This document shows, one piece after another, positions 1-64,000 of a stretch of 64,000 bases of DNA (its first letter is position 1; every line of letters starts with the position of its first letter). The DNA lies in the NCBI GenBank assembly GCA_977017645.1, contig OZ360220.1, forward strand, positions 94,054,001 through 94,118,000, in the 5' to 3' direction. The DNA comes from Torpedo marmorata. Taxonomy: Eukaryota. The notes beneath the pieces were generated by a model. It did not search any database and had not been told where the DNA came from. It saw only the letters and a list, made by a program, of their open reading frames with translations. Made by a program: the position numbers and the translations under genes.

Positions 1-565
1 GTCCACAAGGATATTGGTTCCTCTCCACTTCAGTTGCAACCCATCCCTGTTGTACAGGTCATACCTTCGCCAGAAGAGATCCCAGTGATCCACAATCCTG
101 AACACCTGCTACCTGCACCAACACCTCAGTCACACATTCATCTGCCACAACTTCCTATTCTTGCCTTCACTGGTGCATGGCACAGACAGTAATCCAGACA
201 TTACCACCCTTCAGATCCTCCTCTTTAGCTTCATTCCTAATATATTCACACTTCAGGACCTCATCCCTACTCTTATCTATGTCATTGGTACCAACGTGGA
301 CCATGACATTTGGCTGCTCACCCTCCCTCTCAAGAATGCCGTGGACTCGATCCGAGACATCTCTGACCCTGGCACCTGGAAGGCACCATACCATCCGAGA
401 CTCGATCCCTTCGACAGAATCTCCTGTCTGCTCCCTGAACAATGAATCCCCGATCTTGTTTGCTCTCCTCCTCTCCCTCCTTCCCTTCTGAGCCACAGAA
501 CCAGACCATGCCAGAGACCTGGCTGCTTTTGATTTCCCCTGGTAGGGCATGACCCACCCCCCAAC
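1..565 (-). mobile_element. CR1 LINE fragment, ORF1 esterase (SGNH-like) domain
   Basis: ORF 167..697(-) contains WCLPGARVRDVSDRV...VHVGTNDI, typical of the CR1 ORF1 esterase; a homologous copy lies at 44801-46060. Confidence 0.8.
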
Positions 566-694
566 AGTAGCAAGGAGTTTGATAATATTGGGAAAGAAAG
601 TGTCCTTGAATCTGGTAGTGTGAGATCCCGTACTTCTATCCAATGGCTGTGGATGACAGCTAAAAGATTGAGTGGTACTTTTCCAATTATTACA

Positions 695-1299
695 CACTGG
701 ACAACAATTTTTTCAAAAGGTTTACTTCCTGAAAAGAAAATTGGGGATTTAGATAGATAGCTTCAAGCTGAACACAAAAATAATTTCAGATTTGCTGTGT
801 CACGTAGGAAGTTGGAGAAACATTAAATTAAGTTTTATTGAATATAGCATGTTTAATTGCATAATGATACTGTTAGTTCAACTGACCTAAATATGTTTTG
901 CTGCTAATTTTCGTTTGTACTCAGCATCTGATGTCTCTCGTGTCAGTGTCCAACAATAGTCGCCCAGCATTGATGGATTCCAGTCGCCCTGATACCGCTT
1001 TTCTATGGTCGTAATGTACTGGTGAAACCTTTCACCATGTTCGTCACTGTCTGCACCAAGATCAGTAGGGAAGAAGTCCAAGTGCGAATGCAGAAAATGA
1101 ATTTTCAATGACATGTTGCACTTCATGGTTTTTTATGCTTGAAATAGACTTAAAATATGACAGGAAATCACAAAAATATGTTATATCTAAAAGACAGTAC
1201 GTGATAGGAAAATGTTAAGGTAATTTTCATAATCAGCAGCCCAAAATCCATAAAATACATGTAAAAGTGTTCAGGAAGCAAAATCTTAATTGTCCAGTG
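695..1299 (-). mobile_element. Non-autonomous, internally deleted Chapaev3-like (CMC superfamily) DNA transposon
   Basis: 10-bp TIRs CACTGGACAA (695-704) / TTGTCCAGTG (1290-1299). It carries only the transposase C-terminus SLKIHFLHSHLDFFP...DEHGERFHQ...EKRYQG (887..1126 -). TSD is not clean (ACA vs TTA). Confidence 0.8.
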
Positions 1300-1400
1300 T
1301 TATCAATGTGGACCCTCTGGCATAGTCTTGTGGGCCAGGTGTGCCAGGAGTGGTGCTTCCACAAGTTGTGTCCACAGTGTTCACCGCTGGCTCGGAATTC

Positions 1401-1670
1401 CAAGTATCTCCCTTCTTCGGTGGTACGGTTGGTGTAGTGGTTAGCGTAAGGCTATTGCAGTGCCAGCAACCTGGGTGCGAATCGGTGCTGTCTGTAAGGA
1501 GTTTGTACATTCTCCCCATGTCTGCGTGGGTTTCCTCTGGGTGCTCCGGTTTCCTCCCACCCTTAAACGTACAAGGGTTGTAGGTTAATTGGGTTATGTG
1601 GGCAGCACGGGCTCATGGGCCGGAAAAGGGCCTGTTACCGTGCTGTATGTCTAAATTTAAAATTTAAAAT
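1401..1670 (+). mobile_element. tRNA-derived V-SINE (HE1-like)
   Basis: A/B-box-like head (GTAGTGGTTAGCG...GGGTGCGAATC), V-domain TTCTCCCCATGTCTGCGTGGGTTTCC, tail CTGTATGTCTAAATTTAAAATTT; six more copies in the window. Confidence 0.85.
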
Positions 1671-2084
1671 TCCACACATGATTGAAGGGCTCTGGTGTTT
1701 TGTAGCTACTGAGATGTACTTTTACTGATTTTAATTGCTATCTTCCTTCTTTACTTGCTTGGCTCTTTACTTTGGGAACTTCCCACTCACCTCCAAACCT
1801 GCAGCCATTCAAATGTCATTTTCATGGCTGTGATTCTTTATTGTCCTTGTTACTCAGCATCGTTATCTATGCTCAGTGGATTCCAAACCAATTATGAAGT
1901 CCATTGTAGAACATGCAAGCTTATTGCATATGAATCACCAGAAGCTCAAAGTACAAGTGTTTTTTTTTTCCAAGCTCTTGCACAGACTGTCATTGGAACT
2001 TTCTGCAAAACAGTGAAATCCAGAATACTCAAAGAGAAGGCAGCCATAAAATTACAAGCATTACTCCTTGTAATCTTTGACTGA

Positions 2085-2185
2085 CTGTAGGTGCAGAAGG
2101 GGCATTGGTTTAATGTTGCCCACAATATATACTTCCGAAGGTCGAACCTGAAAATGGAGTACGTGGTTAATGGCAGGATTCTTAA
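2085..2185 (+). mobile_element. CR1 ORF2 3' fragment (left half, split by L1 insertion)
   Basis: Continues seamlessly at 7772 after the duplicated target AATGGCAGGATTCTTAA. Confidence 0.7.
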
Positions 2186-2457
2186 AAATATTTTATTTTT
2201 CATTTTCAAAATTTTCACAAAACATTAATAAACAATCACAAATATACATAAATTTCAAACGTATCAAGTACAGGATACATTACGCCCCTTAACCCTCCTT
2301 CCCCCACCCAAAAAGAATAAAACCAAAACAGAAGAAAAAGAAAAGGAAAAGAAAACTAAACGTACCATCAGCGCTTACAACTTTTGTCCAAGTATTTGGG
2401 GATGACACACCCTTAAAATAATTATACCTTACAGTACACCATACCTCAGGGGTTTGA

Positions 2458-5400
2458 TTACAACTGAGCACCAATGTGCTCCAAGTATGGTTGCCACACT
2501 TTAACAAAGTTATCGTACTTATTTCTAAGACTATATGTAATTTTTTCCATGGGGATACAGCTGCACATTTCCGTAGACCATCGAGTGATGAGAAGGGGGG
2601 AGTCGGACTTCCAAGTAACTGCAATGCATTTTTTTGCTACGGACAGAGCAACTTTTACAAATTGAATTTGGAATTTAGATAATCTGTTGCTTATGTCCAT
2701 GAGGTTTCCTAAAAGATACAACTCCGGGTCTAGTGGGAAGGCTACTCCCGTAATCCTAGTTAGTACGTTAGCCAAATCATGCCAAAAGGGCCTTACCTTT
2801 GCACATGACCAGGTGGAGTGTAAAAAGGATCCAATTTCTATCCCACACCTGAAACACATTTCTGATATCTCTGGTTTTGACTTGTGTAGTTTTTGTGGTG
2901 TGAGATACAATTGGTGTAGGAAATTATATTGAACCAGCCTACGGCATTAATGACTGCTGTCATGCTATCTAAACACCAGTCTGACCAGCATCGTTCGTGA
3001 ATTGTTGTTCCCAAGTCCGACTCCCACCTCTCTCTCGATCCTTGTAGGCCCGGCTTAGGGCTTTCGCTTTGGAGTACAAAATACATTCTAGATATGAATT
3101 TAGGTGCATTTCCCAATCGAAGCAACTTTTCCATTTCATTACACCTAGGTGGGGTCATTGTAGGACCCCATCTATCTCTCAAGAAGGACCTTAGTTGAAG
3201 AAAACAGTAGAAGGTTCCATTAGACAAATCATATTTACTCTTCAATTGCTCAAAAGACATAAGTTGTCCTTTCTCGTAACAGTCTTCAATATATTGGAGT
3301 CCCTTCTGGTGCCAAATGTTTAAAATGTTGTTACCCAAAGCCATGGGTATAGTTTCATTTTGGATCAAAGGTGCCTTTGGTGATATTTCCACCTTTCCTC
3401 CAGTACATTCAATGATTTCCTGCCAAATCTTAATCATATGTTTTAGAATGGGATTGTCCGTTCGCCTAGATATTAATTTGGTGTTCCATTTGTAGACAAA
3501 AAACCTTCGCTATTTTCTCTCCTATGGTGTGTAGTCCAATTTGGACCCAAGAGGGGGGATCGTCCCCCTCGAAAAAGGATGAAAGAAACCTCGACTGAGC
3601 TGCTAAATAATATTTCTTAAAATCTGGTAATCGCAAACCCCCCAAATTGTAATCCCATGTCAGCTTCTCCATGAAAACTCTGGAAACCTTACCACTCCAG
3701 ATAAATTGCCTTACATGTCCGTTAAGTGCTTTAAAAAAAGACCCGCGGCAATGGGATTGGCAAGGACTGAAAGAGGTATTGCAGTTTCGGCATCACCTTC
3801 ATTTTAATGCAGTTCACTCTGCCCACTAGAGTAATGGGCAGGTCCCTCCACCTAAGTAAATCATCTTCGATCTTTCCAAGCATAGGGAGGTAGTTAAGTC
3901 TATACAAATTTTGCAAATCATTGTCAATCATTATTCCCAAATATTTAATACCCTTTGGTTGCCACTTAAAGCGACACTTTTGTTGATATTCCCCGTTATC
4001 AAATTTTGTCAACGGCGTGATCTCATTTTTTTCTAAATTGATTTTGTAACCTGAAATCATGCCGTAATCTTCCAGTGTGGTCTGCAACCTGGCCAAGGAC
4101 TCAGCAGGGTCTGTCAAATACAACAACACATCATCTGCAAAGAAATTAATTTTATGTTCCACCTGGTCTACCCTGAATCCTTTTATGTCTGGGTCCCACC
4201 TAATAGATTATGCCAGTGGCTCAATTGCCAAGATAAAAAGACCTGGAGACAGTGGACAACCCTGTCTGCTAGACCTACTTAAGGGGAATGTCGACGATGT
4301 CTGACCATTCGTAATGATCTTGGCCCGAGGTTTGTAATAGAGCGTTTTTACCCAATTAATAAATGATTCTCCCAATCCAATTTTCTCCAGTACTTTAAAT
4401 AAGAAAGGCCATTCCAGCCTATCGAATGCTTTTTCCACATCCAAAGACTCGGCTATACTTGGGTCTGCCTTTGATTGTGCCAAATGTATAATATATTGTC
4501 TGCCCAAATTGTTGGCCGAGTGTCTCTTCTTAATAAAGCCGACTTGGTCCGAATTTATCAATTTTGGTAAATATTGACCCAATCTATTAGCCAATGCCTT
4601 GGCTATTATTTTGTCGTCCGCATTTAATAATGAAATGGGCCTGTATGAAGAAGGTTTTAATGGGTCTCTATTTTTCTTTGGTATAACCGTAATAATAGCT
4701 GTTGAAAAGGATTCCGGGAGAGTCTGTGTTTCCGCCGCCTGGTTAACTACATTCATAATAAGAGGCATCAAAAGATTCTTAAACTCTCTGTAGAACTCAG
4801 GCGGGAAACCATCTTCTCCCGGCGATTTATTCGCCTGAAGAGAACCCGAGGCTTTTTCAATCTCCTCTTCGGAGAATGGGGCACCTAATTCCATCTGATC
4901 CTCCTGGTCCAACTTTGGCAATTCAATTCTGGACAGGAACTCATCTATTGTAGTTGAGTCACTTGGCGACTCTGACTCATACAATTTTGCATAAAACTGT
5001 TTAAAAGTGTCATTGATCTCTTTTGGACTGTACGATATCTTATCCGGTCCTGACTGAACTGCATTAATTATCCTTGAAGTCTACTCTGTCCTCAATTGCC
5101 AAGACAAAACCTTATGTGCTCTTTCCCCTAATTCATAGTATTTCTGCTTAGATCTTAAAATGTCCTTCTCCATTTTGTATGTCTGTAAAGTATTATATTT
5201 AAGTTTCTTATTTACCAAAGTTTGATATTTATCTTTTGATCCCGACTGTTGGTATTCCTTTTCCGATTTTAAAATCTCCCCTTCCAAATTGTTTATTTCC
5301 GCCATATATTTTTTCTTGACATTTTTGGTGTATGAAATTATTTTCCCCCTTAGATACGCCTTCAATATATCCCATATTAGAAAACTATTATTAGTAGAGG

Positions 5401-6225
5401 TGCAGTTTGTTTCGCAAAACAAACTTATCTGACCCCTTATAAAACCACAGAAATCTGGTCTTTTCAACAGCGTAGAATTAAGGCGCCATCTGTATGCATT
5501 AGCTTGTTTATCTGGCATTACCATAGACAAAATCAAGGGCGCGTGGTCCGATAGAAGTCTGGCTTGATATTCCGATTCAATCACTCTGCCTTCTAATTGT
5601 GCAGACATCAGGAAATAGTAAATTCTGGTGTAAGAATCAAGGGGCTTTGAATAAAAGGAGTCGTCTCTAGCTTGAGGGTGCAACTGTCTCCATACATCTA
5701 TTAGGTTTAAATCTTTCATGAAGCCAAGGTTGTTTTAGCCGCCCTGGCTTTCTTAACTGTCTTTGCCGATTTATCCAGAATGGGATCCAGACAGAAGTTA
5801 AAATCCCCACCAATCAAAACGTTTTGTCGTCATCCTGTCACTCTCAAAAAAATATTCTGCATAAATGACTCGTCGTCAAAATTTGGTGCGTAAAGATTCA
5901 AGAGTGTCCAGGGTTCTGAGTAAATCTGACAATGTACCATCACATATCTTCCTGCCGAGTCAACAACCGTGTCCCCAACCACCACCGGAACATTTTTATT
6001 TATTAAGATAACTACCCCCCTAGCTTTGGAGTTAAAAGAAGATGCAGCTATCTGTCCTACCCAACCTCTTTTTAATTTGCTATGCTCCTGCTTTGTAAGA
6101 TGTGTTTCCTGTAAGAAAACTATATCCGCCTGTAGCTTTTTAAGGTATGCCAAGACTCTTTTCCTCTTTATGGGTCCGTTCAATCCATTAACATTAAAAC
6201 TAAGAAATTTTATAGTCTTACTCAT
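2458..6225 (-). pseudogene. L1 ORF2 (APE endonuclease, reverse transcriptase, C-terminal CCHC), multiple frameshifts/stops
   Basis: SFNVNGLN...FLQETHL, SDHAP, KSPGEDGF, YRPISLLN, RQGCPLSP, FADDVL, CFRC...H..WSC in successive minus-strand ORFs. Confidence 0.92.
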
Positions 6226-6699
6226 TTGAATATATGTACAGTTCAATCCCATTTTTATAGCCCCTTTGTATATTTTTTCTATGGTGTGTCTGTCCCTTTT
6301 TACAATAATATATATATCTGTTCAGCACTGACGATGACGCTAAAAAAAACCCCAAAAGCCCGCGAAAAAACACCGCAGATTAAAAAAAATGTCCCTTCCC
6401 CTTGCTCCAGCACCAACAACAACACCCACTCCTTTGGCGCCATCAACCCCCTCAAGACGGGGTGCACTTAGTGCCCTCTTTGGCATACTTAATTAACTAG
6501 CTAACCAGCTAACTTCGTACTGCCCAACTCTCCCCAGGGTCTTTGCCTCTTTATATTATTTACCTTAAAAACCATTATTTACACAATATAACACAACTCA
6601 GTATAACGATACTATTACAGAAAACGAAACCATCCCTCTTAACCAGCATCCCACTTTAAGTTCAATCAAAGTCCTTCTTTCCTCCTCGTTCTTTTCTCC

Positions 6700-7649
6700 A
6701 AACCTTAGGATCTCCCCGGGAGGTCTCGAACAAAGTCCGCAGCCTCCTGGGGCGTCCCGAAGAACTTTCTGCCTCCTTCTGGTGTGTCGAGCCTCAGCGT
6801 CGCGGGATGGAGTAGCGCATATGGGATCCCCTTCGCTCTCAGCTGCCGCTTCACTGTCGAACGCCCTCCGACGCTTCACCAAGGCCGCACTCAGGTCTGG
6901 GAAGAAAAGTACCTTCTCCCCCTCTGGATCAATGGGCCTGCCATTTTCTCTCGCACGTGCGGTTGCCGCGCGCAGGATCCTCTCCCGGTCCTGGTAGTTG
7001 AGCAAACGCACCAGGACTGGTCTTGGTCATTGGCCTGGGTCTGGTCGGGGTCCGAGGGTCCGGTGGGCCCTCTCTATGTATAAAGTTTTTTTAAAGTTTT
7101 CCTGGCCCAGGATCTTTGGGATCCACCTTTCAAAAAAACCCACTGGATCTTTCCTCTCCTTCCCCTCCTTCAGCCCAATTATCCTGATATTATTCCTCCT
7201 GCTGAAGTTCTCCAGCCTATCAAGCTTCTCCAAAATATTGTCTCTCTCCACTCTCCATGCATCTATATTATTTTCCTGCTTTTCTAGCCTCTCCTGACAT
7301 CCTCCATTTTATCTTCAACCTCCCCCACTCGGGAGGTTAAAGCTCCAAACGAGTTCTTCAGCTCTCTGATCCCAGCTGTGAGCTCTCCAATCTTGGCGTC
7401 GAGCCCAGCAATCTTGGCGTCTAGCCCAGTAAAATTGGCTTCGAGCCCAGTAATCTTGCCGGCTAGAGCCTGCACAGCTTGCAGGATATCCCGCGATGTG
7501 GGCTCTGGGGCTCCACTCGCCTCTTCCAGCGCCGGCGTCATAATGGAGGTTCCCAAACCGCCGCTCCCGCGAGCAGAATCACCCGTTGATATTGGCGACC
7601 TGGAGGCTTCTTCTTCCGCAGAAACTTGGTGTTTTGTCTTCTTTCCCAT
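6700..7649 (-). pseudogene. L1 ORF1 (coiled coil + RRM/Transposase_22-like), frameshifted
   Basis: Heptad repeats AKIAGLDAKIGEL; motifs ENFSRRNNIRIIGL, IERAHR, FFPDLS split over three frames. Confidence 0.85.
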
Positions 7650-7771
7650 ATTTGAAGAGATATTTATGTATTTAATGCTAAACTGACTGTTCTAAATGGC
7701 TTTAAATATCGATCTATCAGGGAGCCCTTGGGTCCGTGTCTTCTCCTTATCTCCGCATCACGTGACCCCCC

Positions 7772-8480
7772 AATGGCAGGATTCTTAACAGTGTGGAGGA
7801 ACAAAGGGATCTTGGGGTCCAGGTCTACAGATCCCTCAAGGTTGCCGCGCAAGTTAATAGGGTGATTAAGAAGGCATATGGTGTGTTGGCCTTCATTAGT
7901 CGGGGGATTCAGTTCAAGCATTCTATAAACTTTGGTCAGATCAAACTTAGAATGCTGTGTTCAGTTCTGGTCGCCTCATTACAGGAAGGTTGTGGACGCT
8001 TCAGAGAGGGTGCAGAGATTTACCAGGATGTTGCCTGGATTGGAGAACCTATCTTATGGAGCAAGGTTGAGCAAGCTATGGCTTTTATCTTTGGAGCGAT
8101 GAAGGATGAAAAGTGACTTTATAGAGATATATAAAATTATGAGGGGCATAGATAGCGCCGACAACCAGCACCTTTTTCCCAGGGTGTCAATGGAAAATAC
8201 CAAAGGACATCTGTTTAAGGTGAATGGAGGAATGTTTAGGGGAGATGTCAGAGGTAAATTTAATTATACAGAGTGGTGGATGCCTGGAATGCATTGCCAG
8301 GGGTGGTGGTGGAGGCTGGTAAAATAGGGACATTTAAAAGAGATAGGCACAAAGATGTAAGAAAAATGGGGGGGTTATGTGTGTGAGGTGGGGAAAATTT
8401 AGATTGTTGTGGAGTAGGTTTACATAGGTTGACACAACTTTGTAGGCTGAAGGGCCTGTTCTGTGCTGTAATGTTCTAAA
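7772..8480 (+). mobile_element. CR1 ORF2 3' end and tail
   Basis: EEQRDLGVQV...SLKVAAQV...AYGVLAFISRG; tail CTGTGCTGTAATGTTCTA. Confidence 0.85.
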
Positions 8481-8724
8481 TCTAAATACGCCACCACTTA
8501 CTGCATTGAGGCTCGTTCTTTGTTCACTGATCTCTGAGGTGAGTCTTGAACCCAAAAACTTCTGACTCAATGGTGAGACTCCACTGAATTAAGGCATCAC
8601 AAACACTTTGGGATTTTGCAAAGAAGTCTCCCACACATGAACAGTAACTGCTTGGATGGGAGAGCTCAGCGTGGATGCCCCTTTGTCAAAGAAAAATCAT
8701 GTCCCAAATCTCATAACCTACTGG

Positions 8725-9112
8725 GTGCAGACGGTCCCCGGGGTCTGGCTGGGGTGGGGCCCCGAGGTCAATGGGTTGGGGTCTGGGTGGGGTGGGGCCC
8801 TTTGGTCTGGGTGTGGTGGTGGTGCCCTGGTTCTGGGTAGGTAGTGCCAGATGGAGTGGGGCCCCGGAGTCTGGGTATGGTCTGGGTGCAGTGGGCCCCA
8901 TGGTTAGTGGGGTGGGGCCCTGCAGTCTAGATGGGGTGTTTCCCCAAGGTCTGAATGGGGTGGGGCCCCATGGTTGGTGGGGTGGGGTCCTGCAGTCTGG
9001 GTGGGGTGTTTCCCCGGAGTCTGGCTGGGGAAGGGCCCAGCGACTGGGTTGGGTGCCCTGGGGTCGGGTGGGGTAGTTCCCCGGGGTATGGGTGGGTGGG
9101 GCCCCAGGGTCT
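8725..9112. repeat. G-rich degenerate tandem repeat (~20-22 bp, TCTGGGTGGGGTGGGGCCCC-like)
   Basis: Repeated GGGG runs and the GGGGCCCC/GTCTGG module are visible directly. Confidence 0.7.
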
Positions 9113-9359
9113 AACTTTCTGGAATGCTCCTGAGGTGTTTTCTTTATTGTGGATAATATTCCTGCACGTTTACGGTGTGTGGAATTAGAACTTTTCTGGT
9201 AAATCCTACCTGTCGTGATTTCAGTGTACATAATAAAGTCATAATGATCTTTTACAGGTATTAATTCGTGTAAACCTCATCGAAGTAATAAATAGTGTGA
9301 GATCAAGAGAAAGGATGGATGAAAGGAAGTTGCCAAAAATGGATAAAAATAAGTGAACA

Positions 9360-10710
9360 AGATGCTGGTGACGGGATCCCATTGTAGGTGGCGGAAATTG
9401 CAGAGAATGCTATGTTAGATGCGTGGACTGGTGTGGTGGTAGGTGAGGACGAGGGAACCATGTGCTTGTGGGGGCAGGGGTGGGGGGTAGAAAGAAGCCA
9501 GGGCAGATGTGCGGGAAATAGAGGTGATGTGGGTGAGGGCTGAATTAATGGCAGCAGACATTTTCTGAAGAAGCATTACATCTCAGATGATCTGGAATGT
9601 TCTTATCCTGGGAGCAGATGCAGCGGAGATGGAGGAATTAAGAAAAAGGAAAAGAATCCTCACAGGAAGCAGGGTGGTATGATGTGTAGTCGAGGTAACT
9701 GTGGGAGTTTGTGGGTTTATAAAAAATGTCTGTAGATAGTTTGTCTCCCGAAATGGAGGCAGAGATCGAGAGATGGACCAAGTGAATTTGAGATCAGGGT
9801 GGAAGTTGGCAGCAAACTGGATAAAGTTGACGAGCTAATCAGTTGTGCATGACACAGCACCAATGTAGTCGTTGATGTAACAGAAGAAGAGTTGAGGAGA
9901 CTTGCCTGTGTGGGCTTGCAGCATGGATTGCACTACATAGCCAACAAAAAGGCAGGCATAGCTGGGATCCATGCGGGTGACCATTGAGGTAAACAAGAAA
10001 ATCTGCAGATGCTGGGGCCCAGTGCAATACATAAAAATGCTGGAGAAACTCAGGAGGTCACGCAGCATCCAGAGGAAGTAAAAGGCAGTCGACGTTTCGG
10101 CCTGAGCCCGGCTCAGGAGGGTCCCAGGGCTGCACCTTTGATCTGGAGAAAGAGGGATGAGCCAAAGGAGAAGTTATTGAGGGTGCGAACTACTTCTGCC
10201 AGGCGGAGGAGGGTGGTGTTCGAGGGGGACTGGTTAGGTCTGTTATCCAGGAAGAAGTGGAGAGCCTTGAGGCCTTCTTTATTGGGGATGGAGGTGTACA
10301 GGGACTGGACATCCATGGTGAAGATGAAGCGGTCCAGGGAACTGGAAGTTGTCAAAGTGAAGAAGGGCATGTGAGGTGTCACAGATGTAGGTGGGAAAGG
10401 ACTGAACCAGGGGGACAAAATGGAGTCGAGGTAAGATCAGTTCGATGGGACAGGAGCACGCAGAGGCAATGGGTTTATCAGGACAGTTGGGTTTGTGGAT
10501 CTAGGGCAAGAAGAAGACCCGGGCAGTGCAAGGTTGGGAAAGAATGAGGTTAGTGGCTGTGGGAGGGAGATGACTGGAAGTGATGAGGTCAGTGATAGTG
10601 CGGGAGACATTGGCCTGATATTTCTCGGTGGGGACTTGTTCAAGGGGTAAGTAAGAGGAGGTGTCTGGGAGCTGTCGTCTGGCCTCAGCAAGGTAGAGGT
10701 CAGTGTACCT
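9360..10710 (-). mobile_element. Penelope-like retroelement, reverse-transcriptase region, decayed
   Basis: FTMDVQSLYTSIP...TLNNFSF...QIKGAALG, PSYACLFVGY, YINDYIG; interrupted at ~9988-10112 by a PLE terminal-repeat fragment. Confidence 0.85.
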
Positions 10711-11079
10711 GGATGGATAAAAAACTAATTTCCTAAAACAGGCCCAGTGCTGATTTCACCTGGTAAATTATTTCCCTGATGATCAGTCTTGATAATTCTT
10801 GCTACTTCCCCTTTGCCAGCTTAATTTGAACCTGAAACTATTGAAGGACCAGTGGGTTGCCTTCACCTATATAATAAAGCTGTGTCTATGTACCAAAGAT
10901 CAGACAGCTGGTGGTATCAGAAAGATAATTGAACACCAACCGAGAATTAATTTTTGAAAGTTCTGAATTGGCTTCAGGTCCCTATCGAAACAGTACATGT
11001 AAGAAGCTGTTGTAATATTTCCTCTGACTCAGCAGCAGTAGGAGCCATGTTTCTCACGGTGCTTGATGAGAATTCATGG

Positions 11080-11662
11080 GTAAAACACGAAAATCTGTAG
11101 ACACCGTGATTGAAGTAAAAAACACAAATGCTGTAGAAACTCAGCAGGTCAAACAGTGTCTTTTATGTAGCAAAGGTAGAAATACATAACCGACGTTTCG
11201 GTCTTGAGCCCTTCATCAAAGTATGAGAAAATGCCGGCAGGCAGCCGAACAAAAGAGTGAGGGGGAAAGGGGGGTGGCAAAGGCAGGAGATGATAGGTGG
11301 AGAAAGGAGGGAGGGGACAGCAGCAAAGAGGGGGAGGAGGGATGGCTGGGTAGGTGGAGAAAAACAGGAAGGACAGGTGAGGGGGGAGGGGAAGGGAACG
11401 ACAAGCAGGTTTAGTGGAAAGCAGAAAAGTCAATGTTAATGCCATCTGGCTGGAGAGTGCCTGGACGGAAAATGAGATGTTGTTCCTCCAATTTGCGGGT
11501 AGTCTGGGTGGGATAGTACATAAGGCCATGGACAGACATGTGAGTGTGGGAGTGTGACTCAGAATTGAAATGGTTGGCTACTGGGAGGTCGCTGTTGTTG
11601 TGGATGGAGAGGAGGTGCTCAGCAAAGCGGTCTCCAATCTACGACCGGTCTCTCCGATGCAG
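11080..11662 (-). mobile_element. Penelope-like 3' fragment: GIY-YIG C-terminus plus terminal repeat with hammerhead-like motif
   Basis: Near-identical to 57807-58407, which encodes YIGETGRRLG..RF.EH...VANHFN...EEKHLIFRLGTLQPDGIN. Confidence 0.85.
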
Positions 11663-12070
11663 AGAAAGTGAGGTAGTGTCTGTGGTTCATTATCCATTCA
11701 GAAATCTGATGGCAGAGGGGAAGAAGCTGTTTTTGTACTGTTGGGTGTTCGTCTTCAGGCTCCTGTACCTCCTTCCTGATGGTAGCAGTGAGAAGAGGGC
11801 ATGGCCTGGGTGGTGAGGGTCTTTGAGGATAGAGGCTGCTTTCTTGAGACACCATCTCTTAAAGATGTCCTTAATGGAGTGAAGACTGATGCCTATGATG
11901 ATGCTGGCCAAGTTCAAAACCCTCTGTAGCCTTTTCTATCCTGTGCATTGGCACCTCCATACCAGACAGTGATGCAAAACCAGTCAGAATGTTATCCACG
12001 GTACACCTGCAGAAATTGGTGACATGCCAAATCTCCTCAAACTGCTCACTAAGTATAGCCACTGGTGAAC
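11663..12070 (-). mobile_element. Rex1/Babar-like LINE 3' fragment
   Basis: [21 protein letters not shown]...SFFPSAIRFLN. Confidence 0.8.
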
Positions 12071-12359
12071 AATTTGTACTGTGTATGGGAATGAAAAGGC
12101 TATCAACTCTCAGGTTACATCAGAACTGAGTTGTGAAGACCAGAAATCATGCCTGCTTCCTGACCAGAATGATTAAGCCATTGCATATTGGCTTGATCAT
12201 ACCTCTTCAGTTTAAAAAAAAAACACACATCTTGTCATAACACAAAACATGACACGAGGTGGAAATTTCATAAGGAATGGAGGAATCCTGCAAACAATTG
12301 AGGATTTGGCATGGAGACACAGGAGAGAAGGCAGATGCCAGAATCTGGAGTAACACACA

Positions 12360-13892
12360 ATCTTTTGTACACTCTACGTGGCTTTGTCCAAAGGTTTATG
12401 ATTTCTGGTTGAAAGTTAAAAAGTTTTTAGATAAAGTATTAAAAATTACACTCCCAATGGATCCTATGATATTTTTGTTTGGAGATATTAAAATAATTAG
12501 TATTAAAATGAGATTAAATATGTATCAAATAGAATTTTTGCGAATTGCTTTAGCTGTTTCAAAGAAATGTATTGCTATTACATGGAAATCTGATGTAGAT
12601 TTAGGGTTAGAGAGATGGCATGCAGAACTTCGTTCATGTATACCACTTGAAAAAATTACTTACAATTTACGTAATAAGTATCATTTCTTTTTAAAAATTT
12701 GGAGCCCATATATGAAAGTTGTTGGTTTAAGAATTTGAAAATCTCTGGACATTTGATCTACTGGCGAACCTAACCTCCATAATAGAATTAGTTTATAGAT
12801 GTATTTTTAGATTGACATTCTCCTTATTCTATTGTTACAAAATCAAACCAGCAACGACAGAAGACGCAATGCAAAAGGGGTAAAATTGAAATTATTATTT
12901 ATTAAACACAAGTAAACATATAATTTCACAACAATTAACCCCACTATAAACGTCTATAAACTCTATTCTTATCTAAAAGGTGTATGTGTGTGTGTGAAGC
13001 CCAGACCATTACAGTCTGTGCCCAACCCTTATGTAAAAATGGAAAAACTTTCCCCAAAAACCCCAGGTCAGTCATAAAAAACAAGTCAGTCAAAAAAAGG
13101 ATAATACAGTCCACAAAATCCACTCTCTAAGTTCAGGCTTCACTTCAGCTCTGGGTCTGGTAGAAGTACTTCTGAATGAACGTTGGAGAGAGACAATGAC
13201 TGTTTATGCTTACAAATACTTGTTTTCTTCTCTGATGACGTCCCCTTCTTGTAGGTTCATAAGGATTGCAAGTTCCAGATCAGTATACCACTGATTTAGG
13301 CGTATGCTTGAATCTCACAGCTAGTCTCGCTGATCTCACGCCAGTTCTCCACAGAAGTTGCTTTTTCTCAGAATTTCTCTGAGACAGGAGGCCATGTGCT
13401 ATTCTGTCAGTCTTTCTCTGACTTTGCACACACCTGGATTTGGCTGTGTCTTGTAGCCTTGCAACTCACAACTGTGTCTGCTTTGCAGAGATCTGCCCCT
13501 GCTTTTTGCAGAAGTGAAACAAATGTATCTTGTCCAGTCTGTCTCTCTCTCTGGTCTCTCTCTGTCTGGGTACACCAAGAGTGCAACAATGTATCTTGTC
13601 TGGGTACACCAAGTAGCTGGGGAAGTTAACTCTTTCAGTACCTGGCCCCAGTGTATACTCCAAAAGACTTCATCCTTCCTGCTGACCGTCTGCAGTCCAA
13701 ATGGTCAGTCATGGTCCATAACACTATCTTTTTCCTTTTTTTAAATTTTATTAGATTAGTAGTGATGGGAGGGTTAGGGAGGTGGGGGTGGGAGGGGGGG
13801 TGAAAATATATCACAAGTATTTTGATAATTTTATAATTTTATCTTATGTATTTTGTGATTTAAATTTTTAAATAAAATATTAAAAAAAAAGA
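12360..13892 (+). mobile_element. 5'-truncated L1 3' end, split by a solo LTR
   Basis: HSTWLCPKV...KKCIAITWKS...LEKITYNLRNK matches the L1 ORF2 C-terminus; G-rich 3'UTR and AATAAA plus A-tail at ~13870-13890. Confidence 0.85.
12833..13723 (-). mobile_element. Solo LTR (891 bp)
   Basis: TGTTA...TAACA termini, 4-bp TSD CTAT (12829-12832 / 13724-13727), AATAAA on the minus strand; second copy at 38001-38860. Confidence 0.9.
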
Positions 13893-14439
13893 ATGTTATC
13901 CATGGTTCACCTGTAGAAATTTGCAAGTCTTTGGTGACATACCAAGTCTCACAAGGTAAGGAACAGCAAAGTAGGCGGTGTATACAAGAAAATCGCAGGT
14001 CCATCTCCAATAGGGCACCGTTTCCAAGTCTCAAGCTCAGCAGCAGCTGAGGAGGCACCGTTGAACTCCACTGCTCTCATTTTGGGAAGGGGTCAATGTA
14101 TAAAATAGATGGAAATTTAAACCAATGTTTCAACAGCCATTATCATGTGGTAGGATCACATGCTTCAAAGTGGACAGCAGCAGACTCATCTTTAATCTCA
14201 GTCTTCCTGTCTCCCTGCAATGAACTAAAAAATAGACACCAATGTAAATGGCAAAGAGAAACAAAAGGAAAGCTATTTTGGGGAGGGGACCAAGGGTTTA
14301 CTCTGGGTTACCTCCCTGCAGGTGGACTGGCTGCACCAAATTATCAATGACAACAATGTATCAAATTGTGATTGCCTTTTACAATCCTTGATGAGCGTCA
14401 TAGAACTATGCAGTGCAGAAACAAACGCCTTGGCACACC

Positions 14440-16690
14440 ATGTCCGACACTCAGTGTTCACTCCAAGTCCACATCCAACACTCAGTCCTCTATCCATGTC
14501 CATGTCTGACACTCAGTGCTCCCTCCATGTCCATGTCTGACACTCCGTGCTCCCTCCATGTCCATGTCTGACACTCAGTGCTCCCTCCATGTCCATGTCT
14601 GACACTCCGTGCCCCCTCCATGTCCATGTCTGACACTCAGTGCTCCCTCCATGTCCATGTCTGACACTCCGTGCCCCCTCCATGTCCATGTCTGACACTC
14701 AGTGCTCCCTCCATGTCCATGTCTGACACTCCGTGCCCCCTCCATGTCCATGTCCGACACTCAGTGCTCCCTCCATGTCCATGTCCGACACTCAGTGCTC
14801 CCTCCATGTCCATGTCTGACACTCAGTGCTCCCTCCATGTCCATGTCTGACACTCCGTGCCCCCTCCATGTCCATGTCCGACACTCAGTGCTCCCTCCAT
14901 GTCCATGTCCGACACTCAGTGCTCCCTCCATGTCCATGTCTGACACTCCGTGCCCCCTCCATGTCCATGTCCGACACTCAGTGCTCCCTCCATGTCCATG
15001 TCTGACACTCAGTGCTCCCTCCATGTCCATGTCTGACACTCCGTGCTCCCTCCATGTCCATGTCCGACACTCAGTGCTCCCTCCATGTCCATGTCCGACA
15101 CTCAGTGCTCCCTCCATGTCCATGTCTGACACTCAGTGCTCCCTCCATGTCCATGTCTGACACTCCGTGCTCCCTCCATGTCCATGTCCGACACTCAGTG
15201 CTCCCTCCATGTCCATGTCCGACACTCCGTGCCCCCTCCATGTCCATGTCTGACACTCAGTGCTCCCTCCATGTCCATGTCTGACACTCCGTGCCCCCTC
15301 CATGTCCATGTCTGACACTCAGTGCTCCCTCCATGTCCATGTCTGACACTCCGTGCCCCCTCCATGTCCATGTCTGACACTCAGTGCTCCCTCCATGTAC
15401 ATGTCTGACACTCCGTGCCCCCTCCATGTCCATGTCCGACACTCAGTGCTCCCTCCATGTACATGTCTGACACTCCGTGCCCCCTCCATGTCCATGTCTG
15501 ACACTCAGTGCTCCCTCCATGTACATGTCTGACACTCCGTGCCCCCTCCATGTCCATGTCCGACACTCCGTGCCCCCTCCATGTCCATGTCTGACACTCC
15601 GTGCCCCCTCCATGTCCATGTCTGACACTCAGTGCTCCCTCCATGTCCATGTCTGACACTCCGTGCCCCCTCCATGTCCATGTCTGACACTCAGTGCTCC
15701 CTCCATGTACATGTCTGACACTCCGTGCCCCCTCCATGTCCATGTCCGACACTCCGTGCCCCCTCCATGTCCATGTCTGACACTCCGTGCCCCCTCCATG
15801 TCCATGTCTGACACTCAGTGCTCCCTCCATGTCCATGTCTGACACTCCGTGCCCCCTCCATGTCCATGTCTGACACTCCGTGCCCCCTCCATGTCCATGT
15901 CCGACACTCAGTGCTCCCTCCATGTCCATGTCCGACACTCAGTGCTCCCTCCATGTCCATGTCTGACACTCAGTGCTCCCTCCATGTCCATGTCTGACAC
16001 TCCGTGCCCCCTCCATGTCCATGTCCGACACTCAGTGCTCCCTCCATGTCCATGTCCGACACTCAGTGCTCCCTCCATGTCCATGTCCGACACTCCGTGC
16101 CCCCTCCATGTCCATGTCTGACACTCAGTGCTCCCTCCATGTCCATGTCTGACACTCAGTGCTCCCTCCATGTCCATGTCTGACACTCAGTGCTCCCTCC
16201 ATGTCCATGTCTGACACTCCGTGCCCCCTCCATGTCCATGTCTGACACTCCGTGCCCCCTCCATGTCCATGTCTGACACTCAGTGCCCCCTCCATGTCCA
16301 TGTCTGACACTCAGTGCCCCCTCCATGTCCATGTCTGACACTCAGTGCCCCCTCCATGTCCATGTCTGACACTCCGTGCCCCCTCCATGTCCATGTCCGA
16401 CACTCAGTGCTCCCTCCATGTACATGTCTGACACTCAGTGCTCCCTCCATGTCCATGTCTGACACTCAGTGCTCCCTCCATGTCCATGTCTGACACTCAG
16501 TGCCCCCTCCATGTCCATGTCTGACACTCCGTGCCCCCTCCATGTCCATGTCCGACACTCAGTGCTCCCTCCATGTACATGTCTGACACTCAGTGCTCCC
16601 TCCATGTCCATGTCTGACACTCAGTGCTCCCTCCATGTCCATGTCTGACACTCCGTGCCCCCTCCATGTCCATGTCTGACACTCAGTGCA
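14440..16690. repeat. Homogeneous 31-bp tandem array, variant A (GACACTCAGTGCTCCCTCCATGTCCATGTCT), ~70 copies
   Basis: Direct 31-bp periodicity; ORF starts recur at multiples of 31. Confidence 0.97.
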
Positions 16691-16692
16691 CC

Positions 16693-17043
16693 TGTAACAG
16701 CACTGATCTACCACAGCTTACAAACAAATAAAGAATACACTCACTCGTTTCTTTCAGCACACCATGAAGTTGACTTTCTATATTATTCCCCCGACACAAC
16801 ATTGCATTCTTCAACTCCCCAAACACCACACAGCTAAACTCCTCTGACCTTCTCATTGGCTCACTGCCACACGGGTGATTCTGGCGCACTCACTCTCCTC
16901 CTCCTGCACCTGAGATCCATCACCCATATACTGGCGCTTAACACACCCGCGCATGCACGCTATTACTTACGCGTGTCGCATCGCTTGCGTCATCAGCGGC
17001 GGCCAGCACCGCTCCCAACGAAGGTAAGTACGTGACTGCAACA
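16693..17043. mobile_element. Probable short CpG-rich solo LTR (351 bp) inserted in the satellite
   Basis: TG...CA ends (TGTAAC...GCAACA), flanks CACC/CTCC (4-bp TSD with one mismatch); the interrupted satellite monomer resumes exactly after it. Confidence 0.6.
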
Positions 17044-17179
17044 CTCCCTCCATGTCATGTCCGACACTCAGTGTTGCCACCATGTCCATGTCAAACACTG
17101 AGTGTTCCATCCATGTCCAAGTGAAACACTGATAGTTCTCACTATGTCCCTATCAAACACTGTGTGCTATCCACCAATG

Positions 17180-18330
17180 CGGAGCGGCCATTTTTGGAGC
17201 GGTCAGTGTGTGAGTGGAGAGTCAAAGGCTTTGGTTCGAGAGGCTTTGTTGAGCACAGGCCAAGGACGTGCTACAGGTAAGGTCAGGTAAGATCTTTTTG
17301 TCATAATCTAGTGTAGGTAGTGGAGATGGCAGCGAGGGCAGCAGTATGCCCCGATTGCAGGATGTGGGAAATATGGGAGAGCACAAGTGTCACTGATGAC
17401 TACACCTGCAAGACGTGCATCCAGCTGCAGCTCCTTACAAACTGTGTTAGGGAACTGGAGTTGGAGCTTGATCAACTTCAGATCATTTGGGAGGCAGAGG
17501 GGGTGATAGACTTAGGAGAATGGGCAAAGGGGTGGCAAATAAAATACAATGTTGGAAAGTGTATGCTTAGGCACTTTGGTAGAAGGTATAAAAGGGCAGA
17601 CTATGATTTGGATGGTGAGAGAATTCAAAATGTGGATAGCAAAGGGACTTGGGAGTCCTTGTGCAGGATACCCTAAAGGTTAACCTTCAGGTTGAGTCAG
17701 TGGTGAAGAAGTTAAATGCAATGTTGGCATTCATATCTAGAGGAATAGGATACAGGGATGTGATGTTGAAGCTTGGTAAGGCTCTTGGAGTACGGAGTAC
17801 AATTCTGAGCTCCTTATTTAAGAAAAGATGTGCTGGCATTGGAGATGGATCAGAGAAGATTTTCAAGAATGATTCCTGGAATGAAGCAATACGCAGATGA
17901 GGAACATTTGACGGCTCTTGCCTGTACTCCTTGGAAATCAGAAGAAAGAGGGAGGACCTCATTGAAGCATTTTGAATGTTGAAAGGCTTGGAGAGAGTAG
18001 ATGTGGCAGTTGTTTCCCATGGTAGGGGAGTCAAGGACAAGAGGGCACAATTTCAGAATTGAAGGGCACCCATTTAAAACAGAGATGTGGAGGAATTTCT
18101 TTAGCCAGAGAGTGGTGAACGTCTGGAACTTGCTACCACGGAAGGCTGCGGAGGCCAGGTCATTGGGTGTATTTAAGGCAGAGATAGGAGGTATCTGAAT
18201 AGTCAGGATAATAAAGGTTATAAGGAAAAGGCAGATGAGTGGGAGAATGGATCAGCTCATGATGAAAAGGCAGAGCGGACTTGATCGGCCAAATGGCCTA
18301 CTTCTTCTGCTATATTGTGTGATCTTATTT
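17180..18330 (+). mobile_element. Internally deleted CR1 (5'UTR and ORF1 zinc finger/leucine zipper fused to ORF2 3' end)
   Basis: CPDCRMWE...CKTCIQLQLL...ELELELDQL directly followed by WAKGWQIKYNVGKC and the CR1 3' end. Confidence 0.85.
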
Positions 18331-18369
18331 TCTAGTTCTCTGGAACCATGCCAGAACCATGCAGGTGGA

Positions 18370-19795
18370 ACTCAGTGTTCTCACCATGTCCATGTCAGAC
18401 ACTAAGGGTTCCTGCCATGTGCATGTAAAATGCTGAGCATTCTCTGCATGTCCCTGACAAACACTGAATGTGTCCCTCCATGTCAAACACTGAGTGTTCC
18501 CACCATGTCCATGTCAAACACTGAGTGTTCCCACCATGTCCATGTCAAACACTGAGTGTTCCCACCATGTCCATGTCAAACACTGAGTGTTCCCACCACG
18601 TCCATGTCAAACACTGAGTGTTCCCACCATGTCCATGTCGAACACTGAGTGTTCCCTCCATGTCCATGTCATATACTGAGTGTTCCCACCATGTCCATGT
18701 CAAACACTGTGTTCCCACCATGTCCATGTCAAATACTGAGTGTTCCCACCATGTCCATGTCAAACACTGAGTGTTCCCACCATGTCCATGTCATACACTG
18801 AGTGTTCCCACCATGTCCATGTCAAACACTGAGTGTTCCCACCATGTCCATGTCAAACACTGAGTGTTCCCACCATGTCCATGTCATACACTGAGTGTTC
18901 CCACCATGTCCATGTCATACACTGAGTGTTCCCACCACGTCCATGTCAAACACTGAGTGTTCCCACCACGTCCATGTCAAACACTGAGTGTTCCCACCAC
19001 GTCCATGTCAAACACTGAGTGTTCCCACCACGTCCATGTCATATACTGAGTGTTCCCACCACGTCCATGTCAAACACTGAGTGTTCCCACCACGTCCATG
19101 TCAAACACAGTGTTCCCACCACGTCCATGTCATATACTGAGTGTTCCCACCACGTCCATGTCAAACACTGAGTGTTCCCACCACGTCCATGTCAAACACT
19201 GAGTGTTCCCACCACGTCCATGTCAAACACTGAGTGTTCCCACCACGTCCATGTCAAACACTGAGTGTTCCCACCACGTCCATGTCAAACACTGAGTGTT
19301 CCCACCACGTCCATGTCATACACTGAGTGTTCCCACCACGTCCATGTCAAACACTGAGTGTTCCCACCATGTCCATGTCAAACACTGAGTGTTCCCACCA
19401 CGTCCATGTCAAACACTGAGTGTTCCCACCACGTCCATGTCATATACTGAGTGTTCCCACCATGTCCATGTCTAATAGTGTTCCCACCATGTCCATGCAA
19501 AGACTGTATCGCATGCACCAGGTACATGCTAACCACTCAGTCCCCATCATGTCCATGTCACACACTGAATTTTCACAAAATGTCCATGTCAAACACTGAC
19601 TGTTCCCACCATGACTAGGTCAAACACTGGGTGTTCTCACATGTCCATGTAAAACACTGAGTATTCGCACCATGTCCATGGCAAAAACTGAGTGCTCCCA
19701 TCATGTTCATGACAAACACTGACGGTTCCAACACTGTCCCTGTCAAAAACTGTGTTCTATCTACCATGACCATGTCGAAACAGTGTAACATGCAC
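18370..19795. repeat. 31-bp satellite, variant B (AAACACTGAGTGTTCCCACCAYGTCCATGTC); homogeneous core ~18480-19470
   Basis: Direct periodicity with degenerate flanks. Confidence 0.95.
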
Positions 19796-21620
19796 CAGGA
19801 AAACGAGACAGAGAGTTAAATGTGTGGATTAACGATTGGTGTGGAAGAAGTGGGTTCCAATTCATGGGAAATTGGCACCAGTATTGGGGAAGGAAGGAAC
19901 TATTCAAAGGTGGCATGCTCCATCTGAACCGTGATGGGACCTGGATCCTAGCGAATCACATAACTCGGACTGTGGACAGGGCTTTAAACTAAATAATAGG
20001 GGGATGGGTTTAACAGATTGGAGAGGGATGGATAAAGTAACAGAGAAGAGTGTGTAAAAAGTAAAAGCAAAATTTAAAAAAAGAGAAAAATTACAATAGA
20101 GGTGATAAAAGTCAAGTGCAAAAGAGGCAAAGATTACCAGATTTTAAAAGCACATTTTTAAATTTAAATTTAGACATACAGCACAGTAACAGGCCCTTTG
20201 GCCCACGAGCCTGTGCCGCCAAATGACAGCCAATTGACCAACAACCCCCGGTATGTTTTGAAGGGTGGGAGGAAACCGGAGCCCCCGGGGAAAACCCACG
20301 CAGACACGGGGAGAACGTACAAACTCCTTACAGACAGCGCGATATTCGAACCCTGGTCCCCATCGTTGGCGCTGTAAGAGCGTTGCACTAACCGCTACGC
20401 TAACCGTGCCACCCGTACAATGGGTATAAGGGCACTTTATCTGAATCAGGTTGGTCAAGGCAACCTTAAGGAGGACTTCATAGAATGCATACATGATGGC
20501 TTTCTTGAACAGCATGTTACTGAACCTACAAGGGAGCATGCTATCTTGGATCTGCTCCTGTGCATTGAGACAGGTAAAATTAGTGATCTTGTAGTTGGGG
20601 ATCCCCTTGGAAAGAGTGATCACAGTATGAATGAGTTTATCATAAAAATGGAGGGTACAATAGTTCGGTCTAAAACAAGTGTGTTATGCCTAAACAAGGG
20701 AAACTGCAAGAGGATGAGGGTGGCTGGGGTAGACTAGGAACGTAGGCTACATGGAGGGACGGTTGAGGAACAACGGAGGACTTTCAAAGAGATTTTTCAC
20801 AGTGCTCAACAAAAGTATATTCCAGATAAAGCAAGGACAGTAAGGGTGGTGGCAGCCAGCCTTGGATAACTAAGGAGATCAAGAAAGGCATGAAACTAAA
20901 AGCTCGTGAGTTCAAAGTCTCCAAGAACAGTGGGAAACCAGAAGTTTGGGAAACCTGTAAGAAGCAACAAAGAACCACGAAGCGAGCAATAAAGAGAGGG
21001 AAGGTAGACGATGGGAAAAGATTAGCACAAAATATAAAAACGGACAGTAAAAGTTTTTATAATTATATAAAGCGCAAAAAGGGTGGCTAAAGTGAAGGTT
21101 GGACCCTTGGAAGATGAGAAGGGGAATTAATATTGGGTAATGAGGAAATGGCTGAGGCTTTGAATGACTATTTTGTGTCAGTATTCACGGTGGAGGACGC
21201 GTGGAACATGCCAAGGACAGATGTTATGGATGGGATGGGAGGTGAGGACCTGGATATAATAGCTATCATTGAAGAGGGCGTACTCAGAAAACTTGAGGGT
21301 CTAAAGATAGATAAATCCCCTGGTCCTGATGGAAGACATCCCAAGGAACTGCTAAAAATGGCAGAAGTTATAGTCGAGGCTTTTTTGATAATTTACCAAA
21401 ATTCTATGGACTCTGGGCAGGTCTTGGTAGATTGGAAAATGGCGAATGTCATGCCAGTATTCAAAAAAGGATGTAGGAAAAAGGCAGGGACCTATAGGCC
21501 AGTTCGTTTAATATCTGTAGTTGGGAAAATTCTTGAAGCTATAATTAAAGAAGAAATAACGATGCATCTGGAGCGAAAGGGATCCATCAGGCAGATGCAG
21601 CATGGATTCAGCAAAGGCAG
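19795..21620 (+). mobile_element. CR1 fragment (ORF1 end, endonuclease end, RT start)
   Basis: QHVTEPTREHAILDL...SDH, KSPGPDG.HP, YRPVRLISVVGK, QHGFSKGRS. Confidence 0.85.
20155..20412 (-). mobile_element. V-SINE copy inserted in CR1
   Basis: Reverse complement of the 1401-1670 family. Confidence 0.85.
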
Positions 21621-21622
21621 AA

Positions 21623-21750
21623 GTAAAACACAAAAATCTGTAGACACTGTGGTTGAAGTAACAACACACAATGCTGGAGAAACTCACCAGGTCAAACAGT
21701 GTCCTTTATGTAGCAAAGTTAAAAATACATGACCGACGTCATACCTTGAG
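21623..21750 (-). mobile_element. Penelope-like terminal repeat fragment
   Basis: Matches 11080-11210. Confidence 0.75.
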
Positions 21751-21754
21751 CTTT

Positions 21755-22527
21755 CCCACCCTGACAACACTGTGTTCCCACTATAACCGTGCCAACACTG
21801 AATGCTCCCATGCACCTTGCACGTATTGAATACTGAGGGCTCCCACCATGTCCATGTGAAACACCTAGTGTTCCCACCATGTCCACGTCAAACAATAGTG
21901 TTCTGCAATGTTCATGTCTAATATTGTGTGTTCCCACCTTGTCCATGTTAAACTTTGAGCATTCACCGTAGGGTCGTGTCAAACATTGAGTGCTTCCACC
22001 ATATCCATGTCAACCACTGAGTGGTTACACCACATCCACGTCAAACACTGACTGTTCCCATAATGTCCATATCAAACACTGAGTGCTCTTGCCATGTCCA
22101 TGTCAATCACTGCGTGTTCCACCATGTCCACGTCAACCATTGAGCATTTACACCATGTCCATGTCAAACACTGAGTGCTCCTACCATGTCCCCGTCAATC
22201 ACTGTGTGTTCCCACCATGTCCATGTCAAGCAGTGAGGACACTCACCATGTCCATATAAAGCACTGTGTGTTGTCACTATGTCCAGGTAAAACACAGAAC
22301 GCTCCCTCCATGTACATGTGAACACACAGAATGTTCCCACCAATACAATATTCAACACTGAATGTTCGAACCATGTCGAAGTAAAATGTTGAGCATTCCC
22401 CACCTGCCCATGTCAAACACTGAATGTTACCACCATATCCACATCAAACACTGAGTATCATCACCATAGCCATGTCAAACACAGAGTGATGCCCATGTCC
22501 TTGTCAAACATTGAATTTTCCAACCAT
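21755..22527. repeat. Degenerate 31-bp satellite block
   Basis: Diverged CCATGTCAAACACTGAGTG monomers. Confidence 0.85.
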
Positions 22528-23282
22528 GTTGTGGACAGCGAAGAAGGTTTTCAAAGCTTGCAGAGGGATCTGGACCATCTAGAAAAATGGGCTGAAAAAT
22601 GGCAGATGGAATTTAATGCAGACAAGTGTGAGGTGTTGCATTTTAGAAGGATAAACCAAGAAAGGACATACACGGTAAATGGTAGGGCACTGAGGAGTGC
22701 GGTAGAACAGAGGGATCTGGGAATACAGATACATAATTCCCTGAAAGTGGCGTCACAGGTGGATAGGTTTGTAAAGAGAGCTTTTGGCATATTGGCCTTT
22801 ATAAATCAAAGTATTGAGTATAGGAGTTGGAATGTTATGATAAAGTTGTACAAGACATTGGTGAGGCCAATTTTGAAGTATTGTGTGCAGTTTTGGTCAC
22901 CGAACTACAGGAAAGATATCAAAAAGATAGAAAGACTGCAGAGAATGTTTACTAGGATGTTGCCCGGACTTCAGGAACTGAGTTACAGGGAAAGGTTAAA
23001 CAGGTTAGGACTTTATTCCCTGGAACATAAAAGAATGAGGGGAGATTTGATAGAGGTATTTAAAATTATGAGGGGGATAGACAGAGTAAATGTAGGTAGG
23101 ATTTTTTTCCACTGAGGGGAGGTGAGAAACAAACCAGAGGACATGGGTTAAGAGTGAAAGGGGAAAGGTTTAGGGGGAACGTGAAGGGGAACATCTTCTC
23201 ACAGAGAGTGGTGGAAGTGTGGAACGAGCTCCCGGCTGAAGTGGTGAATGCGGGCTCAATTTTAACATTTAAAAAGAATTTT
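22528..23282 (+). mobile_element. CR1 ORF2 3' region
   Basis: LQRDLDHLEKWAEKWQMEFNADKC...LVRPILKYCVQFWSP. Confidence 0.9.
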
Positions 23283-23295
23283 CATCGGTATTCAC

Positions 23296-23596
23296 TCAGG
23301 AAACAGGCACAGAGTCGTGGGAAGTAAGGAAAACAAGCAGTGAAGTCATGGAACCTGTACTTATTAAAGAGGAGGAAGTGCTTGCTGTCTTAAAGCAAAT
23401 AAGGGTGGAGAAATCCCCAGGGCCTGACAAGGTATTCCCTCGGACCTTGAGGGAGGCTAGTGTAGAAATTGCAGGGGCTCTGGCAGAAATATTTAAAATC
23501 TCCTTAGCCACGGGTGTGGTGCCGGAGGATTGGAGGGTAGCTCACGTTGTTCCGTTGTTTAAAAAAGGCTCCAAAAGTAACCCTGGAAATTATAGG
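23296..23596 (+). mobile_element. CR1 RT fragment, left half (continues at 32060)
   Basis: KSPGPD..FPR...PLFKKGSKSNPGNYR continuing as PVNLTSVVGKLLE after the L1. Confidence 0.9.
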
Positions 23597-26336
23597 AAAT
23601 TTGGCAGGCCCAAACCCATTGCGCATGTGCTAACCTTTTCCCTGACAATTTAAAGAAATCGTCATCGAGCATGCACAGGCTGAAAAAACCCCAGCCCGTG
23701 CATGTGCAGAATAACCAAACAAATTTATAATTTAAAAAACCCTTCTTGAGAGAAGGGACACAACAACACGTAAAAACGCATCGCGCATGCGCGAATCAAA
23801 AAAAAAAGCCCCCGGCATTAACCCCTCCTCCATCTGGTAGGATTTTATATTTAATTTTTTTTTTCTGTATGTTTGTGTGGATTGGGGGTTGTGGTTTTTT
23901 TAAACAAATTTTGAACTAAATATTGTGTAGTTTATAAATTATATATTAATCTGCACATATTAATTGCTGATATTGATGTGTGATAATAATAGAGAATTGG
24001 GGAATTTTAAGTTTGGTTTACTCCTGTTTTTTGTAGATGTGTGTTATTATCAAGTGCTTTTTCTTGGGAGGGGTTCCTCTTAATTTTATTTTATTGTATA
24101 TGCATATATATAACGTTTTATAAATCCTTTACTATATATGTATTGGAGTTATATGTGTGGGGATATAATAGTAAGTTAGTTTGGCATTAACAAATATTAT
24201 AATGAATTAATGATTGGTTACTTGATTGTAGGGAATGATTATCACTTTAAGTTCATATATAAACTTAAGAAAGGAATTATTATTCCTATACATGTATTGG
24301 ATTGATTGGTTGTTATGGGGTTCTTTTTTTTCTCTCTGGGAAGGGAAAGTGTTAAATAACCCTTGATTTCTACAATTTACTAGGGTTTATTTTAACAATT
24401 TCAAGTTTGTTGGCTTGAGCTTATCCATCACAACCAAGTATTTTGGGGTTTCTATTACTTAGTGAGCGGATCTCCCTCATGTTGGGAGATCTTCAGTTTG
24501 GGGTGGGCCGGGAGTGGGGGTGTATTAGTTTAGTGGGTAGGACAAGGTTACCAAAATGTTTTGATTTATGTCTTTATGGATCCGAAATGGTGGTCTCCGG
24601 GGTTGGCGGAGCTCTTGGGTTAGTAACTGTTGAATAATTATTTAGTTGGAATGGTTCCAATCAACATAGTTTCATGGAATATTAAAGGTTTGAATGGCCT
24701 TATTAAACAGCGTAGAATAATGGCACATTTAAGATAATTAAAGGCAGATGTGGCCTTTTTTTCAAGAAACCCACATTAAAAATTCCGATAAAGATAAATT
24801 AATGTTTAGATGGAAGGGTCAATTTTTCCATTCCTGTTCTGAAGCAAAAATTAGAGGAGTTTCGATATTAATTAATCAAAATATTCCACTTGTATTACAT
24901 AACAGTATATTGGACAAACAAGGTTGTTATATTATTTTAATAGGTAAATTATATAATAAACTGATGGTATTAGCGAATGTTTATGCTCCAAATATTGATC
25001 ATCCAGTATTTTTTGAATTTTTTTCCTTTTTACCTGATTTAAATCAGTATTCACTGATTTTGGGAGGTGATTTTAATTGCTGTTTGAATACAGTTTTAGA
25101 CCGTTCTTCATTAAAATGAACAACTCTCTCTAAATCTGCAGTATTATTACATTCCTTTATGTCGAATTATGGTATTACAGATGTTTGGCATTTTTTATAT
25201 CCCACTAGTAGAGAATATATTTTTTTGTCCAATGTGCATCGTTGTTATACGAGGATAGGTTATGTGAATATCAAGGAATAGTGATTTCTGATCATGCTCC
25301 AGTTATTTTATCTATGAACTTCTATGATATCCCATTTATAAAAAGACTTGGAGATTTAATACGACCTCCTTGAAAATCAAGATTTTTTTAACTTTATGGA
25401 GAAGCAAATACAGTTCTTTTTTGCTACTAACTCTTCTCTGACGATGTCTAATTTGGTAGTTTGGGACACTATGAAAGCCTATTTGAGAGGACAAATTATT
25501 TCATATACTGCTAATATTAAGAAGAAATCTAATAAGGAAAGATCTGATTTAATTAACCAGATTAAACAAATTGACATACAATTTTCTCAAAATAAAAATC
25601 CGGATTTTTATGAGAAGAGTAGAGCTTAAAGCAAAATTTGATCTTCTATCTACTTATCCCATTGAACAACAATTGTTAAGAAGTAGAAGTTTCTTTTAAA
25701 TTCATGGAGAAAAAACTAGTAAGTTACTAGCTGGACAATTGAAAGGAATTTCTGCTAAAAAACAAATAAATAAAATTAGGATGTAAGATGGAAAAACGAC
25801 AACAGATTATCTTAAAATAAATGAGACTTTTAAGGAATTTTACTCTAACCTCTATAAATCAGTATTTGGTAATAATCATGACTTGATGTTGGAATTTTTG
25901 GATCGATCGAATCTTCTGGTACAACCTCAGGATGAACGTGCAAGCTTGGAGAAACCTATCTCTCAAGAGGATATAGCCCTCACTATTTCCTCGCTGCAGT
26001 CTGGTAAATCTCCCGGGCCAGATGGATTTCCTGTGGAATTTTATAAATCTTTCTCCAAATGGCTTGTACCTCATCTGAGTGTGGTATTGGGTGATTCGTT
26101 TAATGAGAGTGAGCTTCCCATATCTATTAATGAGGCCAGTATTTCCTTAATTCTTAAAAAGGGTAAATAATCGACTGAATGCACATTTTATAGACCCATT
26201 TCTTTACTTAATGTAGATATGAAGATTTTGTCTAAAGTATTAGCACATAGATTAGAAAATATTTTTCCTTTAATTATCGATTCAGATCAGACTGGATTTA
26301 TTAAAAATCGTTATTCATGTTATAACATTAATAGAT

Positions 26337-28265
26337 GGGGTTTTTTGGAATATTTTATTTTAAATTTTACATTTGCACACAGTAATACAACCATAAATAA
26401 TATACATTATTAATTTTGGTTAAAAAAACCCAAAAAAACCCAATTATATTTGTATTACATAGTGTATCTATCCCTTCCCTTAACCCCTCCCCCCAACCCC
26501 TTATATCTTCCAAACACTTCAAGTTAAAATTATTACTTAATATTAAATGTTACTGTCCCACCCTCCACCCTTTCCCTCCCTTTAAATTCCCTCCCCTTAC
26601 TAAAACCTAAAAAAGAAAAGAAGGTAATGTAGTATTACTTATTAAAACATCTGTACGGATCGCCGCTGGGTCCACAGCTCAACGCATGGTTTTCAACAGT
26701 ATTTTTATTATTTAAATTTGAGAGAGTCAACAGGGTCTAGGATGTAGAGCAACACATTTACATATTCATACCTAATGATTGGATATATGGACGCCAAATT
26801 TGCAAGAAGACCCCATATTTATTTCTCATATTATATGTTATTTTTTCCAATGGAATACAACTCCGCATCTCTGTATTCCATCTATCCATGCCTAAATTTG
26901 TATCTGATTTGCAAGTTACTGCTATACACTTACTTGCTACTGCTAAAGCAATTTTTTCAAATTTCAATTGATATGTTGATAACTTCAACTTTGGTCTAGT
27001 TCCTTCCACATTCCCTAATAAAAATAAATCAGGGTTTTGTGGAAATGTGACACCTGTAATTTGTTTTAACAAATTCCATAACTCCATCCAAAATTTTTTA
27101 CCTTAGAGCATAACCATGTTGAATGTAAAAAAAAGTTCCCTCTTCTTCACCACATCTAAAACACTTGTTTGATAATGTAGATTTTATCTTATTCAATTTT
27201 TGTGGTGTAAGATATAATTGATGTAAAAAATTATACTGTACTAATCTATATCTTACATTAATAGTGTTGGTCGCTATCTTGACATAAATCCGACCATCTT
27301 TTTTCATCAATTATAACATTAAGATCTTGTTCCCATCTCTGTCTAGATTTATGAAGTCCTTCTTTTAAGGCTCCCCTTTGTAACAAGGAATATACTATAG
27401 AAGTAAATTTTTTAGTATTTCCTTTCCTAATAAGAGTTTCTACCTCACTACAATTTTGTAACAACATATCCGGACCTAATTTTTCCCTTAAATATCCTCT
27501 TAATTGAAAATAACAAAAAAGAGTATTATTCGGTATTCCATATTTGTTTCTTAGCTGTACAAATGACATCAATTGATCCCCTTCATAACAATCTTCTATC
27601 TTCTTTATTCCTTTCTGTGACCATATATTTAAAAATTGATTATCTTTTGTAAAAGGTACAAGATTATTCTGTATCAATGACATTTTAGGTGATATAGTTC
27701 CTTTCATCCCTATCTCATCATTAATCTTGTTCCATGCAGTAATCAAATGTTTTAATAATGGTGTTTCTTTAACTCCTATCAGTAATTTTGAGTTCCATTT
27801 ATATATAAATTCTTCTGGTACTTTCTCTCCTATTTTTCCTAACTCTATTTCAACCCATGCAGGTCTTCCTTCACTTTCAAAAAAAGAAGTAACAAATCTC
27901 ATTTGTGCCGCTCGATAATAATTTTTTTAAATTAGGGAGTTGTAAACCTCCCAATTCATATTTCCATGTTAAATGTTCCATAGAGACTCTTGACATTTTA
28001 CCTTTCCAAAGAAATTTTCTCACTTGTTTATTTAAATCCTGGAAAAAAAACCTGCGGTAGTAAAATAGGTATAGTTTGATACAAGTATTGTATCCTTGGA
28101 AATATATTCATTTTAATACAGTTAACTCTTCCTATCAATGTAATAGGTAAATTAATCAATTTTTACAAATCTTCTTTAATCTTTTTAAGTAATGGTAGAT
28201 AATTCCATTTATATAAATTTTTTAAATTATTGTCTGTTCGAATCCCTAGGTATTTTATCCCATAA
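26337..28265 (-). mobile_element. 5'-truncated L1 nested in the opposite orientation
   Basis: 13-bp TSD AACATTAATAGAT (26324-26336 / 28266-28278); L1 ORF2 C-terminal ORFs 27258..27902 and 26758..27087. Confidence 0.92.
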
Positions 28266-30310
28266 AACATTAATAGATTGTTGAATATTTTATATTTACC
28301 TTCTACTCCGGCGACGGAATGTGTCCTTTCACTAGATGCTGAAAAAGCATTTGATTGGGTGGAGTGGGAATATTTTTTGCTATTTTAGATAAATTTAATT
28401 TTGGTTCTGATATTATTAAATGGATTAAGTTATTATACTCTTGTCCTATGGCCTCAGTTCGATCTAATTTACAACAATCAAATATGTTTTGGCTTAATAG
28501 AGGAACCCGACAAGGTTGTCCGTTAAATCCTTTACTTTTTGATATAGTATGAGAACCTCTAGCTGTTGCTCTTCGACATTGTAGAGAATTTAAAGGTATA
28601 ACTAGAAACGGAATTGAACATAAAGTATCTCTCTATGCAGACGATTTATTGTTATTTATTTCAAACCCTGAAGTATCTATACCAAATATACTAACCCTAT
28701 TTACTCAATTTAGTCAATTTTCAGGGTATAAATTAAACTACAAAAGAGTGAAATATTGCCTTTAAAAGCACCTTTTATTGGTTATTCTAATTTTCCGTTT
28801 AAAATAGTGAACGATCAATTCCAATACTTAGGAATAACAATTACAAAAAACCATAAAAATTTACTGAAATAAAATTTTTGGTATTAGTTAATAAGGTTAA
28901 ATTACAATTAACGGGTTGGTCACCCTTATCAGTTCCAATGATGGGCCGTATTAATTCGATTAAAATGAATATTTTGCCTAAATTTTTATATCTTTTCCAA
29001 TCCTTACCAATTTTAATTCCTAAATCCTTTTTTACTTCATTGGATTCAATTCTTTCTTCATATATATGGCAGGGAAAACATCCACGTATAAATAAATCCC
29101 ATCTTCAAAAAATTAAAAGGAATGGAGGGTTATCACTTCCAGATTTTAGATTTTATTATTGGGCGATTAATATTCGTAATTTGCTTTTGATAAGTTAGAA
29201 AATCGCCCATCCTGGGTGGAAATGGAATTAAAGTTTTCAAAAAAAACATCTATGTTAGCAATTTTAGGATCCTTTTTACCATTTTCATTTTTTAAATTAA
29301 CTCATAATCTGGTATTGAGATATAGGTTGAGAATATGGGCACAATTTAGAATTTTTTTGGATTTAATAGCTTTTCTCTGGCTAGTCCTATTATAGATAAT
29401 CACCTTTTCCAGCCGTCTGTGATGGATATAGGATTTAAGGAATGGTATAGATTGGGAATTCATAGTTTTAATGATCTTTTTATTCGAGATAGTTTTGCCA
29501 CTTTCGAACAATTGGTCAATAAATTTAATCTTACTAATAGACATTTTTTTAAATACTTACAAATTAGACATTTTGTTCAGTCTAAGATTTCAGATTTTCC
29601 TCGAAGTTTAAGTTCTAATTTTCTCGATTTACTTTTTAATATACGGTTTTTTTACCAACGTGGATTAATGTCATGTATATATAATAATTTATTGGAAATC
29701 AGAGTAGCTTCCATGACGGGGATCAAGAATGAATGGGAACGTGATTTGAATGTTACGTTTTCAGATCAAGATTGGTATAATGCTCTTGATCTAATTAACG
29801 CCTCATCTTTTTGTGCTGGACACTGTTTACTACAATTTAAAGTGGTGCATAGAATTCATATGTCTAAACTTAAACTATCTCGTTTTTACACTGATATAGA
29901 TCCATTGTGTGAGAGATGTAAAATTTTTGAAGCTTCACTGATACATATGTTTTGGGAATGCCCCAATTTGGAGAGATTTTGGAAGGATATTTTTAAATCT
30001 TTATCATTGATTTTTAAGATTAATATTGAACCATGTCCTATAATTGCTCTGTTTGGTTTTTCACGTGAACTTAACATACCTTTGTCTGCATCACAGGAAA
30101 ATGTTTTAGCTTTTTCCACGTTGATTGCCAGACGAGCAATTTTATTGAAATGGAAAGATGAGTTAACACCGACACATAGACAGTAGTTACTAGATGTAAT
30201 GTCCTATCTGAGTTTGGAGAAAATTAGATATAATATTAAAGATAGAAAGTTTCAATTTTTAAAGATCTGGGGGCCATTCATTGAATACTATCATGATTGG
30301 AAGAATTAAC

Positions 30311-31746
30311 AAAACTAACTATCCCGAGGACACTCTGTCTGATGCTTGGAGGTCGCTATAGGATCCATACCCTTTAACATCTCCCTGACCAGTGCCGTGG
30401 TACCAACGTGCTTCAAAGCCGCTACCATCATCCCCGTGCCGAAGAAGTCGACGGTGTCCTGCCTCCCTGTCGAACTCACATCTACCGTCATGAAGTGCTT
30501 CGAGAGGCTCGTCATGAGGCACATCAAGCTTCTGCTTCCCCCCTCACTGGACCCCCTGCAGTTTGCATATAGATCAAACCGCTCCACAGATGATGCCATC
30601 ATTACCACCCTCCACCTAGCCCTCACCCACCTGGAAAATAAGGACGCGTATGTTCGAATGCTGTTTATTGACTTCAGCTCGGCATTCAACACGATCATAC
30701 CTCAGTACCTGATAGGGAAGTTGAGGGGGCTGGGCCTAAACTACACCCTCTGTAATTGGATCCTAGACTTCCTGACGGGAAGACCTCAGGCAGTCCGGAT
30801 TGGAAGCAGCACTTCCAAGGTCATTACATTGAGCACGAGGGCTCCCCAGGGCTGTGTGCTTAGTCCATTGCTGTTCACCCTGCTGACTTATGACTGTGCA
30901 GCAAAACACAGCTCGAATCACATCATAAAGTTTGCTGATGATGCAACCGTGGTGGGCCTTATCAGTAAGAATGACGAGTCAGCATACAGAGATGAGGTGC
31001 AGTCGCTAATGGAATGGTGCGGAACCAACAACCTGCAGCTGAACGTGAACAAAACAAAAAAGTTGGTTGTCGACTTCAGAAGGGCCCGGGGATCATTCTC
31101 CTTTGACCATGGATGGCTCTACTGTTGAGGTCATAAAGAGTACCAAGTCTCTTGGAGTGCACTTGGCGGAGATTCTCAGCTGGTCCCTAAACACCAGTTC
31201 CATAGTCAAGAAAGCCCAGCAGCGTATTTACTTCCTGCGAAGACTGAGGAAAGTTCATCTCCCACCCCCTATCCTTACTACATTCTACAGGGGATGCATT
31301 GAGAGTATTCTGAGCAATTGCATCACCGCTTGGTTTGGAAACTGTACCACCTCGGACCGAAAGACCCTGCAGAGGATAGTGAGGTCAGCATAGAAAATTA
31401 TTGGAGTCTCTCTCCCCACCATGACAGACATTTACAACACACGATGCATGAGGAAGGCTAAAAACATTGTGAAGGACTTATCACACCCCTTTGGTAAACT
31501 GTTTTCCTCTTTGCCATCTGGAAGGAGGTACCGAAGCACTCGGGCTTGCACGTCCAGACTGTGCAACAGTTTTTTTCCCCAAGCCATCAGGCTCCTCAAT
31601 TCCTAGATATATATGTGCATTAGCATGTTATAGTTTTTCTATTGTATTATGATATTTATGTACATCTGCCCATGGTCCTGGAGAAACGCTATCTCGTCTT
31701 ACTGTGTATATGGTAATGAACGACAAATAAAGGTGAATTGACTTGA
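30311..31746 (+). mobile_element. Rex1/Babar-like LINE inserted just after the L1 ORF2 stop
   Basis: [33 protein letters not shown]; AATAAA plus (ACTTG)n-type tail. Confidence 0.9.
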
Positions 31747-32059
31747 CCCTTTTTTTTTCCTTTTTTACAATATCAAGGTAACCTTGCTTAGAGGGAGGGG
31801 TTAGAATAGATTAGTTATTAGTTTTTTTTTTCTTTTTTTTCTTTATTTTTATTTTATTTTGAAGTGTTTTTTTTAAGATAATTATACGGAACTAGAGTTT
31901 TAACCTATATTAAGAATTTAGTTACGACAATTTACTTAGTTTTTTTTTATATATATACATGTATGAATACCAGCTGATTTTTAAAATGTTTTTCTTAATT
32001 TTGTTACTCTGTATACATGTTTATTGTTGAAACTCAAAAAAATATTTTAAGAAAAGAAA

Positions 32060-32890
32060 GGAAATTATAGGCCGGTGAACCTGACATCAGTAGTTGGTAA
32101 GTTATTGGAAGGTGTTCTAAGAGATCGGATATACAATTATTTGGACAGCCAGAAACTGATTAGGGATAGTCAACATGGATTTGTGTGTGGTAGGTCATGT
32201 TTAACCAATCTTATAGAGTGTTTTGAGTAGGTTACCAGGAAAGTTGACGAAGGAAAGGCTGTGGATGTTGTGTGCATGGGCTTTAGTAAGGCCTTTGACA
32301 AGTTCCCACATGGGAGATTAGTCAGGAAGGTTCAGACGCTAGGTATTCATGGTAAAATAGTGAACTGGATTTGACAATGGCTGGATGGGAGAAGCCAGAG
32401 AGTAGTGGTGGATGATTGCTTCTCAGACTGGAGGTCTGTGACTAGTGGTGTGCCTCAGGGATTGGTCCTGGGACCATTGTTGTTTGTCATCTATATCAAT
32501 GATCTGGATGCTAATGTGGTAAATTGGATCAGCAAGTTTGTCTAGAACAATGAGGGAAGATTTGATAGAGGTAGTGAATGCGGGCTCAATTTTAACATTT
32601 AAGAAGAATTTGGACAGGTACATGGATGGGAGAGGTATGGAGGGCTATGGACTGGGTGCAGGTCAGTGGGACTAGGCAAAACAAATGGTTCGGCACAGAC
32701 TAGAAGGGCCAAAGGGGCCTGTTTCTGTGCTGTAGTGTTCTATGGTTCTATGGACAGATACATGGATGGGACAGGTATGAAGAGCTATGTACTGGGTGCA
32801 GGTCAGTGGGACTAGGCAAAAAACATGGTTTGGCACAGACTAGAAGGGCTGAAGGGCCTGTTTCTGTGCTGTAATATTCTATGGTTCTAT
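32060..32890 (+). mobile_element. CR1 RT right half with internal deletion and a tandemly duplicated 3' tail
   Basis: QHGF, KAFDK.PH, SGVPQG motifs; ~140-bp tail occurs twice (~32611-32751, ~32752-32890). Confidence 0.85.
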
Positions 32891-33011
32891 GTCCATGTCA
32901 ATCACTGAATGTTCCCACCATGTCCATGTCAAATATTCAGTGTTTCCATCATGTCCATGTCGAACACTGTGTTATGTGCATGTCACACACTGAGTGATCT
33001 CACCATGACAC

Positions 33012-33153
33012 GGTGGGAGGAACCGGAGCCCCCGGGGAAAACCCACGCAGACAGGGGGAGAACGTACTAACTCCTTACAGACAGCACGGGATTTGAACCC
33101 CGGTCCCGATCGCTGGCGCTATAAAGGTCTTGCGCTAACTGCTACGCCAACCG
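33012..33153 (-). mobile_element. V-SINE fragment at a satellite inversion junction
   Basis: Matches the 5' half of the SINE family. Confidence 0.8.
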
Positions 33154-33154
33154 A

Positions 33155-36100
33155 GGTGGGAACATTCAGTGTTTCACATGAACATGGAGGGAGCCTTCTG
33201 TGTTTGACCTGGAAAAACTGACAACACACAGTGCTTGATATGGACATGGTGGGAACACTCAGTGTTTGACAGGACATAGCCCCAACACATAGTTTGACAT
33301 CGACATGGTGTGAAGACTGAGTTTTGGACAGGGATATGGTGGGAGTGCTCAGTATTTAACATGGACAGGACTGTCAGAGCTCTGTGTTTGACAGGGACAT
33401 GGAGAGAACACAGTGTTTGCCATGGACGTGGTGAGAGAGCTCAATGTTTGCATTGGACATGGTGGATGCAGGCTGAGTTTGATATGGACATGGTGGGTGC
33501 ACTGTTTTTCACGGAGTTTGTGCGCTCAGTAACATGGACATGGTGAGAGCACTCAGTGTTTAACAAGGACATCGTGGGAACACTCAGGTTTTGTCACGGA
33601 GAAGGTGTGAGCACTAAATGTTTGACATGGACATGGTGGGAACACTTAGTATTTGTCATGGACATGGTGGGAATCCATAGTTTTTGACAAGGACATGGTG
33701 GGAATATATGCTTATGGAACTGGTAGAAACACACAGTATTTGACATGGACATGATGGAACGTTCAATGATTGTCATGGATATGATGGGAGCAGGCTGAGA
33801 TTGACATGGAAATGGTGGGAACACTCAGTGTTTGACATGGACATGGTGGAAGCAGGCTGGGTTTAACATGGACATGGTGGGTACACTCAGAGTTGGACAT
33901 GGTCATAGTGGGTTTAACATGGACATGGTGGGAACACTCAGTGTTTCACGTATTGGGCGTGCTCAGTGTTTGACCTGGGCATGGTGATTAAACTCAGTGT
34001 TTAACAAGATCATCATGGAAACATGAGTGTTTGTCATGGACATGGTGGGAGCCCTCACTGTGGGGCATGGAGATGGTGGGAGCACTCAGTGATTGACAGG
34101 GACATGGTGGGATCATTCAGTGTATGGCATGGACATGGTACATGTGCTCAGTGTTTGACATGGACATGGTGGGAAAACCCAGTGTTTGACATGGACGTAG
34201 TGGGATCGCTCAGAGTTTGACATGGTGTGAGTGCTCAGTAATTAACATGGACATGGTGGGAGGGTTCAGTGTTTGACATTAACATAGTGGGAACACTTAG
34301 TGTTTCACGTGGTGGGAGCACTCAGTGCTTGACATGGACATGGTGGGAACACTCAGTGTTTGTCATGGACATAGTGGGAATATTCATTGGTTGACATGCA
34401 CATGCTTAGAGCGCTGTGTGTTTGACATGGACGTGGTGGGAAGGCTCAGTTTATGACAGTGACATAGTGGGAACACTCAGTGATTGACATGGTCATGGTG
34501 GGGAAAATTCAATGTTTGACATGGACAGATGGGGAATGTTCACCATTTAACATCGACATGGTGGGAACATTTTGTGTTTGATATTGTATTGGTGGGAACA
34601 TTTGGTGTTTCACATGAACATGGAGAGAGTGTTCTGTGTTTGACCTGGACATAATGACAACACACAGTGATTGACAGGGACATGGTGAGTGCCCTCAGTG
34701 TTTTACTTGGTCATGGTGGGAACACTCAGTGTTTGACATGGACATGGTGGGAACACTCAGTATATGACATGGACGTGGTGGTAACACTCAGTGTTTGACA
34801 TGGACGTGGTGGGAACACTCAGTATATGACATGGACGTGGTGGGAACACTCAGTGTTTGACATGGACATGGTGGGAACACTCAGTGTTTGACATGGACGT
34901 GGTGGGAACACTCAGTGTTTGACATGGACATGGTGGGAACACTCAGTGTTTGACATGGACGTGGTGGGAACATTCAGTGTATGACATGGACATGGTGGGA
35001 ACACTCAGTGTTTGACATGGACGTGGTGGGAACATTCAGTGTTTGACATGGACATGGTGGGAACACTCAGTGTTTGACATGGACGTGGTGGGAACACTCA
35101 GTGTATGACATGGACATGGTGGGAACACTCAGTGTTTGACATGGACGTGGTGGGAACACTCAGTGTTTGACATGGACGTGGTGGGAACACTCAGTGTTTG
35201 ACATGGACATGGTGGGAACACTCAGTGTTTGACATGGACATGGTGAGAACACTCAGTGTGTGACATGGACGAGGTGGGAACACTCAGTGTTTGACATGGG
35301 CATGGTGGGAACACTCAGTGTGTGACATGGACATGGTGGGAACACTCAGTATATGACATGGACGTGGTGGGAACACTCAGTGTTTGACATGGACATGGTG
35401 GGAACACTCAGTGTGTGACATGGACGTGGTGGGAACACTCAGTGTTTGACATGGACGTGGTGGGAACACTCAGTGTTTGACATGGACGTGGTGGGAACAC
35501 TCAGTGTTTGACATGGACATGGTGGGAACACTCAGTATATGACATGGACGTGGTGGGAACACTCAGTGTTTGACATGGACATGGTGGGAACACAGTGTTT
35601 GACATGGACGTGGTGGGAACACTCAGTGTGTGACATGGACGTGGTGGGAACACTCAGTGTTTGACATGGACGTGGTGGGAACACTCAGTGTTTGACATGG
35701 ACATGGTGGGAACACTCAGTGTGTGACATGGACATGGTGGGAACACTCAGTATATGACATGGACGTGGTGGGAACACTCAGTGTGTGATATGCACATAGC
35801 CAGAACACAAAGTTTGACATCGGCATGGTGGGAAGACTGAGTTTTTGACAGGAATGTGGTGGGAGTGCTCAGTGTTTCAATGTACATGGCAGACAGCGCT
35901 CGGTGTTTGACAGGGACAAGATGGGAGCACTCGGTGTTCAGCATGGACACGGTGGGAGCGTTCGGTGTTTGACATGGACACGGTGGGAGTGCTCGGTGTT
36001 CAGCAAGGACAAGGCAGACATTGCTCTGTGTTGGACAGGGACATGGAGAGAACACTCAGTATTTGCCATGGACATGGTGAGAGAGATCAGTGTTTGACAT

Positions 36101-36401
36101 GAACATTGTGGAAGCAACCTCAGTTTGAGATGGAAATGGTGGGAGTGCACAGTGTCTCACATGAACAATGTGGAAGCAGGCTGGATTTGACATGTACATG
36201 GTGGGTACACTCAGTGTAACAAATAGACGGTGCGCTCAGCGTTTGACATGATGGGAACACTCAGTGTTTAATATGGACATGGTGGGACACTCTGTGTTTA
36301 ACATGGACATGGCAAGAGCAATCAGTGATTAACAAGGACACCTTGGGAACACTCAGTGTTCGACATGAACATGATTGGACATGGTGGGAACATTCAGTGT
36401 A
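33155..36401 (-). repeat. 31-bp satellite block in inverted orientation; homogeneous core ~34715-35790
   Basis: Monomer reads GACATGGACRTGGTGGGAACACTCAGTGTTT, the reverse complement of variant B. Confidence 0.95.
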
Positions 36402-37897
36402 TTGTTAAACACTGAGTTTAACCACCATGTCCAGGTTAAACACTGAGCACGCCAAATACATGAAACACTGAGTGTTCCCACTGTGTCATTGTCAAAATCT
36501 GAGTCTTGCCACTATGTCCACGTCAAACACGGTGAGTTTCCAACATGTCCATGTCAAACCCTTAGTGTTCCACCATGTCCTTGTTAAACACAGTGCTCTC
36601 AGCATGTCCATGACAAACACTGAGCGCACCCACTACGTGAAACACTGAGTGTAGCCACCATGTCCATGTCAAACACTATGGATTCCCACCATGTCCATGT
36701 CAAATATTGAGTGTTCCCACCATGTCCATGTCAAACACTGAATGCACCCACTCTGTGAAAAAGAGAGTGCACCCACCATGTCCATGTTAAACACTGAGCT
36801 CTCTCACCATGTCCATGTTAAACACTGAGCTCTCTCACCATGTCCATGTTAAACACTGAGCTCTCTCACCATGTCCATGTTAAACACTGAGCACTCCCAC
36901 CATGTCCATGTTAAACACTGAGCTCTCTCACCATGTCCATGTTAAACACTGAGCTCTCTCACCATGTCCATGTTAAACACTGAGCTCTCTCACCATGTCC
37001 ATGTTAAACACTGAGCTCTCTCACCATGTCCATGTTAAACACTGAGCTCTCTCACCATGTCCATGTTAAACACTGAGCTCTCTCACCATGTCCATGTTAA
37101 ACACTGAGCGCTGTGTGCCATGTACATTTTAAACACTGAGCACTCCCACCATATCCTTGTCAAACACTCAGTCTTCCAACCATGCTGATCTCAAACTATG
37201 TGTTGGGGCTGTGTCTTGTCAAACAATGAGTGTTCCCACCATCCACGTTAAACACTGAATGTTCCCACCATGTCCCTGTCAAACACTGAATGCTCCACCA
37301 TCTCAATGTCCCCCAGTGAGGGCTCCCACCATGTCCATGACAAACATTGAGTGTTTGCATGATGGTCTTGTTAAACACTGAGTTTAATCACAATGTCCAT
37401 GTCAAACACTGAGTGCGCCCAATACGTGAAACACTGAGTGTTCCCACTATGTCACTGTCAAAATCTGAGTCTTGCCACTATGACCATGTCAAACAGTGTG
37501 TTCAAACATGTCCATGTCAAACACTGAGTGTTCCACCATGTTCTTGTTAAACACTGAGTGTTCTCACCATGTCCTTGTTAAACACTGAGTGCTCTCGCCA
37601 TGACCATTTCAAATGCTAAGTGTACCTGCTGTGTGAAACACTGAGTGTACCTACCATGTCCATGTGAAAACCAGCCTGCTTCCACCTGGTTCATGTCAGA
37701 CACTGTGCGCTCCCACCACGTCAAATGCTGATTGTTCCCACCATTTCCATCTCAATCTGAGGCTGCTTCCAACATGTCCATGTCAAACACTGAATGTTCC
37801 CACCATGTCCATGTCAATCTCAGCCTGCTTCCATCAGATCCATGACAAACATTGAATGTTCCCATCTTGTCCATGTCAAACACTGTGTGTTTCCAAC
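36402..37897 (+). repeat. 31-bp satellite, forward orientation, with local variant C run (TAAACACTGAGCTCTCTCACCATGTCCATGT, ~36780-37110)
   Basis: Direct periodicity. Confidence 0.92.
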
Positions 37898-39877
37898 AGA
37901 ATCAGAATTTAGCATCAGAATCAGAATTTATTGTCATGAACAAGTCATGAAATTCAGTGTTTTGCGGCAGCATCATAGTGCAAACATTCATATACTGCAC
38001 TGTTACAAAATCAAACCAGCAACAACAGAAGACGCAATGCAAAAGGGGTAAAATTGAAAATTATATTTATTAAAGACAATTAAACATATAATTTCACAAC
38101 AATTAACCCCACTATAAACGTCTATAAACACTATTCTTATCTAAAAGGTATGTGTGTGTGTGTGTAAAGCCCAGACCATTACAGTCTGTGCCCAACCCTT
38201 ATGTAAAAATGGAAAAACTTTCCCCAAAAACCCCAGGTCAGTCATAAAAACAAGTCAGTCAAAAAAAAGAATAATACAGCCCACAAAAATTCACTCTCTA
38301 AGTTCAGGTTTCAAATTCAGCTCGGTGTGCTGGTAGAAGTACTTCTGAATGAACGTTGGAGAGAGACAATGACTGTTTATGCTTACAAATACTTGTTTTT
38401 CTTCTCTGATGACATTCCCTTGTGTTTTCATAAGGATTGCGAATTCAGATCAGTATACCACTGATTTAGGCGTGTGCTTGGATCTCACAGCTGGTCTCGT
38501 TGATCTCACGCCTGTTCTCCACAGAAGTTGCTTTTAACTCAGAATTTCTCTGAGACAGGAGGCCATGTGCTATTCTTCCAGCCTTTTCTCTGGGATGCAC
38601 AAACCTGGATTTGGCTGTGTTCTCTAGCCTTTGCAACTCCCAACTGTCTGCTTTTTGCAGAGGTCTGCACCTGCTTTTGCAAAAGTGCAACAAAGTATCT
38701 TTTCCACAGCCTGTCTCTCTCTCTGCTCTCTCTCTCTCTGTGTACACCAAGTCCTGGGGAAGTTAACTCTTTCAGTACCTGGCCCCAGTGTGTACTCCAA
38801 AAGACTTCATCCTTCCTGCTGACCGTCCGCAGTCCAAATTGTCAGTCATGGTCCATAACAGCACGAAAAGTAAGGCAGTGTCTTTGGTTCATTGATTACT
38901 CAGGAATCTGATGGCAGCGGGGAAGAAGCTGTCCTTGTGCTGTTGAGTGCTCACCTTTAGGCTCCTGTACCTTTTTCCCGATGGAAGCAGAGTGAAGAGG
39001 GCATGGCCTGGGTGGTGGGGGACTTTGAGGATAGAGGCTGCTTTTTTGCATCAACGTGGATATTCCAGGACAGATCCTCGGAGATGTTGACACCCAGGAA
39101 TTTGAAGTTCTTGACCCTCTCCACTACTGAACCCTCGATGAGGACTGGGTATTGTTCCCCTGACTTCCTCCTGAAGTCCACAATCATCTCCTTGGTTTTG
39201 TTGACGTTGAGCTGATCTATCTCCATCCTGTACGCTTCCTCATTGCCGTTTGTGATTCTGCCGACAACTGTGGTGTCATCGGCAAACTTGTAGATGGCAT
39301 TGGAATTGTGCCTGGCAACACAGTCATGGGTGTATAACGAGTAGAGCAGTGGACTAAGCATGCATCCTTGGGGTGCGCCTGTGTTGATAATCAGTGAGGA
39401 GGAGATGTTGTTTCCAATTCGTACTGACTGTGGTCTTCCGATGAGAAAGTCAAAGATCCAGTTGCAGAGGGGTACAGAGGCTTAGAGTTTGTAGCTTCTT
39501 GACCAGCACTGAGGGAATAATGGTTTTGAAGGCTGAGCTGTAGTCGATGAAGAGCAGCCGTATGTATGAATTACTGTTTTCTTGGTGATCCAGAGCTGAG
39601 TGGTCTTCAGTCTCTGCTTGTACGCCGGGAGTAGAGGTACAGCCAGGTGATCAGACTTGCCGAAGTGCGGTCGTGGTTTGGCTCGGTATGCGTTCTTCAC
39701 GGTGGTGTAGCAGTGGTCGAGTGTGTTGGTTCCCCTGGTCTCACATGTGACGTGTTGGTGGTAGTTTGTCAGAGACTTCTTCAGGCTGGCCTGATTGAAG
39801 TCTCCCATGATGATCGGGAAGGCATCAGGATGTGCTGTCTCATGGCTGTTTATCACAGTGCTCAGTCCCTCCAGTGC
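37898..39877 (-). mobile_element. Rex1/Babar-like LINE with internal deletions, interrupted by a solo LTR
   Basis: GDFNQASL...TLDHCY...FGKSDHL (endonuclease), [13 protein letters not shown]...KFADD (RT), (TCTGAT)n-type tail. Confidence 0.85.
38001..38860 (-). mobile_element. Solo LTR (860 bp), same family as 12833-13723
   Basis: TGTTA...TAACA termini, 4-bp TSD GCAC (37997-38000 / 38861-38864). Confidence 0.9.
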
Positions 39878-39879
39878 CA

Positions 39880-42800
39880 GCCCATTTCCATGATAAGCAC
39901 TGAATATTCCCACCATGTCCATGTCAATCACTGAGCATTCCCACCATGTCATTAAAACACTGACTGTTCCCACCATGATAATGACAAACACTGAGTGTTC
40001 CCACCATGTCCATGTGAAGCACTGTTGTTCTGCCACGTTCGTGTCTAATAATGTGTGTTCCCACCTTGTCCATGTAAAATCTTGAGCATAGCCGCAGAGT
40101 CGTGTTAAACATTCAGTGTTTCCACCATATCCATGTCAACCACTGAGCGGTTACACCATGTCCATGTCAAACACTGCATGTTCCCACACGTCCAGATCAA
40201 GCATTCAGGGCACTCACCATGTCCATATCAAGCACTGTGTATTGTCACTATGTCCAGGTAAAACACAGAACTCTCCCTCCATGAAAATGTGAAACACTGA
40301 ATGTTCCCACCAATACAATATCAAACACTAAATTTTTCCACCATATAGATATATAATGTTGAGCATTCCCCGGCTGTCTATGTCAAACACTGAATGTTCC
40401 CACCATGACAGTGACAAACACTGAGTGTTCCCACCATGTCCATGTCACACACAGTGTTCCCACCATGTCCATGTCATACACTGAGTGTTCCCACCACGTC
40501 CATGTCAAACACTGAGTGTTCCCACCACGTCCATGTCAAACACTGAGTGTTCCCACCACGTCCATGTCAAACACTGAGTGTTCCCACCACATCCATGTCA
40601 AACACTGAGTGTTCCCACCACGTCCATGTCAAACACTGAGTGATCCCACCATGACAATGACAAACATTGATTGTTCCCACCATGTCCATGTCAAATACTG
40701 AGTGTTCCCACCATGACTATATCAAACACTGAGTGCACCCACTATTTGATACTCCGAGTGTACCCACCATCTCCATGTCAAATCCAGCCTGCTTCCATCT
40801 TGTCCATGTGAGACACTGTGCGCTCCCACCATGTGAAACGCTGAGTGCTCCCACTATTTCCATCTCAAACTGAGGCTGCTTCCACCATGTCCATGACAAA
40901 CACTCAGTGTTCCCACCATGTCCATCTCAAACTCAGCCTGCACCTTCCATGTCAAACACTGAGCTCTCTCACCATGTCCATGGCAAACACGGAGTGTTCT
41001 CTCCATGTCCCTGTTAAACACAGAGATCTGTCTGCCTTGTCCATATTAAACACTTAGCGCTCTCACCGTCTCCATGTCAAACACCGAGCGTTGTCTGCCA
41101 TGTACATTTTAAACACTGAGCATTCCCACCATATCCCTATATAAAATTCAGTCTTCCCACCATGTCGATGTCAGACGGTGTGTTCCGGATAGACCCTTGT
41201 CAAACACTGAGTGTTCCCACCACGTCCATGTCAAACACTGAGTATTCCCACCACGTCCATGTCACACACTGAGTGTTCCCACCACGTCCATGTCAAACAC
41301 TGAGTGTTCCCACCACGTCCATGTCAAACACTGAGTATTCCCACCATGTCCATGTCACACACAGTGTTCCCACCATGTCCATGTCAAACACTGAGTGTTC
41401 CCACCACGTCCATGTCAAACACTGAGTGTTCCCACCACGTCCATGTCAAACACTGAGTGTTCCCACCACGTCCATGTCAAACACTGAGTGTTCCCACCAC
41501 ATCCATGTCAAACACTGAGTGTTCCCACCACGTCCATGTCAAACACTGAGTGATCCCACCATGACAATGACAAACATTGATTGTTCCCACCATGTCCATG
41601 TCAAATACTGAGTGTTCCCACCATGACTATATCAAACACTGAGTGCACCCACTATTTGATACTCCGAGTGTACCCACCATCTCCATGTCAAATCCAGCCT
41701 GCTTCCATCTTGTCCATGTGAGACACTGTGCGCTCCCACCATGTGAAACGCTGAGTGCTCCCACTATTTCCATCTCAAACTGAGGCTGCTTCCACCATGT
41801 CCATGACAAACACTCAGTGTTCCCACCATGTCCATCTCAAACTCAGCCTGCACCTTCCATGTCAAACACTGAGCTCTCTCACCATGTCCATGGCAAACAC
41901 GGAGTGTTCTCTCCATGTCCCTGTTAAACACAGAGATCTGTCTGCCTTGTCCATATTAAACACTTAGCGCTCTCACCGTCTCCATGTCAAACACCGAGCG
42001 TTGTCTGCCATGTACATTTTAAACACTGAGCATTCCCACCATATCCCTATATAAAATTCAGTCTTCCCACCATGTCGATGTCAGACGGTGTGTTCCGGAT
42101 AGACCCTTGTCAAACACTGAGTGTTCCCACCACGTCCATGTCAAACACTGAGTATTCCCACCACGTCCATGTCAAACACTGAGTATTCCCACCACGTCCA
42201 TGTCACACACTGAGTGTTCCCACCACGTCCATGTCACACACTGAGTGTTCCCACCACGTCCATGTCACACACTGAGTGTTCCCACCACGTCCATGTCACA
42301 CACTGAGTGTTCCCACCATGTCCATGTCACACACTGAGTGTTCCCACCATGTCCATGTCAAACACTGAGTGTTCCCACCATATCCATGTCAAACACTGAG
42401 TGTTCCCACCATGTCCATGTCAAACACTGAGTGTTCCCACCATGTCCATGTCAAACACTGAGTGTTCCCACCATGTCCATGTCATACACTGAGTATTCCC
42501 ACCACGTCCATGTCATACACTGAGTGTTCCCACCATGTCCATGTCATACACTGAGTATTCCCACCACGTCCATGTCAAACACTGAGTGTTCCCACCACGT
42601 CCATGTCAAACACTGAGTGTTCCCACCATGTCCATGTCAAACACTGAGTGTTCCCACTACGTCCATGTCAAACACTGAGTGTTCCCACCATGTCCATGTC
42701 AAACACTGAGTGTTCCCACTACGTCCATGTCAAACACTGAGTGTTCCCACCATGTCCATGTCAAACACTGAGTGTTCCCACCACGTCCATGTCAAACACT

Positions 42801-44494
42801 GAGTGTTCCCACTACGTCCATGTCATACACTGAGTGTTCCCACCATGTCCATGTCAAACACTGAGTGTTCCCACCACGTCCATGTCAAACACTGAGTGTT
42901 CCCACTACGTCCATGTCAAACACTGAGTGTTCCCACCATGTCCATGTCATACACTCAGTGTTCCCACCACATCCAGGTTAAGCATTGAGAGAACTCACCA
43001 TGTCCAACTCAAACATTGTTTGTTGTCACTAAGTCCAGGTCAAACACAGAAGGCTGTGTCCATGTACATGTGAATCACTGAATGTTCCCACCAATACAAT
43101 ATCAAACACTGAATTTTCCCACCATGTCGATGTTAAATGTTGAGCAATCCCTGCCTGTCCATGTCAAACACTGAATGTTCCCACCAGGTCCACATCAAAT
43201 ATTGAGTGTCATCACCATGGCCATGTCAAACAGCTTGTGTTCCCCATGTCCTTGTCAAACATTGAATTTTCCCACCATGTCCGTGTCAAACACTGAGTGA
43301 GCCTACCATGTCCATGTAAAACTCTCAGTGTTCCCACCAGGCCCATGTCAATCACTGAGAGTTCCCTCCGAAATATCGGTTATGTATTTCTACCTTTGCT
43401 ACATAAAAGACACTGTTTGACCTGCTGAGTTTCTCCAGCATTTGTGTTTTTTACTTCAACCACGGTGTCTACAGATTTTCGCGTTTTACTTCCCACCACA
43501 TGAAACACTGAGTGTTCCCACTATGTCACTGTCAAACACTGGGTTTTCCCACCACATCCATGTCAAACACTGATAGCATGTACCATGCCCATATCAAACA
43601 CAGAATTTTCCCTCCATATCCATGTCAAACACTGAGTATTCGTGCCATGTGTATATCAAACACTGAGCTCTCTCACCACGTCCATGTCAAACACTGAGCT
43701 CTGTAGGCCCTGTCCATGTCAAAAACGGAGCCCTCCCGCCATGTCCATTTCAATCACTGAGTGTTTCCACCATGTCCATGTCAATCACTGAGCACTCCCA
43801 ATACGTTACACACTGAGTGTTCCCAATATGTCACTGTCAAAATCTGAGTTGTGCCACCATGTCCATGTCAAACACTGAGTGCTCCCACCATGCCCATGTC
43901 ACACTCTCTGTATTCCCACTATTTCCCTGTTAAACATTAAGTGGTTTCACCATGTCCATGTCAACACTGAGTGTACCCACCATGTCCATCTCAAACTCAG
44001 CTTGCACCCTCCATGTCCATGACAAACACTGTGTTCCCACCTTGTCCACGTCAAACACTAGTTTTCTGCTTTATTCATGTCTAATAATGTGTGTCCCCAC
44101 CTTGTCCATGTTAAACCTGGAGCATTCATCGTAGGGTTGTGTCAAACATTGAGTGTTTCCACATTATCCATGTCACCCACTGAGCGTTTACACCACGTCC
44201 ATGTCAAATACTGACTGTCCCCACCATGTCCATGTCAAACACTGCATGTTCTCACCATGTCCATTTCAAACACTGAGTGTTCCCACCATCCAGGTCAAGC
44301 ATTGAGGGCACTTACCATGTCCATATCAAGCACTGTACGTTATCACTATGTCCAGGTAAAACACAGAACGCTCCCTCCATGTACATGTGAAACACTGAAT
44401 GTTCCCACCAATACAATATCAAACACTGAGTGTTCCCACCATGTCCATGTCAAACACTGAATGTTCCCACCATGTCCATGTCAAACACTGAGTG
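39880..44494 (+). repeat. 31-bp satellite domain with 910-bp tandem duplication and homogeneous core ~42110-42960
   Basis: Identical ORFs at 40717/41627 and 40845/41755 (offset 910); PLE terminal fragment inserted at ~43368-43490. Confidence 0.93.
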
Positions 44495-44565
44495 GACTTT
44501 ACCTTTGCTACATAAAGGACACTGTTTGACCTGCTGAGCTTCTCCAGCATTTTGTGTTTTTACTT

Positions 44566-44800
44566 AAGAGTATTGTGTTCAGTTCTGGTCATCTCATTAT
44601 CAGAAGGATGTGGAAGCTATGGAGAGGGTGCAGAGGAGATTTACCAGGATGTTGCCTGGATTGGAAAATAAGTCTTATGAGGCAAGTTTAGCAGAGCTGG
44701 GACTTTTTTCTTTGGTGCGTAGAAGGATGCGAGGACACTTAATAGAGGTCTACGAGATTATGAGAGGAGTAGATAGGGTGGACATCCAGCGTCTTTTTCC
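44566..44800 (+). mobile_element. CR1 3' fragment, preceded by a PLE terminal fragment (~44497-44565)
   Basis: MERVQRRFTRMLPGL. Confidence 0.8.
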
Positions 44801-46060
44801 CACCCCCCTGCCAAACTAGTTTAAACCCTACCCAACAGCTCTATCAAACCTGCCTGCCAGGATATTGGTCCCTTTCCAGTCCTTTTTGTACAGTTCAGAC
44901 CTTCCACAGAAGAGATCCCAATGATCCACAAATCTGAACCCCTGCCCCCTGCACTAACTCTTCAGCCACGCATTCATCTGCCACAACTTCCTATTCCTAC
45001 CCTATCTGGTGCGTGGCACAGGCAGCAATCTCAAGATTACCACCCTTGAGGTCCTGCTTTTTAACTTCCTACCTAACTCCCTATATCCCCTCTTCAGGAC
45101 CTCATCACTACTCCTATCTATGTCATTGGTCCCCACGTGGACCACGACATCTGGCTGCTCACCCTCCCCCTCCAGAATGCTGTGAACTCAGAGACATCCC
45201 TGATCCTGGCACCTGGGAGGCAACATACCATCCGGGAGCCTCGATCTCGTTCACAGAACCTCCTATCCACTCATCTAACCAATGAGTCTCCAATCACCAT
45301 AGCTCTCCTCTTCTCCCCCTTCCCTTCTGAGCCGAGGGGCCAACCTCCGCGCCAGAGACGTGACCACCACAACTTGTCCCTGGTAGATTGCCCCCCCCCC
45401 CCAGCAGTATCCAAAACAGTATACTTATTGTTGAGGGGAATGGCCACAGGGGTGCTCTGCTCTGTCTGCTTATTCCCCTTCCCTCTCCTAAGAGTCACCC
45501 AGTTACCTGTCTCCTGACATTTGGGGGTGACTGTCTCCCTTAAGCTCTCTTTCACTCCCTCTGCCTCCCAAATGATCCGGAGTTTGTCCAGCTCCAGCTC
45601 CAGTTCCTTAACTCGGTCTCCCAGGATCTGCAGCTGGATGCACCTCTTGCAGGTGTAGTCATCAGGGACAATTGTGCTGCCCCAGATTTCCCACATGCTG
45701 CACTCGGAGCATTCCACTGTCTCCGTTAACTCTTCCTAATTTAAATACAAAGATCTGACCTGGTCTTCCCTTGCTGGAAACAAGATGGTCCTCAGCCTCT
45801 TCTCGCCGAAGCCTCATGAGCCAAAGCCTCAAAGTCTCTCTCCTCCCCTGAGCCACTCACACACTGGCAGCTCCGCTTGAGCTTCCCTTCTTTTTATTTG
45901 TCACTGCCCCTTATCTTTATTACTCCTCCCACCAATCACCGTTCTATTTAACCCTTAACTTGCCCTCTGCTTCCTTTTTAAATGCACTCACCCCAAGCTG
46001 GTTCCCGACACTCGCAGCTCTCCCGAGTCCCTCGCTCCTCCTCTTCCAGCAACGGTCCCG
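44801..46060 (-). mobile_element. CR1 5' end: 5'UTR plus ORF1 (zinc finger, leucine zipper, esterase)
   Basis: CSECSMWE...CKRCIQL...VIGDSLVR (GDSL-type motif). Confidence 0.85.
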
Positions 46061-46498
46061 AGATGACTATCCCTTAGTATCACTTATTTTGTCCCTTACT
46101 ATCCTTTTGCTCTTAATATACCTGTAGAAACTCTTGGGATTTTCCTTCACATTGTCTGCCAAAGCAACCTCATGTCTTCTTTTAGCCTTCCTGATTTCCT
46201 TCTTAAGTTTGTTCTTGCATTTTTATACTCCTCAAGCACCTCATTTTCTCCTTGTTGCCTATACCTGTTATACACCTCTCTTTTCTTGTTAACCAGTTCT
46301 CCTAAGTGTTCCCACCACATCCATGTCCAATACCGAGTGTTCAGCCCATGTCCATGTCAAACACAGAGTCTTCTCACCATGTCCATGTCAAACACAGAGT
46401 CTTCTCACCATGTCCATGTCAAACACTGAGTGTTTGTATACCTCAGTCAAGTCCCCACATATCTCCCTGCTCCAAAGAATACAAACACAATCTTCATG

Positions 46499-46750
46499 TT
46501 TAAATTTTAAATTTAGACATACAGCACGGTAACAGGCCATTTCGGCCCACGAGTCCGAGTCACCCAATTTACACCCAATTAACCTACACTCCCGGTACGT
46601 TTCGAACAGTGGGAGGAAACCGGAGCCCCGGGGAAAACCCACACAGACACGGGGAGAACGTACAAACTCCTTACATACAGTGCGGGATTCGAACACCGGT
46701 CCTGATCGCTGACGCTGTAAAGGCGTGGCGCTAACCGCTACGCCAACCGT
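46499..46750 (-). mobile_element. V-SINE copy
   Basis: Homologous to 20155-20412. Confidence 0.85.
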
Positions 46751-47081
46751 GTGTAAACTACAAATCAAATCTGATACATTCATGTCCAGCTCATTACCAT
46801 CTGAAACAATAATAAAAACACCACTGATCTCTGTGTTACATTGTTGATCAAAAGCTTCCTATAAATGAACCAAGCACCCACACCTTCTCCCTCTTCATAG
46901 CTGGCTAATTTTGGATCCATTTTGGCAACTTGCAACAGATCTCATGGGCTATGACATTTGGGAACTATTTTCCATGTTTTCTTGTCCAAGTCCATATGGA
47001 CTGCCCAGCAATACACTGTCAACTCCAACCAAATTAAATGGAATTGTTCAGGAAGGAATACCCTCAATGAAGTTACATTGG

Positions 47082-47338
47082 AGCAACATGGTTAGCGTAT
47101 CGGTCAGTGCAACGCTATTACTTCGCCAGCGACCCGAGTTCGAATCCGTTGCTGTCCATAAGGAGTTTGTATGTTCTCTCCATGTCTGCGTGGGTTTCCT
47201 CCCTGCGCTCTGGTTTCCTCCCACCCTCCAAAAACGTACCGGAATTGTAGGTTTATTGATGTATTTGGGGTCACAGACTCGTGGGCCTGGTGGGCCTGTT
47301 ACCGTGCTGTCTGTCTAAAATTTGAATTTAAATTTAAA
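47082..47338 (+). mobile_element. V-SINE copy
   Basis: B-box GAGTTCGAATCC, V-domain, TAAATT tail. Confidence 0.85.
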
Positions 47339-47430
47339 AATCTGTGATTAATCCCTGCTTTCTTTGAGTGAAAATAAATCATGTTACTCAGAATTAGTGT
47401 CCACTAACTTCCCTACCACTGATGAAAAAA

Positions 47431-47601
47431 GTAAATCACGAAAATCTGTAGACACCGTGGTTGAAGTAAAAACACAAAATGCTGGAGAAACTCAGCAGGT
47501 CAAACAGTGTCCTTTATGTAGCAAAGGTAAAGATACATAACCGATGTTTCAGGCTTGAGCCCTTCATCAAAGTATGAGAAAATGCCGGCAGGCATCCGAA
47601 C
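47431..47601 (-). mobile_element. Penelope-like terminal repeat with hammerhead-like motif
   Basis: Matches 11080-11250. Confidence 0.8.
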
Positions 47602-48559
47602 ATCAGTGGGTCAGAAATAAAGGCACTGTTGGCATGAAATTCAAAGAGCAATTCAAAGCCATCAGACAGACTCAGTGTTGGCCTGGGTAGGTCCAACCCC
47701 TGACAACCTCCCAATCCACAGAGATAGTGAACGAAACAGTGGCTTTCTGAGATTCCCAAGGCTGTGCAGGGAGACAGGTTGGGAGGGAACTGCATGCAGT
47801 ATGTTCTGTGGGTTGACACTTTTGTAAGACCGGCACATTTTGTTGAGAATGGTTTTTTTTCCCTTTTTTTAAAAAAAAAGAGCTGCACTCTTTCTTTTTT
47901 TTCAAGGACCTGGGATGGACCCGAAGCCAGCAGCAGTTTCTGTAGATGACACCAGCAGCAGTTAGTGTGATTTTAATTCTTTCTGCATCTTGTCACCAAC
48001 ATTTCATTGATAGCTTTCTGGAGGAGGGGTCACACGAGTGGTCTTTGATGGGAGTGATAAACAGCAGTGTGTTAACTTCTAGTTGGATTACACTTTCCGA
48101 CATCCACACCACTCGACCGCCACACTGCAGCACCAACCCACGTTCCCATCTTTCAGCATCCTCAGCTCAGAGATTGAGCGCACCTATATTCTCCTTATTC
48201 CTGCTCAAGGATTTTCTCAGTTCCAAAATGTTCCAATCTTCCAGCAGTTTCAGTCTGAAGCCAGCCATTGCTGTTTATCCAGAATCAGAGGTCTGTGCTG
48301 TCATTTGCCCTCCTCCTGTCATATCCACCTACCTGTGATACATTGACTTGATTTTAGAATTGCTCCATGCAACATGCTGGAGCACAGGTCAGAGTGAGCA
48401 CCATTAAACATCAGCATCCTACCAATAACTGAGGTCAAACCTATGGCTATTTTCCATTTCTCTCCTGCCTTGACAATCATTTTGTCAAATATTGGAACTG
48501 CATGAACATATTTTCTCATCTGAGGAAGCAGGCCCTAACTGTACCAGGGTATTAAAGAT

Positions 48560-49270
48560 AGTGTCATAGGCCTCGAGCAAGGAAACAGACCCTTCGGCCC
48601 AATTCGTCCATGCAGACCAAGCCGTCTACTTGAGCTAGCCCCTTTTTCCTGTGTTTGGCCCATGTTGTGAACCTTTCTTAACCATGGACCTGTCCAAAAG
48701 TCTTTTAAATGGTTGTAATTGGACCCACTTCTACCACTTCATCTGACAACTCATTCCCTGTTGGAACATAGAATATAATAGCACAATACAAACCCTTCAG
48801 CCGAATTATGTAAACCTACTCCACAACAATCTAATTTTTCCCCACTTCACACCCATAACCTGTTATTTTTCTCACATCTATGTTCCTATCTGAGTCTTTT
48901 GAATGTCCCTATTGTACCAGCCTCCACCACCACCCCTGGCAATGCATTCCAGGCACCCACTACTCTCTGTGTAAAAACTTACCTCTGACATCTAAACTTT
49001 CTTCCACTCACCTTAAACAGACAACCTCTGGTTGTCCCAGGAAAAAGGTGCCTGCTTGTCCACCCTATCTATGCCTCTCATAATCTTGTTGACCTCTATT
49101 ATGTCATCTCTCATCCTTCGTCACTCAACAGATAAAAGCTATGTCAAACTTGCTTCATAAGACATGTTCTCCAATCCAGGCAACATCCTGGTAAATCTAC
49201 TCTGCACCCTCTCCAAAGCATCTACATCCTTCTCGTAATGAGGCGACCAGAACTGAACGCAATACTCCAA
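48560..49270 (-). mobile_element. Two adjacent CR1 3' fragments
   Basis: LEYCVQFWSPHY...LERVQSRFTRMLPGL and CR1 3'UTRs. Confidence 0.75.
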
Positions 49271-49328
49271 ACTAAAACTACAGTATATAAGGTATCCCCT
49301 CAAGCCTTCTACGCTCCAAGGAGAAAAG

Positions 49329-49872
49329 TCAGAATCAGATTCAGAATTTATTGTCATGAACAAGTCATGAAATTTTGTGTTTTGTGGCAGCATCATAGTG
49401 CAAACATTCATATTATAACCATCTTACGACATTACTATAAAAATATATATATAAATAATAGTGCACGAAAAGTAAGGCAGTGTCTTTGGTTCATTGATTA
49501 TTTAGGAATCTGATGGCAGCGGGGAAGAAGCTGTCCTTGTGCCGTTGAGTGCTCGACTTTAGGCTCCTGTACCTTTTTCCCGATGGTATCAGAGTGAAGA
49601 GGGCATGGCCTGGGTGGTGGGGGTCTTTGAGGATAGAGGCTGCTTTTTTAAGACACTGCTTCGTGTAGGTGTCCTCGATGGAGTGAAGTTTGGTGCCTGT
49701 GATGTCACAGGCCGAGTTAACAACCCTCTGGAGTTTACTCTTGTCCTGAGAGTTGGCGCCTCCATACCAGGCAGTGATGCAACCTGCTAGAATGCTCTCC
49801 ACGGTACACCTGTAGAAGTTTACGAGAGTCTTCGGTGACATAGCGAATCTCCTCAGACAAAGTATAGCTGCT
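49329..49872 (-). mobile_element. Rex1/Babar-like 3' fragment
   Basis: NFYRCTVESIL..CITAWYG...SFFPAAIRFLN; same tail as 37898. Confidence 0.85.
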
Positions 49873-50384
49873 GGCGAGTCTATCCCACCTCTCCCTATAA
49901 TTAAGCCCACTGGACCCAGTAAAATCCTTGTCAATCTCTTCTGCACCGTTCAATATAGCCAATACATTCACAAAGTATGTTTTCCATTTGTTTAAGGATT
50001 AAAAGGATAAATGTCATTTGGATGACATGTTCTGTTTTGATGTAAAGGTGTTATATATGTTCCTTTAGGTGGCTGGAAGGATGAGTTATAAAATGCTTTG
50101 GACAGATTATCTGAAAGTAGTCAATTAGTTTGAAATTAATCATTAATCTTTGCACTTTAATTCACCATCTGCATGTAACTTATAAATTAATATAAATTAT
50201 TGTTAGTGGTGAAAATGTCACATGCTTTAAACTGCTGAAAAATTCCATTATATGGAAAGGATGGATGGTAAGTTTAAAGCCAGTATCTCAGAGAGACAGA
50301 AATTTATAACAGAAATATAGAAATTACTCAGCCAACTTCAAATGACTTTATTCATTTAACCCCAATTTAACCAAACACAACCCT

Positions 50385-50932
50385 GAGTACCTTCACTCTG
50401 TCTGCTGCATTAACAGGGACCTCCCAGAGGCCAACCATTTCAATTCCACACCCCATTCCCAAACCAACATGTCTGTCCATGGACTCTTGCACTGCCAAAG
50501 TGAGGCCACCTGCAAATCGGAGGAACAACACCTAATATTCCGTTTGGGCTCTCTCCAACCAGGGAATTAACATCAACTTATCCAGTTTCCATTAGCCCCC
50601 TCCCCTGTCTTTCTCGTTTCCCTATCCCTTTGTCTCCTTTTCTCCGGCTCCCACCCTCTTCACTTTCCATTCAGAGAGCTACCCTCTCCCCCTATCACCT
50701 CAACTTTTTTCTCTTCTGCCCTCCCACCCATATCTACCTATGAATTCTTGCCTGTTGGGCTGTACACCTCCCCCTGCCCCTTCCTCCCTCCTCTCCTCCC
50801 CACCCCCACCTTTTTATTCAGACACTTTCCTGCGTTTCGCTCATACCTTGCCAAAGGGCTCAGGCCCGAAATGTTGGTTCCTGTGGACACTGCGTGACCT
50901 GCTGAGTTTCTCCAGCACGTTTGTGTATTGTA
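50385..50932 (+). mobile_element. Penelope-like 3' fragment
   Basis: GIY-YIG C-terminus (EEQHLIFRLG) and terminal repeat with decayed hammerhead core. Confidence 0.75.
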
Positions 50933-51059
50933 CCTTGATCTTTAGCCCCTGTCAACATCATACAGTCATGTAGTGGATTTACAAAACAGCACGTGTGCAG
51001 TTCTGAATCTGTTTGATTCCATTACCATTTAAATATCAAAAAGTTTCATAAAGATCCCT

Positions 51060-52026
51060 GCACTTTGTGATTTTTATAAATGACCTGGACGAAGAAGTAG
51101 AGGGATGGGTCAGTAGGTTTGCAAATGATACGAAGGTTGGAGTTGTTGTGGATAGCGTTGAAGGTTGTCGTAGGTTACAACAGGATACAGAGTTGGGCAT
51201 AAAAGTTGCAGATGGAGTTCAATCCAGATAAGTGTGAGGTGATGCATTTTGAAAGGTCAAACTTTAAGGCAGAGTACATGATTAATGGTAGGATACTTGT
51301 GTGCAAGAACACAGTGTGGAAGAACAGAGGGACCTCGGTGTCCAAATCCATACATCTCTCAAGGTTGCCACGCAGGTTGATCGGATAGTTAAGAAGGCCT
51401 ATGGGATGCTGGGCTTCATTAGTCGGGGGATTGAGTTCACGAGTCGTGAGGTGATGTTGCAGCTCTATAAATCTCTGGTTAGACCACACTTGGAATATTG
51501 TGTTCAGTTCTGGTCACTTCATTACAGGAAGGATGTGGAAGCTATGGAGAGGGTGCAGAGGAGATTTACCAGGAAGTTGCCTGGCTTGGAGAAAGTATCT
51601 TATGAAGCAAGGTTAGCAGAGCTAGGGCTTTTCTCTTTGGAGCGAAGAAGGATGAGAGGCGACTTAATGGAGGTCTACAAGATTCTGAGGCATAGATAAG
51701 GTGGACAGCCAGTGCTTTTTTCCCAGGGTAGGAGTAGCAAGCACCAGAGGACATTTATACAAAGTGAAGAGAGGAAAGTTTATGGGAGATATCGGGTACG
51801 TTTTTTACACAGAGAGTTGTGGGTGCCTGGAATGCATTGTCAGGGGTGATGGTGGAGTCTGGTACAATAGGAGCATTTAAGAGACTCTTAGACAGGCACA
51901 AGGATGAAAGAATAATAGAGGGTTATGAGGTAAGGCGGGTGTATTTTTTCTTTGGTAGGTATATATAGGTCGGCACAACATCGTGGGCCGAAGGCCCTGT
52001 ACTGTGCTGTAATGTTCTATGTTCTA
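51060..52026 (+). mobile_element. CR1 3' fragment
   Basis: QMEFNPDKC, LVRPHLEYCVQFWS, tail GTTCTATGTTCTA. Confidence 0.88.
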
Positions 52027-53054
52027 AAACATATCAGTAAATTTTATAATCTTTATGATCCCTTGATGTACATTCTGCTATTTTATAATTATCAAATAAT
52101 TCAAGCAAAGCAACTGGAACAAATTAGCACTAGAGACTTTTTTTTCTTAAGCACAATTAAACACTGCCTTCTCATGTAATTACTCTGAACAACTTATAAT
52201 TAACAGAGAGAGGCTGTATTTAAGACAGACGTGCAGAGAATTGTCCATTTGTCTGACGATTCCTTAATAACCATCAAGGCAACTCTGGTCACCACAGCAC
52301 TGCAGTTTAAACCAGCAACCTTAAACAGTGGGATCTGAAACATATCAAAGAACAATCAATTCATCATTGGAGGCAGATCTCAGAAATTCCACTGTGTGGA
52401 CCTGCTTTCATTTTTCTTTGCTACTTCCTTCCGTTGTTTTTTCTCCACACTTGGCATTGAACTTCTCAGCTGCCTCGACTCCTCTAGCTTGGGGAAGAGT
52501 CCAGTGGAAAGTTAGTCTACCAAGTGATGTAAAAATGCATTTTCTTCATAGTGATGTTTGAAATGCGGCACTTAATAGCTACAGGAGACTGCAAATGCTC
52601 GAATCTGAAGCTAAAAACAAACTGTTGGAGGAATGTTTAGCTTCAGATTCCAACCTCTGCAGTCTCTGACTGGAACCGCTGAGTTTCTCCAGCAGATTGT
52701 GTTTACCTTCATCGCTACAATTGGGTAATGCTGGCATGTAAATTTGTTGCATCAACTTCTTGTTTCCTATTAGCACTCACAGAACGTGAGCATAGCATTC
52801 ATTGCCCGTCTCTCATGGCCCTTGACTTGAATGGATTCACACACTTTTTCAGAGCACGTTGAAGAGTTAACCAAATGAGATTCCCATCCTTTAGCAATCT
52901 GGCATTCACCATCTAAACGCTCCACTCCCAATTTCATTTAATTATTTCATTCATGTAACAGAGTTGTACAACACAGAAACAGGCCCTTCAACCCACTGTG
53001 GCTGACCTTCATACCATTCTAGACTCATCCCATTTGTTTACATTGGGACTGTAC

Positions 53055-53587
53055 CCCATCCCATTCCCTTAAGACATGTCTGTCCATGGTCTCATGCACT
53101 GCCAGACTGAGACCACCCACAAATTGGAGGAACAACACCTCATATTCCATCTGGGCACCCTCCAACCGGATGGCATTAGCATCGACTTCTCCAGTTTCCA
53201 TTAGTACCCCACCCCCCCCACCCCCATCATTCCCTATGTCTCCTTCCTGGAGTTCTATCTCTCTCTCTTCTCTTTTCCCTCTGTCTCTTTTATCCTAGCT
53301 CTGCATTCACAGAGCCAAACTCCCCCTCCCCCAGTCAATTCTCACCTTTCCTCTCTCCTGTCCTCCTCTCCATGTACAATTAACATCTCTTGTCTGTACT
53401 CCTCCCCCTGCCTTTTCTTTTAATTCAGATGCCTGCCTGCTTTTTCTCATATCTTAAAGAAGGGCTTAGGCCCAAAACGTCGGTTATATATCTTTACCTC
53501 CTATGGACAATGCGAGACCAGCTGAGTTTCTCCAGCATTTCTGTGTTTTTATTACAATCTCAGCGTCTGCAGACTTTCATGTTTCGT
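53055..53587 (+). mobile_element. Penelope-like 3' fragment
   Basis: Same organisation as 50385-50932. Confidence 0.75.
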
Positions 53588-53750
53588 TGTACGCTTCTCT
53601 GCCTTGCTATTTAAACATCGATCTGAATGCCTCTTAAATGTGGTGATTGCATCTGACTCCACCACCTCCTCTGTGATCTTTCCAGAACAAGCAAGTTAAA
53701 AATGGTGAGAGAATGAATAATTTTGACACATCACTAGTGGAAATATTCAC

Positions 53751-53985
53751 TGATGCACCATCAATAACTCCGAAAGACTAGAAGTTAGGCAAGAACTGAT
53801 CGGCTTTTATTCACATTGGAATGGATGCACACTCCTGGTGGTCGTCTGAGCTGGACTGGGGAAGGGAGCCGTGGCACAATAGCCTTTATTCAGGGGTCTG
53901 TGGGAGGAGCCACAGATACAGTCAGTAAGGGGCGTGTCCAGACGACCATAAACATATATACATGTATTTACAGTGGTTTACCACA
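53751..53985 (-). repeat. Gypsy 3' LTR
   Basis: Direct repeat of 58669-58901; about 10 substitutions and 2 indels by manual count. Confidence 0.92.
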
Positions 53986-56900
53986 TTCACCCCTCCTTTC
54001 TAAAAAGAGTTCTGCGGGGTGAAGTGAATTAAAGTTCTCACAGATTCAGTCTTTCAGGTGGTCTTGTCTGCCGCTGCGTCTGTCGTAGTACCGGCTGCGG
54101 CGCAGCTGTTGCCTCCAGTCCTGAGTGGACCACCTGTGTGTTGTCGGCTCTGTCTTGGTGGATGCATGGCGGCGAAGTATCTGGCAAGTCCTCCCCAGGA
54201 GCTAGGGTCACTTGCCATGGTAAGGGTGCATCGTGGGTGGCGGTGGGTGGGGAGGGGGCAGAGCGGTCGTTTGTGGTGTCAGGGACTCCTGAGGGTGCCA
54301 GGTCCCGAACGTAGACCGTGTCCTCCCGCCCATCAGGATACGTCATATAGGCGTATTGGGGGTTGGCGTGGAGGAGGTGGACCCTTCCGACCAGTGGGTC
54401 CTGCTTATGGCTCCTCGCGTGCCTCCGGAGTAGGACCGGCTCTGGGGGTATCAGCTAGGATGGCAGTGTGGTCCCTGAAGCGGACTTCCTAGGAAAGGAA
54501 AACATTCTCTCATGTGGAGTGGCATTGATGGCTGTGCACAAGAGTGATCTGATGGAATGGAGTGCCTCGGGGAGTACCTCTTGCCAGCGGGAGACTGGAA
54601 GACCTCTTGACCTTAGGGCTAGGAGGGTGGCCTTCCAAATGGTAGTGTTCTCCCTCTCCACCTGCCCGTTCCCTCGGGGATTATAACTGGTGGTCCTACT
54701 CGTGGCGATGCCGCTGGCCAGCAGGTACTGACGCAGCTCAATACTCATAAAAGAGGACCCCCAGTCGCTATGGATCTAGCAGGGGTACCCGAAGAGGGTG
54801 AAAAGGTTGCGTGGGACCTTGATGACTATGGCTGTGGTCATGTCCGGGCAGGGAATGGCGAAGGGGAAACGTGAGTACTCATCAATAATGTTGAGGAAGT
54901 ACACATTGCGGTCAGAGGAGGGGAGGGGTCCCTTGAAGTCAACGCTCAGGCGTTCAAAGGGGCGGGTGGCTTTTATCAGGTGCGCTCTGTCTGGTCGGTA
55001 GAAGTGCGGTTTGCACTCTGCACAGATCTGGCAGTTCCTGGTCATGGTCCTGACCTCCTCGATGGAGTAAGGTAGGTTGTAGGCTTTTATAAAATGGAAG
55101 AATCTGGTGACCCCGGGATGGCAGAGGTCGCCGTGGAGGGCTTGTAGGCGGTATATTTGTGCGCTGGCACATGTTCCACGGGAAAGGGCATCTGGGGGCT
55201 CATTGAATTTACCAGGCCGGTACAAGATATCGTAATTGTAAGTGGAAAGTTCAATTCTCCTCCTCAGAATCTTGTCGTTCTTAATTTTACCTCGCTGTTG
55301 GATATTAAACATAAACGCAACTGAACGTTGGTCAGTTAGCAAGGTAAGCCGTTTTCCGGTGAGGTAGTGCCTCCAGTGCCGCACCGCCTCAACAATGGCT
55401 TGGGCCTCTTTCTCGACAGAGGAGTGTCAGATTTCTGGGCCTTGGAGGGTGCGGGAAAAGAAAGCTACAGGTCTGCCCTCTTGGTTGAGGGTGGCGGCCA
55501 GGGCAAAATCGAACGCATCGCTCTCCACCTGGAACGGGTTGGATTCGTCCACAGCATGCATCGCGGCCTTGGCGATGTCCGCTTTGATGCGGCTGAAGGC
55601 CACACGGGCCTCTGACATCAGGGGAAAAGAGGTGGATTTGATGAGGGGGCGGGCCTTGTCCGCATAATAGGGGACCCACTGGGCAACATAGGAAAAGAAG
55701 CCCAGGCACCTTTTCAGGGCTTTGTGGCTGTGGGGATGTTGGAGTTCCAACAGGGGGCGCATGCGGTCTGGGTCTGGGCCAATCACTCCATCCTGTATGA
55801 CGCAGCCAAGGATGGCCAGGCATGTTGTGCCAAAGACGCTTTTATCCCTATTATAAGTAAGTTTTCGGAGCCTGGCGGTCTGAAGGAATTTTTGGAGGTT
55901 GGCTTCATGATCCTGTAGGTCATGGCCGCAAATGGTGATATTATTCAGATACGGGAATGTGGCCTGCAGCCTGTACTGGTCGACCATGTGGTCCATCTCC
56001 CGCTGGAAGACCGATACCCCGTTGGTGACACCAAAGACCAAAGGAGACCCTCAGGAAATGATAGAGGTGGCCAGCTGCCTCAAAGGCAGGGTATTGGCAG
56101 TCCGCCGGTCAGATGGGGAGTTGGTGGTATGCCGACTTTAAGTCGATGGTGGAGAATACTTGGTATTGGGCGATCTGGTTCACCATGTCGGCTATGCGGG
56201 GGAGGGGGTACGCATCCAGCTGCGTATATCTATTGATGGTCTGACTATAATCGATGACCATCCTGTTCGTTTCCCCATTTTTTACGACTACCACTTGGGC
56301 TCTCCAGGGGCTGGTGCTGGCTTCGATGATCCCTTCCTTCAATAGCCGTTGCACTTCCGACCTGATAAAGGCACTGTATCGCCTACTTTTGGAGGCCACG
56401 GGTTTGCATTCGGGGGTACGATTAGCGAACAACGGTGGGGGGGGGGCGATCCGGAGGGTAGAAAGGTCGCAGGTCGCGCGCGGTGGGCGGTCGGCGGGTT
56501 GCTGGCTGGACGCAATGGGAGGGGGACCCGGGGATCTTCTGTGGGTGACTTGCGATGGGCGGTTCACAAACTGCGGATTACAGACGGTAAGAGGTGGATG
56601 GGGCCCATCGTACTCCAACGTCACGCTTTTAAGGTGACATTGGAAGTCTAGCCCCAGTTGCACGTCCGCGCAGAGCTGTGTCATGACTAATAACTTAAAG
56701 TTTTTATATTCTGTGCCCAGTACAGTCAGGGTCACTATACAGTACCCGCGGATCTCTGCTGTGTGAAACTTGGAAGCCATGGAGATTTTGTGGCTTTACC
56801 GGCGTTACCGCGAGTCGGTAACACTGTACTGTGTCGGGGTGAATAAAGCTCTCCGTGCTCCCACTGTCGTAAAGGCAGCTCGTCCTGTGGCCATCTACAT

Positions 56901-57806
56901 CAATGTCCATCATCGATCTGGCCAGTTGATGGGGGCTCCCTTGATCGAGAGTGATGGAGGCCAGTACAGAGTCACTGTCGGATTCTGTAGGGGTGATGCG
57001 ATGCTCGGGTGTTCAGTCCCAAGATGGCGGCCCCCATGGTTCGCACGCGGCGCTGCCGGGTCAGGAAGTTGGCGTCGTCAAAGATGGTGGCCCCCATGGT
57101 TCACACACGACGCTGCAGGGTGGGGAAGATGGCATCATCCAAGATGGCGGCTCCCATGGTTCGCACGCAGCGCTGCTGGGTTGGGAAGATGGCGTCATCC
57201 AAGATGGCGGCGGCGTCCAAGATGGCGGCGCCCTCTGCTCGCACGCGGTGCTGCTGGGTCTAGCGGGCGGTTGGGACTTATAGACTTTCGCGTAGTGCCC
57301 CTTCTTCCTGCAGTTAGCGCAGACCGCGTCTTTCACCGGGCAGCGTTTCCGTGGGTGCTTATTCGATCCGCAGAAGTAGCACTTCGGCTGGTTGCGGGTC
57401 ATAGCAGCCGTGGTTGAGTCGGTAACGGAACGTGGCGGTGTTCCACAGGCTTGCGACCCTCCCGCGTCCCAAGATGGCGATGCCCGCTGCAACCACGGTG
57501 TGGCCGAGTACGCGTCCATGCTTTGGAGGGCCACTTCTAATGTGTGCGCTAGGTGCACAGGCTTCTGCAAGTCGAGCTCACCTTGCTCCAAAAGTTTCTG
57601 CCTTATGTAGTTCGATCGGATACCGGCAACATAGGCATCCCTTATGAGGTTCTCTGTGTACGTCGCGGCCGTAACGGCCGCGCAGTTGCAGGCCCGTCCG
57701 AGGGTTCGCAGGGCTAGTAAGTATTCATCACTCAATTCCCCAGGTCGCTGTTTTCGGGTAGCTAGGAGATGTCTTGCTTAGACTTGGTTTACCTTCTTCA
57801 GGAGTA

Positions 57807-58407
57807 AAACACGAAAATCTGTAGACACCGTTGTTGAAGTAAAAAAACACAAATGCTGGAGAAACTCAGCAGGTCAAACAGTGTCTTTTATGTAGCAAAG
57901 GTAGAAATACATAACCGACATTTCGGGCTTGAGCCCTTCATCAAAGTATGAGAAAATGCCGGCAGGCGTCCGAACAAAAGAGTGAGGGTGGGGGAAGGGG
58001 GGGGTGGAAAAGGCAGGAGATGATAGGTGGAGAAAGGAGGGAGGGGACAGCAGCAAAGAGGGGGAGGAGGAATGGCTGGGTGGGTGGAAAAAAACAGGAA
58101 GGACAGGTGAGGGGGGAGGGGAAGGAAACGACAAGCAGGTTTAGTGGAAAGCAGAAAAGTCAATGTTAATGCCATCTGGCTGGAGAGTGCCCAGACGGAA
58201 AATGAGATGTTTTTCCTCCAATTTGCGGGTAGTCTGGGTGGGATAGTACATAAGGCCATGGACAGACATGTGAGTGTGGGAGTGTGACCCGGAATTGAAA
58301 TGGTTGGCTACTGGGAGGTCGCTGTTGTTGCGGTCGGAGAGGAGGTGCTCAGCAAAGCGATGTCCCAATCTACGACCGGTCTCTCCGATGTAGAGAAAGC
58401 CACAAAG
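57807..58407 (-). mobile_element. Penelope-like 3' fragment inserted in Gypsy gag
   Basis: GIY-YIG motif LYIGETGRRL...; candidate TSD GGAGTA (57801-57806 / 58408-58413). Confidence 0.88.
57909..57950 (-). ncRNA. Minimal hammerhead-ribozyme-like motif in PLE terminal repeat
   Basis: Minus strand CATACT-TTGATGA-A-GGGC-TCAA-GCCC-GAAAT-GTC-GGTTATG: core boxes plus perfect stem II. Confidence 0.65.
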
Positions 58408-58668
58408 GGAGTATTGGCCTTTTAGCGTCTCCATTGCCTCCTGGTAAGATTCAGCGTCCCTGATCATCAAGTATACCCGGGGCCCGACCCAGGAATGTTG
58501 TAGTTTGTCGTCTTCCGATTGGACGACAGTAGCAGAGGCCCTCAAGAATGCCTCGAAACAACGCAGCCAGTGTTCGAAACAGTTGGATGCCTCAGGTGAT
58601 TGAGGGTCTAGCTCCAACTTTTCTGGTTTCAGGTACTGATCCATTATCAAAAACAATGTGAATAAAAT

Positions 58669-58901
58669 TGATGCACCATCAATAACTCCAAAGACTAGAA
58701 GTTAGACAGGAACTGATAGGCTTTTATTCACATTGGAATGGATGCACACTCCTGGTGGTCGTCTGAGCTGGAATGGGGAGGGAGCTGTGGCACAATAACC
58801 TTTATTCAGGGGTTTGTGGGAGGAGCCACAGGTACAGCCAGTAAGGGGCGTGTCCAGACGACCATAAACATATATACATGTATTTACAGTGGTTCACCAC
58901 A
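58669..58901 (-). repeat. Gypsy 5' LTR
   Basis: Direct repeat of 53751-53985. Confidence 0.92.
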
Positions 58902-59261
58902 TTCACCTCACTGAATTGACAGTGAATGTTCTGTGCAAATCTACTGACCAGAGTAATTCTGGCCCTCATGACCAAATCCTTGTCCAGGTGTGATTTACAG
59001 TACTGGTGAAAGAAAAAGGTGGAGATCAACTTCAGAGCAGGGTGGGAACAAGATCGCAACTTCATGCTGCTCAGCCTTTTAGTTAATCTTGTTCGAATGT
59101 GGCATGATATTTTTTAAACCTGGCGTCATCAAGCAATGGTAGACATAATTGTAACTAGATTTTAGATGCAGGAGTAAGACAGGATAGGCTGTTCAATCCT
59201 TCCCATCTGTTGCACAGGAATGCTGATTACTGATTACAACAGCAACCTGCCCAAAGAAGTT

Positions 59262-60950
59262 GTAAAACACAAGAACTGCAGATGCTGGAACCTTGAGCAA
59301 ACAATGAGTTTGAAGAAGTGGTCAGTCAACATTACAGGTCAGGACCTTTATCGAGACTAAAGTGGGAAAGGAAGGTTTCAAGAAGTAAGACACAAAAGTC
59401 TGCAGACACCATGGTTGATAACTTGATGAAGGGCTCAAGCCCAAAATGTTGGTTATGTATTTTTATCTTTGCTATATAAAGGACACTGTTTGACCTGCTG
59501 AGTTTCTCCAGCATTGTGTTTTTACAAGGGAGGTTTCAAGTATATCAAGGGATAGAAGAAACTGGGGAGGGGCTTAGAGATGAAAGAGTATTGGACAGAA
59601 GGTGGGAGAGGTGAAGCGAGAGACCACTAGGAGGAGGAAGGTCAGAGAGAAAAATAGGAACAGGAGAAGTTAAAGAGGGAATGGAAACAGAGGAAATGCA
59701 TGGAGGTGGGGTTTGGAAAATCAATGTTCATGTCATTGGGTTTAAGGCTATCCAGGAGGACTCCTCAGGTTACATTTGGCCTTAGCCTGGCAATGGATTA
59801 AGCTGGAGGTAGGCATATCTCTGTGGGAATATTGAAGGAAATGGAAATGATTGGCTACAGGGAGCTCAAGCTTTAGTCTCATAGGCAGAGCACGGGAGTC
59901 GGCAAATTCTTCACCTAAACTACGTTTAGTCTTCGAAGTTGGCGGAAGTGTCGGAAGATAATGTCTGGAATTCAGAGGAAGCAGAATGCTAAAGCCCTCA
60001 CCTGTATCTCCTCCATTTCTCATACTTTTGCTCTCACTCCACCTCTCCCCAGGCAGAACAATGCCAGAGTTCCTCTGGTCCTCACTTTCCACCCCAACAG
60101 CCTTCACATTCAACACTATATCCTCAAACACTTCTGCCAACCAGCACGATCCCACTACCAGCCACATCTTCCCATCTCCACCACTATCCAGTTTTCACAG
60201 GAATAAGTTTCTCCGAGACTCCCTGGTCCGCTCTTCCCTCCCCACCTACCCTTCCACCCTTAGACGCTTCCTGCTGTAACCACGGAAAACGTAAAACCTG
60301 TCCCTACATCTCCCCCCTTCACCTCCATCCAGGGCCACAAACACATCTTCCAGGTGAGGCAGAGTTTTACCTGCACATTGTCTGACCTGACCCACTGTAA
60401 TTGCTGCACTAGGTGTGGTCTCCTCTACATTGGGGAGACCAAACCCAGATTGGGGACTGCTTCATTGAATTCCTGTGCGGGTCTAAACTTGAGCTTCCTG
60501 TACCAACCATTTTAACTCCCCCAACCGTTTCCACAGTGACATGTCTGTCCTCAGCCTCATCCATTGTTAAGGTGAGGCCAAACGTAAACTTGAGGAACAG
60601 CACATCAGATTTCTCCTGATCAGCCTTAAACCGATAGGCATGAACATACATGTTTTTAACTGTAGGTAACCCCACCTCCCTCTGGTTCCACGCTTTCCAT
60701 TTCTTCTTTACCCATTCCCATTCTTACACTTCATTCCAACCCCACCCTCCCCGCCCCATCCAGTGGTCTCTCCCTCTACCGGTCTCTCCACCTCTCCTAC
60801 CTTCTGTCCAATACCCTCTCACCTCTTAGATTCTTCTACTCCTTGATTTAGTTCTTATCTTCCCTTCCCACTTTAGTCTCGCTAAAGAGTCCCGCCCCGA
60901 AGCGTTGACTGACCATTTCTACCCACAGATGCTGCCTGAGTTCCTCCAGC
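59262..60950. mobile_element. Older Penelope-like element with inverted arms
   Basis: ~59262-59960 (minus) mirrors the 3' part of ~59960-60950 (plus): CCCACTTTAGTCTCG at both 59354-59368 (rc) and ~60867-60881; VPLVLTFHP and GIY-YIG remnants. Confidence 0.75.
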
Positions 60951-61961
60951 CACTCAGAGTTTGCCCAGAAAAGCTGTTGAGGCTGGTGGTAAACACCTCT
61001 GCACTGAGACTGGTGGATTTACTTTTGTCGTAAGGCGAGGTATTAATAGTTCTGAAAAGAGCTGAGCAATTGGAGTAGAGCAGAACTCGAAGTGAAAGGT
61101 GCAATCGGCCAGAGGATGTGAATGTCCCTACAGCTGTGTGTGCAGATTAATAGAAGACTTCTCCTGTTTCAGCAACGTACAAGGAACCAGGCAACTTTGT
61201 GCCATTTGATTCCAGGGTATGACCTGCGTTGCGTTGTTCATTTGTGCTCACTCTGAACTCCCTGACAAATTGCAAGAAGTTTATTTCACCTGAAATCCTT
61301 AGAGATACAAAGAGTTGTCTATTAATTAACACAATCTTGAGTCAAATTCAACCTCTGCTTCCAAAATCAAGCCGTTAGTTTCACACACCTCAGCCCTGAG
61401 AAACTGCCATCCACAACTTCCTGCTCGCAATAGGAGCATTGGTTAAGGTAAAGGTAAAGGTTCCATTATTGTCACGTAATACTACATTTAGAATGTAACA
61501 TAAATGAAATTCTTTTTTAATTTTTGTCTACCGTAAGGCAGACAGAGGGTCGCTTCCTGATTGGTCACTGTACTGATATCTAGATTCTCCTGCTCCATTA
61601 CCAGCCAAGTAATTAAAGAGATATTTGTGCATTTTGAACGATGAACTGACAGCAGTTTGTTCAAAAGAACACATAATTATGCTTTTATAAAGCACAGAAA
61701 GAGATTGGAACTATGCGGTAACAAATGAGCTGACAAGATATGAAATAAAAATAAAGTTCATGACCGAAACACTCTCACTATAATCTACCCTTCTCTAGTA
61801 CATCTTAATGGCATATTTGGTTTTGAAATAAAATTAATCCCTTGGACATAACATGATTTTGTAACAAGTTATTCTGTCGAATACCATCTCGTTTGATTTG
61901 AAAGAAGTGAACACTTTGCAGGCATGCTGAATTTTATTTCAATTTCTCCCGCTTTTCCCAG

Positions 61962-62165
61962 GATTCACTCGGCCCAGCTTGAAAAGCGTTAAGAATGAGA
62001 GATCCTCTTATTTTCGGAGGAAGGAGAAGAGGTTTCGATTCTTCATCAGGCGCATGGTGAAATCGCAGACCTTTTATTGGATTGTCCTGTGTGTGGTGGG
62101 ACTTAACACTTTCTGCGTTGCAATTGTCCACTATGACCAGCCTATGTGGCTCACGGAGGCACTAT
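61962..62165 (+). CDS. CACNA1B: Internal coding exon (204 bp, phase 1-1) of voltage-gated N-type calcium channel alpha-1B (Cav2.2): end of I-II linker and IIS1
   Basis: Polypyrimidine tract plus CAG acceptor (AG at 61960-61961) and GTAAGT donor at 62166. Translation (G)[67 protein letters not shown](Y); [19 protein letters not shown] and LCVV fit 1B better than 1A or 1E as I recall those proteins. Confidence 0.9.
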
Positions 62166-62324
62166 GTAAGTTGATGCAAAGCCGTCCAAAGCTTATTTTC
62201 ATGTATATTTTCATTTTAGTTAAAAAGATAGATTTTCAAAATTCCTGATGAAAATTGTTATTATCAATGAAGCTATTATCTCCGTGCTTAAAAGGGATGC
62301 CGAGAACAGAAATGCATGCAGAGG

Positions 62325-62570
62325 AAAGTTTTTAGCCAGAGGGTGGTATATCTTTGGAATTTGTTGCCACAGGCGGTTGTGGAGGCCAGGTCATTGGGTG
62401 TATTTAAGGCAGAGACTGATAGGTTCTTGATTCGCCAGGGCATCAAAAATTATGGGGAAAAGGCCGGGCTGTGGGGCTGAGTGGGAAAATGGATCGGCTC
62501 ATGATTCAAAGTCGGGGCAGCCTCGATGGGCTGAATAGCCTATTTCTGCTCCTATGTCTTATGGTCTTAT
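62325..62570 (+). mobile_element. CR1 3' end
   Basis: Homologous to 18095-18330; tail TCTTATGGTCTTAT. Confidence 0.8.
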
Positions 62571-63216
62571 AGTAGGATGTATTGCCTCTCTAACCATTTC
62601 GCAAAGCTTTAAGCGTGCCAATAAAGGGGACGGTTTTGCAAACACAGTGCTTGCTGTCAGCACCGACGATTTTTTTTGAGCTAAGAAATTTGATCATAAT
62701 GAGGTTCAACACAAATGTTAAAATATAAAACTCTGCAAGACTGCAGATTTCCCAGTTATTACAAAGAATGCATAAAGTAGGTTTGAACCAGAGTGACTGG
62801 AGCTTTCGGTCCAGATCACGACCTTTAACATTGGTGAGATGGTTCCCATTGCAGTAACCTGTGATCTAGTTGCCTGTGGATAATCCCGACCAAGGCTTGC
62901 CTGTGCTGCCTGACTGTGTGAGTAAAGCAGCAAGGGTACATGCTGCCCCAGAACTAAAGCCATGGTAAGATGGAGATTACTGCACTATCATTGTCTCATT
63001 GGTTGCTTTTTCTTCAAAGAGGATTTCAGAAGTTTATGTTGTCAACATTTGATCAATTTTAAATTTAGACATACAGCACGGTAACAGGCCCTTCTGGCCC
63101 ACAAGCCCAAATACACCAATTAACCTATAACCCTGTACGTTTTGAAACTCTGTAATTTTCGATGCTCACCATTTTTAGGTTGTATTTTCTGCATTTGTGA
63201 AGGAGACAGCAACTTT

Positions 63217-63422
63217 GAACCATAGAACCATGGAACTCTATAGCACAAAAACAGACCCTTCAGCCCTTCAAGTCTGTGCAAAACTATTATTCTGCCAAGT
63301 CCCACTGACCTGCACCTGGACATATCCCTCCAGACCTCTCCCATCCATGTACCTGTCCAAATTTTTCTTAAATGCCAAAATTGAGCCTGCGTTCACCACT
63401 CAGCTGGCAGCTTGTTCCACAC
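63217..63422 (-). mobile_element. CR1 3' end
   Basis: Reverse complement of 32570-32750. Confidence 0.8.
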
Positions 63423-63675
63423 TTCAGGTGTTTCAGTCCTCCTTGGGCACATCCCTTGACCATTTTATCAGTTCATTGCCGACTATGTTGGTGCTGCTTC
63501 CTGCACCCAGATGGAGCTAGACAATTTCCCCACTTCAGCTGGCAGTTTTCACCCTGCACTCACCTTCATGTCACCACTGAGTCTGACTTTCCCATTTCAT
63601 CGCCATTCTAGCAGGCAGGCAAAACGCCGACCTCCATTACAAACTCTCAGACTCCCACAGCTGCCTGGACCCCAC

Positions 63676-63882
63676 TTTTTTTTTTAGAGATACAGCACGG
63701 TAACAGGCCCTTCCAGCCCATGAGCCTGCGCCACCCAAATACACCCACGTGATCAATTACATTTATAAACACGCCTGTCTTTGGAATGTGGGAGGAAACC
63801 GGAGCCCCCGGAGGAAACCCATCCAGACACGAGGAGAATGTACAAGCTCCTTACAGAGAGCGCCGGATTTGAACCCGGGTCA
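63676..63882 (-). mobile_element. V-SINE copy (a 3' stub also lies at ~63056-63143), followed by a PLE terminal fragment to the window end
   Basis: V-domain match; 63893-64000 matches 9988-10110. Confidence 0.8.
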
Positions 63883-64000
63883 CCAAACACAGTTAAACAA
63901 GAAAATCTGCAGAGGCTGACATCAAGTGCAGTACACAAACATGCTGGAGAAACTTAGTAGGTCATGCAGCATCCATAGGAAGTAACCAACGTTTTGGGCC

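Follow-up and report, generated by a model that had tools for sequence, protein, structure and literature searches.

Mature tRNA 3′ ends pair with primer-binding sites (PBSs) that begin with TGG, and elements of the Mag lineage have a tRNA-type primer site together with a gag that contains two CCHC knuckles. Tf1 and Tf2 of Schizosaccharomyces pombe, Tj1 and the Tf1/sushi group of chromoviruses have no tRNA site; their PBS instead complements the element's own 5′ LTR (parts of PMC7175516, PMC4600332 and bioRxiv 10.1101/2022.12.06.519325). In Tf1, for which this class of mechanism has been proven in yeast, bases 1–11 form the duplex with the PBS, and RNase H cleaves the RNA between base 11 and base 12 (sections of PMC7175516), and a ‘pretzel’ of three duplexes is required (bioRxiv 10.1101/2022.12.06.519325, in part). 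Self-priming has also been predicted from sequence for the TAR lineage of plant Ty1/copia elements (Houba, Osr-1; an excerpt of PMC6317226). Self-priming outside the chromoviruses is therefore not new in general, and the sequence-only reading of the present locus, which had offered it as the novelty, was anticipated on this point.

Here we analyse a Gypsy element in a 64,000-nucleotide stretch of Torpedo marmorata contig OZ360220.1 (the window). It resembles Tf1/sushi elements in that it has no tRNA site, its PBS complements its own 5′ LTR and the 3′ end of the matching segment faces U5. With the TAR lineage it shares predicted self-priming outside the chromoviruses, and it differs from that lineage in superfamily and in hosts, the window element having the gypsy domain order.

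Structure of the element and its family

The window element lies on the minus strand at 53751–58901 and belongs to a Gypsy LTR retrotransposon family of high copy number, of which it is a decayed member. It has TG...CA LTRs, a target duplication, a polypurine tract and gag followed by protease, RT, RNase H and integrase, as expected for Ty3/Gypsy, and Pfam profiles matched the pol remnant in the gypsy domain order. Its LTRs are about 95% alike and its pol lies in several pieces, signs of decay on which the sequence-only reading did not comment. The features, in the direction of transcription, are as follows.

58902–58906 (5′ side) and 53746–53750 (3′ side): target-site duplication, 5-bp GTGAA, on both flanks
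58669–58901, minus strand: 5′ LTR, TG...CA, 233 nt
58799–58807, minus strand: TATA-like motif GAATAAAGG, a putative promoter, with an AATAAA hexamer inside
58770–58776, minus strand: initiator-like CCATTCC, with the start predicted at 58774 from motif spacing
58722–58735, minus strand: predicted self-primer segment CAATGTGAATAAAA, with AATAAA at 58723–58728 within it
58675–58721, minus strand: inner U5 stem predicted by folding, GCC (58719–58721) with GGT (58675–58677), the LTR end bulged out
58668, minus strand: spacer base A between LTR end and PBS
58654–58667, minus strand: predicted primer-binding site TTTTATTCACATTG, the complement of CAATGTGAATAAAA
58412–58644, minus strand: 5′ part of gag, ATG at 58644
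57802–58411, minus strand: later insertion in gag, ~610 nt, seen as a blastn gap and missing in copy L038
57061–57801, minus strand: 3′ part of gag, with two CCHC knuckles
54038–57012, minus strand: pol remnant (protease, RT, RNase H, integrase) with stops and frameshifts and without a chromodomain
53986–54000, minus strand: polypurine tract GAAAGGAGGGGTGAA
53751–53985, minus strand: 3′ LTR, in which the segment recurs at 53805–53818

Each of the two gag knuckles reads CX2CX4HX4C, in line with the double zinc knuckle of the sequence-only reading, and the 24 nt which that reading counted between the LTR and the gag ATG at 58644 are indeed there.

The exact junction of LTR end and PBS occurs 2020 times in this genome (control, 0). 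Among 20 copies taken whole, both LTRs were present in 12, with 213–228 of 233 bases alike and mostly 5-bp duplications. In young sister families a single frame can reach ~1320 residues, and the two LTRs can be as much as 100% alike. The nearest named homologous proteins are from Hypanus, Mobula and Scyliorhinus (74–82% identity); more distant named homologues, known from proteins alone, are from Oculina, Xenia, Nematostella, Trichinella and Periplaneta.

The primer-binding site complements the LTR of the same element

One base past the LTR end, the PBS (58667–58654) is the exact 14-nt complement of LTR positions 58735–58722, as it is of the same segment in the 3′ LTR (53818–53805). This match, its presence in the 3′ LTR and its overlap with AATAAA had all been claimed from the sequence, and every coordinate checked. 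When the LTR was shuffled 5000 times with dinucleotide composition preserved, and matches starting 0–4 nt past the LTR end were scored, a 12-nt match arose once, 11-nt matches three times and matches of ≥13 nt never. Chance complementarity is ruled out by these shuffles together with the cross-family comparisons given below. Folding of the LTR–PBS region placed the duplex in both the minimum-energy and the centroid structures (z −2.6), with one in 200 shuffles as stable.

Covariation between families

The full 14-nt match is kept in 27 of 29 other top-scoring copies, the exceptions being one copy altered in the PBS and another altered in the LTR; because these copies were chosen by likeness to a query that contained the site, they form a biased sample and lend weak support. 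We therefore give more attention to the covariation that the sequence-only reading had proposed as a check. The scan covered 108 related loci (80 metagenome, eight MAG and 20 from this genome), 43 of which had a candidate repeat pair around pol. A self match of 11–17 nt between the LTR-end region and the LTR interior was present in 34 of the 43, comprising all 19 sister elements of this genome and 15 of 24 loci from other sources. The remaining nine had none in this first scan. A looser scan, which had no null of its own, found a fitting inverted repeat in L052, L131, L132 and L137, three of which are short contigs with overlapping ends, and no inverted repeat in L075, L082, L097, L111 and L113.

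The matching loci bore out the proposal: each has its own match, and their PBS strings are of 26 different sequences (21 once five fully cross-matching pairs are merged). In comparisons across families 633 of 650 reached ≤9 nt, and no more than 8 nt of the window PBS matched any of the 25 other LTRs. When 11 families of this genome were aligned, both sides were seen to change in nine of the 14 pairs, and 96.8% of cells pair; none of 500 shuffles reached the covariation score, and slid controls gave 35–46% pairing. These pair counts overstate the number of independent events, because the families are related. The register is also kept: the predicted 3′ arm at the PBS starts 0–4 nt from the LTR end across loci, and the 5′ copy of the segment lies 38–79 nt from the PBS in matching loci.

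Control elements gave short matches. The longest self match was 5–9 nt in the 13 loci of a TGG-type family of this genome, 0–7 nt in 12 outgroup loci, several of which have doubtful repeat pairs, and 0–7 nt in L138, L140 and L141. We conclude that complementarity between primer site and LTR is a real, lineage-wide feature.

Some observations on these loci are recorded here in their own right. The TGG-type control family (L163–L175) has LTRs of ~860–900 nt and a primer site of the TGGGGGCTCG type, and its integrase precedes RT. At their apparent LTR ends, the outgroup Gypsy elements L189 and L184 lack both a TGG site and a self match. Loci L131–L142 are animal-type Gypsy elements inside bacterial MAG contigs; G001 and G002 each have >100 RNase H matches, which points to eukaryotic contamination.

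Comparison with host tRNAs

The site does not begin with TGG, as had been noted from the sequence, and this excludes the 3′ end of a mature tRNA as primer. The wider search against host tRNAs which that reading had called for is less telling. From 40 of 61 listed places we obtained 38 host sequences, representing only 12 anticodons; against these the best Watson–Crick match of the window PBS was 4 nt, or 9 nt with G–U pairs, and the ten sister PBSs reached 4–6 nt by Watson–Crick pairing. As a test for tRNA fragments this is weak, because even the TGG-type controls found no primer in so small a set.

It could be argued that the PBS is read by an internal tRNA fragment or some other host RNA, and that the LTR match is a by-product. 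Half-tRNA priming does exist in copia lineages (according to a portion of PMC6317226), and the 9-nt match with G–U pairs came from a comparison spanning 12 anticodons. A fixed host primer, however, would hold the PBS constant, and at least 11 different PBSs occur in this one genome, each tracking its own LTR. Together with the shortness of the Watson–Crick matches, this makes a host primer very improbable. In our view the coexistence of many different PBSs in one genome, each following its own LTR, is a better argument than the tRNA comparison itself.

A model for priming from the element's own RNA

From these sequence comparisons, we consider it probable that the family primes reverse transcription with a 14-nt stretch of its own RNA and not with a tRNA. 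Self-priming, which the sequence-only reading had put forward, is thus well, if indirectly, supported by the covariation, the register beside the LTR end, the missing TGG and the negative controls. On the model of Tf1, the 5′ region of the RNA would bend back and bring the segment into a duplex with the PBS; cleavage immediately 3′ of this duplex (after ...AUAAAA, near 58722) would expose a 3′-OH, and the candidate enzyme, again on that model, is RNase H. Extending this end, RT would copy U5 and what remains of R before transferring to the 3′ terminus of the RNA. Such a route requires that polyadenylation fall downstream of the cut site.

The spacing of motifs suggests that transcription starts near 58774, ~39 nt upstream of the segment, and we lean towards this position. 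All 11 families examined in this genome have the TATA-like GAATAAAGG, which is absent from the 10 families of other sources, and an initiator-like motif follows it by 33–34 nt in eight of the 11, the distance being 33 nt in the window copy. The spacing between GAATAAAGG and the segment varies from 67 to 95 nt in this genome's families. These motifs make the start near 58735 that had been predicted from the sequence doubtful. If transcription does begin near 58774, the primer would be a capped RNA of ~53 nt, paired by its last 14 nt only. The clade would then differ from Tf1, in which the self-primer is the 5′ end of the transcript, in having a start that probably lies upstream of the primer. 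GAATAAAGG could instead be a poly(A) signal; were the 3′ LTR to use its AATAAA in this way, transcripts would stop short of the segment, and self-priming by this route would fail.

The duplex of the clade differs from that of Tf1 in further respects. It is 11–17 nt long and usually covers a poly(A) hexamer, and no third ‘pretzel’ duplex above shuffles was found in any of 21 families. The inner U5 stem has four pairs that are 100% paired in the 11 families of this genome, with no compensatory change, and was not seen in most non-fish relatives. AATAAA or ATTAAA is covered by the duplex in 15 of the 21 families, including all 11 of this genome. The other six duplexes are without a canonical hexamer, which is absent in L051, L055, L065 and L091 and lies outside the duplex in L053 and L054; masking of the poly(A) signal is therefore not the whole purpose of the duplex and may be a side effect. 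In most families it is likely that hiding the hexamer of the 5′ LTR is a side benefit.

Two other readings take the hexamer as their starting point. In one, the duplex acts purely as RNA structure, masking the poly(A) signal of the 5′ LTR and so guarding against early termination, priming being left to something else. The 15 covered hexamers speak for it, but it leaves the six others unaccounted for; moreover, the 3′ arm sits 0–4 nt from the LTR end, at the place that a primer has to occupy, and no alternative primer site can be seen, so that we regard this reading as quite improbable. In the other, the element would self-prime from its opposite end: the 3′ R copy of the segment (53805–53818), trimmed or cut after the hexamer, would prime the same or a second packaged RNA. 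An identical segment is indeed present in both LTR copies, and in the same 15 families the duplex ends at the hexamer, close to where the RNA 3′ end is formed. Against this, the 5′ copy is close enough to the PBS (38–79 nt) to fold with it locally, as the z of −2.6 indicates, the tail and further bases would presumably have to be removed, and use of this end as primer would be expected to consume the acceptor for strand transfer. Priming from the 3′ copy is accordingly unlikely in our estimation, and we retain priming from the 5′ copy as the preferred model.

Placement of the clade

The clade differs from Tf1/sushi elements in having no chromodomain, in its Mag-like gag and in lying apart from chromodomain-bearing anchors in the trees. 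Pfam searches for Chromo and SH3_Tf2-1 found neither in the tail of the window integrase, which agrees with the absence of a visible chromodomain noted earlier, nor in P0012, P0019, P0030, P0046, P0061, P0073 and P0122; the positive controls P0162, P0169 and P0173 were matched. PF00385 was listed for none of 120 protein homologues, many of which are partial. In this genome PF00385 gave 15 matches, and a search with PF24626 for a sushi-like anchor led to a family with a TGG-type site. The gag profile matched K02A2.6-like proteins over its own length (best E 3e-35) and plant chromovirus gags weakly (about 1e-5), and this provides independent support, apart from the pol trees, for the placement.

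Tree anchors were picked by features: chromodomain-bearing or plant proteins, three of which were checked, and outgroup elements that we took to be Gmr1-like from domain order, CsRn1-like from the primer site and Mag-like from the double knuckle. The Mag-like anchors are K02A2.6-like records and L186, and not named Mag elements. The rows were thinned from 53 by dropping the longest branches; L184 moved between labels, P0166 (labelled frog) clustered with a protein of Arabidopsis and was left out rather than taken as sushi, and two loci found with PF17921 in this genome did not enter the trees. A search of 401 genomes for further outgroups yielded three genomes. No relatives were found in the viral contigs searched, an atlas search returned only unnamed Gypsy clusters, and a gag search among longer proteins gave three matches, none to a named element.

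In every tree the clade came out as a single, fully supported group with a long stem. For RT-RH with integrase (28 rows, 619 columns) the clade was sister to the Mag-like pair L186 and P0134 (support 95/98); the tests rejected a union with the Chaetomium-group anchors (p=0.00016) and, marginally, one with the chromovirus anchors as a whole (p=0.041, or 0.037 without L184). A mixture model of 20 rows of the same data gave the same topology, with a support of 83 for the Mag-like sister. RT-RH alone (29 rows) rejected none of the four placements in AU tests (Chaetomium-group p=0.094, all chromoviruses 0.18, Mag-like 0.39, CsRn1-like 0.18) and did not recover the sister link to the Mag-like pair, the RT-RH mixture tree being a quick version. 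All trees are unrooted, long stems can attract, and the groups were fixed after the first tree.

Domain content and the tree of RT-RH with integrase support a position outside the chromoviruses, in a tree that includes neither Tf1 nor sushi themselves, and the clade is probably a separate animal lineage. The suggestion of a separate lineage in the sequence-only reading thus holds as far as the chromodomain and this combined tree go, and gains nothing from RT-RH alone; the RT phylogeny which it had called for was built with feature-chosen anchors in place of named Tf1, sushi and Mag sequences.

The clade shares with the Mag lineage (A, B and C clades) a K02A2.6-like gag with a double CCHC knuckle, and in the tree of RT-RH with integrase it was sister to the two Mag-like anchors. 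It has no tRNA-type site, whereas in the anchor L186 the site is of TGG type and the self match reaches 6 nt; it further differs from these anchors, which stand in for named Mag sequences, in its long stem and in an RT motif that is often YxDN. Cigr-1 of Ciona has LTRs of ~245 bp and one ORF of ~1200 codons, much as in the self-matching clade. It is listed under Mag in PMC6238403 (supplement 1, in part), and Cigr-1, MolGy3 and MolGy11 are unassigned neighbours of Mag with which the Mag-like gag of our clade is common ground. Possibly, then, the clade is one already catalogued, Cigr-1 being a candidate by size and gag type and not by sequence.

CsRn1 and Saci-2/lennie are likewise non-chromovirus Gypsy elements of animals, and are described as having a CHCC or CCCH gag, tRNA-Trp or tRNA-Leu sites and 4-bp target duplications (portions of PMC2582038, PMC4558846 and PMC12471100); Saci2 elements encode a fused Gag-Pol (PMC12471100, in part). 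The clade has CCHC twice and 5-bp duplications. Membership of CsRn1 or Saci-2/lennie is rejected on gag motif, primer site and duplication length, that is, on published features and not on sequence. A peptide-motif search of part of the supplementary files of two clade-naming papers gave no match, and a literature search, in which subscription papers and Repbase were thinly covered, returned no description of self-priming for a non-chromovirus animal Gypsy clade.

The reverse transcriptase motif

Among 120 homologues the RT motif was YxDN in 85 and YxDD in 21, and was not parsed in 14. Of 14 long open frames obtained outside this genome, 13 have YxDN, as do 16 of 17 parsed copies of the window family; all 20 sister elements of this genome have YxDD. 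The decayed RT of the window copy reads YLNN at about 55950. CpG decay was ruled out as the origin of YxDN, since long open frames include every one of the four codon combinations. A literature search for YLDN found nothing.

Interpretation

The element appears to work like Tf1 but fell outside Tf1/sushi in those tests of membership that could be run. It represents a known mechanism in a new form, possibly in a clade that already has a name. Our fuller reading is tentative: an animal-wide, Mag-related lineage may have evolved self-priming independently of Tf1/sushi, with a long capped primer cut inside R at the poly(A) hexamer, without the pretzel and often with a YxDN RT, a mode of priming undescribed for the lineage.

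If so, tRNA-free priming would have arisen more than once within Gypsy elements, and would be used by a large animal clade beyond the chromoviruses, with named protein homologues in rays, sharks, cnidarians, a nematode and a cockroach. Such elements would presumably escape control exerted at the primer site by tRNA supply or by tRNA fragments. Annotation that requires a tRNA PBS would miss them, and they may explain calls of ‘variable PBS’. The clade also offers a natural test of internal-primer cutting and of whether an RT works with YxDN.

Other features of the locus

The GTGAA target duplication is identical to the final five bases of the polypurine tract (58902–58906 and 53986–53990), and GTGAA precedes the 5′ LTR in L003, L005 and L023 too (four of 30, counting the window copy). 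Nesting, recombination or target bias are possible explanations for this repeated flank. The end of gag (57019–57289) contains degenerate 60-nt tandem repeats in three to four units. Within the gag insertion (57802–58411) an open frame, GETGRRLGHRFAEH..., fuses in frame to the start of gag to give a frame of 186 residues; we take it to resemble the GIY-YIG endonuclease of Penelope-type elements, and a Pfam search of this frame returned no match. Relatives of the insertion lie elsewhere in the window, near 50450, 53070 and 60530. Finally, 61979–62167 on the plus strand is an exon most like that of the N-type calcium channel alpha-1B subunit (E 4e-25), and the Gypsy copy, on the opposite strand, probably sits within an intron of that gene.
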